A model generated the notes under the pieces. It did not search any database. It was not told the DNA's origin and saw only the letters and a list, made by a program, of their open reading frames with translations. Shown piece by piece: positions 1-64,000 of a stretch of DNA of 64,000 bases. The stretch is from an uncultured Verrucomicrobiae bacterium (GTDB lineage Bacteria > Verrucomicrobiota > Verrucomicrobiia > Chthoniobacterales > UBA10450): the NCBI GenBank assembly GCA_963834385.1, contig CAWIBO010000002.1, positions 672,001 through 736,000 on the forward strand, written 5' to 3'. Positions within the stretch are counted from its first letter, which is position 1, and each line of letters starts with the position of its first letter. A program made the position numbers and the translations under genes.

Positions 1-1
1 T

Positions 2-1462
2 GTCGCCGGCGTCGAGGAGGCCAAGGACGAGGTCCAGGAACTGGTCGAGTTCCTGCGTGACCCGAAAAAATTCCAAAAACTCGGCGGCCGCATCCCCAAG
101 GGCGTTCTCCTGGTCGGCCCCCCCGGCACGGGCAAGACGCTCCTGGCCCGCGCCATCGCCGGCGAAGCCGATGTGCCTTTCTTCTCCATCAGCGGCTCCG
201 ACTTCGTGGAGATGTTTGTCGGCGTCGGCGCCAGCCGCGTGCGCGACATGTTTGAGCAGGGCAAGAAATCGGCCCCCTGCATCATTTTCATCGACGAGAT
301 CGACGCGGTCGGCCGCCATCGCGGCCATGGGGTCGGCGGCGGGCACGACGAGCGCGAACAGACCCTGAACGCGCTGCTGGTCGAGATGGACGGTTTCGAC
401 ACCCAGGAAGGCGTCATCATCATCGCCGCGACGAACCGTCCTGACGTGCTCGACCCGGCATTGCTGCGCCCCGGCCGGTTTGATCGCCAGATCACGGTGA
501 ATTTGCCGGACGTGAAGGGGCGCGAGGAAATCCTGCGCGTGCACTCCAAAAAAGTGAAGCTGGCCGAGGGCGTTGATCTTGCCGTGGTCGCGCGTGGCAC
601 GCCCGGCTACTCGGGCGCGGAACTGGCCAACGTCATCAACGAGGCCGCCCTGCTGGCGGCGCGCCGCGGCCTCAAGGGCATCACCCTGCGCGAGCTCGAA
701 GAAGCCCGCGACAAGGTCCGCTGGGGCAAGGAACGCCGCAGCCTGGCCCTGAGCGAGAAGGAGAAAACGAACACCGCCTACCACGAGGCCGGGCACGCCC
801 TCCTGCTCGAGCTGCTGCCGCACACGGAGCCGCTGCACAAGGTCACCATCATCCCGCGCGGTCCCTCGCTCGGCTCCACCATGTGGCTCCCGGAGGAAGA
901 CAAGTACACCAACCGCAAAAATGAGCTGCTGGCCAGCCTCGCCGTGAAAATGGGCGGCCGCGTCGCGGAAGAGATCATCTTCGGCGACGTCACCAACGGC
1001 GCCAGCGGCGACATCAAGATGGCGACCAACGTGGCCCGTCGCATGGTCTGCGAATGGGGCATGAGCGAAAAAATGGGCATGGTCGAGTACGGCGAGCATG
1101 AGGATTACGTCTTCCTCGGGCGCGATATTTCCCGGGCGCGCGATTACAGCGAGGCCACCGCGGAGGAGATCGACCGCGAAGTGCGAAAGCTGCTCGACGA
1201 CGCCTACACCAAGGCCACGGAGGTGCTGACCGAGCACCGGACACACCTCGAGGCGATTGCGAAGGCGCTGCTCGAGTACGAGACTCTCGACGGTGCGCAG
1301 ATCAAGGAAATCATCGAGCACGGGCGATTGCTGAACCCGCCGCCGGGACCGCCGCCTACTTCTGGCAAGACCATGCCGGCGGAGAAGCCGCCGAAACAGG
1401 TCGTGGTCGCGCCCGATGTGAACCCGCCGCTCCCCGGCGGACTCAGCGGGGCGCCCGCTTAA
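2..1462 (+). CDS. ftsH: ATP-dependent zinc metalloprotease FtsH (5' truncated by window edge)
   Basis: Frame open from base 2: Walker A GPPGTGKT, Walker [31 protein letters not shown], zinc motif HEAGH. Confidence 0.98.
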
Positions 1463-1500
1463 CCAGGCCCCACCCCCACGGGCTCCCGGCCCCGCACGTC

Positions 1501-1809
1501 ATGGACACGCTTCACTCCGTTTTGCTGGCCGGCGCCATCGGTGCGCTCTCCCTGGGTGTCGTCGTCTTCGCCCTGCGGCGCTGGACCACCTTCCACTCCG
1601 AGCGGAATTGGCGAAAGCTGCTCGCCGTGGCCGCGCTCGGCCTCGACCTTGCCGCCGCCTTCATCCACTTCCTCCACACGCATGGACCGGCCGGTCCCGC
1701 CGCCATGAGCTTCCCGGGGTTTCTCCGCGACCATCCCGCCTTCGCGATCGTGGCCCTTCTGGCCGTCGCCCTCTTCTTCACCGCCGGACGGCCCCGGCCC
1801 CGCTTGTAA
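1501..1809 (+). CDS. Small hypothetical membrane protein (about 3 TM)
   Basis: 102-aa ORF with three hydrophobic stretches, co-oriented after ftsH. Confidence 0.65.
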   Translation: MDTLHSVLLAGAIGALSLGVVVFALRRWTTFHSERNWRKLLAVAALGLDLAAAFIHFLHTHGPAGPAAMSFPGFLRDHPAFAIVALLAVALFFTAGRPRPRL

Positions 1810-1834
1810 CCGAGGGCGAGGATAAGCCCCGCGC

Positions 1835-2395
1835 CTAGATGCGCGGCCCGCCGGTGTTGACCACGTGGACGGTGCTGGCCTGCGGCCCCATTTCGCCATG
1901 GGACTCGTCGTAGCGCACCTCCATCCCGACCTTCAGTTCCTCGAAGGACATGCCGACCACGGCATTGCGATGGAAGTAGACATCGGTCCCCATGAATCCG
2001 GTGATGAAGCCGTAATCGGCGAAAAGCTTGGCGATGAGCGCGCGCGGCTCGGCATGCGTCTTCACCTCATGCCGCTGGCGTTCGGCGAGCTCCTTCACCT
2101 GCCGCTCCATGTTCTTGAAAGCGTCGTTGATCACCTTGCTCAACGGTTCGTGCATTTCGTGCTCGTTTTGCCTCTCGTCCGCCACCAGCTCGTGCCCCGG
2201 CGGCACCGTCACGTCCACCCGCACCCGAAACGGGTTGCCGGAATGCTGCGCTTGGTTGGGACGCTCCACCGCCACGTCGCACCGACTGACGTGGTCACAA
2301 AAGCGGTCGAGGCGGGCCGCCTTGGTCCGGATGAGCTGATCGATGTCTTCCGTTTTTTCGACACCGCGGTAGGTCACGTTCACAGGCAGTTGCAT
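1835..2395 (-). CDS. HPF/RaiA-family ribosome-associated protein fused to a cold-shock domain
   Basis: MQLPVNVTYRG...RVRVDVTVPPGHELVA...INDAFKNMERQV (HPF-like), then YGFI...VYFHRNAV...GPQASTV (CSD RNP1/RNP2-like). Confidence 0.88.
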   Translation of the reverse strand: MQLPVNVTYRGVEKTEDIDQLIRTKAARLDRFCDHVSRCDVAVERPNQAQHSGNPFRVRVDVTVPPGHELVADERQNEHEMHEPLSKVINDAFKNMERQVKELAERQRHEVKTHAEPRALIAKLFADYGFITGFMGTDVYFHRNAVVGMSFEELKVGMEVRYDESHGEMGPQASTVHVVNTGGPRI

Positions 2396-2444
2396 GCGCC
2401 TTAACCTAGCTGATTCCCCTTCCCGACCAACTTTTTCGTCCCGC

Positions 2445-2912
2445 TCACAGCGGCTGGAGCGAGCGAAAATGCGATGAGAGCTTGCTCGGCTCGATCTTGA
2501 CCAGGTCTGAATGGACGTGTTCGACAATCCGATTGCGCGCTGCCGCCGGGATCAGGTCGACGATGGCTGCATGAATGGCCGACGGGGCGGCAAACGACCA
2601 GCCCTGCGGTTTCTCATCCTCGACGATCCGGCCGATGTTTTCCGCCAGGTCCTTCAGGATCCGCCGGTCGATCTCGCTCTCGATGCCCTGCCGCTCCGCC
2701 ATCGCGTTCATATGATGCCCCCCGTTTGCCCCCGGCGCGCTCGGAAAACGGCCGGCCTGGTCCGTCAGCTTTTCGTTGTAACGCCCGTGCGCGTCGGTGA
2801 TATCGAACGCCTTGACCATCTGGAGCGAGGGCCCGCGGTTGGGCGTTTCGTTTACTTTGTAGGCTTTCAGGCTGCCACGGTCAGCCACCACAATCAGTGA
2901 AGTTGGTGTCAT
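2445..2912 (-). CDS. Host attachment protein family (baeRF/aeRF1-related) protein
   Basis: N-terminal LIVVADRG, D..GRF, AAP and KxDL-like (HSDLVK) motifs typical of the Host_attach family. Confidence 0.7.
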   Translation of the reverse strand: MTPTSLIVVADRGSLKAYKVNETPNRGPSLQMVKAFDITDAHGRYNEKLTDQAGRFPSAPGANGGHHMNAMAERQGIESEIDRRILKDLAENIGRIVEDEKPQGWSFAAPSAIHAAIVDLIPAAARNRIVEHVHSDLVKIEPSKLSSHFRSLQPL

Positions 2913-3033
2913 AATCTTTTTTCACAGACGCGCGCGCCACAGCCGCACGGGTGATGCCACAATCACCAACCAAAAATCGCATCTGGCAACGTCTTTGCGC
3001 CTGCGACTTTTTCCGGCCACCGCGGCCCACGCG

Positions 3034-5263
3034 CTATTTCCGCTTTTTCTTTTCCGGTTCGCCGCCATTGTGCGGCAACCGCACCTCACGCTTCTTCCAC
3101 GACTCCTGCCGCGCCTGGGACTGCGCGCCCGCGCTCAGACGGAGCAGGCAGACCGCCCGGCCGCCGACTTCCGCATCGTCCCCCGAGGGCAGATGAGACG
3201 GTTCCGGCAGAAAACCGGATTCCGTCACGGTGTCGAGGATCAGATCCCAGACGAGTCCCTCCTGGCCCGGGAGGCGAAAGGGCACCGGCTCGTAATGGGC
3301 GTTGATAAGAAGAAGAAAGGTTTCATCACGGATCGGGGTGCCCTCGAAGCTCGAGCACGTCGATCGAATCACCGCTCAGGAGCATGCCGAGGCTGCGGAC
3401 AAAAGGCGATGTCCACTCCTCGTCGGTCATTTCGTTCCCGCCCGGGTTGAACCACATTACATCCTTGATCTCCGAGCCGCGGATTCGGCGTCCCTGGAAA
3501 AATTTCGGCCGGCGAAAGACCGGATGATCGCGGCGAAAAGCAATCAACTGCCGGGTAAACTGGAGGAGCTGCTCCTGTTCCTCCGTTCGTTCCCAGCTCA
3601 GCCAGCTCAGTTCGTTGTCCTGGCAGTAGGCGTTGTTGTTCCCGTCCTGCGTCCGGGCGAACTCATCGCCTGCCGTCAGCATCGGCACGCCCTGCGAGAG
3701 AAAGAGGGTGGTGAGAAAATTGCGCCGCTGCTGCGCCCGGAGCTGTTTGATCTCGGGGTCATCCGTAGGCCCCTCTTCGCCGCAGTTCCACGAATGGTTG
3801 TTGTTGTCGCCGTCGTTATTCCCCTCGCCATTGGCCTCGTTGTGCTTGTCGTTGTAACTCACGAGATCGTTCAGGGTGAAACCATCGTGCGCGGTGATGA
3901 AGTTCACGCTCGCATACGGCCGGCGGCCACTGTGCTGGTAGAGATCGGGACTCCCGGTCAGGCGATAGGCCACTTCGCCGATACGACCCTCGTCCCCCTT
4001 CCAGAAACTGCGTATCGCGTCCCGGTATTTTCCGTTCCATTCCGCCCAGAGCACGGGAAAATTGCCGACCTGGTAACCGCCCTCGCCCACGTCCCACGGC
4101 TCCGCGATCAGTTTCGTCTGCGAGAGGACGGGATCCTGGTGAATGATCTCGAAGAAAGCGTGCAGCTTGTTCACTCCCTGATGGTCCCGGGCCAGGGTCG
4201 AGGCCAGGTCGAACCGGAACCCGTCCACGTGCATTTCCAGGACCCAATAGCGCAGGGAATCCATCACCATCTGCAGGGTACGCGAATTGAGCAGGTTCAG
4301 GGTGTTCCCCGTCCCGGTAAAATCCATGTAAAACCGCGGATCCTGCGGCGAGAGCCGGTAATAGGCGTGATTATCGATCCCCCGAAAGCAGAGGGTCGGC
4401 CCGAGATGATTTCCCTCCGCGGTATGGTTGTAGACGACGTCGAGAATCACCTCGAGCCCGGCGGCGTGCAGGTTCCGCACCATGGTTTTGAACTCCGTCA
4501 CCTGCCCGCCCCGCTCGTCACTGGCGGCATAATCGGCCTGCGGCGCAAAGAACCCTATGGTGTTGTAGCCCCAGTAATTCGTCAGGCCGCGGTCGATCAG
4601 CACCTTGTCGTCCACGTGCGCGTGCACCGGCAGCAACTCGACCGCCGTCACCCCAAGCTTCTTGAAATACTCGATCGCCGCGGGACTCCCCAGCCCGGCA
4701 TAGGTCCCCCTGATCTCCGCCGGCACTTCCGGGCAGAGCTTGGTGAAACCCTTCACGTGCGTCTCGTAAATGACGGATTGATGCAGCGGGATGCGCGGAA
4801 GCTTGTCGTCGCCCCAGTCAAAGGCATTATCAATCACCACCGACTTCGGCATGCCCCAGGCGTCGTTCCGGAAATCGCGCGCGAGATCCTCGTGCGGGCC
4901 GCCCACGACGTAACCAAACATGTCGTCCGCCCAGTTGATCTCACCCGCAATCGCCTTCGCATACGGATCCAGCAGCAGTTTTGAACTGTTGAAGCGCATG
5001 CCCCGCTCCGGATCGTAGGGGCCGGTCACCCGGTAGCCGTAGAGCTGGCCGGGGCGGACATCGGGCAGGAAGACATGCCACACCTGGTCGGTGTGCTCCG
5101 TCATCGGGATGCGGATGTTTTCCTGCGGCGCATCCACCGAATCAAAAAGGCAGAGATCGACCGAAGTGGCCGCGTGGGAAAATAGCGCGAAATTAACGCC
5201 GTGGCCGAGCCAGGTGGCGCCAAGCGGATAAGGAAAGCCAAGCCAGATTTTTACCGGTGTCAT
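3034..5263 (-). CDS. glgX: Glycogen debranching enzyme GlgX (frameshift near 3352)
   Basis: [43 protein letters not shown]-terminus [18 protein letters not shown] continues in another frame (3034..3372). Confidence 0.96.
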
Positions 5264-5348
5264 GTGCGAGCGGTTCTATGCTCTACGCGCCTGCCCGGCG
5301 CAATGGTTCCGGAAAAAAGCGCGTGTCTTTTTGCTGTTTCGCGGGCCG

Positions 5349-5522
5349 TCAGGCCGCCGGCTTGTCCGGGCTGACCACGTCCCGCCACTCCGCGGGCAGA
5401 GGATCGATCTCGAGACGACGCGAGGACTGTTCCCGCGCCATTTCAGCCGCCCGGGCGAGCCCGACCACCACCACAAAGGTCACGATCAGGCCCAGAAGAA
5501 AAATGGCGATGAGGTAATCCAT
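5349..5522 (-). CDS. Small single-TM hypothetical protein (57 aa)
   Basis: MDYLIAIFLLGLIVTFVVVVGLARAA..., starts 2 nt after the upstream small ORF. Confidence 0.6.
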   Translation of the reverse strand: MDYLIAIFLLGLIVTFVVVVGLARAAEMAREQSSRRLEIDPLPAEWRDVVSPDKPAA

Positions 5523-5524
5523 GG

Positions 5525-5719
5525 TCAGGGTTTTCGCCGAAGTTCCTGCGCCTGGGCGAGAAGGACCACGCGCACGCCCACCCAGAGGGCGAGAATGCTC
5601 GGGACCCAGAGCCCCACGAAAAGACCGTAATCCCGGTTGACCAGGAACCACAGGGCAATGCTGAAAATGAAACTGATGAAAGTGGCGATGAGAAAGGGAT
5701 AATCAACTTTGGTGAACAT
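5525..5719 (-). CDS. Small two-TM hypothetical protein (64 aa)
   Basis: Hydrophobic ORF with GLFVGLWVPSIL motif. Confidence 0.65.
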   Translation of the reverse strand: MFTKVDYPFLIATFISFIFSIALWFLVNRDYGLFVGLWVPSILALWVGVRVVLLAQAQELRRKP

Positions 5720-5796
5720 GACTTATAACTACGCTACGGGCGGGCGGCAGGGCGAGACGCCATTTCCCCGTTTTCTCCGCGCCGGGCGTGCCTTGC

Positions 5797-6994
5797 CTAG
5801 CGGAAACGGCCCAGCCAGCCATAGGGAAAATCGTCCCCGGGGCAATCGGTTGACCAGCGTGGCGGATTGACCGCTTTATGCGGCCGCACCGCGAGGATGC
5901 GCCCTTCGCTTTTGCCACAGCGTTCGCGCAGGTAACGAATCAACTCCTCGGTCGCCGCGAGCTGGGCTTGGGTCGGCTGATCACGGTTGAAATCGCCCAC
6001 CAGGCAGATGCCTAGTCCGATGTTGTTCAGATAATCGCTGTGCACGTGGCCGCCGTTGATCTGGCGCCGCCAGCGATCGCCGATCTCAATCTGCCCGTTG
6101 CCGGTGGAGGTCCCGTTCCCGACCACAAAATGGTAGGCCATGCCATTGCGCATCTTTCGGACGCGGCGGTGGTAATACTCAAAAATGCGCGCGTTCCCCT
6201 GGCGACTGCCGCTGTTGTGCACCACCACCAGCTTCCAGCGTCCGCGTCGCACGGGCGCGCGCCGAATGGCTTCGATGACCGCGCTGGTCAGGTAACGGTA
6301 GCGGTAGGCGGGTTCGCGCCGGCTGAAGAGCGACCAGAAACCGCGGCGCGGCGGCGGGGAGGGAGGCGGCAGATATCCCTGGTCCTCTTCGAGACCCGAT
6401 TTTTCGACCGTGATATCGGCCGCTCCGCCCTGGAAGGTCTGCGCCGGCGCGCTGGACCCAGGCGGCGCGGGAGCAGGCAGTGGCGGCTCGACTCGCGACC
6501 GCCTTGCGCACCGGAGCCGGCGTTGTTTTCCCTTTGGCCGACTTGCCCTTCGTCTTTTTGGTTTTCGAGGTGGTGGCACCACTCCCGCTCTTCTTCTTCC
6601 CGGACGATGAAGAGGTCTTTTTCCCGCCGCTGGTCTTTTTCTTTTTCGCGCTGCTCGCCGAACTCGATTTCTTCGTGGTCGACTTCTTCGAAGCTGCTTT
6701 TTTCGAAGGAGCGGTTTTCTTTGACGGCGTCGGGCTGCTCTTCTTTGCGCTTTTCGCCGGCGACGTCGACTTCTTCGGTGTTGGCGTGGGCGACTTGGAG
6801 GCGCCGGCGGCCTTCTTTTTCGCCGGGGTGGGAGAGGGCTTCGCCGCCACCGCCTTCTTCACCGTCGGGCTGGAGGCAGTTTCCTGGCCCGAGGCCGTGG
6901 GCAGGAACAGGAGACCGGGCAAAAGCGCGATCGCGAGGGAAAGGCGGAAGCGCGCCACAATGCGGAAGGGTAGCGGCGGAGCGGGCCGCTTCAA
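5797..6994 (-). CDS. N-acetylmuramoyl-L-alanine amidase (Amidase_2/PGRP-like) with signal peptide and Lys/Ser-rich linker (frameshift near 6496)
   Basis: VVVHNSG, AYHFVVG, GICLVGDF, PHK...TDCPG in 5797..6582 frame; signal peptide and K/S-rich region in 6179..6994 frame. Confidence 0.85.
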
Positions 6995-7875
6995 GCGGGC
7001 TCCGCCGCGGCCTCTGCCGGGACGCCCCGTCTTTCCCGTTCCCGGCGCAGGATGGCGTTGAGTTTACCGCCCAGCAAAAGAAGCAGACAGGTGAGGTACA
7101 TCCAGGTCAGCAGGACAATGACCGAGGCGAGCGCAAGATAGGTCGGGTTGTAGCGGTCATACTCCGCCACATAATATTGGAAGAGTTTCGTCACCACGAT
7201 CCAGCCGAGGGCGAAGAAAATCGCGCCGGGCAGGGCTTGCCGGGCGGTGAGATAATTCTCGGGCGTGAGCAGGTAAAGACCAAGAGCCAGACCGATCAGG
7301 AGCAGGGCGGTAAAGGGAAGACTGAGGGCAAGGACCCATTCCTGCAGAGGAAAATTGAGCTGGAACGTCACCTCCGCCATGCCGGCGAGGGTCTCGCCGA
7401 AAACCACGAAGTTGAAGCAGATCAGCAGGGTCAGTCCAAACCAGAAGAGCAGAAAAAAGGAGATGATGTACTTGGACCACCAGTTTCGGTCCTCCCGGAT
7501 CCCGTGCGTCCGGCTCAGCGCGTGGGAAACCGTCGAGATGAAGAGCATGCCCAGCAGCATCCCGAGAAATATTCCGAGATTGGCCAGGAGACCGCCGGTG
7601 CCCGTCACGACCACGCTCGCCATGGTGGCATCCAGGATCGCGTGCATCCGCGGGTCCGGCGGAAGAAAACTTTTCAGCAGCTCAAACATCTGGTGCAGCT
7701 TTTCCGGGTCGGTCCCGAAAAGGCTGAGCAGGTGCCAGAGAAAGAGAAGACCCGGGGCCACGGCAAAGAGGAGCTGGTAGGCCATTTGCGCCGCCAGACC
7801 GGTCGTGTCGTCGAAAAAAGTTTCGACCACAAGACGGCGCGTCACCTTCCAGCCAAAGCCGAGTCGTCGCATCAT
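6991..7875 (-). CDS. YihY/virulence factor BrkB family membrane protein
   Basis: AAQMAYQLLFAVAP, YNPTYLALASVIVLLTWMY...LLLGGKLNA. Confidence 0.9.
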   Translation of the reverse strand: MMRRLGFGWKVTRRLVVETFFDDTTGLAAQMAYQLLFAVAPGLLFLWHLLSLFGTDPEKLHQMFELLKSFLPPDPRMHAILDATMASVVVTGTGGLLANLGIFLGMLLGMLFISTVSHALSRTHGIREDRNWWSKYIISFFLLFWFGLTLLICFNFVVFGETLAGMAEVTFQLNFPLQEWVLALSLPFTALLLIGLALGLYLLTPENYLTARQALPGAIFFALGWIVVTKLFQYYVAEYDRYNPTYLALASVIVLLTWMYLTCLLLLLGGKLNAILRRERERRGVPAEAAAEPA

Positions 7876-7943
7876 TCCGCGGAAGTTTACTTTGCCGCCT
7901 CTAAATTGCCATTACACTCTCGCCGGCCGCGGCCCCCCTCCCC

Positions 7944-9038
7944 ATGGTGAAACGCATCCTGATCCTCACGGCCGGATTCGGCGAAGGTCATAACGCGGCC
8001 GCGCGCGGCCTGCGCGATGCCCTGGCCCGGCTGGGCCCGGCGGCGGCCGAGGTCGAGATGCACGATCTTTTCGCCGAGACCTACGGCATTGCCAACGAAT
8101 GGACCCGGCGCCTTTATCTCGCCGTGATCAACCATTGGCCGGTCCAATGGTCGGCCTTTTACCAGTGGCTCGATCGCCGGCAGACTTTTGATCTGCGGAT
8201 GTTTTTTTGGGCGCGCAACCGGCTCGCCGCCTTGCTGGCCCGGTTCCGGCCCGACGTCATCGTCTGCGTTTACCCGGCTTATCCCTACATGCTGGCGGAA
8301 ATCCTCGGGGACTCCGGCAGCGGCGGGGCCCGGCGCGTGGTCGTGGTGACCGACTCGCTCACGGTCAACGCCATCTGGCATCGCGCGGCCGCCGATTATT
8401 TTTTCGTGCCGAACGCCCTCACCGCGGATGTCATGCGGGCAGCGAGCGTGCCGGAAGAAAAACTGCGCGACTTTGGTTTTCCGGTGAACCCCCGGTTCGC
8501 CGAGGAAGAAACTGCCGCGCCCGAAGCGGCGGACGCGCCACGCCGGATCCTCCTCATGATCAGTTCTGGAAAATCGACCGCGCCCGATCTGGTGCGGCGC
8601 CTGGCGGCGTTGCCCAACACGGAACTGACCGTCACCTCCGGCCGGGATGAAACCCTTCGCGCCCGGCTCGAGCAGACGCGGGCGGAGTCGGGTCTGGCCT
8701 TTGAAGTCGTCGGCTGGAGCGATGAAATGCCGCGCCTGATGCGGCGCAGCCATCTGCTGATCAGCAAGGCGGGTGGAGCCACGGTGCAGGAAACGATTGC
8801 CGCTGGTTGCCCTCTCATCATCAACCAGGTGGTGCCGGGGCAGGAAGAAGGGAACGCTCGCCTGATTGAGCAGACCCGCTCGGGCCGGGTGGCCGGGTCC
8901 GACGACGAAGTGGTGGCCGCGGTGGAAGCGGCCTTTGCCGATGGCGCCGCGCTCTGGCAGGAATGGGCCGCGAATATTCGGGCGCAAAGCCGGCCCGGGG
9001 CCGCCCTCGAGGCGGCGCGTTTCCTTACCTCCCTGTAG
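7944..9038 (+). CDS. MGDG synthase/UgtP-like diacylglycerol glycosyltransferase (GT28)
   Basis: GFGEGHNAAA, ISKAGGAT, VPGQEEGNA. Confidence 0.9.
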   Translation: MVKRILILTAGFGEGHNAAARGLRDALARLGPAAAEVEMHDLFAETYGIANEWTRRLYLAVINHWPVQWSAFYQWLDRRQTFDLRMFFWARNRLAALLARFRPDVIVCVYPAYPYMLAEILGDSGSGGARRVVVVTDSLTVNAIWHRAAADYFFVPNALTADVMRAASVPEEKLRDFGFPVNPRFAEEETAAPEAADAPRRILLMISSGKSTAPDLVRRLAALPNTELTVTSGRDETLRARLEQTRAESGLAFEVVGWSDEMPRLMRRSHLLISKAGGATVQETIAAGCPLIINQVVPGQEEGNARLIEQTRSGRVAGSDDEVVAAVEAAFADGAALWQEWAANIRAQSRPGAALEAARFLTSL

Positions 9039-10182
9039 AGAGAAGGGCGCCGGCCAGGTAGGTTCTTTTTACCTCAAGCGCCGGGTCCAGCACAACCAGG
9101 TCGGCCTGCAACCCGACCGCAATCCGCCCTTTCTCGGCCTCCAGTCCAAGAACACGCGCAGGGTTGGTCGAGGCCATCCGAACGATTTCCTCCAGCGGAG
9201 CCTCCGTGGCCTCTTTCATGGTGCGCACACAATCGATCATGCGCGCCGCGCTCCCGGCCAGGGCCGATCCGTCTGCCAGTTTGCAGACCCCGTCGTCCAC
9301 CACGCAGTCGCGGCCGGCCAGCGAGAACGCGCTCCCCTGCGCAAGCCCAGCCCCGGCGGTGGCGTCGGTGATGAGACAGATATGGTCAGGCCCTTTGGCA
9401 CGATAAAGGACGCGCAACAATTCCGGCCGCACATGGTGCCCATCGGCGATCACTTCACAAACGAGGCCCGGTTCGCCGAGGGCAAATTCGAGGAGCCCCC
9501 CTTCGCGATAGATCCCGCGCCGGTGGGTCGTGGACATGCAATTAAAGGTATGGGTGGTTTGGCGCAGTCCCGCCTCCCAGGCCTGCGCCACCACGGATGC
9601 GGAAGCGTCGCTGTGCCCGCCGCTCACCCGCACACCGCGCCGGGTCATCTCGCGGATGGCCTCAAGCGCTCCCGGGAGTTCCGGAGCCAGGGTCACGATC
9701 CTGAGCAGATCGGCGTCTTCCAGAATTTCCTCCACCAGCGCCGGGGTTGGTTCGAGAAAACAGTCTAGTCGCTGCGCTCCCGGTTTCCGCGGGGAAAGAA
9801 ACGGTCCCTCGAGGTGAACGCCGGCCACCTGCGGCAGGGCGGTTCGCGCAGCGCGCACCGCGGCCACGGTTTGTCGGATCGTGGGGAGCGGCGCCGAAGC
9901 CGTGGTCAGGAGCAGGGAGGTCGTGCCGCCGGCGGCGTGAAAATCGCAAATGGCGCGAAAGGCCTCGGGGACGGCTTCCATGGTGTCGCGCCCCGCGCCG
10001 CCGTGCAGGTGAAGATCGATAAAACCAGGCACCAGGAAATCTCCGGCAAGATCGTGAATGGTTTCACCCGGTCGCGCCGACCCTCGCCTTGAAAGGGCGA
10101 CAATGCGTTCTCCCGCCACTTCGACCTCGAGATCTTCCCGGACGCCGTCCGGCAGCACCACGCGCCCATTGGTGAAGATCAT
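9025..10182 (-). CDS. nagA: N-acetylglucosamine-6-phosphate deacetylase
   Basis: PGFIDLHLHG, HLEGPFLS, THTFNCM, IADGHHV, LAGS. Confidence 0.93.
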   Translation of the reverse strand: MIFTNGRVVLPDGVREDLEVEVAGERIVALSRRGSARPGETIHDLAGDFLVPGFIDLHLHGGAGRDTMEAVPEAFRAICDFHAAGGTTSLLLTTASAPLPTIRQTVAAVRAARTALPQVAGVHLEGPFLSPRKPGAQRLDCFLEPTPALVEEILEDADLLRIVTLAPELPGALEAIREMTRRGVRVSGGHSDASASVVAQAWEAGLRQTTHTFNCMSTTHRRGIYREGGLLEFALGEPGLVCEVIADGHHVRPELLRVLYRAKGPDHICLITDATAGAGLAQGSAFSLAGRDCVVDDGVCKLADGSALAGSAARMIDCVRTMKEATEAPLEEIVRMASTNPARVLGLEAEKGRIAVGLQADLVVLDPALEVKRTYLAGALLSTGR

Positions 10183-10284
10183 CGCCCAGCCTAAGCGCGT
10201 GGCGGCGCGCACGCACGGTTTTAGCGCGGGGCAAAGGACGGAACCGGTTGCCTTTGCCGGTGCGGCACACGAAGATCAGCCTCA

Positions 10285-11829
10285 ATGCCTTTCGATTACG
10301 ATGCCGTCATCATCGGGGGCGCTTTCTCGGGCGCCGCCACCGCCATGGTGCTCAAGCGCAAGGCGCCGGGAGCGCGGGTGCTCCTGCTCGAAAAATCACG
10401 GCAGTTCGACCGCAAAGTCGGCGAATCCACCACCGAGGTCAGCAGTTGTTTCATGACCCGTATCCTCGGCCTGACCAACTATCTCGGGCATCACCAGCTG
10501 ACCAAGCAGGGTTTGCGGATGTGGTTTGCGCGTCGCCCGGACCAGGCCTTTGACGATTGCGTGGAGCTGGGTGGCAAATATCAATCGCGGCTCCCGACCT
10601 TTCAGGTGGACCGCTCGACGCTCGATCAGCACCTGCTCGAGCAGGCGGTGGCGGCGGGATGCGACCTGGCCCGTCCGGCGAAGGTAACCGGCTTTGATCT
10701 CGGCGGCAGCGCGGGCCAGACCGTGAAATTCGAGAGGGAAGGCGTCGAGGAAACGGTTTCCTGCCGCTGGATCGTGGACGCCAGCGGCCGCGCCGCGCTT
10801 CTCCCCCGCCGGCTCGGCCATTTCCGGGCCAACACCGATCATCCGACCAGCGCCGTCTGGGCGCGCTTCACCGGGGTGAAGGACTGGGACAGCTACGATT
10901 GGCGGGAGAAATTTCCGGACTATGCCAACGCCTGCCGCACCGGGCGATCCTGGGCGACAAACCATCTCATGGGCCTGGGCTGGTGGTGCTGGATCATCCC
11001 GCTGAAAGGGGGCGACGTCTCGGCCGGCCTTGTTTACGACCGCCGTATTTTTCAACTGCCCGAAGGAGAAAACCTGCCCGCGCGTCTGCTGACCCACCTG
11101 CGCTCGCACCCGGTCGGGGCGACAATTTTCGCCGAAGCCGCCGCGGTGGAACACGACGTGCGGGCTTTTTCCGGGCTCCCTTATTACAGCGAAAAAGTCT
11201 GCGGAGACGGATGGGCCGTCGTCGGGGACGCCGCCGGGTTCATCGATCCGCTTTACAGCCCCGGCCTCGATTTTTGCTCCTACACGAGCAATTACGTCGC
11301 CGGCCTGATCGCCCGCCAGTTTCAGGGTGAAGATGTCGGGGCCGCTCTTTCCTATTACAACGAACAATACCCGGTGACCTACCGGAGCTGGTTCGAAACG
11401 CTTTACCGGGACAAGTACTACTACATGGGAGACGCCGAGCTGATGTCTGCCGCGCTTCTCCTCGATGTTGGTCTTTACATTGCCGGTCTGGTCCAGCCCG
11501 CTTATGCGGACCCGGAGAAGGCGTTCATGAGCCTGCCCTTCGAAGGCGTGCCGGGACGGGTGGTCACGGCCCTCATGAGTCTTTACAACCGGCGGCTGGC
11601 GGCGCTCGCGCGCCAGCGACTGGCCCATGGCACTTATGGTCTGCGGAACGAGGGATGGCGCGAGCTTTACGACGGTTTTGTGCCGGACCGGCGGGTGTTC
11701 AAGCTCGTGCGCAAGGGTCTCCTGCGCTGGTGGCGCGCGGAACTGGCCGCATTTTTCACGGCCGATCCCGCGCCCGGGGAAGCCGGGAGGCGCGACCCCG
11801 CCGCCCGTGCCCAGGCCTGCGAGGTTTGA
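10285..11829 (+). CDS. Flavin-dependent halogenase-like oxidoreductase (tryptophan halogenase family)
   Basis: IIGGAFSG FAD loop, KVGES, DASGR, WCWIIP (WxWxIP), VGDAAGFIDPLYSPG. Confidence 0.82.
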   Translation: MPFDYDAVIIGGAFSGAATAMVLKRKAPGARVLLLEKSRQFDRKVGESTTEVSSCFMTRILGLTNYLGHHQLTKQGLRMWFARRPDQAFDDCVELGGKYQSRLPTFQVDRSTLDQHLLEQAVAAGCDLARPAKVTGFDLGGSAGQTVKFEREGVEETVSCRWIVDASGRAALLPRRLGHFRANTDHPTSAVWARFTGVKDWDSYDWREKFPDYANACRTGRSWATNHLMGLGWWCWIIPLKGGDVSAGLVYDRRIFQLPEGENLPARLLTHLRSHPVGATIFAEAAAVEHDVRAFSGLPYYSEKVCGDGWAVVGDAAGFIDPLYSPGLDFCSYTSNYVAGLIARQFQGEDVGAALSYYNEQYPVTYRSWFETLYRDKYYYMGDAELMSAALLLDVGLYIAGLVQPAYADPEKAFMSLPFEGVPGRVVTALMSLYNRRLAALARQRLAHGTYGLRNEGWRELYDGFVPDRRVFKLVRKGLLRWWRAELAAFFTADPAPGEAGRRDPAARAQACEV

Positions 11830-12764
11830 ACGCGACCGCAGGGACCGGTGCGCCGGCGACACCCCGGCGCTGGCGGCGCCTCGCGGCGGAGGGAGTTTTC
11901 TGGCGTCATTATCTCGACTGGGCGGCCGCCGAGGTTCCGTTCTTCCTCAAGCCCCTGAACCTCGCCTTCATGACGTCGTTCTTCCTTCTTTTCGCCGCTC
12001 CACCGCGACGCGCCCTCCTGGCAAATCTTCGTGCGATTTATCGCACTCCCTTTCCCCTGCTCCGGGCCTGGCGGACTTTTTACAATTATGCCGCCGGGCT
12101 GGGCGACGCCTCTTTTTATCGGCAGTTTCGCCGCTCTTTCACCTACGAATTGGACGGAAGCGAACATCTCCAGGCGCTCGCGGCGGTGCCCGCCGCCATC
12201 GTCCTGACCGCGCACATGGGGAACTACGATCTGGGAGCTGCCATTTTTACCCGCAAGTTCGGACGTTCGCTCCGCGTCGTTCGGGCACCGGAATTGGACC
12301 AGGAAAGCGCCCGCCACACCCAGGAAGCGCTCGAGCACTCCGCCGACCAGGCGGTCAAGGTCGATTACAACACGGACAGCATGCTTTCCTTTGATCTTCT
12401 GGCCGCCTTGCGCGGCGGCGAAGTCGTTTCCATTCAGGGAGACCGTGCGCCCGCCGGCATGCCCAGCAGCGAGACGATCCTCTTTGGCCGGCCGTTCCGT
12501 GTTCCCAGCGGCCCCTTTGCCCTGGCCTTCGTCACGGAGACCCCGATCTATCCGCTTTTTACCCTGCGCACCGGTTACCGCTGTTATCGCATTCTGGCCC
12601 TTCCCCCGATCCGCCTGAGCCGGGCCGAGGGTCCGCGGGACGAGCAAATTGCCGCCGCCGTGGCCCGCTGGGCCGCGGAGCTGCAGCGCGTTATCCGCGA
12701 ATTCCCAAACCAGTGGTTCGCTTTCGTCCCGCTCTTTTCCGCCGATGGAAACCATTCCGGCTAA
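11826..12764 (+). CDS. Lysophospholipid acyltransferase, LpxL/HtrB-like
   Basis: TAHMGNYD (HxxxxD), GEVVSIQGDR, P.QWF; TTG start overlaps halogenase stop. Confidence 0.85.
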   Translation: MNATAGTGAPATPRRWRRLAAEGVFWRHYLDWAAAEVPFFLKPLNLAFMTSFFLLFAAPPRRALLANLRAIYRTPFPLLRAWRTFYNYAAGLGDASFYRQFRRSFTYELDGSEHLQALAAVPAAIVLTAHMGNYDLGAAIFTRKFGRSLRVVRAPELDQESARHTQEALEHSADQAVKVDYNTDSMLSFDLLAALRGGEVVSIQGDRAPAGMPSSETILFGRPFRVPSGPFALAFVTETPIYPLFTLRTGYRCYRILALPPIRLSRAEGPRDEQIAAAVARWAAELQRVIREFPNQWFAFVPLFSADGNHSG

Positions 12765-13230
12765 CGATTCCCCCGGAGGCTACTTCGCCCTGCGCCGGCT
12801 TTGGCTTTATCTCCGCCGGGGCGCGGCGGTCCGTTCGGAAGACGACTGGCGCGAGGCGCACTTCCCCGGGTATTTCATGTTCGCCCTTACCTTTTTCTTT
12901 TTCGTCCACCGCCTCTTCGGCCAATTGGAACTCCATGAGTTGATCTGGCTGCCTTTGCTTGTTATCCCGGTCTGGCTGACCTGGCCGCTTCTGATCCATT
13001 TGAACGCCTGGGTGGCGGGCCGGCTTCGTCACCTGGGCCTGACCGATCTGCCCAGCCATCGCGTGCAAAGCGTCCTGTTTGGGTTCGTCATGAGCCTTCT
13101 CGCCGTTGATCTGGTGCTCGCTCCTTCCTGGATGCGCTGGTTCGGGGTCGTCTGGCTGGCCGCGGTGGCCTTGAATTTGGGCGCGGCCCTTGTTCTCGCG
13201 CTCTGGGGGATCAATGGGGATGCGGAATAG
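12745..13230 (+). CDS. Hypothetical membrane protein (about 4 TM)
   Basis: Hydrophobic ORF overlapping both neighbours in an apparent operon. Confidence 0.65.
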   Translation: METIPANDSPGGYFALRRLWLYLRRGAAVRSEDDWREAHFPGYFMFALTFFFFVHRLFGQLELHELIWLPLLVIPVWLTWPLLIHLNAWVAGRLRHLGLTDLPSHRVQSVLFGFVMSLLAVDLVLAPSWMRWFGVVWLAAVALNLGAALVLALWGINGDAE

Positions 13231-14011
13231 GCGCTGGCTTCGGATCGCGCTTTTGACCCCGGCGGTGCTCGCGCCCGTCTGGACGCTTTTCGTTCTCCCG
13301 CATTCCCTCCTTTTCGGCCTGCTCCCCCTTTTCCTTTCCCACCTGCTCCTTCTCTACCCCACGCTCAACCCGCTCTCACAATGGTGGGGCACGGTGGTCA
13401 CGCGCTTTGATACGCCGCGACGCGAGGTCTGGCTCACCCTGGATGATGGCCCGTGGCCCGGACATACGGAGGCCTTCCTGGATCTTCTTGATCGTTACGG
13501 GGCGAGGGCCACCTTCTTTGTCATCGGCCGCCGTGCCGAGGCACACCCCGCTCTCGCGCAGGAAATCCTCCGGCGGGGGCATCAGCTCGCCAATCACACC
13601 TGGTCGCACCCCAGCTTCTCCTTTTGGTGCGCCACCCGGTCGAGGATTCGGCAGGAACTCGACCGGACCGAAAATCTCCTCCGGGCCTTCGGCGCGACGA
13701 ATCAACTTTTCCGGGCGCCGGCCGGGCTCAAAAACTTTCTGCTCCATCCCCTCCTGGACCGGCGCGGCCTCCGGTTGATCGGGTGGTCGGCCCGCGGCCA
13801 TGACACCGTCCGGCGCGACCCGGAGAAAGTGGCTCAGGCCGTCACCCGCCGTCTTTTTCCCGGCGCGATCATTCTTCTTCACGAGGGCACACATGGGCCG
13901 GGGGAGAGCAGCCTGGCGCCGCGCTGCCTGGAGCGGACCCTGCAGTTGTTGCAGGCGCAGGGTTATTCCTGCGTTCTCCCGCCGGCGGACCAGTTGCGAC
14001 CGGCGTCCTAA
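13220..14011 (+). CDS. Polysaccharide deacetylase (CE4) with N-terminal TM segments
   Basis: LTLDDGP, ATFFVIG, NHTWSH, FRAPAG, IILLHE. Confidence 0.92.
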   Translation: MRNRRWLRIALLTPAVLAPVWTLFVLPHSLLFGLLPLFLSHLLLLYPTLNPLSQWWGTVVTRFDTPRREVWLTLDDGPWPGHTEAFLDLLDRYGARATFFVIGRRAEAHPALAQEILRRGHQLANHTWSHPSFSFWCATRSRIRQELDRTENLLRAFGATNQLFRAPAGLKNFLLHPLLDRRGLRLIGWSARGHDTVRRDPEKVAQAVTRRLFPGAIILLHEGTHGPGESSLAPRCLERTLQLLQAQGYSCVLPPADQLRPAS

Positions 14012-15102
14012 AGATCCGCGGGATAAAGCAACGCGAGATACCATTCCACCAGCGCGTCGCCGAAGAACATCCAGATCAGGGCGCCCGCCGCCAGATAGGG
14101 ACCGAATGGAAGCTTGGTTGACCACGCCCGCCCCCCGGAGAGCAACGCCGCCAGGCCCAGGACCGAGCCGAGGAGCGACCCGGCAAAAACGCTGAAGAGC
14201 ACGGCGCGCCATCCGAGAAAGGCCCCGATGCAGGCAAGGAACTTCAGGTCGCCGCGCCCCATCGCCTCCCGCGGGATTTGAAGTTCCCGCACCGTGCCCG
14301 TGATCCGGTTCACCTGATCGAGGGCAAACTCGTCCCCGGCGACAAAAAGACGATCGTAGCGCAGGCGCAGGGTCGCCGCTCCCAGGTCGCGCGCGTCGAG
14401 CATGACGCGGTCGCACTGCATGGTCATCACATCTGATTCGCGGCTGAAATGATCGCTCCAGAGCCCCGTCTCCTCCCCCACCGCGAAGCGGGCGTCCTGG
14501 CCCTCCCGGATCCAGGAAAAGGGAACAGGAGCGTCGAGGCGGATGCGCTTCTTGCCGAAGACGAGCTTGCCGGCCTCAAGCACGCCCCAGAGAAGAAAAT
14601 ACCCCAGCACGGCCGCGCCAAGGGAATGACCAAGCGCCGCGAGGCGATCCGTTTGCCTCATCAACTCGGGCACGAGCAGGCTCGCCACCACGCCCGCGGC
14701 CGCCCCGCCCAGCGATATCTCGTCGGGGATGATGAAATGCTCGAAGTCGACAAAGGTCGCGACCAGCACGAGCGCGAGGAAAACCCAATAGCAGATCGCC
14801 ACCGCGGGCGGAAAAGCCATCCAGGCGGCGAGAAAAAGGAGACCGGTCAGGAGCTCGACCAGAAAATAACGGAAGGCGATGGGAGCGCCGCAGGAAGCGC
14901 AGCGTCCCCGCAAAAGCAGCCAGCTCAGCAGGGGAATATTCCGGTGCCATGGGATCGGCGCACGACAAGCCGGACAAAATGAGCGGCGCGGTTCGTTTAC
15001 CGAGAGGTCGCGCGGCATCCGGTAGATGCAGACGTTCAAAAACGACCCGATGGAGGCGCCGAGGACAAAGGCAAAGACTTGAAAAAGAATTTCAAAGGTC
15101 AT
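14008..15102 (-). CDS. pilD: Prepilin peptidase (A24) with internal soluble insertion
   Basis: GSFLNVCIYRMP, two CxxC pairs, D.EHFIIPD, MGRGDLK, LPFGPYL. Confidence 0.9.
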   Translation of the reverse strand: MTFEILFQVFAFVLGASIGSFLNVCIYRMPRDLSVNEPRRSFCPACRAPIPWHRNIPLLSWLLLRGRCASCGAPIAFRYFLVELLTGLLFLAAWMAFPPAVAICYWVFLALVLVATFVDFEHFIIPDEISLGGAAAGVVASLLVPELMRQTDRLAALGHSLGAAVLGYFLLWGVLEAGKLVFGKKRIRLDAPVPFSWIREGQDARFAVGEETGLWSDHFSRESDVMTMQCDRVMLDARDLGAATLRLRYDRLFVAGDEFALDQVNRITGTVRELQIPREAMGRGDLKFLACIGAFLGWRAVLFSVFAGSLLGSVLGLAALLSGGRAWSTKLPFGPYLAAGALIWMFFGDALVEWYLALLYPADL

Positions 15103-15893
15103 GGCGCGTCCTCCTTCCGGTCGGCCGCGGGGACGAGGCGCGGCCGCATGAACCAGGCGATCCAGATGCAGCTCTCGTAAAGGAAATACATCGGGATGGC
15201 CATGGCCATCAGGGTCAGGACATCCGGAGTCGGCGTGATCAGGGCGGCCAGGATCACGATCAAAACAATCGCATACGGCCTGGTGCGCGCCATGAGGGCA
15301 TGGCTGATCACGCCAAGACGGACCATGGCGAGGACCACCACCGGGAGTTCAAAGGCGAGGCCGAACCCGATGGTGAAACGGGTCACGAACGAATAATACT
15401 CGCGCACCGTCCATTCCGGGATCCAGCCGAGCGAGCGCGCATCATGGAAAAAGAAGGCGATCGTCTTCGGCAGCAGAAAGTGATAACAGAAGAGCACCCC
15501 GGCCGCGAAGAGCAGAAAACTCACCAGGACGCCCGGAAGGACCACCCGTTTCTCCAGCGCGGTCAGGGCCGGCAGGACAAACTCCGCCGCGAAATAAAGC
15601 AGGACGGGAAAGGCCACCACGATCCCGGCATAAAAGGCGAGCGAGAAGGAAATCGTCATCGAATCGGTGATGCCGAGCGAGCGCAACGGCGTGTTTGTTC
15701 CAAGGACGTCGAGCGGCGCCTGAATGAGATGGGTCAGGCTGGAACGGAAAACGAGGCACAACGCCATGGCCGCCGCGAGGGCGATCGCCATCTTGACCAC
15801 GGTCCAACGCAGGTCCTCGAGGTGCTCCATGAACGGCTTGGTCGCTTCGCCACCAGGCGCTTCCCGGAACTTGAACATGTTGCGCAGAGCCAT
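15099..15893 (-). CDS. tatC: Twin-arginine translocase subunit TatC
   Basis: EHLEDLR, FGLAFELP, AALITPTPD, LYE. Confidence 0.95.
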   Translation of the reverse strand: MALRNMFKFREAPGGEATKPFMEHLEDLRWTVVKMAIALAAAMALCLVFRSSLTHLIQAPLDVLGTNTPLRSLGITDSMTISFSLAFYAGIVVAFPVLLYFAAEFVLPALTALEKRVVLPGVLVSFLLFAAGVLFCYHFLLPKTIAFFFHDARSLGWIPEWTVREYYSFVTRFTIGFGLAFELPVVVLAMVRLGVISHALMARTRPYAIVLIVILAALITPTPDVLTLMAMAIPMYFLYESCIWIAWFMRPRLVPAADRKEDAP

Positions 15894-15895
15894 GG

Positions 15896-16504
15896 TCAGG
15901 TGCCGGCGACAATCTCTCCGCGGGCCATAAGCCGCGCAAAGATGCTAAGGGTGTTTGCATCCCGAATTTCACCGTCGGCGACCATGGCCGAGACTTCGGG
16001 AAGAGAAAATTCACGGCAGTCGATGATGGCCTCACCCTGCTCGTGCGCCGCGCCCCCCGGCGACGGCCGGACCGGGCGGGCCAGAAAAAGAAAGGCGCGT
16101 TCGTCCGTGAAACCGGCGGAGGAGAAGAAATCGCCGAGAAAGGTCAGACTCCCGCCCTCCGCCAGCTCGTAGCCGGTTTCCTCCCGTAACTCCCGGAGGG
16201 CGACCTCGCGGAAGGAACCGGTGTCGCAAAGTTCGTCCACCTGTCCCGCCGGCACCTCCCAGATCGCCTCCCGGATCGCCACCCGTTCCTGCCGGATCAG
16301 CACCAGGCGATGATCCGCCGTCATCGGGGCCACCACCACCGCCGGCTTCCGGTGCACCACCGTCCAGGGCCGGCCTTCGGGGCGTGCCGGACTGGCGATC
16401 CGTTCCGTCACCACCTGCAGATGAGGACTCTCGAAATGCGGCTCGGTCCCGAGCACGCGCCAGCCGCGCTGTGGATTTGTTTCACTCTCCGAGGGCAGGG
16501 ACAC
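15896..16504 (-). CDS. NUDIX hydrolase (ADP-ribose pyrophosphatase-like)
   Basis: WEVPAG...ALRELREETG Nudix box; IRDANT. Confidence 0.88.
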   Translation of the reverse strand: MSLPSESETNPQRGWRVLGTEPHFESPHLQVVTERIASPARPEGRPWTVVHRKPAVVVAPMTADHRLVLIRQERVAIREAIWEVPAGQVDELCDTGSFREVALRELREETGYELAEGGSLTFLGDFFSSAGFTDERAFLFLARPVRPSPGGAAHEQGEAIIDCREFSLPEVSAMVADGEIRDANTLSIFARLMARGEIVAGT

Positions 16505-16557
16505 GGTCGAAGGTTATGAACCTCGCGCCGAAAAGCGAATGCCGACTTTTGCCTTCT

Positions 16558-16929
16558 TCACCCGGCGGACCGCTCGAGGAAGACCGCGACGTGCGCGCTT
16601 CCCGGCAGAACGAATTTGCGCAGTTCCAGTTCCACCCGCTCAAGCGGGAACCGCTCCAGCAGGTGCCGGGCGGTCGCTTCCGCAAGCGTTTCGAGCAGTT
16701 TGTCCCGACGCCCGGCCACGAAGCGGCGCACTTCCCCGGCCACCTCGGCGTAATCCACCGTGTTCGCGATGTCGTCTGCCAGGTCCCCGAAGGATCGGGC
16801 CGGCCAGAAAGTCAGGTGCAGAACAAGCTCCTGCGGCGACGCGCGCTCCTCCTCCGGCACGCCAAGGTGCGCGGTCAGAGTCAGCCCGGCAATTCTGATT
16901 CGGTCGCCGGTAATTTTCTCGGGTTTCAT
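16558..16929 (-). CDS. folB: Dihydroneopterin aldolase
   Basis: HLGVPEEER..PQ, TVDY, LLETLA, ELRK. Confidence 0.92.
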   Translation of the reverse strand: MKPEKITGDRIRIAGLTLTAHLGVPEEERASPQELVLHLTFWPARSFGDLADDIANTVDYAEVAGEVRRFVAGRRDKLLETLAEATARHLLERFPLERVELELRKFVLPGSAHVAVFLERSAG

Positions 16930-16963
16930 TTCGCCACAGTATGCCCGCGCCCAGCCGCATGTT

Positions 16964-19384
16964 CTACTGCGGAGCCAGCGCCCCGACCATTTTGTCGAAG
17001 CGCGGATCTTCCCGCAGGGAATCCCAGTAAGGGTGCAGCCGCAGATGACCGTAGCTCAGGTAGGTCGGAACCCGCAGGGCCGCCGCGAGCTGTTCGATGG
17101 CCGCATCCGTTTCTCCGGTCCAGGCATGGACCAGGGCGAGGTTCCGCAGAAATTGCGCGCCGACGATGGAATCGCGGCTCACCGGCATCAACTCGACTGC
17201 GCGCCGGGCATGGACCAGCGCTTCTTTTTTTCGCCCGAGCAGCGCGTCGATCATCCCCAGCATGCCAAGGGCCTCGGGGTAATCGGGCTGGCGTGTCACC
17301 ATCGCCTCGACCTCGCGGCGCGCCTCCTCCAGGAGTCGCCGCGCCTCGTCTTCCTCCCCGGCCACCCGGGCCACCCAGGCCTCGCACCAGGTTTGCGGGA
17401 AGGCGAGCGTATCGTCGCGGCATCCGTCGACCGGTAAAACTTCCATCGCGCGGCGCGCGCTCCCGGCATCCCGCTGCGCCAGCGCGACAAAAATCCACGA
17501 GTCGGCGATGGCGGCGGCTAATGACGGCTCACGCTTCAAGGTTTCCTCCACGATCGTCCGCAGTGGCGCGGGGTCGGCTTTCCAGTCGAACTCGACCGCC
17601 GCGCGTTCCAGGCGGATGCCGGTATTGCCAGGATCCACCTCGAGCGCGCGATCGAGCGTGGCCGCCATTTCCGGGAAACGTCCCCGCAGCCCGTAGGTCA
17701 GGGCGAGCTGCCGCAGGATGTGGACGTTGCGGGGATCGAGCTCGAGCGCGCGCTCGAAGTTTTGGATGGCCTCGTCCCAGCGGCTTTGCCGGCGATCGAT
17801 CGAGGCAATCCAGAGATGGGGCAGCGAGTTGTTCGGAAGTTTTTTCTGGGCCAGCTCCAGCTCGCCCCGGGCGGCGGCATAATTCCCGTAGCCGAAATAG
17901 AAGTGCTCGGCCTGGGCCAGGTGCACCTCGCCCGCGCCCGGACGGATTCGCCGGGCCGACTTGATCGCCGCCTCGGCCAGTTCCAGGCGTTCCGGCGTGT
18001 GATCGAGGCCAAGGGAATAAATCAGGTCATGCGCGTGCGCGAGCAGGCAGTAGGCCGGGAAAAAGTCGCGGTCCCGGCTGACTGCGCGGTCGAGCAGGCG
18101 CGTGGCCTCGAAAAGGTTCTCCGTTCCCCGGGCATCGAGGAACCACCGGTCAATGAACCCGGTGGCGCGCAGGTAAAGATCATAGGCGGCCAGGTTGTCC
18201 GTGGGCTTTTCCTGGATGGCCGCCTTTTCCTCAGGGGAAAGCCGGGCCTTGAGCTGGTTGACAATTTTCTCCGCCAACTGCGTCTCGAGCGTGAAAATAT
18301 CCGCGACTTTGCCCTCGTAACGCTCGGCCCAGATCTGCGTGTCGGTGCGGGCGTCGATCAGTTGGGTGCTCACGCGCACGCGGTCGCCGGCCGAGCGCAC
18401 CGCTCCCTCGAGCACGTAGGCCACCCCCAGTTGGCGGGCGATCTCGCGGAGGTTGCGCACCCCGGTCTTGTACTGCATCACCGAGGTGCGGCTGATCACC
18501 TTGAGCCCCGCCACCTTCGCCAGGTCGGTCAGGATCTCATCGTGCATCCCCTCGTGCAGCCGCATGGTTTCCGGGTCGTCGTCCAGGTTCTCGAAGGGCA
18601 GCACGGCGATGCTCTTCTCGGAAACCGGCAGGGCGGGCGAGCCGGTGGTCACCGCCGCAGGCAGCCGCGGCGAGGGCTCCCGCAGAACCATCAGGATGCT
18701 GACAAGAGCGAGCGCGGCCAGCAGGAGCGCCCCGCCCACCAGGACCCGCGGCCAGGGCGATTCGCGCACCGGGCGGATGACCTGTGCCTTTTTTCCCCAG
18801 CGGCGACGCCGTAATTTTTCGGGGAGGGTGGGGTTTCCCAGGCCGTCCTTGTGCAGGTTGACCAGGTCGATGCGGACTCCGTGCTTCACTTCGCATGCGC
18901 CGATATCCTGCAGATACGGCTGCCAGTTCGCATAGTGCGCCAGATCATCGGCCAGGCGCCGTGAGAGCAGGATGTGACCCGCATCGCCGCAATCCATGAC
19001 CCGCTGGGCGATGTTGATGCCGGGGCCGGCCGCGTTGGAGCGATCATTTACGTCGGTGATCAGGTTGACCGGACCGCTGTGAAGCCCCATCCGCACCTTG
19101 ATCTTCCCATCGTCCCGCAACTTGTCCGCGATCTCGAGCGCGCAACGGACCGGCTGCTCCGGGTTATCGAAGAAAAGAAGCGCCATGCCGTCGCCGGTGG
19201 GCAGGCGGATCAGTTTCCCGGCGCTCTCCGCCTTTCGGAAACAATCGCCGCCGCGGACAATTCGTTGCAGCCGGTCAAGCGTCTCGACCTGCTCGTTCCC
19301 AAGCAGGCGCGAGTAACCCACGATATCGAGCAGGAGAAGATGCGCGATCTCCAGCGGGAGATCTGGCTTGGGCTCACCGGACAT
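16964..19384 (-). CDS. Class III adenylate/guanylate cyclase - TM - TolB-like - TPR protein
   Basis: LLDIVGYS, TGDG, RMGLHSGPV, GINIAQRV; KSIAVLPFENL, VISRTSV; multiple TPR-like helices. Confidence 0.88.
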   Translation of the reverse strand: MSGEPKPDLPLEIAHLLLLDIVGYSRLLGNEQVETLDRLQRIVRGGDCFRKAESAGKLIRLPTGDGMALLFFDNPEQPVRCALEIADKLRDDGKIKVRMGLHSGPVNLITDVNDRSNAAGPGINIAQRVMDCGDAGHILLSRRLADDLAHYANWQPYLQDIGACEVKHGVRIDLVNLHKDGLGNPTLPEKLRRRRWGKKAQVIRPVRESPWPRVLVGGALLLAALALVSILMVLREPSPRLPAAVTTGSPALPVSEKSIAVLPFENLDDDPETMRLHEGMHDEILTDLAKVAGLKVISRTSVMQYKTGVRNLREIARQLGVAYVLEGAVRSAGDRVRVSTQLIDARTDTQIWAERYEGKVADIFTLETQLAEKIVNQLKARLSPEEKAAIQEKPTDNLAAYDLYLRATGFIDRWFLDARGTENLFEATRLLDRAVSRDRDFFPAYCLLAHAHDLIYSLGLDHTPERLELAEAAIKSARRIRPGAGEVHLAQAEHFYFGYGNYAAARGELELAQKKLPNNSLPHLWIASIDRRQSRWDEAIQNFERALELDPRNVHILRQLALTYGLRGRFPEMAATLDRALEVDPGNTGIRLERAAVEFDWKADPAPLRTIVEETLKREPSLAAAIADSWIFVALAQRDAGSARRAMEVLPVDGCRDDTLAFPQTWCEAWVARVAGEEDEARRLLEEARREVEAMVTRQPDYPEALGMLGMIDALLGRKKEALVHARRAVELMPVSRDSIVGAQFLRNLALVHAWTGETDAAIEQLAAALRVPTYLSYGHLRLHPYWDSLREDPRFDKMVGALAPQ

Positions 19385-19453
19385 AGGATAATTGAGGGAA
19401 TTCGTCCGTGGAGCCATCTTTCCAAGTCCCCCCTCGGCCGTCGAGAATTACTC

Positions 19454-20419
19454 TCAGGCAGAACGCGAAGGCAACTTTCCGGCCGAGCCAGTCCGTCGCG
19501 CCGGACGGAGGAGCGTTCCCGGTCCGAACGCGGCGAGGTTCAAGACCACCATGACGAGCCCGAAAAGATACATGCCCATGCCGAACGCGATCATCGCGTG
19601 CATGGCCAGAACCAGGCACAACCAGAGTCGCCGGGTCCGGGCCGGCCAGATCAACACGATGTAGCCGAGTTCCACCAGGCAGATCCCCACACCGAGGACG
19701 GGCAGCAAATCCGCCAACGGAACGAGCATCTCCGGCGGCACCTGGTTGAAAGGAGGCCTGGTCAGGGCGCGCCAGAGATTGAGTCCGTTCCACCAGTCGG
19801 CTCCCAGACACTTGGAAAGGCCGCTGAAAAAATAGATCAGGCAAAGATGGACCTGCAGCAGGCGCTGAAAGAATCCGGAAACAGCGGCATCGCGCAAAGG
19901 CCGACGCCGCCAGATGTAATCGAGCGAATACCGGTCCGGCCAGGGCGCCAGCGCGAGATAAAAAAGGCCGATGGTGAGGAAACTATCGAGCCCGTAGGCC
20001 AGGAACCCGAGGCTCTTGGCCGTGGCCAGATGAAGCAGCCACGCCGCCACCGCGGTTACGCGGAGATACAATCCCGCGCAAAGGCCGAGCGCCGCCAGCA
20101 GCAAAAGCCACCATGCAGCGCCGAGAAGATGATCCTCGGCGAGTCCAAGCGTTGTGCCCGCCTGCACCAGCCAGTCCAGCCGTGGAACCAGGGGTGTCTG
20201 CAAGGAAAGCAGCGCTTCTCCCAGGCCGCGACCGATCAGGCCATCAGCCTTGTCCCCGACCAATACCAGCCAATCGTTTCGCAGGGAAAGCACATAAAGA
20301 AAAAGAACCAGACCCAGCCCAAGCCGGAGCAGCGTCATCCAGGCGGTCGATTGCGTCGGGAACAGAAAAGTGCGCACCCGGGAGACGAAGCTCATGCCCG
20401 CGAAATCAGTTCCCGTCAT
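19454..20419 (-). CDS. HTTM domain membrane protein (vitamin K-dependent carboxylase/SdpB-like)
   Basis: LRLGLG, YSLD, QVHLCLIYFFSGLSK...WWNG, ELGY...IWP..RR, MHAMIAFGMG. Confidence 0.8.
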   Translation of the reverse strand: MTGTDFAGMSFVSRVRTFLFPTQSTAWMTLLRLGLGLVLFLYVLSLRNDWLVLVGDKADGLIGRGLGEALLSLQTPLVPRLDWLVQAGTTLGLAEDHLLGAAWWLLLLAALGLCAGLYLRVTAVAAWLLHLATAKSLGFLAYGLDSFLTIGLFYLALAPWPDRYSLDYIWRRRPLRDAAVSGFFQRLLQVHLCLIYFFSGLSKCLGADWWNGLNLWRALTRPPFNQVPPEMLVPLADLLPVLGVGICLVELGYIVLIWPARTRRLWLCLVLAMHAMIAFGMGMYLFGLVMVVLNLAAFGPGTLLRPARRTGSAGKLPSRSA

Positions 20420-20979
20420 CCCGCGGAGCGAAATCGTAGCTGAAAATGATCTCGAACGGCCCGTCCGGCGCGCCGGGTCGCTCCTGCGGGCGAACGCCGA
20501 GCAAAGCCCGCATGCTGGTGGCCTCCGGATGATCGCGCCAGGCGGCCTGCGCCATTTTCCGGACGAGATACTCGCGCAGATCGGCGGAGGGCGTGCGGCC
20601 AATTTCGTCGAGCAACCCCGCCACGCGCAGGCCGGCGGCCGACGAATGGACGCGGGGAAGTTCCAGGACGACCTGGTCATCCGGATAGCGAATCTCGAAA
20701 ACCAGCCGCAACGGTTCCGGGACGTTCGGGGCAAAATAGCCGTAGCCGCGCTCGATGCCCGCGAGGTGCAGGTAGGAAAGGAGAACCGGGCGCAGGAGGC
20801 CCGCCCGGTCTTTTCCCGGGAGGGCCTCCTCGATCTTCCGCGCGCCCGCGGCAACGGCGCGCCGGCAGAATGGTCAGATCACGCCCGACAAGCCCAAGCG
20901 TCTCGCGGGCGCAAACGGCAATGAGGCAGAGAAAATGGAAGGCGAAAAAGAGTGCCAGGAGACACTCTTTTCGCGTCAC
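20406..20979 (-). CDS. Hypothetical membrane-anchored protein with YGYFAPNVP motif (SdpA/DUF5819-like; frameshift near 20860)
   Basis: N-terminal TM in 20677..20979 frame joins SYLHLAGIERGYGYFAPNVPEPLRLVFEIRY in 20406..20711 frame after removing one base. Confidence 0.6.
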
Positions 20980-21004
20980 GTTTCCGTTCTCCGCCCAGGG
21001 CGCG

Positions 21005-21427
21005 CTATTGGAGCTGGTCGAGCACGAGCTTCATGTCCGCCGTGCTGTTGCTCGAGACCTGCTGCGTCACGTGGCGCCCGATGGCGGTGAAACCTTCCAT
21101 CTTGACCGCCACCCGGGAAGTCGTGGTCAGATCGCCGCGCGCGCTGGTTTTGCCGCTCTTTTTCTCCTTCTCCTTGCCTTTGTCATCCTTGACCCGCAGC
21201 TGATAGACAGCGTCGGTGCTGAGCTTGCTTAGGGCGTCATCGAAGGCCGCTTCGTCCTTCTTGAACTCCTTCTGCTTCTTAATCTTCAGGACGTAATGGC
21301 GGTCGGGTTCAGCGGCCCCATCTTCATTCGATGTTTCGCCGTGGAGAACGCCCAAGGAGATGACCGCCAGGGCGGCTCCCGTGAGCGCTGCGATTTTTAC
21401 CGTGCGAGGTGCAGTCTTCATAGACAC
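21005..21427 (-). CDS. Secreted hypothetical protein
   Basis: Signal-peptide-like N-terminus followed by a Lys/Asp-rich soluble region. Confidence 0.7.
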   Translation of the reverse strand: MSMKTAPRTVKIAALTGAALAVISLGVLHGETSNEDGAAEPDRHYVLKIKKQKEFKKDEAAFDDALSKLSTDAVYQLRVKDDKGKEKEKKSGKTSARGDLTTTSRVAVKMEGFTAIGRHVTQQVSSNSTADMKLVLDQLQ

Positions 21428-21468
21428 CCGTTTTGCGCCTCTCCGGGACGGCGAACAAGCAAAATCGC

Positions 21469-21828
21469 TTAGCCGACCCGGAACCGGAGGTCGCGGACCA
21501 CTTTTGTCCCGAATCTCTGCTTTAACTTCTTCAGGATCTGGGGCTTGGAAATCTGCTCCAGCTCATAGTGCAGGGCCGGCTGCAGGACCCGCACGATCAG
21601 GACCCCGTCCCGCATCGCCACGGGGGCGGAATGGGCGGCAATGAAAGGGCCGACGATTCCGCTCCACGCCTCCATGACCTCCGTCTCGTGGAGGCGCTCG
21701 GCCAGCCCGAGCTTTTGCATCAGCCTGGGGAGGAGATCCGCCGGCGACTGCCAGCGATCGGGCACGCGCGGTTTCTCCGGCAGACCGCGCCATTCGGCGA
21801 GCACGGCGGCGCGCAGGGCGGCATTCAT
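21469..21828 (-). CDS. DUF721/DciA family protein (alternative GTG start at 21843)
   Basis: W..IVG..IAAHS.P...RDGVLIVRV...ELE......IL.KL...FG...V..LRF. Confidence 0.82.
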   Translation of the reverse strand: MNAALRAAVLAEWRGLPEKPRVPDRWQSPADLLPRLMQKLGLAERLHETEVMEAWSGIVGPFIAAHSAPVAMRDGVLIVRVLQPALHYELEQISKPQILKKLKQRFGTKVVRDLRFRVG

Positions 21829-21839
21829 TCCCGCATGCT

Positions 21840-23288
21840 TCACCAGGCGGGCGCGGGTGGCAAGAACGCAGCTGGTACCTGCCGCCGCATGTTGCTCGGC
21901 AGGATGTTCAGTTCCGTGCGGTACTTGGCCACGGTGCGCCGGGCGATGGGGATGCCCCGCTCGCTCAGAATCTCGACAATCTCCTTGTCGCTCAGGGGCG
22001 AGCTCGGGTCCTCGTCCTTGACCAGGTCGAGGATCGCCTCCTTCACGCTCGTGTTGCTCATGCTTTCACCCGTGGCGGTCTGGTAGCCCGGGGTGAAGAA
22101 ATATTTCATCTCGAAAACGCCCTGGGGCGTGGCCATGTATTTGCCGGAGATGGCCCGGCTTACGGTGGTCTCGTGCACCCCCACGGCGTCCGCGATCTGC
22201 ACCATCGTCATCGGCTTGAGATGGGCCGTGCCGTGATCGAAAAACTCGCGCTGCCGGTCGACGATCTGGTGGGCGATGTTTGAAATCGTCTGCTGGCGCT
22301 GGTGGATCGACTTGATCAGGAATTTCCCGCTCCGGATCTTGTCGCGGATGTAATCCTTCACCTCGTTGCCATTCCCGTCCTGGGACATGATGTCCTTGTA
22401 GGTGTTGCTGATGCGCAGGTGGGGAATTTGTTCGCCGTTGAGGATGACCTGGTACTGGTCGTTCACTTTTTCCACGGTGACGTCGGGCAGGACGTAATTC
22501 TGCGGCGCCTGGGCGAAGATGGCGCCGGGGCGCGGATCGAGCTGGGCGATGTTGTTGGCGCACTTCTGCACCTGCTCGACGCTGATGCCCATGCGGCGGG
22601 CGATCTCGGGAAAGCGTCGTTTCCCGAGGTCCTGCATGTGTTCGCTGATGATCTTGTACTCGAGCGCGGTCTGTCTGCCTTCGCGCTTCAACTGGATGAG
22701 GAGGCACTCGCGCAGGTCGCGCGCGCCCACGCCCGGCGGGTGAAAACTCTGGATGAGGGTCAGCATCGTCTCGAAATCGTCCTGGGCGATGCCGGTGTTC
22801 ATGGACATTTCCTCCGGGGTCGCCTGGAGGAAGCCGTTGTCGTCGATATTGCCGATGATCAGCTCGGCCGTTTTGCGATCCCCGGCGTTGAGCACCGTCT
22901 GGTTCAACTGTCCCATGAGGTGCTGCTGCAGGGTCTCCTGCGTGGCGATGGAGTCGAAGAAGAACTGCCGCTTTTCCTCGTCCTCCTGTGAGCGGCCGCT
23001 GTAGCTGCTCGACTGCGCCATGTAATCGCGCCATTCGTTGTCGAGTTTGGCCAGCCGGTCGAACTCCTCCTTGAACTCCTCGTCGCTGGCGGCCGGCTTT
23101 TGTTCCTCGGGGGCCTCGGGATCGGTGGCCAGTTCTTCGAGGACCGGATTGGTCTCCATTTCCTGCTGCACCAGGTTGCGCAGTTCGAGGAGAGGCGCCT
23201 GCAGGATGAGGAGGCTTTGCTGGAGCTGGGGCGCCAGGACCTGCTGCAGGGATAGGTTTTGCGACTGATGCATCCCTTGGCCGGCCAT
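21840..23288 (-). CDS. rpoN: RNA polymerase sigma-54 factor
   Basis: Gln/Leu-rich region I, HETTVSRA, RpoN box ARRTVAKYR. Confidence 0.97.
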   Translation of the reverse strand: MAGQGMHQSQNLSLQQVLAPQLQQSLLILQAPLLELRNLVQQEMETNPVLEELATDPEAPEEQKPAASDEEFKEEFDRLAKLDNEWRDYMAQSSSYSGRSQEDEEKRQFFFDSIATQETLQQHLMGQLNQTVLNAGDRKTAELIIGNIDDNGFLQATPEEMSMNTGIAQDDFETMLTLIQSFHPPGVGARDLRECLLIQLKREGRQTALEYKIISEHMQDLGKRRFPEIARRMGISVEQVQKCANNIAQLDPRPGAIFAQAPQNYVLPDVTVEKVNDQYQVILNGEQIPHLRISNTYKDIMSQDGNGNEVKDYIRDKIRSGKFLIKSIHQRQQTISNIAHQIVDRQREFFDHGTAHLKPMTMVQIADAVGVHETTVSRAISGKYMATPQGVFEMKYFFTPGYQTATGESMSNTSVKEAILDLVKDEDPSSPLSDKEIVEILSERGIPIARRTVAKYRTELNILPSNMRRQVPAAFLPPAPAW

Positions 23289-23368
23289 AACCTGCGAGGC
23301 TAGGCCCTGTGCGGGATGAAGCAAGCAATTTTCACGCCGCGGACGTTGCAAAGCAGACCCTTCCCGGC

Positions 23369-23384
23369 GGGAACACGACTTGCT
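23369..23384 (+). promoter_or_regulatory. Candidate sigma-54 -24/-12 promoter
   Basis: GGGAACACGACTTGCT: GG(23370-71)-N10-GC(23382-83) with TTGCT, just upstream of ATG 23396. Confidence 0.45.
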
Positions 23385-23395
23385 CTTTACGCGGC

Positions 23396-23629
23396 ATGAC
23401 CCGGACCTTCGCTTTTGGCGCCCTTTTCCTCCTGACGCTTGCCGGCCCGCTGCGCGGCCAGGCGCCCGCGCCTTCCGCCGACGAGCAAAAGCTGGCCGCA
23501 CTGGTCCGCGAGATCCAGGCGCAACAGCTTCTCCTTCAGCAAAACCAGACCGCCATCGACGAACGCCTCGCCACCCTGGAGGAAACCGTGCGCCAGGCCC
23601 GCATCTACGCCAGCCGCAGCGGCAAATAA
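23396..23629 (+). CDS. Small secreted coiled-coil protein (paralog A)
   Basis: Signal peptide, heptad-rich helix, C-terminus RQARIYASRSGK. Confidence 0.75.
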   Translation: MTRTFAFGALFLLTLAGPLRGQAPAPSADEQKLAALVREIQAQQLLLQQNQTAIDERLATLEETVRQARIYASRSGK

Positions 23630-23635
23630 CCTTTT

Positions 23636-23899
23636 ATGAAACTCTTTCTTACCCTGCTTCTCCTTATCACAGCCGCCGTCTCAGGCATGGCTCAGATTCC
23701 CGTGGTCCAGGCGGCTTCCCCGGCCCCGGTGGCGGTGACGCCGGCCGCCGCGCAGGCGGGTGAGAACGCGGTGCGCGCCCTCGAGGCGGTGAAAGCAGCC
23801 AATCTCGAGCTGCTCAAAAAACAGCAGGATACCCTGCAGCGGCTCGACGCCCTCCAGAAGGAAGCGGAGCAGATCCGGATCTTCAGCAAGCGCGGCTAG
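23636..23899 (+). CDS. Small secreted coiled-coil protein (paralog B)
   Basis: Signal peptide, heptad-rich helix, C-terminus EQIRIFSKRG. Confidence 0.78.
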   Translation: MKLFLTLLLLITAAVSGMAQIPVVQAASPAPVAVTPAAAQAGENAVRALEAVKAANLELLKKQQDTLQRLDALQKEAEQIRIFSKRG

Positions 23900-23908
23900 G
23901 AAAGCCCG

Positions 23909-25279
<1,371 letters not shown>

Positions 25280-25337
25280 ATTCGCAGCGCGGAGAATATC
25301 GCAAAATTGAGAGAAGGAAAGCGGAAATGAGAGGGGC

Positions 25338-26536
25338 TCAGGCAGGAGCGCCGGCCACCTGGCCGCCGAGCATGCGCCACGGGACGGCACCTTCGTGCGC
25401 GAGGATTCCCTCGAACCAATCGGTTTCCTTCCGGGTTGGGAGCGGGACGGCGATGAGATCGGCGAGAAAGCCCGGGGGCGATCCGGCCGAGGCGATGGCC
25501 CTGGCCCAGCGCGGCGGCGCCGTTGCTCGTGGCGAACCGGAAAAGATCTTCCGGGGGCAGCCCGGGGTGTGTTTTCCGCAGGGCCCGCATTTCCGCCAGC
25601 ATGCTGAAATCGGTGTTGCTCGCCAGGCTGTCAGTCCCGAGGCAAATCCGGGCGCCGGCCTCACGCAGCTCCTCGAGCGGGAAGGACGAATGCCCAAAAT
25701 AGGCGTGACTGCGCGGGCAGTGCACGACGTACGGCGCGTCTTCGCCACCCAGCGTCGCAAGGTCGTCCGGGGCCAGCTCATTCACGTGGGCCAGGATCCA
25801 GCGATGATCCAGGGTGACCAGCCGGGCGAGCGTTTGCACGGGACTCTCTCCTTCGCAATCCTCCATCGGCCGTCCGAGCGCCTGCACGAGTTCAAAGAGC
25901 GGGCCCTCCCTGGTCGCGAAACATTTTCATTTCATCCCGCGACTCGGCGAGATGCATCGTTAAAAGAAAATCGTCTTCACGGGCGTATTCGAGACAGCGC
26001 CGAATAAGCGCGGGCGAGGCAGTGTAGAGCGCATGCGGCGCGAGGGCGCTGCGGGGCCGGCCGCGCCATTTCTCCACGAGGGCGTCAAGGCCGGCAGGTG
26101 CGCGTACATCGATCAATTCCGCGCCCCACCAGATGCGGAGCGGCTCGGTAAAACCGGTGTCGCGCAGCGCGGGATGTCCCGTCAGGTTCAGGACGCTGGT
26201 GGTGCCGAAGGCGGCGGCCTCGGTCATCCCCTCTGCCACGGCCGGCTGGTAATCGCTCTCGCTCAACCGGCTCCGCCATTCATTGATCTCGCGCACCCAG
26301 GCCGTGAACGACGAGGGACGCGCGATCTTCCCGCGCAGCATGGTGTAATCGAAGTGACAGTGCGCGTTGACCAGGCCGGGCAGAAGGGCGCAGTCTTCGA
26401 GTTCAACCGTTTCCTCTCCCTCCTTCGCCACCAGATCGTGACTCACCGCCGCGATCTGCTCTCCCTCCACCCGCACGGCGCCGCCGGGGATGACCGGGCC
26501 CGCCATTGTCACCACCGCGCGCGCCCGGATGATCAT
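25338..26536 (-). CDS. Metal-dependent amidohydrolase (deaminase-like); frameshifts near 25908 and 25473
   Basis: PGLVNAHCH, APHALY, MHLAES, VHCPRSH, LGTDSLASN, G.LADLIAV across three frames. Confidence 0.85.
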
Positions 26537-27180
26537 TTCGTTTCTTTCACCGTCGTCCGGGCCGCGGCCACGAGGAGGGCGCAGGCCTCCTGGCAGAGGA
26601 GAGGCAGACACGTTTCATCACGGCCCGTCTGGTCGTGCAAAGGATCGTATTTTTGCGCCGGCAATAAGGAGCTGGCCGGCGTCCCGGCCCGGTCCCGGGG
26701 CCAAAGAATGGTGCGGAGACAACCGCCCTCCGAGCGGCAGATCCGCGCCACCAGCGTGTTCGCCGCCTCGTCGGAAATCCGGGCCGCCACCCGATACATC
26801 CCGGTCTGGCGTTCCAGCGTCTCGCGGAGAGAGGTCGGCTTCAGGCGCCCGGCGGTGAAAGAGTCGAAGGCGGCGAGACGCCCGGGATAAAAATAATCAA
26901 GCGCCAGCGCCAGCTCCGAGAGACCTCGCACCTGCAGCTGCCAGCCATGGGCAAGGTTGGGCGCCGTCTTCAACGGCCGGAATTTGCCCTCGTCATCCAG
27001 GCGGGCGAGGGAGGCGGCCGCTTCCGGTCCCGATTCTTGTCGCAATCCTGCGCGGCCCACATCGTCACGATGACAGAGCAAAAACAGCCCGGGACCCGCG
27101 GGAAGAATGGCGATCTCTCCCATCCGTCCGCGGCCATCCTCCAGGCACAAGGCGAGGTTCTTCTCGGACTGGCCCGGCAT
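26533..27180 (-). CDS. DR2241-family protein with C-terminal Cys cluster (putative 4Fe-4S)
   Basis: FRPLKTAPNL..GW, DYFYPG, RQTGMY, C....CLR.ILW, CQEAC; adjacent to cbiX-like gene. Confidence 0.75.
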   Translation of the reverse strand: MPGQSEKNLALCLEDGRGRMGEIAILPAGPGLFLLCHRDDVGRAGLRQESGPEAAASLARLDDEGKFRPLKTAPNLAHGWQLQVRGLSELALALDYFYPGRLAAFDSFTAGRLKPTSLRETLERQTGMYRVAARISDEAANTLVARICRSEGGCLRTILWPRDRAGTPASSLLPAQKYDPLHDQTGRDETCLPLLCQEACALLVAAARTTVKETK

Positions 27181-27198
27181 GGTCCGCCGTCCCCGGGC

Positions 27199-27654
27199 TC
27201 AGGAGAGCGGGTGGGCCAGGAGCGCGGCCGCCGCCTCCAGGAATTCCTTGTCTTCCTTGCCGAAAGCCCCGGTCTTTTCGCTCTCGGCATCAAGGATTCC
27301 GACCACCTTCTTGGAATCGTTACAGACCGGGACGATCACCTCCGAGCGGGTGTTGCAGAAGGTGGGCAGGTAGCGCGGGTCGCTCTGCACGTCGGCCACC
27401 ACGATGGTTTCGCGCGACTCGAGTGCGGCCCCGGCCAGGCCCTGCGTGACGGGAAAACGGGGATAGGTGGGCGGTTGCGTGCCCGTGGCCGCGCAGATGA
27501 TGAACTCTCCCCGGGAGACGGTATAAAGCCCGACCCAACGATAGTTTCGCGCGGCCCTGATCTTTTCCACCAGCTCTTTCAATTCGTTTGGCCCGACCGT
27601 GCCGGTCACAACCATGGCGCCGAGTTCCTGCAGGACTTCACGATATTTTTCCAT
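27199..27654 (-). CDS. Stand-alone GAF domain protein (free Met-R-sulfoxide reductase-like fold)
   Basis: WVGLY, GLAGAA, VVADV..DPRYL, SEVIVPV, GILDAES...AF...D. Confidence 0.82.
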   Translation of the reverse strand: MEKYREVLQELGAMVVTGTVGPNELKELVEKIRAARNYRWVGLYTVSRGEFIICAATGTQPPTYPRFPVTQGLAGAALESRETIVVADVQSDPRYLPTFCNTRSEVIVPVCNDSKKVVGILDAESEKTGAFGKEDKEFLEAAAALLAHPLS

Positions 27655-27682
27655 GGGAGGGCCTTTAACTTCGCTCAAAAAC

Positions 27683-28512
27683 TCAGGCAGGCGAGCAGAG
27701 ATCACCGGTCTTTTCCCGGAGGGCCGCCGCCAGCTCGATGATGACATCGGCCACGCCGGGATCGGTGCCAATGGCGCTGGCATAATAAAGCTGGCGACCG
27801 TGCAGGGAGACAGGGTTGCGCCGGAAAACGTTGTTCAGGCTGGCCGAGCCCGGCCGGCTCCGTCTCCATCCCGAGCAGCACCGGGATGTCTTCGAAACTG
27901 TGGAGACCGTCCGCGATGAAGAACGGCACCACCACCACGTGCTTCGTCCGGGTCAACTTCACCCAATCGGAGACCAGGGGCGGCTCCTCCATGTAAACGC
28001 CCTGCACGCTGGCGTAGTCGCCTTCCGCCGCCAGGCGCCGGGCCTGCTCTTTTGCCGCCACCGCGCTGTTGTCGTTCAGCGAAGTGCCATGGCCGACAAT
28101 CAGGAGCGAGGTCTCGGCTTCCGGGACGCCGGGCGCCACGGCGCGCGCGCGGGCGAGCAGAAGCCGGGTCATGAGCGGGTGATTCCCCACCGGCTCGGCA
28201 TATTTCCAGACCTGGTGCGCCTTCTCCGTGACCGGCGCCCGCCAGCTCCAGTTCGCGCGGAATCACGGTCTGGGTGAAATATCCTTCGCTGATGAAATTG
28301 GGCACCACGTAGACTTCGGACAAGGCCCTTTCCCGGAAATACTCGCGCGCGTCGCGCAGGCTCGGCTCCTCCTTCCAGAAGGCGCAGCGAACTTCCCCAA
28401 ACAGATTGCGCCGCCGGATCTCGCGCGCGTGCGCCAGGGTCGGCGCGCTGGAATCGGCGTTGACGGTCGAGCCGTGCCCGACCACCAGAAGCCCTGCCCC
28501 GCGGAAATCCAT
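27683..28512 (-). CDS. CbiX/SirB-family chelatase with two CbiX domains; frameshifts near 28237 and 27850
   Basis: VVGHGS, FWKEEP, VPNFISEGYF; second domain IVGHGT, YMEEPP, PFFIADGLHS..DIP. Confidence 0.85.
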
Positions 28513-28587
28513 GGTTCACTGTGTCGGCAAATCCGCCGGGCGCCAGTGCTTTGACGGGGTGCTTCCTGCAAGCGAACCTGTGGCACG

Positions 28588-29628
28588 ATGAAATTTCGCA
28601 CCTACAAAAACACGGACCTGACCGTGAGCGAGGTGGGGTTCGGGCTCTGGACCATCTCGACCGGGTGGTGGGGGAACTTTACCGAGGGCGAGGCCGTGGC
28701 CCTGATGCACCGGGCTTTTGACCTCGGGATCACCCTCTTCGACGCGGCCGATACCTACGGCAACGGCCTGAGCGAGGAACTCATCGCCAAGGCCTTCCCC
28801 AACCAGCGGGACGAAATCGTGATCGCCACCAAAATCGGCTACGATTTTGTCACGCACGGCGACACGCGCGGGCGCGGCCAGCGCGAAATCCCGCAGGATT
28901 TTTCTCCGGAAGCGCTCGGACGCGCGACCGATGCCGCGCTGCGGCGGCTGAAGACCGACCGGATCGACCTCCTCCAGCTGCACAATGTCCGGATGGAACA
29001 GGTCTACGACGACGCGGTCTGGACCACACTCGAGCGCTTGCAGGAGAGCGGAAAGATCCGGCATTACGGCATTGCCCTCGGACCGGCCGTTGGCTGGCTC
29101 TACGAGGGGATCAACTGCATCCGCGAACGGGCTTTCGCCAGCGTCCAGCACATCTATAATGTGCTCGAGCAGCATCCCGGGCGCGCTTTGCACGAGGCCG
29201 CCGCGGCGGCGGAACGCGACACCATGTTTCTCATCCGGGTGACGCACTCCTCCGGCATGCTCGAAGGAAAATACACCGAGGACACCGTCTTCCCGCCGAA
29301 CGATCATCGCAATCATCGGCCGCGCAGCTGGCTGCTGAACGGCATTAAAAAAATTGACCAGCTCCGTTTTCTCGAGACCAGCGAGCGCACGCTCGGCCAG
29401 GCCGCCCTGCAGTGGCTCCTGGCCGATGAGCGCGTGGCTTCGACCCTGCCCAACATCTACGAGGAGGCACAGCTGGTGGAATTCGCCGGCGCGCCGGAGT
29501 GTCCTCCCCTGACCGCCGAGGATCTCGCCCGGATCGACGAGCTTTATGCCGCCAATTTCGGGCTGCCCGCCGAAGAACCGAAATTCAAGGGGACGATGAT
29601 GGAGCCGGCCGCGGCGGCGTCCGCCTGA
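28588..29628 (+). CDS. Aldo/keto reductase
   Basis: VSEVGFG, FDAADTYG.G.SEE, IATK, SLRRL-like ALRRLKTDRIDLLQLH. Confidence 0.93.
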   Translation: MKFRTYKNTDLTVSEVGFGLWTISTGWWGNFTEGEAVALMHRAFDLGITLFDAADTYGNGLSEELIAKAFPNQRDEIVIATKIGYDFVTHGDTRGRGQREIPQDFSPEALGRATDAALRRLKTDRIDLLQLHNVRMEQVYDDAVWTTLERLQESGKIRHYGIALGPAVGWLYEGINCIRERAFASVQHIYNVLEQHPGRALHEAAAAAERDTMFLIRVTHSSGMLEGKYTEDTVFPPNDHRNHRPRSWLLNGIKKIDQLRFLETSERTLGQAALQWLLADERVASTLPNIYEEAQLVEFAGAPECPPLTAEDLARIDELYAANFGLPAEEPKFKGTMMEPAAAASA

Positions 29629-29638
29629 CCGCGGCGGG

Positions 29639-31519
29639 CTAGTTCGAGCGGTCGATCTCCTCTTCGGGCGTTTCTGCAGGCTCCGCCGGGACGGCGCGCC
29701 GCGAACGTTTCCCGTTGCTCTTGTAAACCTCCTTGAAGACCTGCGCGATCATCGGGGCGGCATGCGTGCCGCCGTGGACATCGGCGCCGACCGCGCCTTC
29801 ATAGACAGCAGCGAAAGCGAAACGCGGCTCGCTCGCCGGCAGGAAACCGGCAAACCACGCGGCCGTCCGCTCTTTTGTCTTTGGTCCCCACTGGGCCGTG
29901 CCGGTTTTTCCCGCGACCTCCACGTTGTCCATGCTGGCCGAGTGGCCGGTGCCCGAGGGACCGTTGACCACGTTGATCATGCCCAGGTGGACCAGGTCCA
30001 TGGAAAGCGCCGATGACCCGAGGGTTTTCTTGGCCCGCACCTGGTAGGCCGTGACCACTTCGTTCTCGACCGATTGCACCTGCTGCACCAGTCGCGTTTG
30101 GTAGAAGGTCCCCTTGTTGGCGATGATGCCCATGGCCTGCGCCATTTGCAGCGGGGTGGTCTCGCAGTCGCCCTGCCCGATGGAGAGATTGGCAATGTCG
30201 CCGTTGAGAAGTTTTCGACCGTGCGCGGCCCTCATGTATTGATCCGTCGGCACCCGGCCTTCCGCCTCTCCCCGCAGGGGAATGCCACAGCGCGCCCCGA
30301 AACCAAGACGCAGGGACCAGTCAATGATGGGATCGGCGCCGATGCGAATGCCAACCTGATAAAACCAGGTGTCGCACGATTCCGTCATGGCCTGGACAAA
30401 ATTCAACGGGCCCCGGTCGACCTTTTTCCAGTTCCGCATGGTGGTATTGCCGATCTGCATCGAGGGGTAACACTGGTAAAGGTCATCCGCGCGGACCAGG
30501 CCGGTCTCGAGCGCGGCCAGTCCGACCGCGACCTTGAAGACCGAGCCGGGCGGGTAGGCCGAGCGATAGGCCCGCGGCAGAAGCGGGATGTCCGGATCAT
30601 CCTGCAGTTCCTTGAATTTTGCCTCCGAGATGGAGGGGATGAACACGTTGGGATCGAAGGTGGGCCAGGAGGCCAGGGCCAGGATGTCGCCCGTGTTCGG
30701 ATCGGTGATGACGATGGCGCCTCGCTTGGCTTTCTCTGCCAGCGCCTTCTCCGCCAGTTCCTGCAGACGGACATCAAGCGTGGTCACCACGGTGTGACCG
30801 GGCACCGGCGGCTTCACGATCTTCTCCGAGGTCTTATTCCCATCCTTGTCGAAAGTGATGTTGTACTCGCCGTGGCGCCCGGTAAGCATGTCGTCGAAAG
30901 TCAGCTCCAGGCCCTCCCGCCCCTCGGTTTCCGGCCAGAGAGTTTCGTGGTTCTCGATGATGCCGTCGGCGGGCCGGCCGGTGCGCCCGGTGTAGCCGAT
31001 GACCGGGCCAGCCATGGCGCCGCGCGGATAGACCCGGATGTAAACCGGGCGCAGCACCGTGCCCTCGGGAAGTTCCTTCGCCGCCGCCACTTCCTTTTCA
31101 TTGAGATTCTGCGCAATCTCAAAGGGAAGAATGCCGCGGTTCTTGTAATGCCGCAGGATCGCGCTGTCGGAGACCTTGAAGTCGCGGCCAACGACCCGGC
31201 GCGCGCGGGCGATCTTGTCCCGCGCATAGGCGATCGCCTGTGCGTCGGTGAACTCGAGCGGGGCCGGATAGGTCACGGCCAGGTTGTAGCTGAGTTTGTT
31301 CTGGGCCAGCGGCTCGCCGTTCCGGTCGACGATCTGGCCCCGCGGTGCCGGAATATCCAGCACATAGGTGCGGGCGTGCTTCTGCGTCTCGTAGGTCGGC
31401 ACAATCTCCTCCGCCGGGCCGACCGAGGCCGCGGGCTCCCCTTCCTGCGCGCGGCCCTGCCCCGGGACGCCAGCGCAGGCCAGGACCAGAAAAGAGAGAA
31501 TGAGAAATCGATCTTTCAT
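29639..31519 (-). CDS. mrdA: Penicillin-binding protein 2 (class B transpeptidase)
   Basis: APRGQIVDRNG, PPGSVFK (SxxK), SCD (SxN variant), KTGTAQ. Confidence 0.88.
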   Translation of the reverse strand: MKDRFLILSFLVLACAGVPGQGRAQEGEPAASVGPAEEIVPTYETQKHARTYVLDIPAPRGQIVDRNGEPLAQNKLSYNLAVTYPAPLEFTDAQAIAYARDKIARARRVVGRDFKVSDSAILRHYKNRGILPFEIAQNLNEKEVAAAKELPEGTVLRPVYIRVYPRGAMAGPVIGYTGRTGRPADGIIENHETLWPETEGREGLELTFDDMLTGRHGEYNITFDKDGNKTSEKIVKPPVPGHTVVTTLDVRLQELAEKALAEKAKRGAIVITDPNTGDILALASWPTFDPNVFIPSISEAKFKELQDDPDIPLLPRAYRSAYPPGSVFKVAVGLAALETGLVRADDLYQCYPSMQIGNTTMRNWKKVDRGPLNFVQAMTESCDTWFYQVGIRIGADPIIDWSLRLGFGARCGIPLRGEAEGRVPTDQYMRAAHGRKLLNGDIANLSIGQGDCETTPLQMAQAMGIIANKGTFYQTRLVQQVQSVENEVVTAYQVRAKKTLGSSALSMDLVHLGMINVVNGPSGTGHSASMDNVEVAGKTGTAQWGPKTKERTAAWFAGFLPASEPRFAFAAVYEGAVGADVHGGTHAAPMIAQVFKEVYKSNGKRSRRAVPAEPAETPEEEIDRSN

Positions 31520-33076
31520 TTATGACGCTGTAAAAAACGGTGCACTTCCTCGGCCAGTTTCGGTCCAATCCCCTCGGTCGACGCAATCTGCTCCACGCTC
31601 GCCTTGCGCAGGCGGCTGACCGAGCCAAACTGCCGCAACAGCAGGTTCTTGCGGTTCTGGCTTACCCCAGGGCAATCATCCAGCACACTCTCGCCGATTC
31701 GTTTTTTCATCAACAACTGATGATAGGTGTTGGCAAACCGGTGGGCCTCGTCCCGGATCCGCTGCAATAGCCGCAGCGCCCCGGAATCCGGCGGCAGGAC
31801 CAGCGGCAGCGCCCGGCCCGGCCGGTAGATTTCCTCGTACTCCTTGGCCAGACCAATGATCGGGAGATCATGCAAACCGAGCCGTTGCAGCTCCCGGCAG
31901 GCCGAGGAGAGCTGCCCTTTCCCGCCATCGACAATGACAAGGTCGGGCAGCCGGACGGCGACAAACTTGTCCTCGCGCGCGGCGCGGGCCAGCGCTTCCG
32001 CCGGGTTTTCCTGCGAAAACTCCGCCGCGCCCGGGTTTTCCGCGCGCGCCTGCAGGAGGACGCGCGCATAACGGCGGCGGACCACCTCGGCCATGCTGGC
32101 AAAGTCGTCCTGACCTTCCACCGACCGGATCCGGTAGCGCCGGTAATTGTTCTTGTCCGGAACACCGTTCCGGAAAGAGACCATCGAGGCCACGACATGC
32201 GTGGTGGAAATATTGGAGATGTCGAAACATTCCATCACCACCGGCCGGTCCGGCAACTGGAGTGCATCGGCCAGGCCGCGCACGTCCGCCTCCGGATCGA
32301 TCGTGCTCGGGAGGGAGTGGCGGGTGAAGCGTCGCATCGGTTTCGTCGTGCGCTTGAGATCCTCCAGCATGTTGCGCAGGTCGGCCGCCTTCTCGAAGTC
32401 GAGCTTTTCCGCCGCCTTGCGCATCTCCTCCTCGAGCGACCCGATCATTTCGCGTGAGTGGCCTTCGAGGAAATCACACGCCTGATCGACCCGTTCGCGG
32501 TACTGCTCCGCGGTCGTTTCTCCCAGGCGCATCGGGACCTGGTAGGTGGACGACTTCAGCTCCCGCGCGGTGGGTGAACCGCGGCCGAAGGTCAAAACCC
32601 CAAAGCGTTTGCGCATGAAGGAAAGCGTCTGCCGCAGGGCCCCCGCGTGGGCGTAAGGGCCGAAGTAACGCGCCCTGTCGTCCTTTTTGAAACGGGCCAG
32701 GCGGAAACGCGGGCCATTCCTCCTGCAGATCGACTTTCACCAGCAGGAAGCGTTTGTCGTCGCGGAAGGAAACGTTGTAGCGCGGGCGATATTCCTTGAT
32801 CAACCGCCCCTCAAGCAAAAGCGATTCCGCTTCGCTCTGCACCGTGTGCGTCTCGAAATCCCAGACCGCCTCCAGCAGGGCCCGCGTCTTCAGGTCGGCC
32901 TGGGCCATCCGCGAAGGCATGAAATAAGAGCCGACCCGCTTGCGGAGGTCCCGCGCCTTCCCCACGTAGATGACGCGATTGAATCGGTCACGCATGAGAT
33001 AAACACCGGGCTTGTGCGGAACCTCGTGCACCTTCCGGGCGAGATCCGGTTTTTCCTGGCGGGCGGGGACGGGCAT
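31516..33076 (-). CDS. uvrC: Excinuclease ABC subunit C (frameshift near 32712)
   Basis: GVYLM...IYVGKA GIY-YIG; UVR helix; ECFDISN, DDFASM, VDGGKGQL, RDEAHRFA; HhH tail. Confidence 0.95.
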
Positions 33077-33140
33077 ACGGGCGCGGGAAACGTCCGCACC
33101 CCGGCCGCCAAATGCAACCTCGCACCGGCCCGCGGCGCGC

Positions 33141-33349
33141 TCAGGCTGTCCGGCGCCGCGCGAGTGCCGAACTGATCATCATCAGCTCGGTCACGTTCTT
33201 GGGGGTTTGAAGTCCCACCAACCGCTTCATCCCCTCCAGCACCGGGACCGCCGGGCAGGCCGATTGTTGCATGAGATGAAAGCGTCCCTCGTAACGTGAA
33301 TGCGGACGACAATGCCGGCGATGCAAGCGACAGGAATGGACCAGCTCAT
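33141..33349 (-). pseudogene. Collapsed remnant of a site-2 protease (M50)-CBS gene
   Basis: MSWSIPVACIAGIVVRIHVT (M50-like N-terminus) joined out of frame to FHLMQQSACPAVPVLEGMKRLVGLQTPKNVTELMMISSAL (CBS-like C-terminus). Confidence 0.6.
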
Positions 33350-33417
33350 ACTTGTATGACGATACGCAGCCCGGCCCGCCTCACGATTTCTTCACCCCCG
33401 TCGACGGCTGGGCGCCG

Positions 33418-34503
33418 ATGAGCACACTCTATGATGTCCTCGTCGTCGGGGGCGGTCCCGCCGGCAGCAGTTGCGCCGCGTTTTCCGCCGCGGCCGGCCT
33501 CCGCACCCTTCTCGTCGAACGGGAAAAATTTCCGCGCGAAAAGGTCTGCGGCGATTGCCTTAATCCGTCGGTCTGGCCGGTGCTGGACCGGCTCGATCTT
33601 TCCGCGCGCGTCCGCGCGCTCCCCCACGCCCGGCTCAGCACCGTCCGCTTTGTCCCGGTCCGTGGCGAACCGGCCGAGCTGCCGCTTCCGCCCGGGCCAA
33701 CCGGTGAAATCGCCGTGAAACGCAGTCTGCTCGACGCACTGCTTCTCGCCCGGGCCGGCGCCCTGGGGGCCGAACTCCTCACAGAAACGAGCGTCACGGC
33801 TGTGGCCCGATCGTCCGATCATTGGGAGATCGCAACGAACCAGGGAAAGTTCGCCGCCCGTCATCTGGTCGCGGCCGACGGACGAAACTCGACCGTGGCC
33901 CGGCTTTGCGGGCTGCTCCCGCGCATGACCCGGGAACGGCTCGGCTGGCAGACTCACGTTCCCCTTCCGCCCGCCTTCGGACAACGGGTGGTGCTGCAAC
34001 TGCTCCCCTGGGGTTACTCCGGTCAGGCGCCGGTGAACGAGCGTGAATTGAATCTCTGCCTCGTCGGACGTCCGCGCCATGCCGCCGCCCTCAAAGCCTG
34101 GGCGCACCGGGAATTTCATCTGGCGGACGATCACCCGTGGAGAACCATCACGCCGCTGAGCCGCGCCCCCATTTCCCCGGTGCACGAGGGGCTTTTTCTC
34201 GTGGGAGACGCAGCGCGCGTGGTGGAGCCCTTCACGGGCGAAGGAATTTTTTATGCCCTTCGTTCCGGCGAATTGGCAGCCACGGCCATCCGGCGGATGA
34301 AGGCCGGGGAGAAAAACGGGGCCGCGCAACAGTTCCTCGAAAGCCATCGCGCCATCTACCAGGGTCGCCTCTGGATCAATAAGCTGGCGCGTTTCTCCGT
34401 GCTCTATCCGCGCACCGCCTCGTTCTTTTTCAACGCGCGGCCGCTGCGGAACCGCCTGCTGCAATCGCTGCTGGCCCGTGTCACCGCCGCACCCGCCCGT
34501 TAG
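33418..34503 (+). CDS. FAD-dependent oxidoreductase, geranylgeranyl reductase family
   Basis: VVGGGPAG, FPREKVCG, AADGRNS, VGDAA..VEPFTGEGI. Confidence 0.9.
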   Translation: MSTLYDVLVVGGGPAGSSCAAFSAAAGLRTLLVEREKFPREKVCGDCLNPSVWPVLDRLDLSARVRALPHARLSTVRFVPVRGEPAELPLPPGPTGEIAVKRSLLDALLLARAGALGAELLTETSVTAVARSSDHWEIATNQGKFAARHLVAADGRNSTVARLCGLLPRMTRERLGWQTHVPLPPAFGQRVVLQLLPWGYSGQAPVNERELNLCLVGRPRHAAALKAWAHREFHLADDHPWRTITPLSRAPISPVHEGLFLVGDAARVVEPFTGEGIFYALRSGELAATAIRRMKAGEKNGAAQQFLESHRAIYQGRLWINKLARFSVLYPRTASFFFNARPLRNRLLQSLLARVTAAPAR

Positions 34504-34538
34504 CGCGGCGGCGCGCCGCTAGATACCGGGGCTCCGCT

Positions 34539-35063
34539 TCAGCGCGGGCGAAAACGGGGGCCGCGGCCGGTCGATTCCTCGTAACCGACCCCGACGCTGA
34601 TGCTGAACTTCTCGTTGCCGACTTCGCCCAGGATATAGCCCGCCTTCACTTCCCGGTCGAACTTGCTGCCGATGGAACGACCGTAGAGAACACCGACCTC
34701 CCCCCGGGAGTAAACACGGTCGGTCTCGGTCAAAACCGCGCCGCTTTCCACCTCCCGATCGGTGACCGATTTGAAATCGCCCGCCTCCGGCACCGGGTCG
34801 ACCGCCGTGACTTCCGGCAGGGCGTAGGGCGCGGGCGCTGCCATCCAGGCCAGGGAAACTGGGAAAGAGAATGCGCGATTACTGGCGAGAGCCAGCGATG
34901 AAAGCCCGCCGTAAAGGTCGGCCACCGTGCGTCCGGGCTGGCTTACGGCGAGCAGGCTGGTTGAACCGCGAGCGTGGCCGAGAGAAAGGGTCGTTTCCTG
35001 CGCCGGAAGAGACGCGGCCAGGAGGAAGGACAAGGCCAGGCCGGTCAAAACAACCTTCGTCAT
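34539..35063 (-). CDS. Secreted hypothetical protein
   Basis: Signal peptide; C-terminal beta-strand-like GEVGVLYG...GYILGEVG...ISVGVGYEE. Confidence 0.65.
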   Translation of the reverse strand: MTKVVLTGLALSFLLAASLPAQETTLSLGHARGSTSLLAVSQPGRTVADLYGGLSSLALASNRAFSFPVSLAWMAAPAPYALPEVTAVDPVPEAGDFKSVTDREVESGAVLTETDRVYSRGEVGVLYGRSIGSKFDREVKAGYILGEVGNEKFSISVGVGYEESTGRGPRFRPR

Positions 35064-35115
35064 AGCGGATAAATGCACAGCCAAACCGCCTGCGGCGCCA
35101 GCGAAATCTTCAGGC

Positions 35116-36000
35116 TCACTCCCCGGCGAAGGCGCGGCAGGCCTTGACCGTGTTGCTCATCAGCATGGCGATGGTCATCGGGCCGACCCCCCCGGGAACC
35201 GGCGTGATCGCCGACGCTTTTGCGCTCACTTCCTCGAAGGCGACATCTCCGACAAGGCGATGGCCTTTCGGCGCCGTCGCGTCGCTGACCCGGTTGATCC
35301 CGACATCGAGCACGACCGCTCCCTCGCGCACATGTTCGGCCCGGACAAAACCGGCCTGGCCAATGGCCGCGACGAGGATATCAGCGGAGGCGGTGATCTC
35401 GGGAAGATTTCGCGTGCGCGAGTGCGCCACGGTCACGGTGGCGTCGCCCCCCGGCCCTTTTTGCATGAGAAGAAGGGCGAGCGGTTTGCCGACGATCATG
35501 CTGCGTCCGAGCACAACGACGTGGGCGCCCGCGGTCTCCACGCCGCTCTCGAGGAGCAGGCGCTGGCAGCCGAGCGGGGTGCAGGGAACAAAGCCGGCCG
35601 GATCGCCCAGCGCCAGCCGGGCCACATTCGCGGGATGAAACCCATCCACGTCCTTGCGCGGATCGAGGGCGCGCACGATCGCAACCTCGTCAATATGCCG
35701 CGGCGGGGGCGACTGCACGAGGATGCCATGAATCTTGTCGTCGCGATTCAATTCCTCGATGCGCGCCAGCAGCGCGGCCTGGGTGGTCTCAGCCGGCAGC
35801 TCGAGCTTGACCGAGTGCAGCCCAAGCTCCCGGCACATCCTGTCCTTGGCTCGCACATAGGACCGCGAGGCCGGGTCGTCGCCCACCAGGACCACGGCCA
35901 GGCCGGGTTGATGCCCCCGCGCCGAGAGCCGGGCGACTTCCTGCCGCAGACCGGCGTAGACCTTCTCCGCGATTTCCCGGCCATCAATCAAACGCGCCAT
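35116..36000 (-). CDS. folD: Bifunctional methylenetetrahydrofolate dehydrogenase/cyclohydrolase
   Basis: [32 protein letters not shown]. Confidence 0.97.
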
Positions 36001-36047
36001 CTTGATCGCGAAGCTGACGCGGGAATACCACCGCGGTCAACGCCCAA

Positions 36048-36692
36048 TCAGCGGCGTTCGGTCAGGGCCAGGAGCGTGTTCTGCAGCCGCAGACGTTCCT
36101 GCTCGAATTGCTCGTCCGTCGCGCTCGGCCGGACGGCGTGCGGCTCGGCAAAAACCACCCGGACACGCGAGAACGGGCGCGGAATCATGAATCCGTCCCA
36201 CGAGCCCAGGCGCCAGCAGCTCGAGTATTCGATGCCGATCGGGATCACGGCCGCGCCCGACTTTTGCGCGAGGAGGATGATTCCCGGCCCCATCTCGTAG
36301 ACGGGACCGCGCGGACCGTCCGGGGTGAAAACGACGTCGCGCCCGGCGGCGAGGGTATCGGCCAGCTGCAACATGGCGGTGGCCCCCTTGCGCGAACTGG
36401 AGCCGCGGACCACGTCGAACCCGAAACGTTCCACCAGGTCGGCGATCAGGGCACCGTCCCGGCTCGGGCTGATCAGGGCCGCGCCCCGGCGCTGCGGCAC
36501 GAAGCGGCGAAGCACCAGCGGCGCCACCAGAAGGCGGTTATGCCAGAGAGCGCCAATGTAGGCGCGAGTCTGCGGCACATTCCGCACCCCGGCGCGATCA
36601 TCCAGCTCGACGCGAAGCGTGCGCGCAAGCCCCCGGATCAGCCAGTAGCCGAGGGCCACCAGCCAGCGGGCAGACCGGCCTTCGATCTTCAC
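36048..36692 (-). CDS. DUF374/lysophospholipid acyltransferase family protein
   Basis: WHNR, S.SRDG, VRGSSSR, TPDGPRGP, SWD.F.IP.PF. Confidence 0.88.
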   Translation of the reverse strand: MKIEGRSARWLVALGYWLIRGLARTLRVELDDRAGVRNVPQTRAYIGALWHNRLLVAPLVLRRFVPQRRGAALISPSRDGALIADLVERFGFDVVRGSSSRKGATAMLQLADTLAAGRDVVFTPDGPRGPVYEMGPGIILLAQKSGAAVIPIGIEYSSCWRLGSWDGFMIPRPFSRVRVVFAEPHAVRPSATDEQFEQERLRLQNTLLALTERR

Positions 36693-37252
36693 GCGCCGGG
36701 CGAGGTTGAATTTTTCCAGCGAAAAGCACGGGGCGCGGGCAGCCCAAGCTGGTCGAGGATCCGCCAGACCACCGTGTCCACGACATCGTTGACGGACTGC
36801 GGCCGCGAATAGAAGGAAGGGATCGCGGGCAGAACCGTCGCCCCCGCCTCGAGCAGCGCCACGACGTTGCGCGCATGGATCAGGCTCCAGGGCGTTTCGC
36901 GCGCCACCACGATCAAGCGGCGCCGTTCCTTCAGGAAAACGTCGGCCGCCCGCAGCAGGGCCGTGTCCCCCGTGCCGGTGGCGATGCGGCCGAGCGTGGC
37001 CATGGAACAGGGAACAATGACCATGGCATCAAACCGGGAGGAACCGCTGACATAAGGGACATTGAGGTCACGCTCGGGATGTTCGTGAAATCCCGCGGGG
37101 ATGGCGAACCCGTCCACTTCCTCCGCCGCGACCTGGCGCGCGTGGGTGCTCATGATGACGTGCACCTCGTGCGCCGCCGGGTCGATCGCCTGGAGCAGCC
37201 GCTGAAAATAGATGGTGCCGCTGGCGCCGGTCGCGGCAAGGACGAGTTTCAT
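36689..37252 (-). CDS. ubiX: Flavin prenyltransferase UbiX
   Basis: TGASG, SGS, PCSMATL, RAADVFLKE, RETP, PSFY..P. Confidence 0.95.
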   Translation of the reverse strand: MKLVLAATGASGTIYFQRLLQAIDPAAHEVHVIMSTHARQVAAEEVDGFAIPAGFHEHPERDLNVPYVSGSSRFDAMVIVPCSMATLGRIATGTGDTALLRAADVFLKERRRLIVVARETPWSLIHARNVVALLEAGATVLPAIPSFYSRPQSVNDVVDTVVWRILDQLGLPAPRAFRWKNSTSPGA

Positions 37253-37399
37253 CGCGCTTACAGAATCACAATAGCGGCGCCGAAACTAGCAGTTCCCCGC
37301 CTTTCTCGCCCCGGGACGACGGAGTCCTTCCCTGGTTCCCACCCGGCCACGGCGCCGGCGAAGGTTGAACGAAACGGCAATCGCGGCGACAGATCATTC

Positions 37400-37792
37400 A
37401 TGGTGAAAAAGCTCCTGCACACGCGCTACCGGGTGACCGACCTCGAGAAGACGGTCTCGTTTTACAAGGAGGTGCTCGGTCTCGAGGAAATTCGGCGCCA
37501 TACCTCGGGGCGCGGTTCCCAGCTTGTTTTTCTGCGCGCACCCGGCAGTGAGGAGGAAATCGAGCTCTGTAAATACGACGCCAGCGGGCCGGTCGTGGTC
37601 GGGCCTGACCTGACCCACCTCGCTTTCCTGGTCGAGGACATGGACGAATTCGCCCGGCACGCCGCGGCCAAGGGTTATCCTCTCTCCGACGGGCCCCACC
37701 CGAACGGAAAAGGGGGCGCGATTGCCTTCATCGACGCGCCGGAAGGCTACGAAGTGGAACTGATCCAGCGCGGCGAGAATTCCGCCGCTTGA
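37400..37792 (+). CDS. VOC family protein (lactoylglutathione lyase-like)
   Basis: LHTRYRV.DLE....FY..VLG, HLAF.V, FI.APEGY.VELI. Confidence 0.88.
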   Translation: MVKKLLHTRYRVTDLEKTVSFYKEVLGLEEIRRHTSGRGSQLVFLRAPGSEEEIELCKYDASGPVVVGPDLTHLAFLVEDMDEFARHAAAKGYPLSDGPHPNGKGGAIAFIDAPEGYEVELIQRGENSAA

Positions 37793-37823
37793 TCTTCCGG
37801 GCTGAGCACAAATAGGTTTTATC

Positions 37824-38729
37824 GTGTTTTCCTTCCCCCGCCTTTTTCTTTTTTCGCTGCGCTGGCTTCTCGTCCTCGCGCTCGGCCTCGGCAGCGCCGA
37901 GGCCGCGACGAAGAAATCAAAGAAACCCACCGTCCGGCGGGCCGAGCCGGTCCTGACCGAGCCGACGCCGCCGCCCCGGCCTTCCGATCCTGGCCGCGCT
38001 CCCTCCACCCGCGCCGCGGCCGTCATCGTGGTCGACGCCACCACCGGCGAAGTGCTCTACGAGAAAAATGCCGACGAGCTGCGGCCGGCCGCGAGCACGC
38101 AAAAACTGCTCACCGGCCTGCTCGTGGCCGAGCGCGGTTACCTCGATGAACGCGTGGTGGTGCATCCGACCGACACCTACGCCGAGCCCTCGAAGCTCTA
38201 CATCAAGGCGGGCGACAGCTATCGCCGCCTTGAACTGCTGCGCGCGCTCCTGGTGAAAAGTTCCAACGATGTGGCCCGCTGCCTGGCGCGCGATCATTCC
38301 GGCAGCGTTGATCGCTTTGCCGCGGCCATGAACCGGCGCGCCCGCGAGCTGGGCGCCTTCAATTCGAATTTCGTCAACCCGAACGGGCTCCCCTCGCCGG
38401 GCCAATATTCCACCGCGCGCGATCTTGCCCGGATTGCGCGGGCGGCCTATGCCAACCCCACCATTCGCTCGATCGTGAAAATGCCCAAGATGGTTTTCCG
38501 TTTCGCCAACGGCCGCACCCGGGAACTGGAGAACACCAACAAGGTCCTGCGCCGGTTCGCCTACTGCAACGGGATGAAGACGGGTTACACCAACGCCGCC
38601 GGTTATTGTCTCATCTCCAGCGCCACCCGCCCGGGCGGCCGCGAAGTCATCGCGGTTGTCCTCGGCAACAGCAAAGCCAGCATTTGGAAGGATTCGGCCG
38701 CCCTGCTCGCCTGGGGTATCTGGTTGTAG
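37824..38729 (+). CDS. D-alanyl-D-alanine carboxypeptidase (peptidase S11)
   Basis: ASTQK (SxxK), SSND (SxN), NPNGL, KTGYT. Confidence 0.92.
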   Translation: MFSFPRLFLFSLRWLLVLALGLGSAEAATKKSKKPTVRRAEPVLTEPTPPPRPSDPGRAPSTRAAAVIVVDATTGEVLYEKNADELRPAASTQKLLTGLLVAERGYLDERVVVHPTDTYAEPSKLYIKAGDSYRRLELLRALLVKSSNDVARCLARDHSGSVDRFAAAMNRRARELGAFNSNFVNPNGLPSPGQYSTARDLARIARAAYANPTIRSIVKMPKMVFRFANGRTRELENTNKVLRRFAYCNGMKTGYTNAAGYCLISSATRPGGREVIAVVLGNSKASIWKDSAALLAWGIWL

Positions 38730-38744
38730 TGCGGCCCGCCTCTC

Positions 38745-39923
38745 ATGAGTGATCTGTTCCAGGAGCAACTGCAGGCGCTCCGGAGCCGGTCGCTCTACCG
38801 GAACCTCCGCGAAATGGGCAGCGCGCAGGGCCCCGAGGTCGAGTTCGTCGGCCAGCGCCTCGCCAATTTTTCCTCGAACGATTACCTCGGGCTCGCCGGC
38901 GATGCCCGCCTGCGCGAAGCCGCCGTCGCCGCCATCGGCGAGTTCGGTGTCGGCGCCGGGGCCGCCCGCCTCGTCAGCGGCACCCAGTCGCCGCACGTTC
39001 GTCTCGAACAAACGCTGGCCCGCTGGAAAGGCACTGCCGCCGCCCTCACCTTCAACAGCGGCTACGCCGCGGCCCTTGGGACCATCCCGGCCCTCGTCAC
39101 CAAGAACGATGTCATCCTCCTCGACAAGCTCAGTCATGCCTGCCTGATCGATGGCGCCCGCCTTAGCGGCGCGACCCTGCGCGTTTTTCCGCACAACCAC
39201 CTCGGCAAACTGGAGAGCCACCTGGAATGGGCCAAACGCGAGCGGCCCGAGGCCCGGCTCCTTGTCATCACCGAGTCGGTCTTTTCGATGGATGGCGACC
39301 GCGCTCCGCTCTCACCGCTGATCGAACTGAAGAACCGGTTCGGCGCCATGCTCCTCCTCGACGAGGCCCACGCCGTCGGCGTGATCGGCCCGCATGGACG
39401 CGGCCTGGCCGCCCATGAGGGACTGGAAAAGGAGGTCGATGTGCAGATGGGCACGTTGAGCAAGGCGCTCGGGGTCGCCGGCGGTTACATCTGCGGGTCG
39501 CGCCCCCTGATCGAGTGGCTGATCAATCGCGCCCGCGCCTTTGTCTTCTCCACCGCACCGCCCCCGGCGCTGGCCGCCGCCGCCACCGCCGCGCTCGAGC
39601 TGGTCGGTTCGGAAACCGGCGACGAACTCCGGCGGAAACTCTGGCAGAACATCGCGCTCTATCGTTCGATCGTGCCCGGGCCGCCCGCCCGCGCCGCCGA
39701 TGAAGGCAGCGCGATCCATCCCTGGATCGTGGGCGACGAACAGGCGGCGCTCGACCTCGGGCGCAGCTTGCGCACGGAAGGTTTTCTCGTCCCGGCGATT
39801 CGCTACCCGACGGTGGCGCGGGGCATGGCCCGTTTACGCATCACCCTCACGGCGGCGCACGAGGAAAAGAAAATCCGCGCGTTAGCCGAGGCTATCGCGC
39901 GGACCTCTCCGGGAAGAAAGTAA
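38745..39923 (+). CDS. bioF: 8-amino-7-oxononanoate synthase
   Basis: FSSNDYLG, HACLIDG, ESVFSMDG, DEAH, TLSKA, AIRYPTV. Confidence 0.92.
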   Translation: MSDLFQEQLQALRSRSLYRNLREMGSAQGPEVEFVGQRLANFSSNDYLGLAGDARLREAAVAAIGEFGVGAGAARLVSGTQSPHVRLEQTLARWKGTAAALTFNSGYAAALGTIPALVTKNDVILLDKLSHACLIDGARLSGATLRVFPHNHLGKLESHLEWAKRERPEARLLVITESVFSMDGDRAPLSPLIELKNRFGAMLLLDEAHAVGVIGPHGRGLAAHEGLEKEVDVQMGTLSKALGVAGGYICGSRPLIEWLINRARAFVFSTAPPPALAAAATAALELVGSETGDELRRKLWQNIALYRSIVPGPPARAADEGSAIHPWIVGDEQAALDLGRSLRTEGFLVPAIRYPTVARGMARLRITLTAAHEEKKIRALAEAIARTSPGRK

Positions 39924-39924
39924 G

Positions 39925-40185
39925 TTACAGGCTGGAGGCAGCCGAGTTCCGCAGGAGCGGAGAAGGAACTACGCCGGGGTTGCGCACCGGGTCGTTCGGG
40001 CCTTCCGCGGGAATGTCCCCCTCGGGGCCTTCCGCCGGCGGCATCGGCTCGGTTTCGGAACCTTCGCGGGCTTCCACCTGCGCCAGCATGCGCTGTTCAA
40101 GGGTTCCTTCTTTCGCGGTGCGCGTGGTCGAGCAGGAGCTCAGGGCAACCGCGGTCAGCAGGCAAAGCATCAGTTTCGCAATCAT
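39925..40185 (-). CDS. Small lipoprotein
   Basis: Lipobox ALSSC after hydrophobic signal; Pro/Glu-rich tail. Confidence 0.7.
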   Translation of the reverse strand: MIAKLMLCLLTAVALSSCSTTRTAKEGTLEQRMLAQVEAREGSETEPMPPAEGPEGDIPAEGPNDPVRNPGVVPSPLLRNSAASSL

Positions 40186-40309
40186 CGTGTGTTGTATCTC
40201 CTCGAAATGGGTTATCCGACGGTCTTTATAATTACTATATTTTATTTCGGAGTGGCAAGTACGTTTTTTGCTAAATCAAAAATGCGACCCAAAACAGCGA
40301 AATTCGCCC

Positions 40310-41182
40310 TTATCCCGGGCCAAACCGCCCCAGGATCGGCCGAAGCCGCTCCACCGTCTCCGCCGGCCATAGTTTCCGGTCGGTCACCAGGGCACTGTCG
40401 AGGGCCCGGTGCTCCGGCCAGTCCGGCGTTTCCGGGATCTGCGGGATCACCTCCGTCAGGATCTTTTTGGCCGTCTCGGCATTGGCCATGAGGTGGCCGA
40501 TCACCGCCTGGGCGGAGACCGCCTCCTCCTCCACCTTCCAGCAGTCGTAGTCGGTAATCATGGCCATGGTCGCAAGGGCGATCTCCGCCTCGCGCGCCAG
40601 CTTGGCCTCGGGGAGGTTGGTCATGCCGATGACATCGAAGCCGTGCCGGCGATTAAGTTCCGATTCCGCCCGGGTGGAAAACGCGGGCCCATCCATGTTC
40701 ACGTAGGTTCCGCCGTTGTGGACCTTGATTTCCAGGGTGCGCGCCGATTCCGCCAGGAGGTTGCGCAGGCTCGGGCTGATCGGGTCGGCAAATCCGATGT
40801 GCGCGGCAATGCCCCGTCCGAAGAAAGTGTGGTCGGCGCGCTGGCTGGTCCGGTCGTAGAACTGCGACGGCAGGAGGACGTCGCGAGGCGCGTATTTTTC
40901 CTGGAGACTGCCTACGGCGGTGACGCAGATGATCCAGCGGACGTTGAGCGAGCGCAGCGCCCAGATGTTGGCCCGATGATTCAGCTCATGCGGGAGGATC
41001 CGGTGGCCGCGCCCGTGCCGGGGCAGGAAATAGACGGGGCGACCGGAGAGGGTGCCCCCCATGATCGCGTCGGAGGGGGCGCCAAAGGGCGTTTCCACCG
41101 TTTGCTCCGAGGGATCAACCACTCCCTCCATCTGGTAAAGCCCGCTCCCGCCGATTATCCCGATAGCCGGTGTCTTATCCAT
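40310..41182 (-). CDS. mtnP: S-methyl-5'-thioadenosine phosphorylase
   Basis: IGIIGGSG, PRHGRGH, GPAFSTRAES, VIGMT, ITDYD. Confidence 0.95.
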   Translation of the reverse strand: MDKTPAIGIIGGSGLYQMEGVVDPSEQTVETPFGAPSDAIMGGTLSGRPVYFLPRHGRGHRILPHELNHRANIWALRSLNVRWIICVTAVGSLQEKYAPRDVLLPSQFYDRTSQRADHTFFGRGIAAHIGFADPISPSLRNLLAESARTLEIKVHNGGTYVNMDGPAFSTRAESELNRRHGFDVIGMTNLPEAKLAREAEIALATMAMITDYDCWKVEEEAVSAQAVIGHLMANAETAKKILTEVIPQIPETPDWPEHRALDSALVTDRKLWPAETVERLRPILGRFGPG

Positions 41183-41290
41183 GGCGTCGGCATTTAAGCG
41201 CAGAAAGGACGAACGGGAAGAAAATTAGCTTAAAGGGGTTGTGAGGGCGCGATGACACGGCCGTGAGCGCGTGTATGGTTTCCGCCGCCC

Positions 41291-42655
41291 ATGCCCCGAT
41301 TCTACATCAAGACCTACGGCTGCCAGATGAACGAGCGCGACTCGGAACAGGTCGCCCACTCGCTCCTCGAGCGGGGCTACGAGCGGGCCGCGACCGAGGC
41401 GGAGGCCGATGTCGTCCTCCTGAACACCTGCAGCGTGCGCGACATGGCGGACCAGAAGGCCATCGGGAAAATGGGCATGCTCGGCCAGATCGCGAAGCGG
41501 CGGCCGGAGGTTGTCTTTGGCTATCTGGGCTGCATGGCGCAGGCGCGCGGAAAGGAACTGCTTCAGGGGCTCAGCCATGTCGATCTCGTGGTCGGCACCC
41601 AGAAGTTTCACCGCGTGGCCGATTACGTGGAGGAGCTTCTCGAGCGCAAGCTCAGCCGGCAAAGCGACGACGATCCGCGCTACACCATTGTGGACACGGA
41701 GGAGGAGGCCGGGTCGCAGGGCACTATCCGGGAGCAGTCCGTGGCCGCCCGGCAGGCCACGGCCTTTGTCTCCATCATGCAGGGATGCAACATGCACTGC
41801 ACTTTTTGCATCGTTCCGCGCACACGCGGGAGCGAGCGCAGCCGCACGATCGACGAAATTGTGGCGGAAGTGCGCGGGCTGGCCGCCCAGGGCGTGCGCG
41901 AAGTCACCCTGCTCGGGCAGATCGTCAACCTCTACGGCCGGCACGAGTTTCCAAAGATCGGCGACCGCTCGCCCTTCGTGCAGCTGCTCGAGGCGGTCCA
42001 CACGGTCGAGGGAATCGAGCGGATCCGTTTCACCTCGCCCCACCCCATCGGCTTTCGCGACGATCTCGTCCGGGCCCTGGCCGAGCTGCCGAAACTGGCC
42101 GAGCACGTTCATCTTCCGCTCCAGTCCGGCTCGAACCGGATCCTGAAGGCGATGCATCGCACCTACACGGCCGAGAAATATCTCGCCCTGGTCGAGCGGC
42201 TCCGCGCGGCCCGCCCTGGGATTGCGCTGACCACCGACGTCATTGTCGGTTTTCCCGGGGAGACCGCAGCCGACTACCTGCTCACCCGCGAACTGGTGGA
42301 GCGGATCGGTTTCGACAACGCTTTCATCTTTCGTTATTCACCGCGGCGCGAAACCCCGGCCGCCCTGATGCCGGACCAGGTGGAGGAAAAGGTGAAGGAG
42401 GAACGCAACCGGGACCTGCTGGCCGTGGTGGACGCTTCCGCCCAGCGCAGCAACGCCTCTCTCGTGGGACAGGCGCCTGAGGTTCTCTGCGAGGGCCCGA
42501 GCCGGCACAATCGCGCCCGGCTCATGGGCCGGACCCGCACCAACAAGATTGCCATCTTCGAGGGTCCCGATGCGCTCGCGGGACGGCTTTTCCCGGTCCA
42601 GATCGAGGAGGCCAGCGGTTTCAGCTTGTATGGCCGTCCGCTCGTGCAACCCTGA
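41291..42655 (+). CDS. miaB: tRNA-2-methylthio-N6-dimethylallyladenosine synthase
   Basis: TYGCQMN, NTCSVR, CNMHCTFC radical-SAM motif, C-terminal TRAM. Confidence 0.96.
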   Translation: MPRFYIKTYGCQMNERDSEQVAHSLLERGYERAATEAEADVVLLNTCSVRDMADQKAIGKMGMLGQIAKRRPEVVFGYLGCMAQARGKELLQGLSHVDLVVGTQKFHRVADYVEELLERKLSRQSDDDPRYTIVDTEEEAGSQGTIREQSVAARQATAFVSIMQGCNMHCTFCIVPRTRGSERSRTIDEIVAEVRGLAAQGVREVTLLGQIVNLYGRHEFPKIGDRSPFVQLLEAVHTVEGIERIRFTSPHPIGFRDDLVRALAELPKLAEHVHLPLQSGSNRILKAMHRTYTAEKYLALVERLRAARPGIALTTDVIVGFPGETAADYLLTRELVERIGFDNAFIFRYSPRRETPAALMPDQVEEKVKEERNRDLLAVVDASAQRSNASLVGQAPEVLCEGPSRHNRARLMGRTRTNKIAIFEGPDALAGRLFPVQIEEASGFSLYGRPLVQP

Positions 42656-42663
42656 CCGGCCGC

Positions 42664-43215
42664 ATGATCTACGATCTCTCGCTGCAAACCGCCGGCTATC
42701 TTGCGGGCCTCTTTCTCCTCGTCCCGAGCCTCTTCTGCCTCGTCCAAAGCGAGGCCTCCCGGCGCTGGATGACCTCATTCCCGCGCTCGCGCACCACCGG
42801 CGCGATCCTGCTGACGCTCGGTGGGCTCTGGGCCTTCTGGCTTCTCTACACCATGCAGATGGGCGAGTTCTCCGGTTTTCGCCGCCCTCTTCTCTTTCTT
42901 CTGCCGGTCGCCTACGTGCTGGTGCTGCGGTTCGTCGACGAATTTTTGGCCGTGCGCGCCCTTGGCATCCTTTATCTGCTGGCGGCGGAACCGCTCCTCG
43001 AGGCGGCGTTTCTGCGCATTGAGCCGAGCCGGCTTTTCGTGACCGTCCTCGCCTACGTCATCATCACCAAAGGACTCTTCTACGTTATGATGCCGTATCT
43101 GATGCGGGACGGCCTCGCGTGGTCCACGCGGTCCGACGCCCGCTGGCGGCTCCTGCATAGCGGCGCCGCGGCCTATGGTCTGGTTTTGCTCGGGCTGGCC
43201 CTGACCATTTATTGA
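42664..43215 (+). CDS. Hypothetical membrane protein
   Basis: 183-aa multi-TM ORF (FPRS, EFLAVRALG) between miaB and GT9. Confidence 0.75.
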   Translation: MIYDLSLQTAGYLAGLFLLVPSLFCLVQSEASRRWMTSFPRSRTTGAILLTLGGLWAFWLLYTMQMGEFSGFRRPLLFLLPVAYVLVLRFVDEFLAVRALGILYLLAAEPLLEAAFLRIEPSRLFVTVLAYVIITKGLFYVMMPYLMRDGLAWSTRSDARWRLLHSGAAAYGLVLLGLALTIY

Positions 43216-44200
43216 GTGACGCCCGGGACGCGGATCGATCGCCTCCTCGTACTGCGCGGCGGCGCCATCGGCGATTTCATCCTGACGCTGCCGGCGTTGC
43301 GCCTGCTGCGTGATGCCTTTCCCGAGGCCACGCTGGAATTGGTGGCCCATCCCCGCGTGGCCTGCCTCGCCGTCGGCCGCTTTTACGCCCGGGCGGCACG
43401 GTCACTGGAGGAGGGCCGGCTGGCCACTTTCTTCGTGGCGGGAAGCGAGCTGGACCCGGCATGGGTGGGACATTTCCGCCGTTTCGACCTTGTCCTGAGT
43501 TATCTCCCGGATGCGGACGGGGTCTTCGCAGACAACCTCCGCCGGGCAGGCGTGAAGCAGTTGCTCACGGGCCAGGGACCTGGGGTGGCGGCAAAGGAAG
43601 GAAACGTTGGGGTCCCGGAACATGCCGCCGCACATTTGGCGGCACCGCTGCGCGCGCTCGGCCTGACCTTGCCAGACCCGGCAGCCCGTCTTTTCCCGGA
43701 CGAGGCCGACCGCGCGGCGGCACGGAGGATTGTGACCGGCGGCGGCGAATCGTTGGTCGCCCTGCATCCGGGCAGTGGCAGCCGCGGGAAAAACTGGCCG
43801 TTGTCTTGCTGGATCCAGCTGGCCGAACATCTGCTGAAATTTACCGCGGGGCGCCTGCTCCTGGTGGGGGGCGAAGCGGAGGAAAGCGAGATCGCGACCC
43901 TCTTGCGCGTCCCTTCCGGGTGATCGCGTCGTGTCCGCCTGCCACCAGCCGCTTCCGGTGCTGGCGGCGCTGCTGGAGAATGCGTTCTTTCTCGGGCACG
44001 ACAGCGGCATCTCGCATCTGGCAGCGGCGGCGGGCGCGCGCTGTCTTCTCCTGTTCGGGCCGACTGACCCGGCCATCTGGGCGCCGGCCAATCCCGGGGT
44101 GACCGTCCTGGCCGCGCCTGACGGAAAGATGGAAAGGCTCGGACTCGAGCGGGTGAAAGAGGCGGTCTACGAACTGATGCGCATCGGCATCAGGACGTAA
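43216..44200 (+). CDS. Glycosyltransferase family 9 (heptosyltransferase-like); frameshift near 43906
   Basis: GAIGDFILTLP, LHPGSGS..KNWP; GHDSGISHLAAA, LFGPTDP..W.P in next frame. Confidence 0.88.
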
Positions 44201-45264
44201 AGGAACGGCGTCTGGATCTTGAGCACGCCCGGGCTCATCTCATCAATCAGGTCGAGGAAGACTTCGTCCTCGGTCAGGTTGCGCAGCGGCGCCATGAGAA
44301 ATTCGGGGTTAAAGGCGATGGAGAACTCGCGTCCTTTGTAGATCACCGGGAGCGATTCCTTGGCCTCGCCCACCTCGGGCGTATTGGCGGTGATGTCGAT
44401 GTTGTTCTTGCTGAAGTTGAGCTTGATCGAGTTCGACTTGTCGCTGGCCAGGAGGGAAACGCGGCGGAGCGAGTTCAGGAAGGTCTCGCGCTCGAGCGTG
44501 ACCCGTTCCTTGGCCTCGGAGGGGATGACCTGCTTGTAGTTCGGGTAATTGCCTTCGATCAGTTTGGAAACGAGCAGGGTGTTGTTGAGATCAAAGGCAA
44601 TCTGGCCGGACCCGACGCTGACCTTGACCTCGCCATCGTCGGCCAGAAGGCGCGACAGTTCGGTGACGGCCTTGGTCGGGACAATGATGTCGGCCTCGTG
44701 GCTGCGCGGGAACTCCAGCTCGATGTCGACCATGGCGAGCCGGCGGCCGTCCGTCGCCACGAGGGTGAGCTTGTTTTCCTTGAAGGAGAAAAGGACGCCG
44801 TTGAGGACGTAGCGGGTCTCGTCCGTGGAGATGGCGTAGGAGGTTTTGCGCAGGCCGTCGCGCAGCTCCTTTTGCCGGATGGTGACCACCTTGGCATCCT
44901 CGAACTTCGGCAGGGGCGGAAACTCCTCTTCCGGCAGGCCGAGGATCTTGAAGAAGCTCTGGCCGCTCCGGATGGAGGCGGCGTTCTTGCCGTCGACATC
45001 CACCTGGATCTCGCTCGAAGGGAGCTCGCGGATGATGGTGAACAACCGGCGCGCCGGCAGGGTGGTCGAGCCTTCCTTGTCCACCTGCGCCTCAAAGCTG
45101 CCACGGACGCCGACGTCGAGATCGGTCGTGGTCAGGTGAACGACGTTGCCGTTCGCCTGCAAAAGGACGTTGGAAAGAATCGGCAGCGTGGTCCGGGTGC
45201 TGACGACGTTCTGGACCTGCTGGAGGCCCTCGAGAAGTTTCTCTTTGGTAACGCTAAATTTCAT
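44167..45264 (-). CDS. dnaN: DNA polymerase III beta sliding clamp
   Basis: TTLPILSNV, ATDGRRL, YVLMPMR; downstream of dnaA. Confidence 0.98.
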   Translation of the reverse strand: MKFSVTKEKLLEGLQQVQNVVSTRTTLPILSNVLLQANGNVVHLTTTDLDVGVRGSFEAQVDKEGSTTLPARRLFTIIRELPSSEIQVDVDGKNAASIRSGQSFFKILGLPEEEFPPLPKFEDAKVVTIRQKELRDGLRKTSYAISTDETRYVLNGVLFSFKENKLTLVATDGRRLAMVDIELEFPRSHEADIIVPTKAVTELSRLLADDGEVKVSVGSGQIAFDLNNTLLVSKLIEGNYPNYKQVIPSEAKERVTLERETFLNSLRRVSLLASDKSNSIKLNFSKNNIDITANTPEVGEAKESLPVIYKGREFSIAFNPEFLMAPLRNLTEDEVFLDLIDEMSPGVLKIQTPFLYVLMPMRISS

Positions 45265-45359
45265 GTCCGGCGGCGAAAGCGACTAAGATGTAAGGCTTCG
45301 CATTTTGTTCGGCAACCGTATTCTCGATCTTGTGTGCGCGGCCTGGCAACCCCCCACGG

Positions 45360-46715
45360 CTAGCGGGCCAGGGCGCTGTCGATGAACGAGATGGTCTGCC
45401 GGACGCTGTCCTCCTCGCTCATCCGGCGTTTCACCAGTTTGCAGGCATGGAGGACGGTGCCATGGTCGCGCCCCCCGAAAGCGTCACCAATCTCGTTGAG
45501 CGAGGCCTTGGTCAGCTCCCGGGCCAGATACATCGCGACCTGGCGGGGAAAGGCGATGTTGGCCGGGCGCCGCTTGCTCGTCATGTCGGCCAGGCGCACG
45601 TCGAAGTGCTCGGCCACGCGCCGCTGGATCTGCTCGATCGTGACGGCATGACGGGCCTCCTCCTGGAGGATGTCCTTGAGCAGGTGCTCGACCACTTCAT
45701 TGGTCAGTTCCTTCCCGCTGAGGGAGGCAAAGGAAGCCACGCGCATGAGCGCGCCCTCGAGCCGGCGGACGTTGGTCCGGATGCGGGTGGCCAGGAAATC
45801 GAAGATCTCGTCGCGCAACGTGATCTGCAGGGCGCGCGCTTTCTTGCGGAGAATGGCCAGGCGGGTCTCGATGTCGGGCGGCTGCAGCTCGGCCGTGAGG
45901 CCCCACTCGAAACGGGAAACGAGGCGGTGCTCGAGGTTGGCGATCTCGGAAGCAGGCCGGTCGCTCGAGAGAACGATCTGCTTATGGCCATCAAAGAGAG
46001 CGTTGAAAGTGTGGAAGAACTCCTCCTGCGAGCGCTCCTTCCCGCCGAGGAACTGGATATCATCGATCAGGAGCAGGTCGGCCTGGCGGTAGCGTTTCCG
46101 GAACTTCACCAGCGTGCTGTGCTGGATGGCGTCGATGAATTCGTTGATGAAAAGTTCGCTCGAGAGATACATCACCCGGGCGTTCTTCTTTTTCGAGAGG
46201 ACGAACTGGCCGATGGCCTGCATGAGGTGGGTCTTGCCCAGTCCCACGCCGCCGTAGATGAAAAGCGGGTTGTAGGTGCGGGAGGGCGACTGCGCCACCG
46301 CCAGGCTGGCCGCGTGCGCGATCTCGTTCGTCGGCCCGACGACAAAGGAATCAAAGGTGTTGCGCGGGTTCAATCCGGCCGGGAGCACCGCGGGTTTGCC
46401 CGGCGCCGGCGCAGGATCTTCCCTTTCCTCCACCACCACGGCTGAGGCCTGTTCGGTCCCGTCACTTCCCTTGACCGCGAACCTGACGTGCCGCGGCGCG
46501 CCAAAGGCGGTCACGATCGCCGACTGCAGAGCCTGCATGTGGTTACTCTCGATCCAGAACTGGTAAATGTTGTTCGGCACGCAAAACGTCAGGCTGTCAT
46601 CGGTCGCGCCCGTGATCTGCACCGCCGAAAACCAGCGCTTGTAAGTGTCGGGGCTGACCTGGGGTTTTAACGCCGTCGACAGGCGCTGCCATTGTTGTGC
46701 AAACTTCTCGTCCAT
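45360..46715 (-). CDS. dnaA: Chromosomal replication initiator DnaA
   Basis: YNPLFIYGGVGLGKTHL, LLIDDIQF, QEEFFHTFN, FGGRDHGTV. Confidence 0.99.
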   Translation of the reverse strand: MDEKFAQQWQRLSTALKPQVSPDTYKRWFSAVQITGATDDSLTFCVPNNIYQFWIESNHMQALQSAIVTAFGAPRHVRFAVKGSDGTEQASAVVVEEREDPAPAPGKPAVLPAGLNPRNTFDSFVVGPTNEIAHAASLAVAQSPSRTYNPLFIYGGVGLGKTHLMQAIGQFVLSKKKNARVMYLSSELFINEFIDAIQHSTLVKFRKRYRQADLLLIDDIQFLGGKERSQEEFFHTFNALFDGHKQIVLSSDRPASEIANLEHRLVSRFEWGLTAELQPPDIETRLAILRKKARALQITLRDEIFDFLATRIRTNVRRLEGALMRVASFASLSGKELTNEVVEHLLKDILQEEARHAVTIEQIQRRVAEHFDVRLADMTSKRRPANIAFPRQVAMYLARELTKASLNEIGDAFGGRDHGTVLHACKLVKRRMSEEDSVRQTISFIDSALAR

Positions 46716-46988
46716 GTGGAGTTGTTAACAGCGCTAAATCGCCCCGCAGCCTCTCTCCCCAGAGGGAAAATGACGCCGTCCGGTCACCGGCTCGGGAAAA
46801 ATTCGGGGCGTGCTTTCCGGCGCGACCGCCGGCCGCTGACGGGAAAAAAACGGGATATACGAGGGAAAACAGGCGGCGCGCCCCGGGAAAGAGGAAAGGA
46901 ACGCGACAAAGCGTGGAGAGAGAAGGGCGGCGCAGGAAGGCAGGCAGTGTTCCATGGTTGGTGGGTCGCTCCTGCAGTGGCCCCTCGT

Positions 46989-47008
46989 CTATTCACATGT
47001 TATTCACA
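46989..47008 (+). promoter_or_regulatory. Tandem DnaA boxes in the dnaA upstream region (probable oriC/autoregulatory site)
   Basis: CTATTCACA (46989-46997, 1 mismatch) and TTATTCACA (47000-47008, matches TTWTNCACA) inside a ~530-bp non-coding gap. Confidence 0.65.
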
Positions 47009-47244
47009 TGCAGGAAGTTCACTGCCGCAGCGGCTTGGAGATTAAAAACCGACCCCATGGCCGACAAGAAAAAATCGGAAGTTTATTTTGTGAACGCGCC
47101 GAGAAAAATCTTGACGAAAAATCGACCCTGAAACTGTGCGTGAATCTCCCTCGACAGCGCTTCGAGACGGTTGACCGAAAAGGTGCGCGTGAGTCATTCT
47201 TGCCCATCCGTCCGACGCTTTGGCCGGCTGACTCGACCTTGTTC

Positions 47245-47664
47245 ATGACCGACCAAACCCGAAAAATGCGTGCCTTTGCCGGCCGCGCTTTCCTGATTCT
47301 GGCCGGCGCGGCGTTGCTCGGCTCGTGCACCACGATGGGAAAAAGAAGTGAAGCTCCGGGGCTCGTCCACGTGGTGCTGGTCTGGCTGAAGCATCCGGAA
47401 AAGGCCGGCGACCGCGCGGCCCTGGTCAACGCGTCGCGCGCTTTCCAGCGAATCCGGGGCGTGGAAGCGGTGCAGGTGGGAGGTTCCCTCCCGGTGCGGC
47501 GGCCCGGGGTTGAACAAAACTTCGATCTCGCTGTCATAATAACCTTCCGGAACCGCGACGCTCTCGAGCGTTACGAAACCGATCCCCGCCATCAAATGGC
47601 CGCGCAGCAAGTCCTTAAACCCCTCGCCCGGCGCTACACCGTCTTCAATGTCGTGCTCGAGTAA
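47245..47664 (+). CDS. Dabb (stress-responsive A/B barrel) family lipoprotein
   Basis: Lipobox LLGSC; HVVLVWLK, I.GV....VG, FD......F.....L..Y...P.H. Confidence 0.82.
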   Translation: MTDQTRKMRAFAGRAFLILAGAALLGSCTTMGKRSEAPGLVHVVLVWLKHPEKAGDRAALVNASRAFQRIRGVEAVQVGGSLPVRRPGVEQNFDLAVIITFRNRDALERYETDPRHQMAAQQVLKPLARRYTVFNVVLE

Positions 47665-48178
47665 ATTTTTCCTTCTCTGCCTGGCCCTGGCGGCCATGAC
47701 CGGTTCCGCGGTCGCGGCCGAGGACGTGGTCCCTCCATTTGGCTTCCAGTGGAACCAGGAATCGATCGCGGTCGAAAAGGTCCTCGGCAAGGTGAACGGG
47801 GCGCGCATCACCTCGCGTGAGCGCAAGCTGACCCGCGAGGTCTGGACGGTGGAAGGCCTGGTCCAGCCCGGCCTGAGCCAGTCGCTCTTCACTTTCCGTA
47901 ACGGGAAGCTGGCCGGGATCGAGCTGCATTACACCTATCCGCAATGGAGCGTGGAGAAGTATGCCGACCGCATGGGCCAGATCCGCCGTTACTTCGACGA
48001 CCGCTTTGGCACCGGCAAGCTGGTCTCGCGCGTCCGCGACACCGACACGGAAGTGGTCCAGACCCTGGTGGGTTACCAGTGGATTGCCGGTTCCACCATG
48101 CTCGAGCTTTTCTATTTTTCCGCGGTGCGCGACCGCAACGCCTTCCGCACCATCACGATCGACTACAAGCTTCTCTGA
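47648..48178 (+). CDS. Secreted hypothetical protein
   Basis: Signal peptide then PPFGFQW; overlaps upstream gene. Confidence 0.7.
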   Translation: MSCSSKFFLLCLALAAMTGSAVAAEDVVPPFGFQWNQESIAVEKVLGKVNGARITSRERKLTREVWTVEGLVQPGLSQSLFTFRNGKLAGIELHYTYPQWSVEKYADRMGQIRRYFDDRFGTGKLVSRVRDTDTEVVQTLVGYQWIAGSTMLELFYFSAVRDRNAFRTITIDYKLL

Positions 48179-48187
48179 GGCCGGCCC

Positions 48188-48745
48188 TCAGGCCGCGGCC
48201 CATTCCTTGCGCAGCCGTTTCAGCCGCCCCTGCAGGGTGGCCTTGGCCGCCGAGTTCATCCGGTCGATGAAGAGGATGCCGTTGAGATGATCGATCTCGT
48301 GCTGCAAGGCCCGCGCCAGCAGCCCCCCAGCCTCGAGGCGCAGGGTGTTCCCCTCCAGGTCGCGCGCCGTCACCGTCACGGTCTCCGCGCGTTCGATCTC
48401 GGCGGTGACCTCGGGAAAGCTGAGGCAGCCTTCGGTGCCGAGCGCGGTGCCCGGGTGCAGTTCGAGCAAGGGATCGACCAGGACCAGCGGCATGGCCGCG
48501 GCCGGATCCACCTCGCGGCCGTCCACCTTGAGCGTGCTGGGACGGTCTTCCACCTGCGAAACATCGATCACGGTGAGCTGCAAGGCCTCGCCCACCTGTT
48601 GCGCGGCCAGGCCGACGCCGTGCGCCGCCTCCATGGTCTCGAGCATGTTGGCCGCCAGCGCGCGCACGGTCTCATTCACCGGCCCGACCGGCCGACCCTT
48701 GGCCCGCAGCACCGGATCGCCATATTTCCGGATCGGGAGCTTCAT
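48188..48745 (-). CDS. def: Peptide deformylase
   Basis: GVGLAAQQVG, EGCLS, QHEIDHLNG. Confidence 0.97.
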   Translation of the reverse strand: MKLPIRKYGDPVLRAKGRPVGPVNETVRALAANMLETMEAAHGVGLAAQQVGEALQLTVIDVSQVEDRPSTLKVDGREVDPAAAMPLVLVDPLLELHPGTALGTEGCLSFPEVTAEIERAETVTVTARDLEGNTLRLEAGGLLARALQHEIDHLNGILFIDRMNSAAKATLQGRLKRLRKEWAAA

Positions 48746-49149
48746 TTGTCGGCCTGGGTGAAGGCCGGCAGGTTGCGCACGCCGGCCAGTTTCAGCGCGT
48801 CCATCACCTTGATGATGGTGCCGAAGGAAGCCTTCTTGTCGGCCTGCAGGGCCAGGAGGGCGCGCCGTTTCTCGGGCAGGCCGCGGATGATCGCCTCCAG
48901 GTTCTCCACCGCCACGACCTCCCCATCGACCTTGACCTCGTCGTTGGCATCGACGCTGACGAGGGCGTGCTCAAGCTCGGCCGGCTGGCTCGTGGCGGTC
49001 TTCGACTCGGGCAGATTGATCTGCACCTCCGGCTGGTCCTTCTTGAAGGTGGTCGAGACCACGAAAAAGATGAGCAGGATGGTCAGGATATCGACGAGCG
49101 AGACGATGATGATCGACGGGGCCCGGCGTTTACGGACGGCAAACTTCAT
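48742..49149 (-). CDS. exbD: ExbD/TolR family protein
   Basis: SLVDILTILLIFFVV, INLP, ADK. Confidence 0.88.
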   Translation of the reverse strand: MKFAVRKRRAPSIIIVSLVDILTILLIFFVVSTTFKKDQPEVQINLPESKTATSQPAELEHALVSVDANDEVKVDGEVVAVENLEAIIRGLPEKRRALLALQADKKASFGTIIKVMDALKLAGVRNLPAFTQADK

Positions 49150-49161
49150 CGTGCGGAAACG

Positions 49162-49848
49162 CTAGGCCACCGGCGCGCGAGCGACGGGCGCCGAGGGACG
49201 GAGCGACCCGGAATCGCTCACCCTGCCGTAGTAACATTTGCTGATCAGGTCGACCACGAGGGTCTCCATCTCGACCGACATGACCTCGATTTTCTTGGAG
49301 AAATAACTGAAGGCGACCAGGGTGGGCACGGCGATGGAGAGGCCAAAGACCGTGGCGTTGAGCGCCTCGGCGATGCCGAGGGCGATGGCCTGGGTGTTGG
49401 CCGAGCCGGTGCTGATGCCCAGGGCGGAAAAAACGCGGACCAGGCCGGAAACCGCGCCGATAAGGCCAAGGAGCGGCGCGATGCCGGTAATAATCTCGAG
49501 CGACATGAGCCCACGCTCGAGCACCACCATCTCGTGGCGAGCGCGGGTTTCCACCGCCTCCACCGTTTCCGCGCGGGGCGCCCGCAACTGGCGCAGGGCC
49601 ACCCGCACGATGCGGGCCAGGGCCGAGTCGTCATGCTGCACGATTTTCCAAAGCCGCTCCGCACTGCCGCCGGCGGTGAGACGCTCGATCTCGCTTTCAA
49701 TCACCAGCGGCAGGACTTTTTTCCGGCGCAACGCCATCCCCCGCAGGATGATGGTGGTGACGGCGATGATCGAGCAGGCCAGGAGCGGCCACATGAAAAG
49801 GCCGCCCTGGACAAAAAATACGTAGGCTTTCTGGATGGAGTCAGGCAT
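49162..49848 (-). CDS. exbB: MotA/TolQ/ExbB proton channel protein
   Basis: GGLFMWPL, APLLGLIG.V.G, GIAEAL.AT..GL..A.P. Confidence 0.88.
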   Translation of the reverse strand: MPDSIQKAYVFFVQGGLFMWPLLACSIIAVTTIILRGMALRRKKVLPLVIESEIERLTAGGSAERLWKIVQHDDSALARIVRVALRQLRAPRAETVEAVETRARHEMVVLERGLMSLEIITGIAPLLGLIGAVSGLVRVFSALGISTGSANTQAIALGIAEALNATVFGLSIAVPTLVAFSYFSKKIEVMSVEMETLVVDLISKCYYGRVSDSGSLRPSAPVARAPVA

Positions 49849-49862
49849 GCGCGCGAGAAAGG

Positions 49863-50933
49863 TTACCGATTCGCGTAAGTCGTAAAGGAGATATCGATGG
49901 GAAGACGCCCGTTGGGAAGGGTGTTAATCAACTCGGGCGGGATGTCCGGGATGGCCGCCTGCTGAAAGGCCTCCAGGCAAATGTTGGCGAAGGCTTCGTT
50001 GGAATCATTCGAGATGACCCGAAGATTCCGGATCTGCCCGTCGGCATCCACTTCGCCCTCCACCACGGCGGTGCCAATGCTGACCAGGTCGATCCGGTCG
50101 TTCATGGCCTTATACCAGCGTTTTCCAATCGCATCGACCACGGTCTTCTTGTAGCGGCCGAGAGGCGTTTCTGCCGCGTCCACCGTGGCGGCGCCGCGGC
50201 GGCCGACCTGCCCGGAAATGCGCGTTTTCTCCTTCATTTCACGATAGGCCGACCGGGGCGAGGCCGGGCGGGGACGCAGGGTGGGCGGCACCGCTTCCAG
50301 GTTGGGAATGATGGGCGTCGGTAACGCTTCAGGTGGCGTTTCCGCCGGCGGAGGCGTGGCCGTCAGCATCGCCAGTTGTTCCACCATCGGCGTCGGGGTC
50401 ACCGCCGGCGTGGGCGTGGGGGTCACCGGGGGTGGCGTGGCCGTGGCTTCCGGCGTGGGAGCAGGCGTCGCGACGGGTGGCGGCGTAGGCGGAGGGGTCG
50501 CGCTCGGGCCCGGGGGCGGCTGGGCCTGACGGGGTTCCGCCCCGGCCAGCTCAAGCGCCTGCCGCTGGGTTTCCGTCTCGAGCGCGGGCTGTTCCCGGCC
50601 ATCCTGCGTCGGCAGCGGCGCGTCGCCGCGATCCGGCAGCTCGCTAGCGGCGAGGCTGTTCGCGTTCGCTTCGAAAAGAGCTTCGCGCGGCGCTTCCTCG
50701 GAGCGCTTGGACTCGTCGATGTCCTTGAATGGAGTGCTCGCGGGCGCGGCCGCCAGTTCCGGTGCCGCAGGACTGGTGTCGATGATGGTCAGTTCCACCG
50801 GCTCATCCAGCACCTCCGGCAGCGGCGCGGTCAGGTTGGAGAAGGCCGCGAGCGAGACGGCCACGAGCAGGTGGACGCCGACGGAGGCAAGCACCGCCCA
50901 AACCACCTTCCGGGTATCGCTCGTTGTTCGCAT
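49863..50933 (-). CDS. TonB/TolA-like energy transducer
   Basis: N-terminal TM with SxxxH (SVGVH), Pro/Thr-rich linker, TonB_C-like tail; upstream of exbBD. Confidence 0.75.
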   Translation of the reverse strand: MRTTSDTRKVVWAVLASVGVHLLVAVSLAAFSNLTAPLPEVLDEPVELTIIDTSPAAPELAAAPASTPFKDIDESKRSEEAPREALFEANANSLAASELPDRGDAPLPTQDGREQPALETETQRQALELAGAEPRQAQPPPGPSATPPPTPPPVATPAPTPEATATPPPVTPTPTPAVTPTPMVEQLAMLTATPPPAETPPEALPTPIIPNLEAVPPTLRPRPASPRSAYREMKEKTRISGQVGRRGAATVDAAETPLGRYKKTVVDAIGKRWYKAMNDRIDLVSIGTAVVEGEVDADGQIRNLRVISNDSNEAFANICLEAFQQAAIPDIPPELINTLPNGRLPIDISFTTYANR

Positions 50934-51043
50934 GGTGAGGAGAAACGCTGCCGGCGCAGGAACGGCGTGGCGGCGCTATCTGCTTGAGCAATTTCTGCGC
51001 GAGTTCAGCGGCGGAAGATAGGCCAGCGGTTCTCCGGTGACAA

Positions 51044-51926
51044 CTAGGCCGCCGGGGCCGGTGGCCGCCGCGACCGGGCCGGCCGCACCGCGGCGCGGGC
51101 CCCAAGCCGGGCATAATGAAAAAGATACTGCTGCGCATACCCGCCGTACGGCCCGAAGTAACTGGCGCTGAAATCGCGCAGCTCACCCGGCTTGAACTTG
51201 CGGCGGCGCGGGAAATAGCGGCTGCGCAGGACGCGCTCGATCCAGACGTCGATGGGAAAGGCGCGCAACCGTTCGTAGGCGAAAAGCTGCACGCAGTTGG
51301 CCACTTTCGGTCCGACGCCGGGCAGTTCCCGCAGGCGGTTGTGCAGTTCCTCGTCGGGCAGCGCCCGCCAGGCCGCGAGATTGGCCCGCCCTTCCACCAC
51401 CAGCCGCGCGGTGGCGAGCAGGTTGCCCGCGCGATACCCGAGCCCGCAGCCGCGCAGGTCCGCCTCGCTGCAGCGGGCGACCGCGTCGGCCGAGGGAAAA
51501 ACAAACAGGTCGAGCCGGTCCAGCGGCCGGCGCACCCCGAAGCGCTGGCGCAGGGCCGCCGTCATCTGCCGGATGTGCGCCACCTGTTTCACGGAGGAAC
51601 AGATGAAGCTGGCGAGGCATTCCCAGACGGGCTGGCGAATGATGCGCAGACCGCGGCAGAATTTGCGCGCCGCTGCCATGGTATCGTCCGCCGGAAACGT
51701 GCGGCAGATTTTGTCCAGGGAATGATCGAGCGCAAAATAGCGGGACACGGCGACCGCGCTGCCGGCCGACATGACCAGGTCGGTCGCCCCGCTGCTCCAC
51801 ATAGACCGGGCGGTCGCCGATGCACCCGGCGAAGCCGCCGCCGGCGGCCTGCCAGTGGAAGACCTGGCCGGACCCCACGGTGAGGGCGAGATCGAAATTC
51901 GGCACGGCCATTTCCTCCAGCTTCAT
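51044..51926 (-). CDS. 8-oxoguanine DNA glycosylase (Ogg/HhH-GPD family); frameshift near 51782
   Basis: SGQVFHW, GLRIIRQ..WECL.SFICS, GLGYRA, LPGVGPKVANC, FPIDVW, GYAQQYLF. Confidence 0.88.
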
Positions 51927-52017
51927 CAGGGTAATTCCAATATGAAGGAGGGTCCGCCGCGGCGCGCTTGAAAAATGCGTGTTTCCCGCGATTCATCCAT
52001 GGCTTAATACCGCGCAG

Positions 52018-53685
52018 ATGGATACGCGACTCCTGATCGACGGCTTTGTTCTGCTCCTTTATTTCTTCGGAATCGTCGCCATCGGCCTCTACGCCGGGCG
52101 GCGCAACCGCGATCTCCAGGACTTCTCGCTCGGAGCCCGCTCCATCCCCTGGTGGGCGGTGCTCGCCTCGATCATCGCGGCCGAGACCAGCGCCGCCACT
52201 TTTCTCGGCACCCCGGCCGAGGGCTTCAAGACCCGCGCCTATTTCTACGGCCAGCTGGTCATCGGCACCATCCTCGCCCGCGTCATCATCGCCTACACCT
52301 TCATCAAGCCCTACTACGATTACCGCGTCCAGAGCGTCTACGAGTTCCTCACCGTCCGCTTCGGCACCGCGACCAAGAACATGGCCAGCGGCATTTTCCT
52401 TTTCACCCGCGTCCTCGGCATCGGGGTCCGCCTTTATCTCGGCGGCGCCATCATGGTCGTGGTCTGGCGTTACCTTTTCCCCGAGCTGCCGGTCAACCTC
52501 AACACCTACGTCTGGGGCATTATCTTCGTCACCGTCATCACCACGATTTATACCGCGGTCGGCGGGATCAAGGCCGTGGTCTGGACCGATCTGATCCAGG
52601 CCATCCTCATGTTCAGCTCGGTCATTTTCGCCATCATTCTCCTGCTGAAAAACATCCCGGGCGGCTTCGAGACGGTGAAGGAAAACCTCGGCGGGCTCGA
52701 CCAGATCAAGTTCGTCCAGACCGGCTGGGACGCGAGCCTGGCCTTCGGCCCGGCCCTGAAAGCGATGCTGGAGGAACCTTACACCCTCTTCGCGGCCTTT
52801 ATCGCCTCCACCCTCCTGACCATGGCCACGCACGGGACCGACCAGGACATGGTGCAGCGGATGCTGACCGCGCCCGATCATCACAAGTCGCGCCTTTCCC
52901 TCATTCTCAGCGGCATCATGGACGTGCCGATCGTGGTCGCCTTTCTCAGCGTCGGCATTCTGCTTTCCGTTTATTACGGCGTGGTCCCGGGGAAAACGCT
53001 GCCGGCGGCCGACAACGAAATCTTTGGGCACTACATCGTGCACGAGATGCCGGTGGTCTTCCGGGGTCTGATCATCGCGGGCGTCTTTGCCACCATGATG
53101 GGATCGACCTCGGCCGCCTTGAACGCGCTCGCGACCAGTTTCACGAAGGATTTTTATCTCCCGTATTTCAACCGGAACGCGACTGACCGGCAGGCCATTC
53201 GCGCCGCCCGGATTTCCACGGCCGTCTTCGGCGTCCTGATGATCATCGTGGCCACGATGGCGGCCAATGCCGTCCTGCAGGACGCGAAGCTGACCATCAT
53301 TCCGATTGCCATCGGGATTCTCGGCTACACCTACGGCGCCCTCCTGGCGGTGTTCCTGCTCGGGATGCTGACCAAGCGGCGCGGGCGCGACGGGATGAAC
53401 GTCATCGCCATGGCCATCGGCATCACCTCGGTGCTCATTCTTTGCCGTGTCTCCATTCCCGCGCTCGACCTGCTCGCGTTGTTCCGCGGCGATGTCGTCC
53501 CGGTGCACTGGCAGTTCGGTTATTTCATGCCGGGCTGGTGGCCGAGAATTTCCTGGCCCTGGTTCGTCCTGGTCGGCTGCAGCGTGACCTTCACCCTGAG
53601 CGTCCTTTTCCCCACCCCGAAGGCGCAGATCGAAGCGGCCGAGGCCCACGTGCGCAACGAGCCGCCCCCGGGTCCGCCGGTCTAG
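52018..53685 (+). CDS. Sodium:solute symporter family protein
   Basis: SIIAAETSAATFLG.P, GGIKAVVWTD, GTDQDMVQR; many TMs. Confidence 0.93.
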   Translation: MDTRLLIDGFVLLLYFFGIVAIGLYAGRRNRDLQDFSLGARSIPWWAVLASIIAAETSAATFLGTPAEGFKTRAYFYGQLVIGTILARVIIAYTFIKPYYDYRVQSVYEFLTVRFGTATKNMASGIFLFTRVLGIGVRLYLGGAIMVVVWRYLFPELPVNLNTYVWGIIFVTVITTIYTAVGGIKAVVWTDLIQAILMFSSVIFAIILLLKNIPGGFETVKENLGGLDQIKFVQTGWDASLAFGPALKAMLEEPYTLFAAFIASTLLTMATHGTDQDMVQRMLTAPDHHKSRLSLILSGIMDVPIVVAFLSVGILLSVYYGVVPGKTLPAADNEIFGHYIVHEMPVVFRGLIIAGVFATMMGSTSAALNALATSFTKDFYLPYFNRNATDRQAIRAARISTAVFGVLMIIVATMAANAVLQDAKLTIIPIAIGILGYTYGALLAVFLLGMLTKRRGRDGMNVIAMAIGITSVLILCRVSIPALDLLALFRGDVVPVHWQFGYFMPGWWPRISWPWFVLVGCSVTFTLSVLFPTPKAQIEAAEAHVRNEPPPGPPV

Positions 53686-55454
53686 CTTTTCTCGTGCAGC
53701 TTCAGGCCGAGGTCGCGCAATTGCCGCGGGTCAACGGTGGCGGGCGATTGCGTCATCAATTCCTGCCCGCGATTGTTCTTCGGGAAGGCCATCACGTCGC
53801 GGATTGATTCCTCGCCGCAGATCAGCATGACGAGGCGGTCCAGCCCGAGGGCAATCCCGCCGTGCGGCGGTGTCCCCAGGCGAAAGGCGCGCAGGAGATG
53901 GCCAAACTGGGTTTGCTGTTCCTCCGGGCTGATCCCGAGAACGTCGAACATCTCCGCCTGCAGCCCGGGCTCGTGAATCCGGATGCTGCCGCCGCCAATT
54001 TCCACCCCGTTCAGGACCACGTCGTAGGCCTCGGCCCGCACTTCCCCGAACCGCTTCTCCGCCAGCAGCGGCAGATCCTCCGCAGCCGGGCGGGTAAAGG
54101 GATGATGGACCGCGTTCCATTTCCCCGACCCCGCGTCCTGCTGGAGGAGGGGAAATTCGGTCACCCAGAGAAAATCGAGCTGATCGGAACCGGCCGTGAG
54201 CTTCTGGTACTCGGCCACGCGCAGCCGGAGCCGGCCAAGGACCTCGCAGGCCACCTCCCACTTGTCGGCGGCAAAGAGGATAAGGTCGCCTTCGGCCACT
54301 TCGAGTTTTGCCTGCAGGGTGGCCCGCTCTTCCGCCGAGAAAAATTTCACGATCGGCGATTTCCATTCGCCCTGCTCGACCTTGATAAAGGCGAGACCTT
54401 TCGCCCCGAAAGCTTTCGCCATCGCGGTCAGGTCATCCGTCTGGCCAATGGTCAAACTGGCAAAATCTTTCGCGTTGATCGCCTTGACCACCCCGCCGCT
54501 CTCAATCGCGCCCCGGAAGACCTTGAAGGCGCTCTCCCGGAAGTCCTCTGTCAGGTCAACCAGTTGCATCCCAAAACGGCGGTCGGGTTTGTCGCTGCCC
54601 CAGGTGCCGACCGCCTCGCGGTAGGTCACGCGCGGGAACGGCGTCGGAATCTCGAGGCCGCGGGCGGCCCGGAAAACCGACGCCAGCATCCCCTCGGTCA
54701 GCGCGTAGATGTCGTCCGGGCGGACAAAGGAGGACTCGATGTCGATCTGGGTGAACTCAGGCTGCCGGTCGGCCCGCAGGTCCTCGTCGCGAAAGCACTT
54801 TGCGATTTGGAAATATTTTTCCACGCCGGCCACCATGAGCAGCTGTTTATACTGCTGCGGCGCCTGCGGCAGGGCGTAAAACCGGCCGGGCGCGAGCCGG
54901 CTCGGAACCAGGAAGTCTCGCGCGCCTTCGGGGGTGCTCTTGGAAAGGATCGGGGTCTCGATCTCCACGAACCCCTGGGTGTCGAGATAATCGCGTGCCG
55001 CCTTGGTCACCCGATGCCGGGTGCGGAGATTGCCGGCCAGGCGCGGACGGCGCAGGTCGAAAAAGCGCCAGGTCAGTTCGAGATCCTCGTTGCTCAACTC
55101 GGCGTCGAGCTGAAAGGGCAGATGCTCGGCCCGGTTCAGGACTGTCAGTGCCCGGGCCACCACCTCGATTTCACCCGTGGCCAGTTTCGAATTTTCCGTC
55201 CCGGCCAGGCGAGGCGCGATGCGGCCCGTCACCTGGATCACGTCTTCACTGCGCAACTGGTGCGATTGCGCCGCCACCTCGGCATTCTCCTCGGGGCGAA
55301 AAACCACCTGCGTCAGCCCCTCGCGATCGCGCAGGTCGATGAAGATGACGCCGCCGTGGTCCCGGGTGGCGTCCACCCACCCGGCGAGGGTGGCTTCTCC
55401 GCCGACGTCTTCACGGCGCAGCTGGTTGCAATGATGGGTCCGGTATTTTTCCAT
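53682..55454 (-). CDS. aspS: Aspartate--tRNA ligase
   Basis: RDHGG, TPEGARDF, FRDEDLRADRQPEF, GGGSIR, PPHGGIALGLDR. Confidence 0.98.
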   Translation of the reverse strand: MEKYRTHHCNQLRREDVGGEATLAGWVDATRDHGGVIFIDLRDREGLTQVVFRPEENAEVAAQSHQLRSEDVIQVTGRIAPRLAGTENSKLATGEIEVVARALTVLNRAEHLPFQLDAELSNEDLELTWRFFDLRRPRLAGNLRTRHRVTKAARDYLDTQGFVEIETPILSKSTPEGARDFLVPSRLAPGRFYALPQAPQQYKQLLMVAGVEKYFQIAKCFRDEDLRADRQPEFTQIDIESSFVRPDDIYALTEGMLASVFRAARGLEIPTPFPRVTYREAVGTWGSDKPDRRFGMQLVDLTEDFRESAFKVFRGAIESGGVVKAINAKDFASLTIGQTDDLTAMAKAFGAKGLAFIKVEQGEWKSPIVKFFSAEERATLQAKLEVAEGDLILFAADKWEVACEVLGRLRLRVAEYQKLTAGSDQLDFLWVTEFPLLQQDAGSGKWNAVHHPFTRPAAEDLPLLAEKRFGEVRAEAYDVVLNGVEIGGGSIRIHEPGLQAEMFDVLGISPEEQQTQFGHLLRAFRLGTPPHGGIALGLDRLVMLICGEESIRDVMAFPKNNRGQELMTQSPATVDPRQLRDLGLKLHEKS

Positions 55455-55471
55455 GGCGAAAAAGGCCCGGT

Positions 55472-56737
55472 TCAATCCCGCGCCCGGGGGGACACACTGG
55501 AGGATTGCGTGAGGTGCGCAAGCAGCTCTTCCTGCGCGACGAGTTCCTGCGCGCCCGTGCCGAGGGTCTTGACCCCGACCTGCGGCCATTCGTCGCCATA
55601 AATCAACGCGAGGCGGGCGCCGGCCTGTTCGGCCAGTTGGAACTGCTTCCCGACTTTGGTCGCGCCCAGCGCATAATCCGCCCGGAAACCGGCATCACGC
55701 AGATCCTGCAACTGCCGGAGCGCATCGGCGCGCCGCTCTTCCTTTGCCACCACGAGGAAAAGGTCGGTCCCGCCTCCCTGGGCCAGCGCCCGCTTCATCT
55801 GCTCGCACGGACCCGTGGTGTTCTCGATCAGGTCCCCCAGGACGACGTCTCCGATGGCAAAACCGAGCGCCGGCAGGTTCACCGCGCCGTCGCTCAGCTG
55901 GTGGATGAGGTTGTCATAGCGCCCACCCCCGGCGATGGCCCGCAGTTTGCCCGCCCGGTCAAAGACCTCGAACACCACCCCCGTATAATAGGCCAGGCCC
56001 CGCACGATCCCGAGATCGATGGCCACGTAATCAGCCAGCCCGCGCGCGGCCAGGTCCGCCCGCAACTGCTCCAGGCCGGGATGGGCCGGTGGATTCTCGA
56101 TCACGGCGAAAACCTTCTCCGCGAGGGGTTGCCCCAGCCGCTCGGCCGTTTTTGCCCGCGGTTCCCGTTCACTTTTGTCGATGATCTGGAGCACCTCCGG
56201 CCACCGCTCCTCGGGAACGGCCTGCTCGCGCAGAAAATCGGTCCAGAACGCGCGGTCGCTCACGCGCACCACAAACTCATTGGCGCTGAACCCAAAGGCG
56301 CGCACGACGTCGACCGCCAGGGCGATCATCTCGGCGTCCGCGGCCGGGCCCGGCTCGCCGATGAGGTCGCAGTTGAGCTGGAAATGCTCGCGCAACCGTC
56401 CGCGCTGCTGTTTTTCGTATCGAAAACACTGGGCGATGGCGAACCACTTGAGCGGTTTCTTGAACTGGCGGTCATTCGCGGCCACCACGCGCGCCAGCGT
56501 CGGCGTCAGCTCCGGCCGCATCGCCACCTCCCGTTCCCCCTTGTCGGTGAAATTAAAAAGCTGGTGGACGATCTCCGGCCCGCTCTTTTTTTGGTAAAGC
56601 GCCGTCGGCTCCAGAATCGGGCCGTCCCACTCGACAAAGCCGTAGCCCGCCGCAGTCCGGCGCCATTGGTCAAAGAGGTAGTTCCGCCGGGCACAGTCAG
56701 CCGGCAGGAAATCGCGAAATCCGGGCAGCGTCTGCAT
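55472..56737 (-). CDS. hisS: Histidine--tRNA ligase
   Basis: RPELT, FRYE, VRGLAYYTG, GGGRYD. Confidence 0.97.
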   Translation of the reverse strand: MQTLPGFRDFLPADCARRNYLFDQWRRTAAGYGFVEWDGPILEPTALYQKKSGPEIVHQLFNFTDKGEREVAMRPELTPTLARVVAANDRQFKKPLKWFAIAQCFRYEKQQRGRLREHFQLNCDLIGEPGPAADAEMIALAVDVVRAFGFSANEFVVRVSDRAFWTDFLREQAVPEERWPEVLQIIDKSEREPRAKTAERLGQPLAEKVFAVIENPPAHPGLEQLRADLAARGLADYVAIDLGIVRGLAYYTGVVFEVFDRAGKLRAIAGGGRYDNLIHQLSDGAVNLPALGFAIGDVVLGDLIENTTGPCEQMKRALAQGGGTDLFLVVAKEERRADALRQLQDLRDAGFRADYALGATKVGKQFQLAEQAGARLALIYGDEWPQVGVKTLGTGAQELVAQEELLAHLTQSSSVSPRARD

Positions 56738-56876
56738 CAGGAACGATGGGGAACCGGCAGGCAGCCGCGGGCGCGTTCTCCTGCGAATTGAGGATGCCGT
56801 TGAATAATCCGCCCCTGCGGAGAGTCCGAGAGATTCACGGCGGAAAGCATCCGTTTAACTACAACAAAGGACAAAT

Positions 56877-57347
56877 ATGAAACACATGACATTAGCAAAA
56901 ACCCTCGGAGCCGGTGCCGCCTGCGCGCTGGCCCTGACCGGCCTGAACGCGCAAACGAGCACGACCACCACGGTCGGCACCGGTGGCGTCTCGACCAGCG
57001 TCTCGACCACCACGAGCGCCGGTTCCTTCGTGAATGTGGCCCCGAGCGGCGACTACTTCACCTTCAGCGCCACCGCCGGCGCGGAGCCGAACCGTTACTA
57101 TTACTCCAAGGAAACGACCGTGGTCGACCCGAGCGGCCGGACTGTGGCCTGGAACGAGATCCGCCCGGAAATGCCGGCCAAGGTCTATTACGTGCAGGAA
57201 GGCGACCGCATGATCGTGCGCAAGGTCGTCCTGGAACGCCCCGTGACCGTGGAAAAGACGACCACGACCACGACGGAAGCGGCCCCGGTCGTGCCGGTGG
57301 TGGAGGAGAAGAAGACCACCACGACCACGACGGTTACCAAGCCGTAG
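56877..57347 (+). CDS. Secreted Thr-rich hypothetical protein
   Basis: AAGGA RBS, signal peptide, duplicated EK(K)TTTTTT tail. Confidence 0.8.
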   Translation: MKHMTLAKTLGAGAACALALTGLNAQTSTTTTVGTGGVSTSVSTTTSAGSFVNVAPSGDYFTFSATAGAEPNRYYYSKETTVVDPSGRTVAWNEIRPEMPAKVYYVQEGDRMIVRKVVLERPVTVEKTTTTTTEAAPVVPVVEEKKTTTTTTVTKP

Positions 57348-57385
57348 TCTGAGTTTGGCGCCGGCTGAGGCCGGCGAGGGAAAAG

Positions 57386-57422
57386 AAGGCGCCCGCGGAA
57401 CGAGTTTCCGCGGGCGCTTTTC
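57386..57422. terminator. Likely bidirectional intrinsic terminator
   Basis: GCGCCCGCGGAA-cgagt-TTCCGCGGGCGC stem flanked by A-rich and T-rich runs between convergent genes. Confidence 0.8.
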
Positions 57423-57424
57423 GT

Positions 57425-58396
57425 TTAATCCGCGTAGCCGCGCGGGAAACGCTCGTGCCAGCGCCAGGCGCTTTCGATGATGGTCCCGATCTCCTGGAAC
57501 TGCGGCGACCATCCCAGCTCGCTCTTGATGCGGGCGGAGGAGGCAATCAGCCGGGGCGGATCGCCCGGCCGGCGCGGTTGCTCCGTTACCGGGATCTCGC
57601 GCCCCGTCACCTTCCGGCAGGCCTCGATCACTTCGCGGACGCTGGTGCCGCCGCCCGTGCCGAGATTGTAAAATTCACTCCGGGGCGATTGCAGGGCGAG
57701 AAGATGCGCCCGGGAGAGATCGAGAATGTGGATGTAATCCCGGATGCAGGTGCCATCCGGCGTCTCGTAATCGGTCCCGTAGATTTCCACCCGTTCCTTC
57801 TGGCCGAGCGCGACCTTGAGCACATTGGGGATCAGGTGGGTCTCAACCCGGTGATCCTCCCCGAACCTGTCCGTCGCGCCCGCGGCGTTGAAATAACGCA
57901 GGGCCACGAAACGCAGCTCGTGGATCTGGTCGTACCAACGCAGGACACGCTCGAAGGCCAGCTTGGATTCGCCATAGGGATTGATCGGGCGCTGCGGCAG
58001 CGATTCATCGATCGGGACCCGCTCGGGCGGGCCAAAGGTCGCGCAGGTGGAGGAGAAGACGAGCCGCCGCACCCCCGTGGCGACCATGCCGTCGAGCAGG
58101 TTGATCCCGTTGGTGACGTTGTTTCGGAAATACTTCGAGGGGTTCGTCATCGATTCGCCCACCAGCGCGCTGGCGGCGAAATGCATCACGGCTTCCGGCT
58201 CGGTCCGGGCCAGGATCGCCTCGAGCCCGTCGCGATCGCCCAGGTCGCCCTCGATAAACTCGGCCCGCGGGTCAATCGCCCCGCGATGACCCTCGGAAAG
58301 GTTGTCAAAGACGACAACCTCGTTCCCTTCATCGAGGAGCAGTTGCGTGCAGACGCTCCCAATGTATCCCGCGCCGCCGGCCACAAAGACTTTCAT
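57425..58396 (-). CDS. galE: UDP-glucose 4-epimerase
   Basis: GGAGYIGS, HFAA...VGES, YGESK, LRYFNAAGA, DGTCIRDYIH. Confidence 0.96.
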   Translation of the reverse strand: MKVFVAGGAGYIGSVCTQLLLDEGNEVVVFDNLSEGHRGAIDPRAEFIEGDLGDRDGLEAILARTEPEAVMHFAASALVGESMTNPSKYFRNNVTNGINLLDGMVATGVRRLVFSSTCATFGPPERVPIDESLPQRPINPYGESKLAFERVLRWYDQIHELRFVALRYFNAAGATDRFGEDHRVETHLIPNVLKVALGQKERVEIYGTDYETPDGTCIRDYIHILDLSRAHLLALQSPRSEFYNLGTGGGTSVREVIEACRKVTGREIPVTEQPRRPGDPPRLIASSARIKSELGWSPQFQEIGTIIESAWRWHERFPRGYAD

Positions 58397-58428
58397 CCGG
58401 CGAGATTTCGGCGCTGCGCGCCGCGATG

Positions 58429-58959
58429 TCAAAGAGTGGCGTTGGTCGCGCGGGGTCCCCGGCGCTGTTTTTCCTGCAGAGCGACGACCATGCGCCGGAC
58501 CTTGGCGTGCCGGCGCCGCGGGGTCAGCACCTTGAGACTTTCGGTCTCCGAGCCCCATTCCAGGATCTCGATATCAACGTGGCGAACACCCCAGCGCCGC
58601 ATCCCCACCTTCGACGTCTTGTAGAGATCAATCGTGTTCGTTCCCACAAGGGCGCCGCCGTAGTCGTCGATCTGGTAAATCTCGTTCGTTTGCAGAACCC
58701 GAAACTTCGTTCCCAGCGGATAGCGGGACCAGTCCGACGCGGCGCTGATGACGCGACTGCCGGAAAGCCGGCGGCCAAGGGCATTGCGCGGCCCGCCCCC
58801 GCCCCGCTCGGAGTGGGTGTAGGCGGTTGTCCGCACCTTGGTCACCCGGTGGGTGGATTGCTTCTGCGCCACCGGGGGCGATACCTGCGTGGCACAACTG
58901 GAGAAAACGACGATTGCGCCCAGACAGAGCGCAAGTCGCAGGGGGGTCGACTTTTGCAC
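58429..58959 (-). CDS. 3D domain-containing lipoprotein
   Basis: Lipobox FSSC; TTAY, AASDWS.YPLGT, IDDYGGA, IDLY. Confidence 0.82.
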   Translation of the reverse strand: MQKSTPLRLALCLGAIVVFSSCATQVSPPVAQKQSTHRVTKVRTTAYTHSERGGGGPRNALGRRLSGSRVISAASDWSRYPLGTKFRVLQTNEIYQIDDYGGALVGTNTIDLYKTSKVGMRRWGVRHVDIEILEWGSETESLKVLTPRRRHAKVRRMVVALQEKQRRGPRATNATL

Positions 58960-59023
58960 GATGGCGGTCAAGTAGCGGTTGAACCCGGGAGGCGCAAGCC
59001 ATAATTTCCGGCCCCGCCGCGAC

Positions 59024-59674
59024 ATGACCCCCGTATTTCCCGCCGCCCAGACCCGTGTTGCGCCCGAGGTCCTGCTGGACGGCCGACTGGCGCTTTTCCA
59101 TGAAAAAGAGCGTTGGCTGGCGGTGGCCGACCTACATTACGGGTTTGAACTGAGTCAGCGGGCAGCCGGCTGGCTCACCCCGGTCTGGGGCATGGCCTCG
59201 GTGGAGACCCAGCTCGATTCTCTCCTGGAAACATTTGTCCCGGAACGGCTTATCATTGTCGGCGACCTGGTGCACGATCGCACCGCTCTCCCGGACGTCT
59301 GCCGTCTGCTCGAGCATTTGCGGCAGAAAACCGAGGTGATCGTCGTGGCCGGCAATCACGACCGCCACCTGGGCGGCGCGGTTCCGCTGGTCTCGCACTA
59401 CGAAACACCCGGGTTCCATTTTCACCATGGGCATTGCGCGGCCGCGGCCAACGGCCGGACGCGCATCATCGGGCATCATCACCCGGCCGCCAGCCTGAGC
59501 GACGGGGCGGGGCTGCGCTTGAAGTTGCCGGCGTTTGTCCAGGAAGGCGATTGCTGGATCCTGCCCGCCTTTTCGCCCTGGGCGGCCGGGGCGGCCTGGA
59601 AACAGACGGAGGAAAGCCGCGTCTGGCTCTGCTCGCCCCGCCGGATCCTGGAAGTATCGAGAAAAGCCGCCTAG
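59024..59674 (+). CDS. Metallophosphoesterase (PdeM-like)
   Basis: ADLHYG, GDLVH, GNHD, HHGH, GHHHP, LPAFS. Confidence 0.82.
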
Positions 59675-60129
59675 GCGGCCGCGGTCGAGCCCAGCTCCTC
59701 GGTGCATTCCGGGCAGCGTTTCGCCTTGATCGGAATCGACTTGGTGCAGGCCGGACAATCCTTCACCACCGCCGGTGCGTTCGGCTTCGGTTTCTTCATC
59801 CGGTTAATGCCGCGTACCAGGAGAAAAATGGCGAAGGCCACGATGATGAAATTGATCACGAGGGTGAGGAAGTTCCCGTAGTTCCAGGTGATGGCCCCGA
59901 GCTTTTCCGCCTCTGCCGGGGTGGAAAACGAACCGCCCCCGGGGGCGTCCTTCAAGACAATGAACATGTTGGAGAAATCGAGTCCGCCCGTGAGCAGGCC
60001 AATCACCGGCGTGATGAGATCTTTGACGAGCGAGGAAACAATGCCGCCGAAGGCGGCGCCAATGATGACACCAACCGCCAGATCAAGGGCGTTGCCCTTG
60101 ATGGCGAATTCCTTGAATTCTTTCCACAT
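59671..60129 (-). CDS. mscL: Large-conductance mechanosensitive channel with C-terminal zinc ribbon
   Basis: [24 protein letters not shown]; tail CPAC...RCPEC. Confidence 0.95.
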
Positions 60130-60143
60130 AACAAATCAGTGAC

Positions 60144-63100
60144 TCAATCCGTCACGATATTCACAAGCTTTTTCGGGACGACCACGACCTTGCGGGCGGT
60201 TTTGCCCTTGCCCTCAACCCATTCGCGCACCTTGGGGTTGGCCAGCGCGGCCTGCCGGTAATCTTCCTCCCCGACGGCCAGCGGCAGCCGGATGCGGTCA
60301 CGCAGCTTGCCATTCACCTGCAGGATGACCTCGACCTCATCCTCGACCAGGCAGGCGGGATCAAACTCCGGCCAGCGCTGATCGGTGATGGCGCCCGCAT
60401 CGCCGAAGCGTTCGGCCAGTCGTTCCCAAAGGTCGGAGGTGAGATGCGGAGCGAAGGGATTCAGAAGAACCAGGAGCGTGCGCAGGGAGCCAACCGGCCG
60501 CTTCTCGGCGCCCGTAAAGGCGTTTACGAACTGCATCATCTGCGCAATGGCGGTGTTAAAGGAAAGGGTCTCGATATCCTCCGTCACCTTTTTGATCGTG
60601 GCGTGCACCACCCGGCGCTGCGCCGGCTCCGGTGAACCTTCGTCCAAAGCGTCGGAAAGCACCCAGTCACCGGCCTGGTTCTCCTCCATGAAAAGCCGCC
60701 AGACCCGGGCAAGGAAGCGCGAGACGCCTTCCACCCCCTTCATGCTCCAGGGCTTCATCTGTTCGAGCGGCCCCATGAACATCTCGTAGCAGCGAAAGGC
60801 ATCGGCGCCGTGTTCGCGCACGACATCATCGGGATCGACCACGTTGCCCCAGCGCTTCGACATCTTGCGATTGTCCTCGCCCAGGATCATGCCCTGGTTG
60901 ACCAGCCGCTGGAACGGTTCCGCCTTCGAGAGATGGCCGAGATCGTAGAGCACCTTGTGCCAGAACCGGGCATAGAGCAGGTGCAAAACCGCGTGCTCCG
61001 TCCCGCCAATGTAAAGATCCACTCCGGCCGCCCCCTCGCCCCCCATCCAGTAGCGTTCGGCTTCGACGCCCACGAATCGGTCCTCGTTTCGCGGATCGCA
61101 AAAGCGCAGGTAATACCAGCACGATCCCGCCCATTGCGGCATGGTGTTGGTTTCCCGGGTCGCCTTCTCGGAATGGCGGATCCAGTCACGGGCTCGCGCC
61201 AGCGGCGGTTCGCCCGAGCCGGTGGGCTTGAAATCGTCTAGGGGCGGCGGCGAGAGCGGCAGATCGTCCGCCGGAAGGGCGCGGTGCCTCCCCTCTTCCC
61301 AGATGATCGGGAACGGTTCGCCCCAGTAACGCTGCCGGGAAAAAAGCCAGTCGCGCAGCTTGTAACGGACGTCGCGCCGCCCCCGGCCCTGCTCTTCCAG
61401 CCACCCGATGATCTTTTGTTGCGCCTCCGCCGTCGGCAGCCCGTCGATCAGCGGCGAATTGATCGCGACCCCGTCGCCGCTAAATACGGAGCCCGGGTTT
61501 TCAACGGAGCCCGGGTTTTCAACCCGGTCTTCACGGCTTGAAAAGCCGTGCTCCTAAAGTCGCGCTCCCAAACCGGTACGTCCTTGCCGGACAATCCGGC
61601 TTTCTCCGGGTTCATCGCGATGTACCTGCTTGAGAAAATCGTAATGTTCCTGCGACCGCACCAGCCGATCAAAATATTCCTCCTGCCAAAGCGATCCGCT
61701 TTGACCGATCCTCTTATTGATCTCCAGGGCCGAATGCCGCTTCCAGCTGTGAACCACGGCCGGAAGCGTCTCGTTTTCATGCAGGCGAACCAGCACATGC
61801 ACGTGATTGGGCATCACGCAGAACGCATGCAATTCGTAACGCTGGCCCTCAAAAAACCGTAACGCCTCGACAACGATCTGCGCACATTCCGGGCGGGCCA
61901 GCACGCAGCTGCCTGCGCCCGCGTCCAGCCACTCATCCAGCCGCGCGCCAAAACGCTCGTAGAACTCGTTCTCCTGTTCGGCCGTCCATGGCTCCGGGTG
62001 GCTTGCCAGCCAGCGTTCACGATCCTCCCGCAGCTCCGCGAGCTTCGGTTGCGGCAGGCTGTCGGCCAGACGCCAGGTGAGGAAGTAGAGGCTTTGGGCC
62101 TGCTGCCAATGCGGAAGGTTTCGTCGATGGATCTCGATCTCTTCGCGTGGATCGAGGAACCCCCTTTCGGAGCCCGGGTTTTCAACCCGGTCCTCGTCTT
62201 CACGGCTTGAAAAGCCGTGCTCCTTAGAAACCCCGTGCTCCGCAACGACCCGACGAATCGGAAGATCGAATTGACACGCGAATTCGAAATCCCGCTCGTC
62301 GTGCGCGGGCACGGCCATAATGGCCCCGGTGCCGTAACCCATCAAAACGTAATCCGCGATCCAGATCGGAATCTTCTCCTGGTTCACCGGGTTGATCGCG
62401 CAGGCCCCGAGGAAAACCCCGCTCTTTTCCTTCGCCAGATCGGTCCGCTCGAGATCGGATTTCGCGGCCACCTCAGCCCGATACCGGGCGACATCGCCCC
62501 GGCATTCCGCGGAGGTCAGTTGTTCCACCAGGGGATGTTCCGGCGCGAGCACCAGATACGTGGCCCCGTAGATCGTGTCGGGACGGGTGGTGAAAACCTC
62601 GATGAACTGATCAGGGTCCAGGGTGCGGGCTTCAGACCTTTCCCCTGAACCCTGGACACTGAACCCGGAAAACCTGATGACTGCGCCTTCACTCCGGCCA
62701 ATCCAGTTCTGCTGCAGCAACTTGATCCCGGCCGGCCAATCGAGCGGCTCCAGCTCCTCCGCGAGGCGATCCCCATAGGCGGTGATCCGCAGCATCCATT
62801 GCCGCATCGGCCGGCGCACCACCGGAAATCCACCCACCTCGCTTTTGCCGTCGATCACCTCCTCGTTGGCGAGGACGGTCCCGAGCTCCGGGCACCAGTT
62901 CACCGGCACATCCGCGACATAGGCGAGGCGCACCCCGTCCGGATCATCCCCGTCGTAAGTGTCGATTGGCTCGGCCTTGCGCGTGGCCGGGTTGAACCAG
63001 GAATGATAAAGCTGGAGAAAAATCCATTGCGTCCAACGATAAAAATCCGGCTCCGCCGTGCTGACCTCGCGGCTCCAGTCGTAGGAGAATCCCAGCCGCT

Positions 63101-63467
63101 TCAACTGGCCCTTGAACTTCGCAATGTTGGCCCGGGTGGTGATGGCCGGATGCTGCCCGGTCTTGATGGCATACTGCTCGGCCGGCAGGCCAAAGGCGTC
63201 CCAGCCCATCGGATGCAGGACGTTGAAACCGCGCATGCGTTTGTAGCGCGCCACGATGTCGGTCGCGGTGTAGCCTTCCGGATGCCCGACGTGAAGACCG
63301 GCGCCACTCGGATAAGGAAACATGTCGAGCACGTAATACTTCGGCCGGGTCGCGTCGAAACCCGGCTCCCCGGGATTGAGGGCGCGGAACGTTCCCTCCG
63401 CCTCCCAGCGCGCCTGCCAGCGCGCATCGATTTCGTCGAAAGGATAAGGTTTGCGGCGTTCGCTCAT
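60144..63467 (-). CDS. leuS: Leucine--tRNA ligase interrupted by an in-frame REP/RAYT insertion; single in-frame TAG at 61554-61556 as assembled
   Basis: [30 protein letters not shown], then after insert [30 protein letters not shown]; both halves are in the same frame (63467-61142 = 2325 nt). Confidence 0.95.
61487..61554. repeat. REP doublet (REPIN-like) plus 18-bp tandem duplication, downstream flank of RAYT
   Basis: CGGAGCCCGGGTTTTCAA x2 (61487-61522); GGAG-CCCGGGT-TTTCA-ACCCGG facing inverted CACGGCT-TGAAA-AGCCGTG-CTCC. Confidence 0.9.
61557..62160 (-). mobile_element. REP-associated tyrosine transposase (RAYT / Y1 HUH) domain embedded in leuS
   Basis: LPHW...YFLTWRL.DSLP, MPNHVH (HUH, ~61797-61805), [25 protein letters not shown] (catalytic Tyr) follows in the +1 frame after an extra base at ~61625. 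Confidence 0.9.
62168..62242. repeat. REP doublet (REPIN-like) plus half REP, upstream flank of RAYT
   Basis: 62168-62224 identical to 61505-61555 except a 6-bp spacer insertion (CTCGTC); extra half copy GAAACCCCGTGCTCCG at 62227-62242. Confidence 0.9.
62611..62677. repeat. Heptamer-based inverted repeat inserted in frame in leuS
   Basis: TCAGGGTCCAGGGT (62611-62624) vs ACCCTGGACACTGA (62649-62662), 13/14 complementary; units CCTGAAC/CCTGGAC/ACTGAAC. Confidence 0.65.
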
Positions 63468-63541
63468 GCGCGAACAATCAGGAACGCAGGATGGCTCGGA
63501 AGGAAAATGAAATTTTTCGTTCTTTTCCGCGGGGTCAGCCG

Positions 63542-64000
63542 ATGACGCTGACCCTGGCCACGGGCAATCCGCACAAGACCCGCGAGTTGAGGGCGCTCCT
63601 GGGGGACGCGGTGGAGTTACGCGATCTTTCGGCTGTGCCGGGTTTTTCCATGCCCGAGGAGACCGGGGCGACCCTGGAGGAAAACGCGATTCTCAAGGCC
63701 CTGGCCCTGGCCCGAGACCAGCCCGGGCTTGTTCTGGCCGACGACTCCGGCCTGGAAGTTGACGCGTTGGGAGGGGCGCCCGGCGTTTTCTCCGCACGCT
63801 ACGCCGGTGCCACCGCCACCGACGCGGACAATGTCGCCCGGTTGCTCGCCGCCCTGGAGGGAGAAGAAGATCGTTCCGCCCGTTTTCGGTGCGTTCTTGC
63901 AGTAGCCGAAGAAGGGCACCTTCTCGTGACGCTGGACGGCCTCCTCGAAGGGGCCATCGCCACCGGGCGGCGCGGTGAGAGCGGCTTCGGCTACGATCCG
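63542..64000 (+). CDS. rdgB: RdgB/HAM1 non-canonical purine NTP pyrophosphatase (3' truncated)
   Basis: [46 protein letters not shown]. Confidence 0.95.

Follow-up and report, generated by a model that had tools for sequence, protein, structure and literature searches.

RAYTs are held to be single-copy, free-standing and possibly domesticated transposases that tend extragenic REPs. IS200/IS605-type Y1 transposons leave their sites by precise excision, and IStrons, in which a group I intron is fused to IS605-type genes, splice at the RNA level by means of the ribozyme. Inteins with homing endonucleases are selfish in-frame lodgers of essential and conserved genes, where they are expressed via the host gene and only their precise removal is tolerated. 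Literature searches (supplements aside) turned up REP inserts that lie in frame but no report of a transposase embedded in the reading frame of a host gene. In-frame palindromes in ORFs that stay functional have been described for Rickettsia RPEs and for REPs, with REP inserts in tRNA synthetase genes among them, and the part of that account available to us does not mention a transposase inside an ORF (PMC3733652). Here we describe a leuS gene in which a whole RAYT unit lies in frame and lacks expression signals of its own, an arrangement that is found in essential genes of dozens of other genomes too.

The window, that is the whole 64,000-nt stretch of DNA analysed, carries leuS on the minus strand at 60144-63467. 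Its 5' part (62241..63467) encodes the catalytic N-half and the editing CP1 domain by Pfam, ends at position 147 of the 185 positions of the tRNA-synt_1_2 profile and aligns with Thermus thermophilus LeuRS (1H3N) as far as residue 362. The 3' part (60144..61487), also delimited by Pfam, aligns with 1H3N from residue 379 on and supplies the remainder of the editing domain together with the catalytic C-half, the anticodon-binding domain and the stop codon, at 62-73% identity to the LeuRS of relatives. Across the two parts the Pfam set of LeuRS domains (tRNA-synt_1, editing and anticodon-binding) is complete. Between them lies a cassette of 753 nt, a multiple of three, which runs from 62240 down to 61488 and consists of a hairpin module, about 200 codons of RAYT-type HUH/Y1 transposase and a second hairpin module, after which LeuRS picks up again in an unchanged frame.

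The insertion site is a variable surface loop of the LeuRS editing domain (CP1), where the initial annotation had placed it, and falls between residues 362 and 379 of the 1H3N alignment. Its remark that the RAYT segment lacks a start at its 5' end also holds, since no ATG, GTG or TTG occurs in frame between the LeuRS part and the LPHW motif. Similarly, the absence of Hint motifs was confirmed by Pfam, which gave only synthetase and Y1_Tnp families for the 637-aa and 469-aa frames and no Hint or intein domain. An Rfam scan of 61000-62700 returned sub-threshold hairpin look-alikes and no group I or group II intron. Furthermore, no second leuS was found in the 2.9-Mb genome, where the gene is a single locus and the other matches are paralogous synthetases of less than 30% identity.

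The transposase domain occupies 61626..62167 on the minus strand in the leuS frame, as located by Pfam, NCBIfam and a PDB profile search, and the Y1/HUH character first read from its motifs is upheld by all three. Pfam matches Y1_Tnp with an E-value of 6e-10 in the 637-aa frame that also holds the LeuRS editing domain, and LPHW, MPNHVHV and WQEEYFDR all fall in the leuS frame. Within MPNHVHV, the HUH motif (HVH, 61797-61805) is invariant in two alignments, and in the profile comparison this region aligns with PEHMHCI of 4ER8 (E. coli YafM). The best NCBIfam family is REP_Tyr_transpos (NF047646; E 6e-17), although its 61.9 bits lie under the cut-off of 80, and the IS200 family NF033573 reaches 26.7 bits, under a cut-off of 55. 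Among PDB entries, 4ER8 is the best match of the family profile (E 4.4e-6); the window's domain searched alone as a single sequence gave only weak matches, so that the profile is required. A model of a LeuRS-borne homologue (L046; pLDDT 91.7) likewise has 4ER8 as its top Foldseek match (E 2.7e-7, TM 0.40/0.50). By sequence and modelled fold the domain is nearer to TnpA-REP than to IS200.

Among the described systems close to the cassette is the REPtron, a RAYT/TnpA-REP with flanking REPs, with which it shares the HUH motif, the flanking hairpins, a Y..NP helix whose tyrosine is in frame +1 in this assembly, and the occurrence of one subfamily copy per genome (one full-length copy was found here). 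Unlike a REPtron, it is not free-standing but lies, without start or stop, in frame in an essential ORF, and it differs further in its score under the NCBIfam cut-off and in an additional helical hairpin some 45 residues long (residues 44-87 of the L046 model). With IS200/IS605 elements such as IS608 and ISDra2 TnpA it has in common the Y1 HUH fold, like-oriented subterminal hairpins at both ends and the lack of an obvious target duplication; precise excision of the kind practised by these elements would also account for empty sites. It differs from them in being single-copy, in having no ORF of its own and in carrying no tnpB.

Both hairpin modules lie in the same orientation and the same reading phase, their two copies 669 nt apart, and both can be read in the leuS frame. 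The left module (62168..62240, minus strand) comprises a partial arm copy at 62227-62241, hairpin 1 at 62201-62219 and hairpin 2 at 62174-62190; the right module (61488..61553, minus strand) has hairpin 1 at 61532-61550, hairpin 2 at 61511-61527 and an extra 18-nt half copy at 61488-61505. They have an identical core of 29 nt in common, and their match exceeds chance, with any match found in 0 of 100 shuffles. Their DNA folds are predicted at -24.4 kcal/mol (z -4.4) on the left and -24.7 kcal/mol (z -4.7) on the right. The modules are direct rather than inverted as in REPtrons, and by eye the hairpin is preceded by TAAG or TTAG instead of the GTAG tag. The label REP, which the initial annotation had given them, proved too loose. 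The 19-nt hairpin 1 has two copies in the 2.9-Mb genome, both flanking the cassette transposase, and a dispersed REP/REPIN population like that of REPtrons was not found in the genome. Since the hairpins lack dispersed copies, nothing in the genome shows the enzyme acting. Elsewhere, of 40 relatives one carried a single match to a 23-nt hairpin pattern, at two mismatches, and a 27-nt hairpin stretch had no exact match in metagenome_contigs.

Comparable proteins are widespread. Among 120 listed relatives of the RAYT part, counted by hand by Pfam families, 57 (the window's own included) combine LeuRS-editing and Y1_Tnp families without the ValRS C-terminal family, and 44 of these are full-length, uninterrupted LeuRS::RAYT proteins with the insert in the same loop. 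These 44 were defined as having at least 1,000 aa and an HUH between PAHD and KLRDW, with those motifs 280-320 residues apart. One carrier is a cultured strain, Haloferula sargassicola NBRC 104335, whose protein (P0027; 1,108 aa) scores 953 bits against a leuS_bact cut-off of 548. More broadly, 49 of 73 related loci lie within open frames of at least 400 aa. Related cassettes lie in frame in genes for LeuRS, ValRS, CarB, AlaRS (alaS), PriA, XseA, restriction-modification proteins and others. The Y..NP motif is kept under a strict pattern in 54 of 56 embedded copies, and the other two have the tyrosine in a variant motif. Closer to the window the distribution is patchy: none of the 28 leuS loops read in relatives carries the transposase, and valS, carB and priA of the window's own genome are free of the cassette. 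At least two relatives (L015 and L031) have palindromes in the same leuS loop, recalling RPEs and in-ORF REPs, but those are short and gene-free whereas here the frame takes in an entire autonomous unit with its transposase.

The relationship between cassette and host was assessed from a quick tree and an identity correlation, both of which fit old vertical descent and site-faithful transfer alike. RAYT identity tracks host identity (Pearson r 0.72 among the 44 LeuRS::RAYT proteins), all 13 CarB-borne copies fall in one clade with support 95, 6 of 7 ValRS-borne copies cluster, and host labels change 29 times on the transposase tree vs 52.5 in shuffles. In one pair (P0061 and P0064) the LeuRS sequences are near-identical and the cassettes just 48-68% identical, and going by these sequences the cassette has been replaced or swapped. 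Another pair (P0043 and P0044), with 100% identical RAYTs in hosts of 79% identity, was considered as a recent cassette transfer and dropped: the identity extends from column 401 to the C-terminus, which marks a chimera or recombinant instead.

The window's own copy is not intact as assembled. The initial annotation had described a leuS frame reading without a break through both hairpin modules. The phase of hairpin module, Y1 domain, hairpin module and LeuRS was correctly seen, but a frameshift and a stop were overlooked and two frames were merged into one. The 3' end of the transposase (61557..61625, minus strand), with its conserved C-terminal helix and the motif YIAMNP, is in frame +1, and the cause is one extra base at 61625 or 61626. 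The catalytic tyrosine codon is at 61622-61624, where the leuS frame gives unrelated residues. VR and YI are separated by 10 residues in homologues, and likewise in this copy after removal of one base; moreover, the Y..NP tyrosine is in frame in 7 of 7 aligned relatives, and the transposase paralogue in alaS has both parts in a single frame. An in-frame TAG at 61554..61556 (minus strand) then closes the 637-aa frame and is the sole interruption of the LeuRS reading frame. As assembled, a full LeuRS cannot be made, and the next in-frame start, the ATG at 61142, lies behind the RDW..RQRYWG motif. A split LeuRS was rejected, as no ATG, GTG or TTG is in frame from the TAG to 61142 and a C-terminal subunit would be without RDW..RQRYWG. 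Programmed +1 frameshifting at CUU-UAG, in the manner of prfB, was rejected too, given that a slip at this site would enter frame +1 and meet a stop at 61448 without reaching LeuRS.

Both defects are probably errors of sequencing or polishing and not features of the living gene, a reading suggested by frameshifts in other genes of the assembly, namely two in alaS and one in xseA. A short-read soil contig (run X2) shows an additional base behind 61555, by which the TAG disappears and frame +1, with the transposase C-terminus, is joined to the leuS frame; this contig has a depth of 2 and may stem from the sample behind the assembly. None of the short-read contigs matched covers the shift at 61625, and a 28-nt stretch beside it had no exact match in metagenome_contigs. 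A shared error motif, GCAGG, at the alaS and leuS-cassette shifts was dropped as an explanation, the xseA shift being without it and the motif occurring 2.5 times per kb. A pair of indels that cancel each other within 68 nt is odd for random error and looks more like history than noise, and the genome is just 89.6% complete. The defects could instead be real and the allele dead or dying, the cell relying on an unassembled leuS or the consensus representing a defective minority allele. This is unlikely when set against the failure to find a second leuS in 2.9 Mb, the otherwise intact LeuRS halves (62-78% identity to orthologues), the close-strain contig without the stop and the frameshifts in other essential genes of the assembly; besides, selection could not have favoured a compensating deletion by which a stop arises. 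An assembly chimera, raised already by the initial annotation, would have stitched the cassette into leuS via repeats, as repeats flanking an insert in an error-prone assembly might allow. That explanation is hardly credible: the hairpin repeat is nowhere else in the genome, the same architecture recurs in at least 44 other LeuRS proteins, and both junctions are bridged by independent short contigs with at least 31 letters on each side (X1, record 1, 62075-62326 on the left; X3, record 21, 61381-61529 on the right).

The remaining alternatives accept the cassette as genuine and concern its fate or its role. It could be removed before the protein works, whether by RNA splicing, by protein splicing or by routine DNA excision in most cells, as its niche is that of inteins and introns and precise excision is on record for Y1 transposons. 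Such removal is very improbable, however, with no Rfam family above threshold on 61000-62700, no Hint or intein family in Pfam and the site filled in the assembly and the contigs. Stop-free frames in phase, as seen in dozens of independent hosts, would be unnecessary if removal took place in RNA or DNA. In this respect IStrons, which also place an IS200/IS605-type element within genes without killing them, differ from the cassette, in which no ribozyme was found and the frame is kept open instead. Alternatively, the domain may no longer be selfish and may have become a working part of LeuRS and the other hosts, perhaps one that serves in nucleic-acid binding or regulation. Retained catalytic motifs in the embedded copies, the correlation of RAYT and host identity and the single CarB clade are in keeping with domestication, and a published abstract regards RAYTs at large as domesticated (10.1101/119735). 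It is nevertheless a doubtful reading in view of the patchy spread, the unrelated enzymes that serve as hosts (restriction-modification genes among them), the replacement of the cassette in near-identical LeuRS and the retention of hairpin ends that a mere protein domain would not need.

The translated passenger in leuS proposed at the outset is the best reading of the comparative sequence data, namely the 44 LeuRS::RAYT proteins and the in-frame cassettes in other genes. The refuting conditions set by the initial annotation turned out in favour of its reading, as both junctions are spanned, the insert matches Y1/HUH and no second leuS was found. We consider it likely that the locus is a self-contained RAYT-type cassette in a permissive LeuRS loop, made as part of LeuRS, with the two defects being errors. 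Lacking its own promoter, start and stop, the cassette would depend on the host gene for expression and would share the transcript and the translation of LeuRS, so that the synthetase would have about 1,100 residues and one additional domain. Mobility is suggested by the absence of the domain from the 28 leuS loops of relatives, by the palindromes in two of them and by the differing cassettes in near-identical LeuRS. No splicing would take place and the cassette would stay in the protein. Its location would protect it, in that the essential gene would survive only upon precise, frame-keeping removal. As in TnpA-REP and IS200/IS608, the hairpins may be single-strand DNA sites that are bound and cut by the tyrosine enzyme, and cutting could lead to precise excision, to exchange of cassettes or to decay into hairpin-only remnants in the same loop.

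Such a cassette would resemble an intein in lodging in frame in essential and highly conserved genes (aminoacyl-tRNA synthetases, CarB, PriA) and in borrowing their expression. It differs in having no Hint domain, in presumably staying in the mature protein, in sitting in a variable surface loop rather than a conserved active-site motif and in encoding a single-strand DNA transposase rather than a double-strand homing nuclease. Clustering by host gene and the cassette swap in LeuRS point toward a class that homes site-faithfully. Tentatively, these cassettes could form a mobile element class of their own and be to DNA what inteins are to protein, with a Y1 transposase that arises solely inside an essential host protein, as one of its internal domains. 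The enzyme would still cut the hairpins beside it, and the cassette would move, or be exchanged, between corresponding permissive loops of the same housekeeping genes across lineages, a site-faithful "homing".

Provided that the fusion is both translated and active, it would represent a new strategy for the persistence of DNA transposons through protection by location and host-borrowed expression. It would also be a natural route by which aminoacyl-tRNA synthetases, CarB and DNA-repair proteins gain large inserted domains, and the cultured carrier would offer a ready test case. For the window itself, the lesson is that an apparent stop in an essential leuS is probably an assembly error. If the genes discarded as fusions or errors in a survey (Quentin et al.) included such cases, this would be one reason why the class went unseen. 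In current annotation, such genes carry the name "class I tRNA ligase family protein" or appear in split form.

The leuS gene (60144-63467, minus strand) reads, in order, as the LeuRS N-half with most of the editing domain, a hairpin module (62168-62240), a transposase domain of about 200 codons, a second copy of the module (61488-61553) and the remaining LeuRS in the same frame, all on the minus strand. The cassette so delimited, from 62240 to 61488, spans 753 nt, which is divisible by three, and the editing-domain part ahead of it covers positions 1-147 of the 185 in the Pfam tRNA-synt_1_2 profile. Both modules lie in the leuS frame, share an identical 29-nt core at a spacing of 669 nt, agree in orientation and reading phase, and fold as single-stranded DNA far above shuffles (z -4.4 and -4.7). 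The domain between them matches Pfam Y1_Tnp (E 6e-10) and carries LPHW, HVH (the HUH motif, 61797-61805) and WQEEYFDR in the leuS frame; reading by eye, no in-frame ATG, GTG or TTG was seen between the LeuRS part and LPHW. The initial annotation had described a REP-flanked RAYT inserted in frame, and the hairpin-RAYT-hairpin order and the resumption of LeuRS hold, but the frame is not open as it supposed. As assembled, it is closed at 637 aa by a TAG (61554-61556) directly ahead of the right module, and the conserved C-terminal helix with the transposase tyrosine codon (61622-61624) is shifted to frame +1, both of which had been missed.

The best NCBIfam family for the domain is REP_Tyr_transpos (6e-17; 61.9 bits vs a cut-off of 80), and the IS200 family scores 26.7 bits. 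With a profile of eight homologues the best solved relative is E. coli TnpA-REP (4ER8, E 4.4e-6), HUH and Y..NP being aligned, and an AlphaFold model of a LeuRS-borne homologue (L046; 81 sequences, pLDDT 91.7) finds 4ER8 as its top fold match (E 2.7e-7), with ISDra2 and IS608 TnpA next. These family, profile and fold matches confirm the proposed Y1/HUH assignment and point to a Y1 enzyme that is RAYT-like but belongs to a subfamily beyond the NCBI equivalog cut-off, with a predicted helical hairpin added. Y..NP is kept in 54 of 56 embedded copies under a strict pattern, and the remaining two have a variant motif.

Contigs from four metagenome runs (X1-X4) were aligned to 61300-62400. Placement of the cassette in leuS by chimeric assembly is unlikely, since the left junction is bridged by X1 record 1 (62075-62326, two other letters) and the right by X3 record 21 (61381-61529). 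In an X4 contig, about 86% alike over its two matching segments, 61371 and 62278 are separated by just 207 letters; it is probably the empty site of another organism. The frame defects could in principle belong to a truly broken leuS allele. Two cancelling errors 68 nt apart would be odd, position 61625 is covered by no contig of the four runs, and the X2 contig that bears on the TAG has a depth of only 2, from a run that may represent the very sample that was assembled. Nevertheless, this contig (record 13 of a soil run, 61491-61568, one other letter differing) has an extra base behind 61555 that abolishes the TAG and lets frame +1 (…VPVWERDF) continue into the leuS frame (EHGFSS…). The helix is displaced by one surplus base at 61625/61626; the VR-to-YI spacing of exactly ten residues in homologues agrees with removing one base there, and in the alaS paralogue of the transposase both parts share one frame. 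LeuRS resumes in frame because the two defects cancel in length.

Furthermore, frameshifts in alaS (two, near C3:124737 and C3:126285) and xseA (one; C3:279467-280769, apparently near C3:279970 at a GGG run) indicate that the source genome, G000, has an indel-prone assembly (completeness 89.6%); none was found in valS, carB, priA or the native leuS parts, and the frame breaks total five over the ~16 kb checked. This leuS is also the sole copy found, the remaining matches being paralogous synthetases below 30% identity, so that the dead copy with an intact paralogue that the initial annotation had considered did not appear. A genuinely broken allele is thus quite improbable, and assembly errors are preferred.

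On Thermus LeuRS (1H3N), the site of the cassette falls between residues 362 and 379, within the editing domain. Among 28 of 29 fetched loci of relatives (L014-L042, L034 left out), a count resting partly on the unpublished genomes G002, G014 and G007 (L016, L020, L029), no leuS loop read contains a transposase, and the PAHD-to-KLRDW distance is 71-93 residues in the 17 loops measurable by strict pattern. Two loops hold palindromic, REPIN-like in-frame inserts without transposase, a 204-nt stretch folding at -71 kcal/mol in L015 (G004) and one folding at -29 kcal/mol in L031 (G024); the loop is a soft spot for inserts. In G031, of the same order, leuS (C8:61222-62697; 1,086-aa open frame) has ~50 extra residues between C-part query residues 107 and 154, an insertion site other than the cassette's.

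Related domains also occur in frame in other housekeeping genes, namely ValRS, CarB, PriA and alaS. In the G000 alaS (C3:123581-126900, outside the window) a second, shorter RAYT-like domain lies in frame at about C3:124950-125560, with hairpin flanks that differ from those in leuS; an in-frame palindromic insert was also observed at about C3:124440-124640. Relatives of the domain are present in 31 of 41 genomes from the same family and order, where stop-free frames of at least 900 aa hold 23 of the 83 listed matches; the hosts read were ValRS (L002, L003) and CarB (L007, L008, L011). GTDB genomes yielded 541 stretches encoding relatives; the HUH pattern is present in 73 of the best 80 loci, and 49 of these 73 occupy frames of 400 aa or more. 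By Pfam family, the 49 hosts are CarB (10), Eco57I-type restriction-modification (9), LeuRS (5), ValRS (5), PriA (3), CCA/poly(A) polymerase (2) and one each of MmeI, XseA, PdxA, HsdR, radical SAM, GNAT, adenosine deaminase, UDPGP and DUF1156, with no family found at six. All five LeuRS hosts have the editing-domain profile broken at position 144-147, like the window.

A set of 5.8 billion proteins gave 263 at E ≤ 1e-10 among 711 candidates for the RAYT part. Among the 120 listed, LeuRS-editing and Y1_Tnp families occur together in 57, one of them from the window itself, that lack the ValRS C-terminal family. Seven others have that family, and 44 are full-length LeuRS::RAYT proteins in which the HUH motif falls between PAHD and KLRDW. 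One carrier is cultured (Haloferula sargassicola NBRC 104335; 1,108 aa), and the JGI pipeline labels some 'leucyl-tRNA synthetase/REP element-mobilizing transposase RayT'. Among the matches listed, the relatives closest to the window, at up to 60% identity, are LeuRS-borne. The leuS cassette is one member of an undescribed but widespread RAYT-type way of life, with the assembly caveat.

Unlike the dispersed REP population that defines RAYTs, hairpin 1 (the first of two in each module) has two copies in the 2.9-Mb genome, both at the cassette. The 23-nt hairpin pattern has a match with two mismatches in one of 40 relatives, and two exact-match scans of metagenome_contigs, one for the hairpin, gave zero matches. 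In this respect it more closely resembles an IS200-style element that is present once and has two similar ends. A hairpin cluster at G000:C2:856377-856569 resembles hairpin 2 (2-3 mismatches) and may be another repeat family.

In a quick tree of 84 domains labelled by host gene, CarB forms one clade (13/13, support 95), ValRS groups 6/7 and PriA 3/3, and LeuRS needs three changes; all labels need 29 changes vs 52.5 in shuffles (0/200 as low). This clustering alone is no proof of site-faithful transfer, because kin share labels. Across the 44 LeuRS::RAYT proteins RAYT identity tracks host identity (Pearson 0.72), with outliers. Two of the proteins found, P0061 and P0064, are mostly 95-100% identical per 40-residue block in their LeuRS parts vs 48-68% in their cassettes, between similar hairpin-coded flanks, so that here a cassette was replaced at the same site. 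The G000 LeuRS C-part is 67-73% identical to same-family relatives without a cassette vs 56-61% to carriers, and between the G000 RAYT and those of the carriers identity is 46-60%. The overall picture is one of long residence, losses, remnants and, now and then, replacement.

LeuRS translation would run through the cassette as part of the protein, so that the editing domain would bear an additional domain on one of its loops, with expression supplied by leuS, and the cassette could persist because only its frame-exact removal would be viable. By likeness to 4ER8 and IS608, the hairpins may be the enzyme's single-stranded DNA substrates. No intron signature was found at the cassette region and no Hint domain in the leuS frame. 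The translated passenger originally proposed is largely right, given the missing start and Hint domain and the intact equivalents elsewhere, but its hairpins are not dispersed REPs. A literature search returned no account of an in-frame transposase nested within a host gene, and supplements, such as that of PMC3733652, may list cases; passages of that paper report REPs in frame inside ORFs, including tRNA synthetases, and recall Rickettsia RPEs. Just downstream of leuS, an ORF at 59671-60129 (minus strand) reads by eye like the mechanosensitive channel MscL, with two CPxC pairs in its C-terminal tail.
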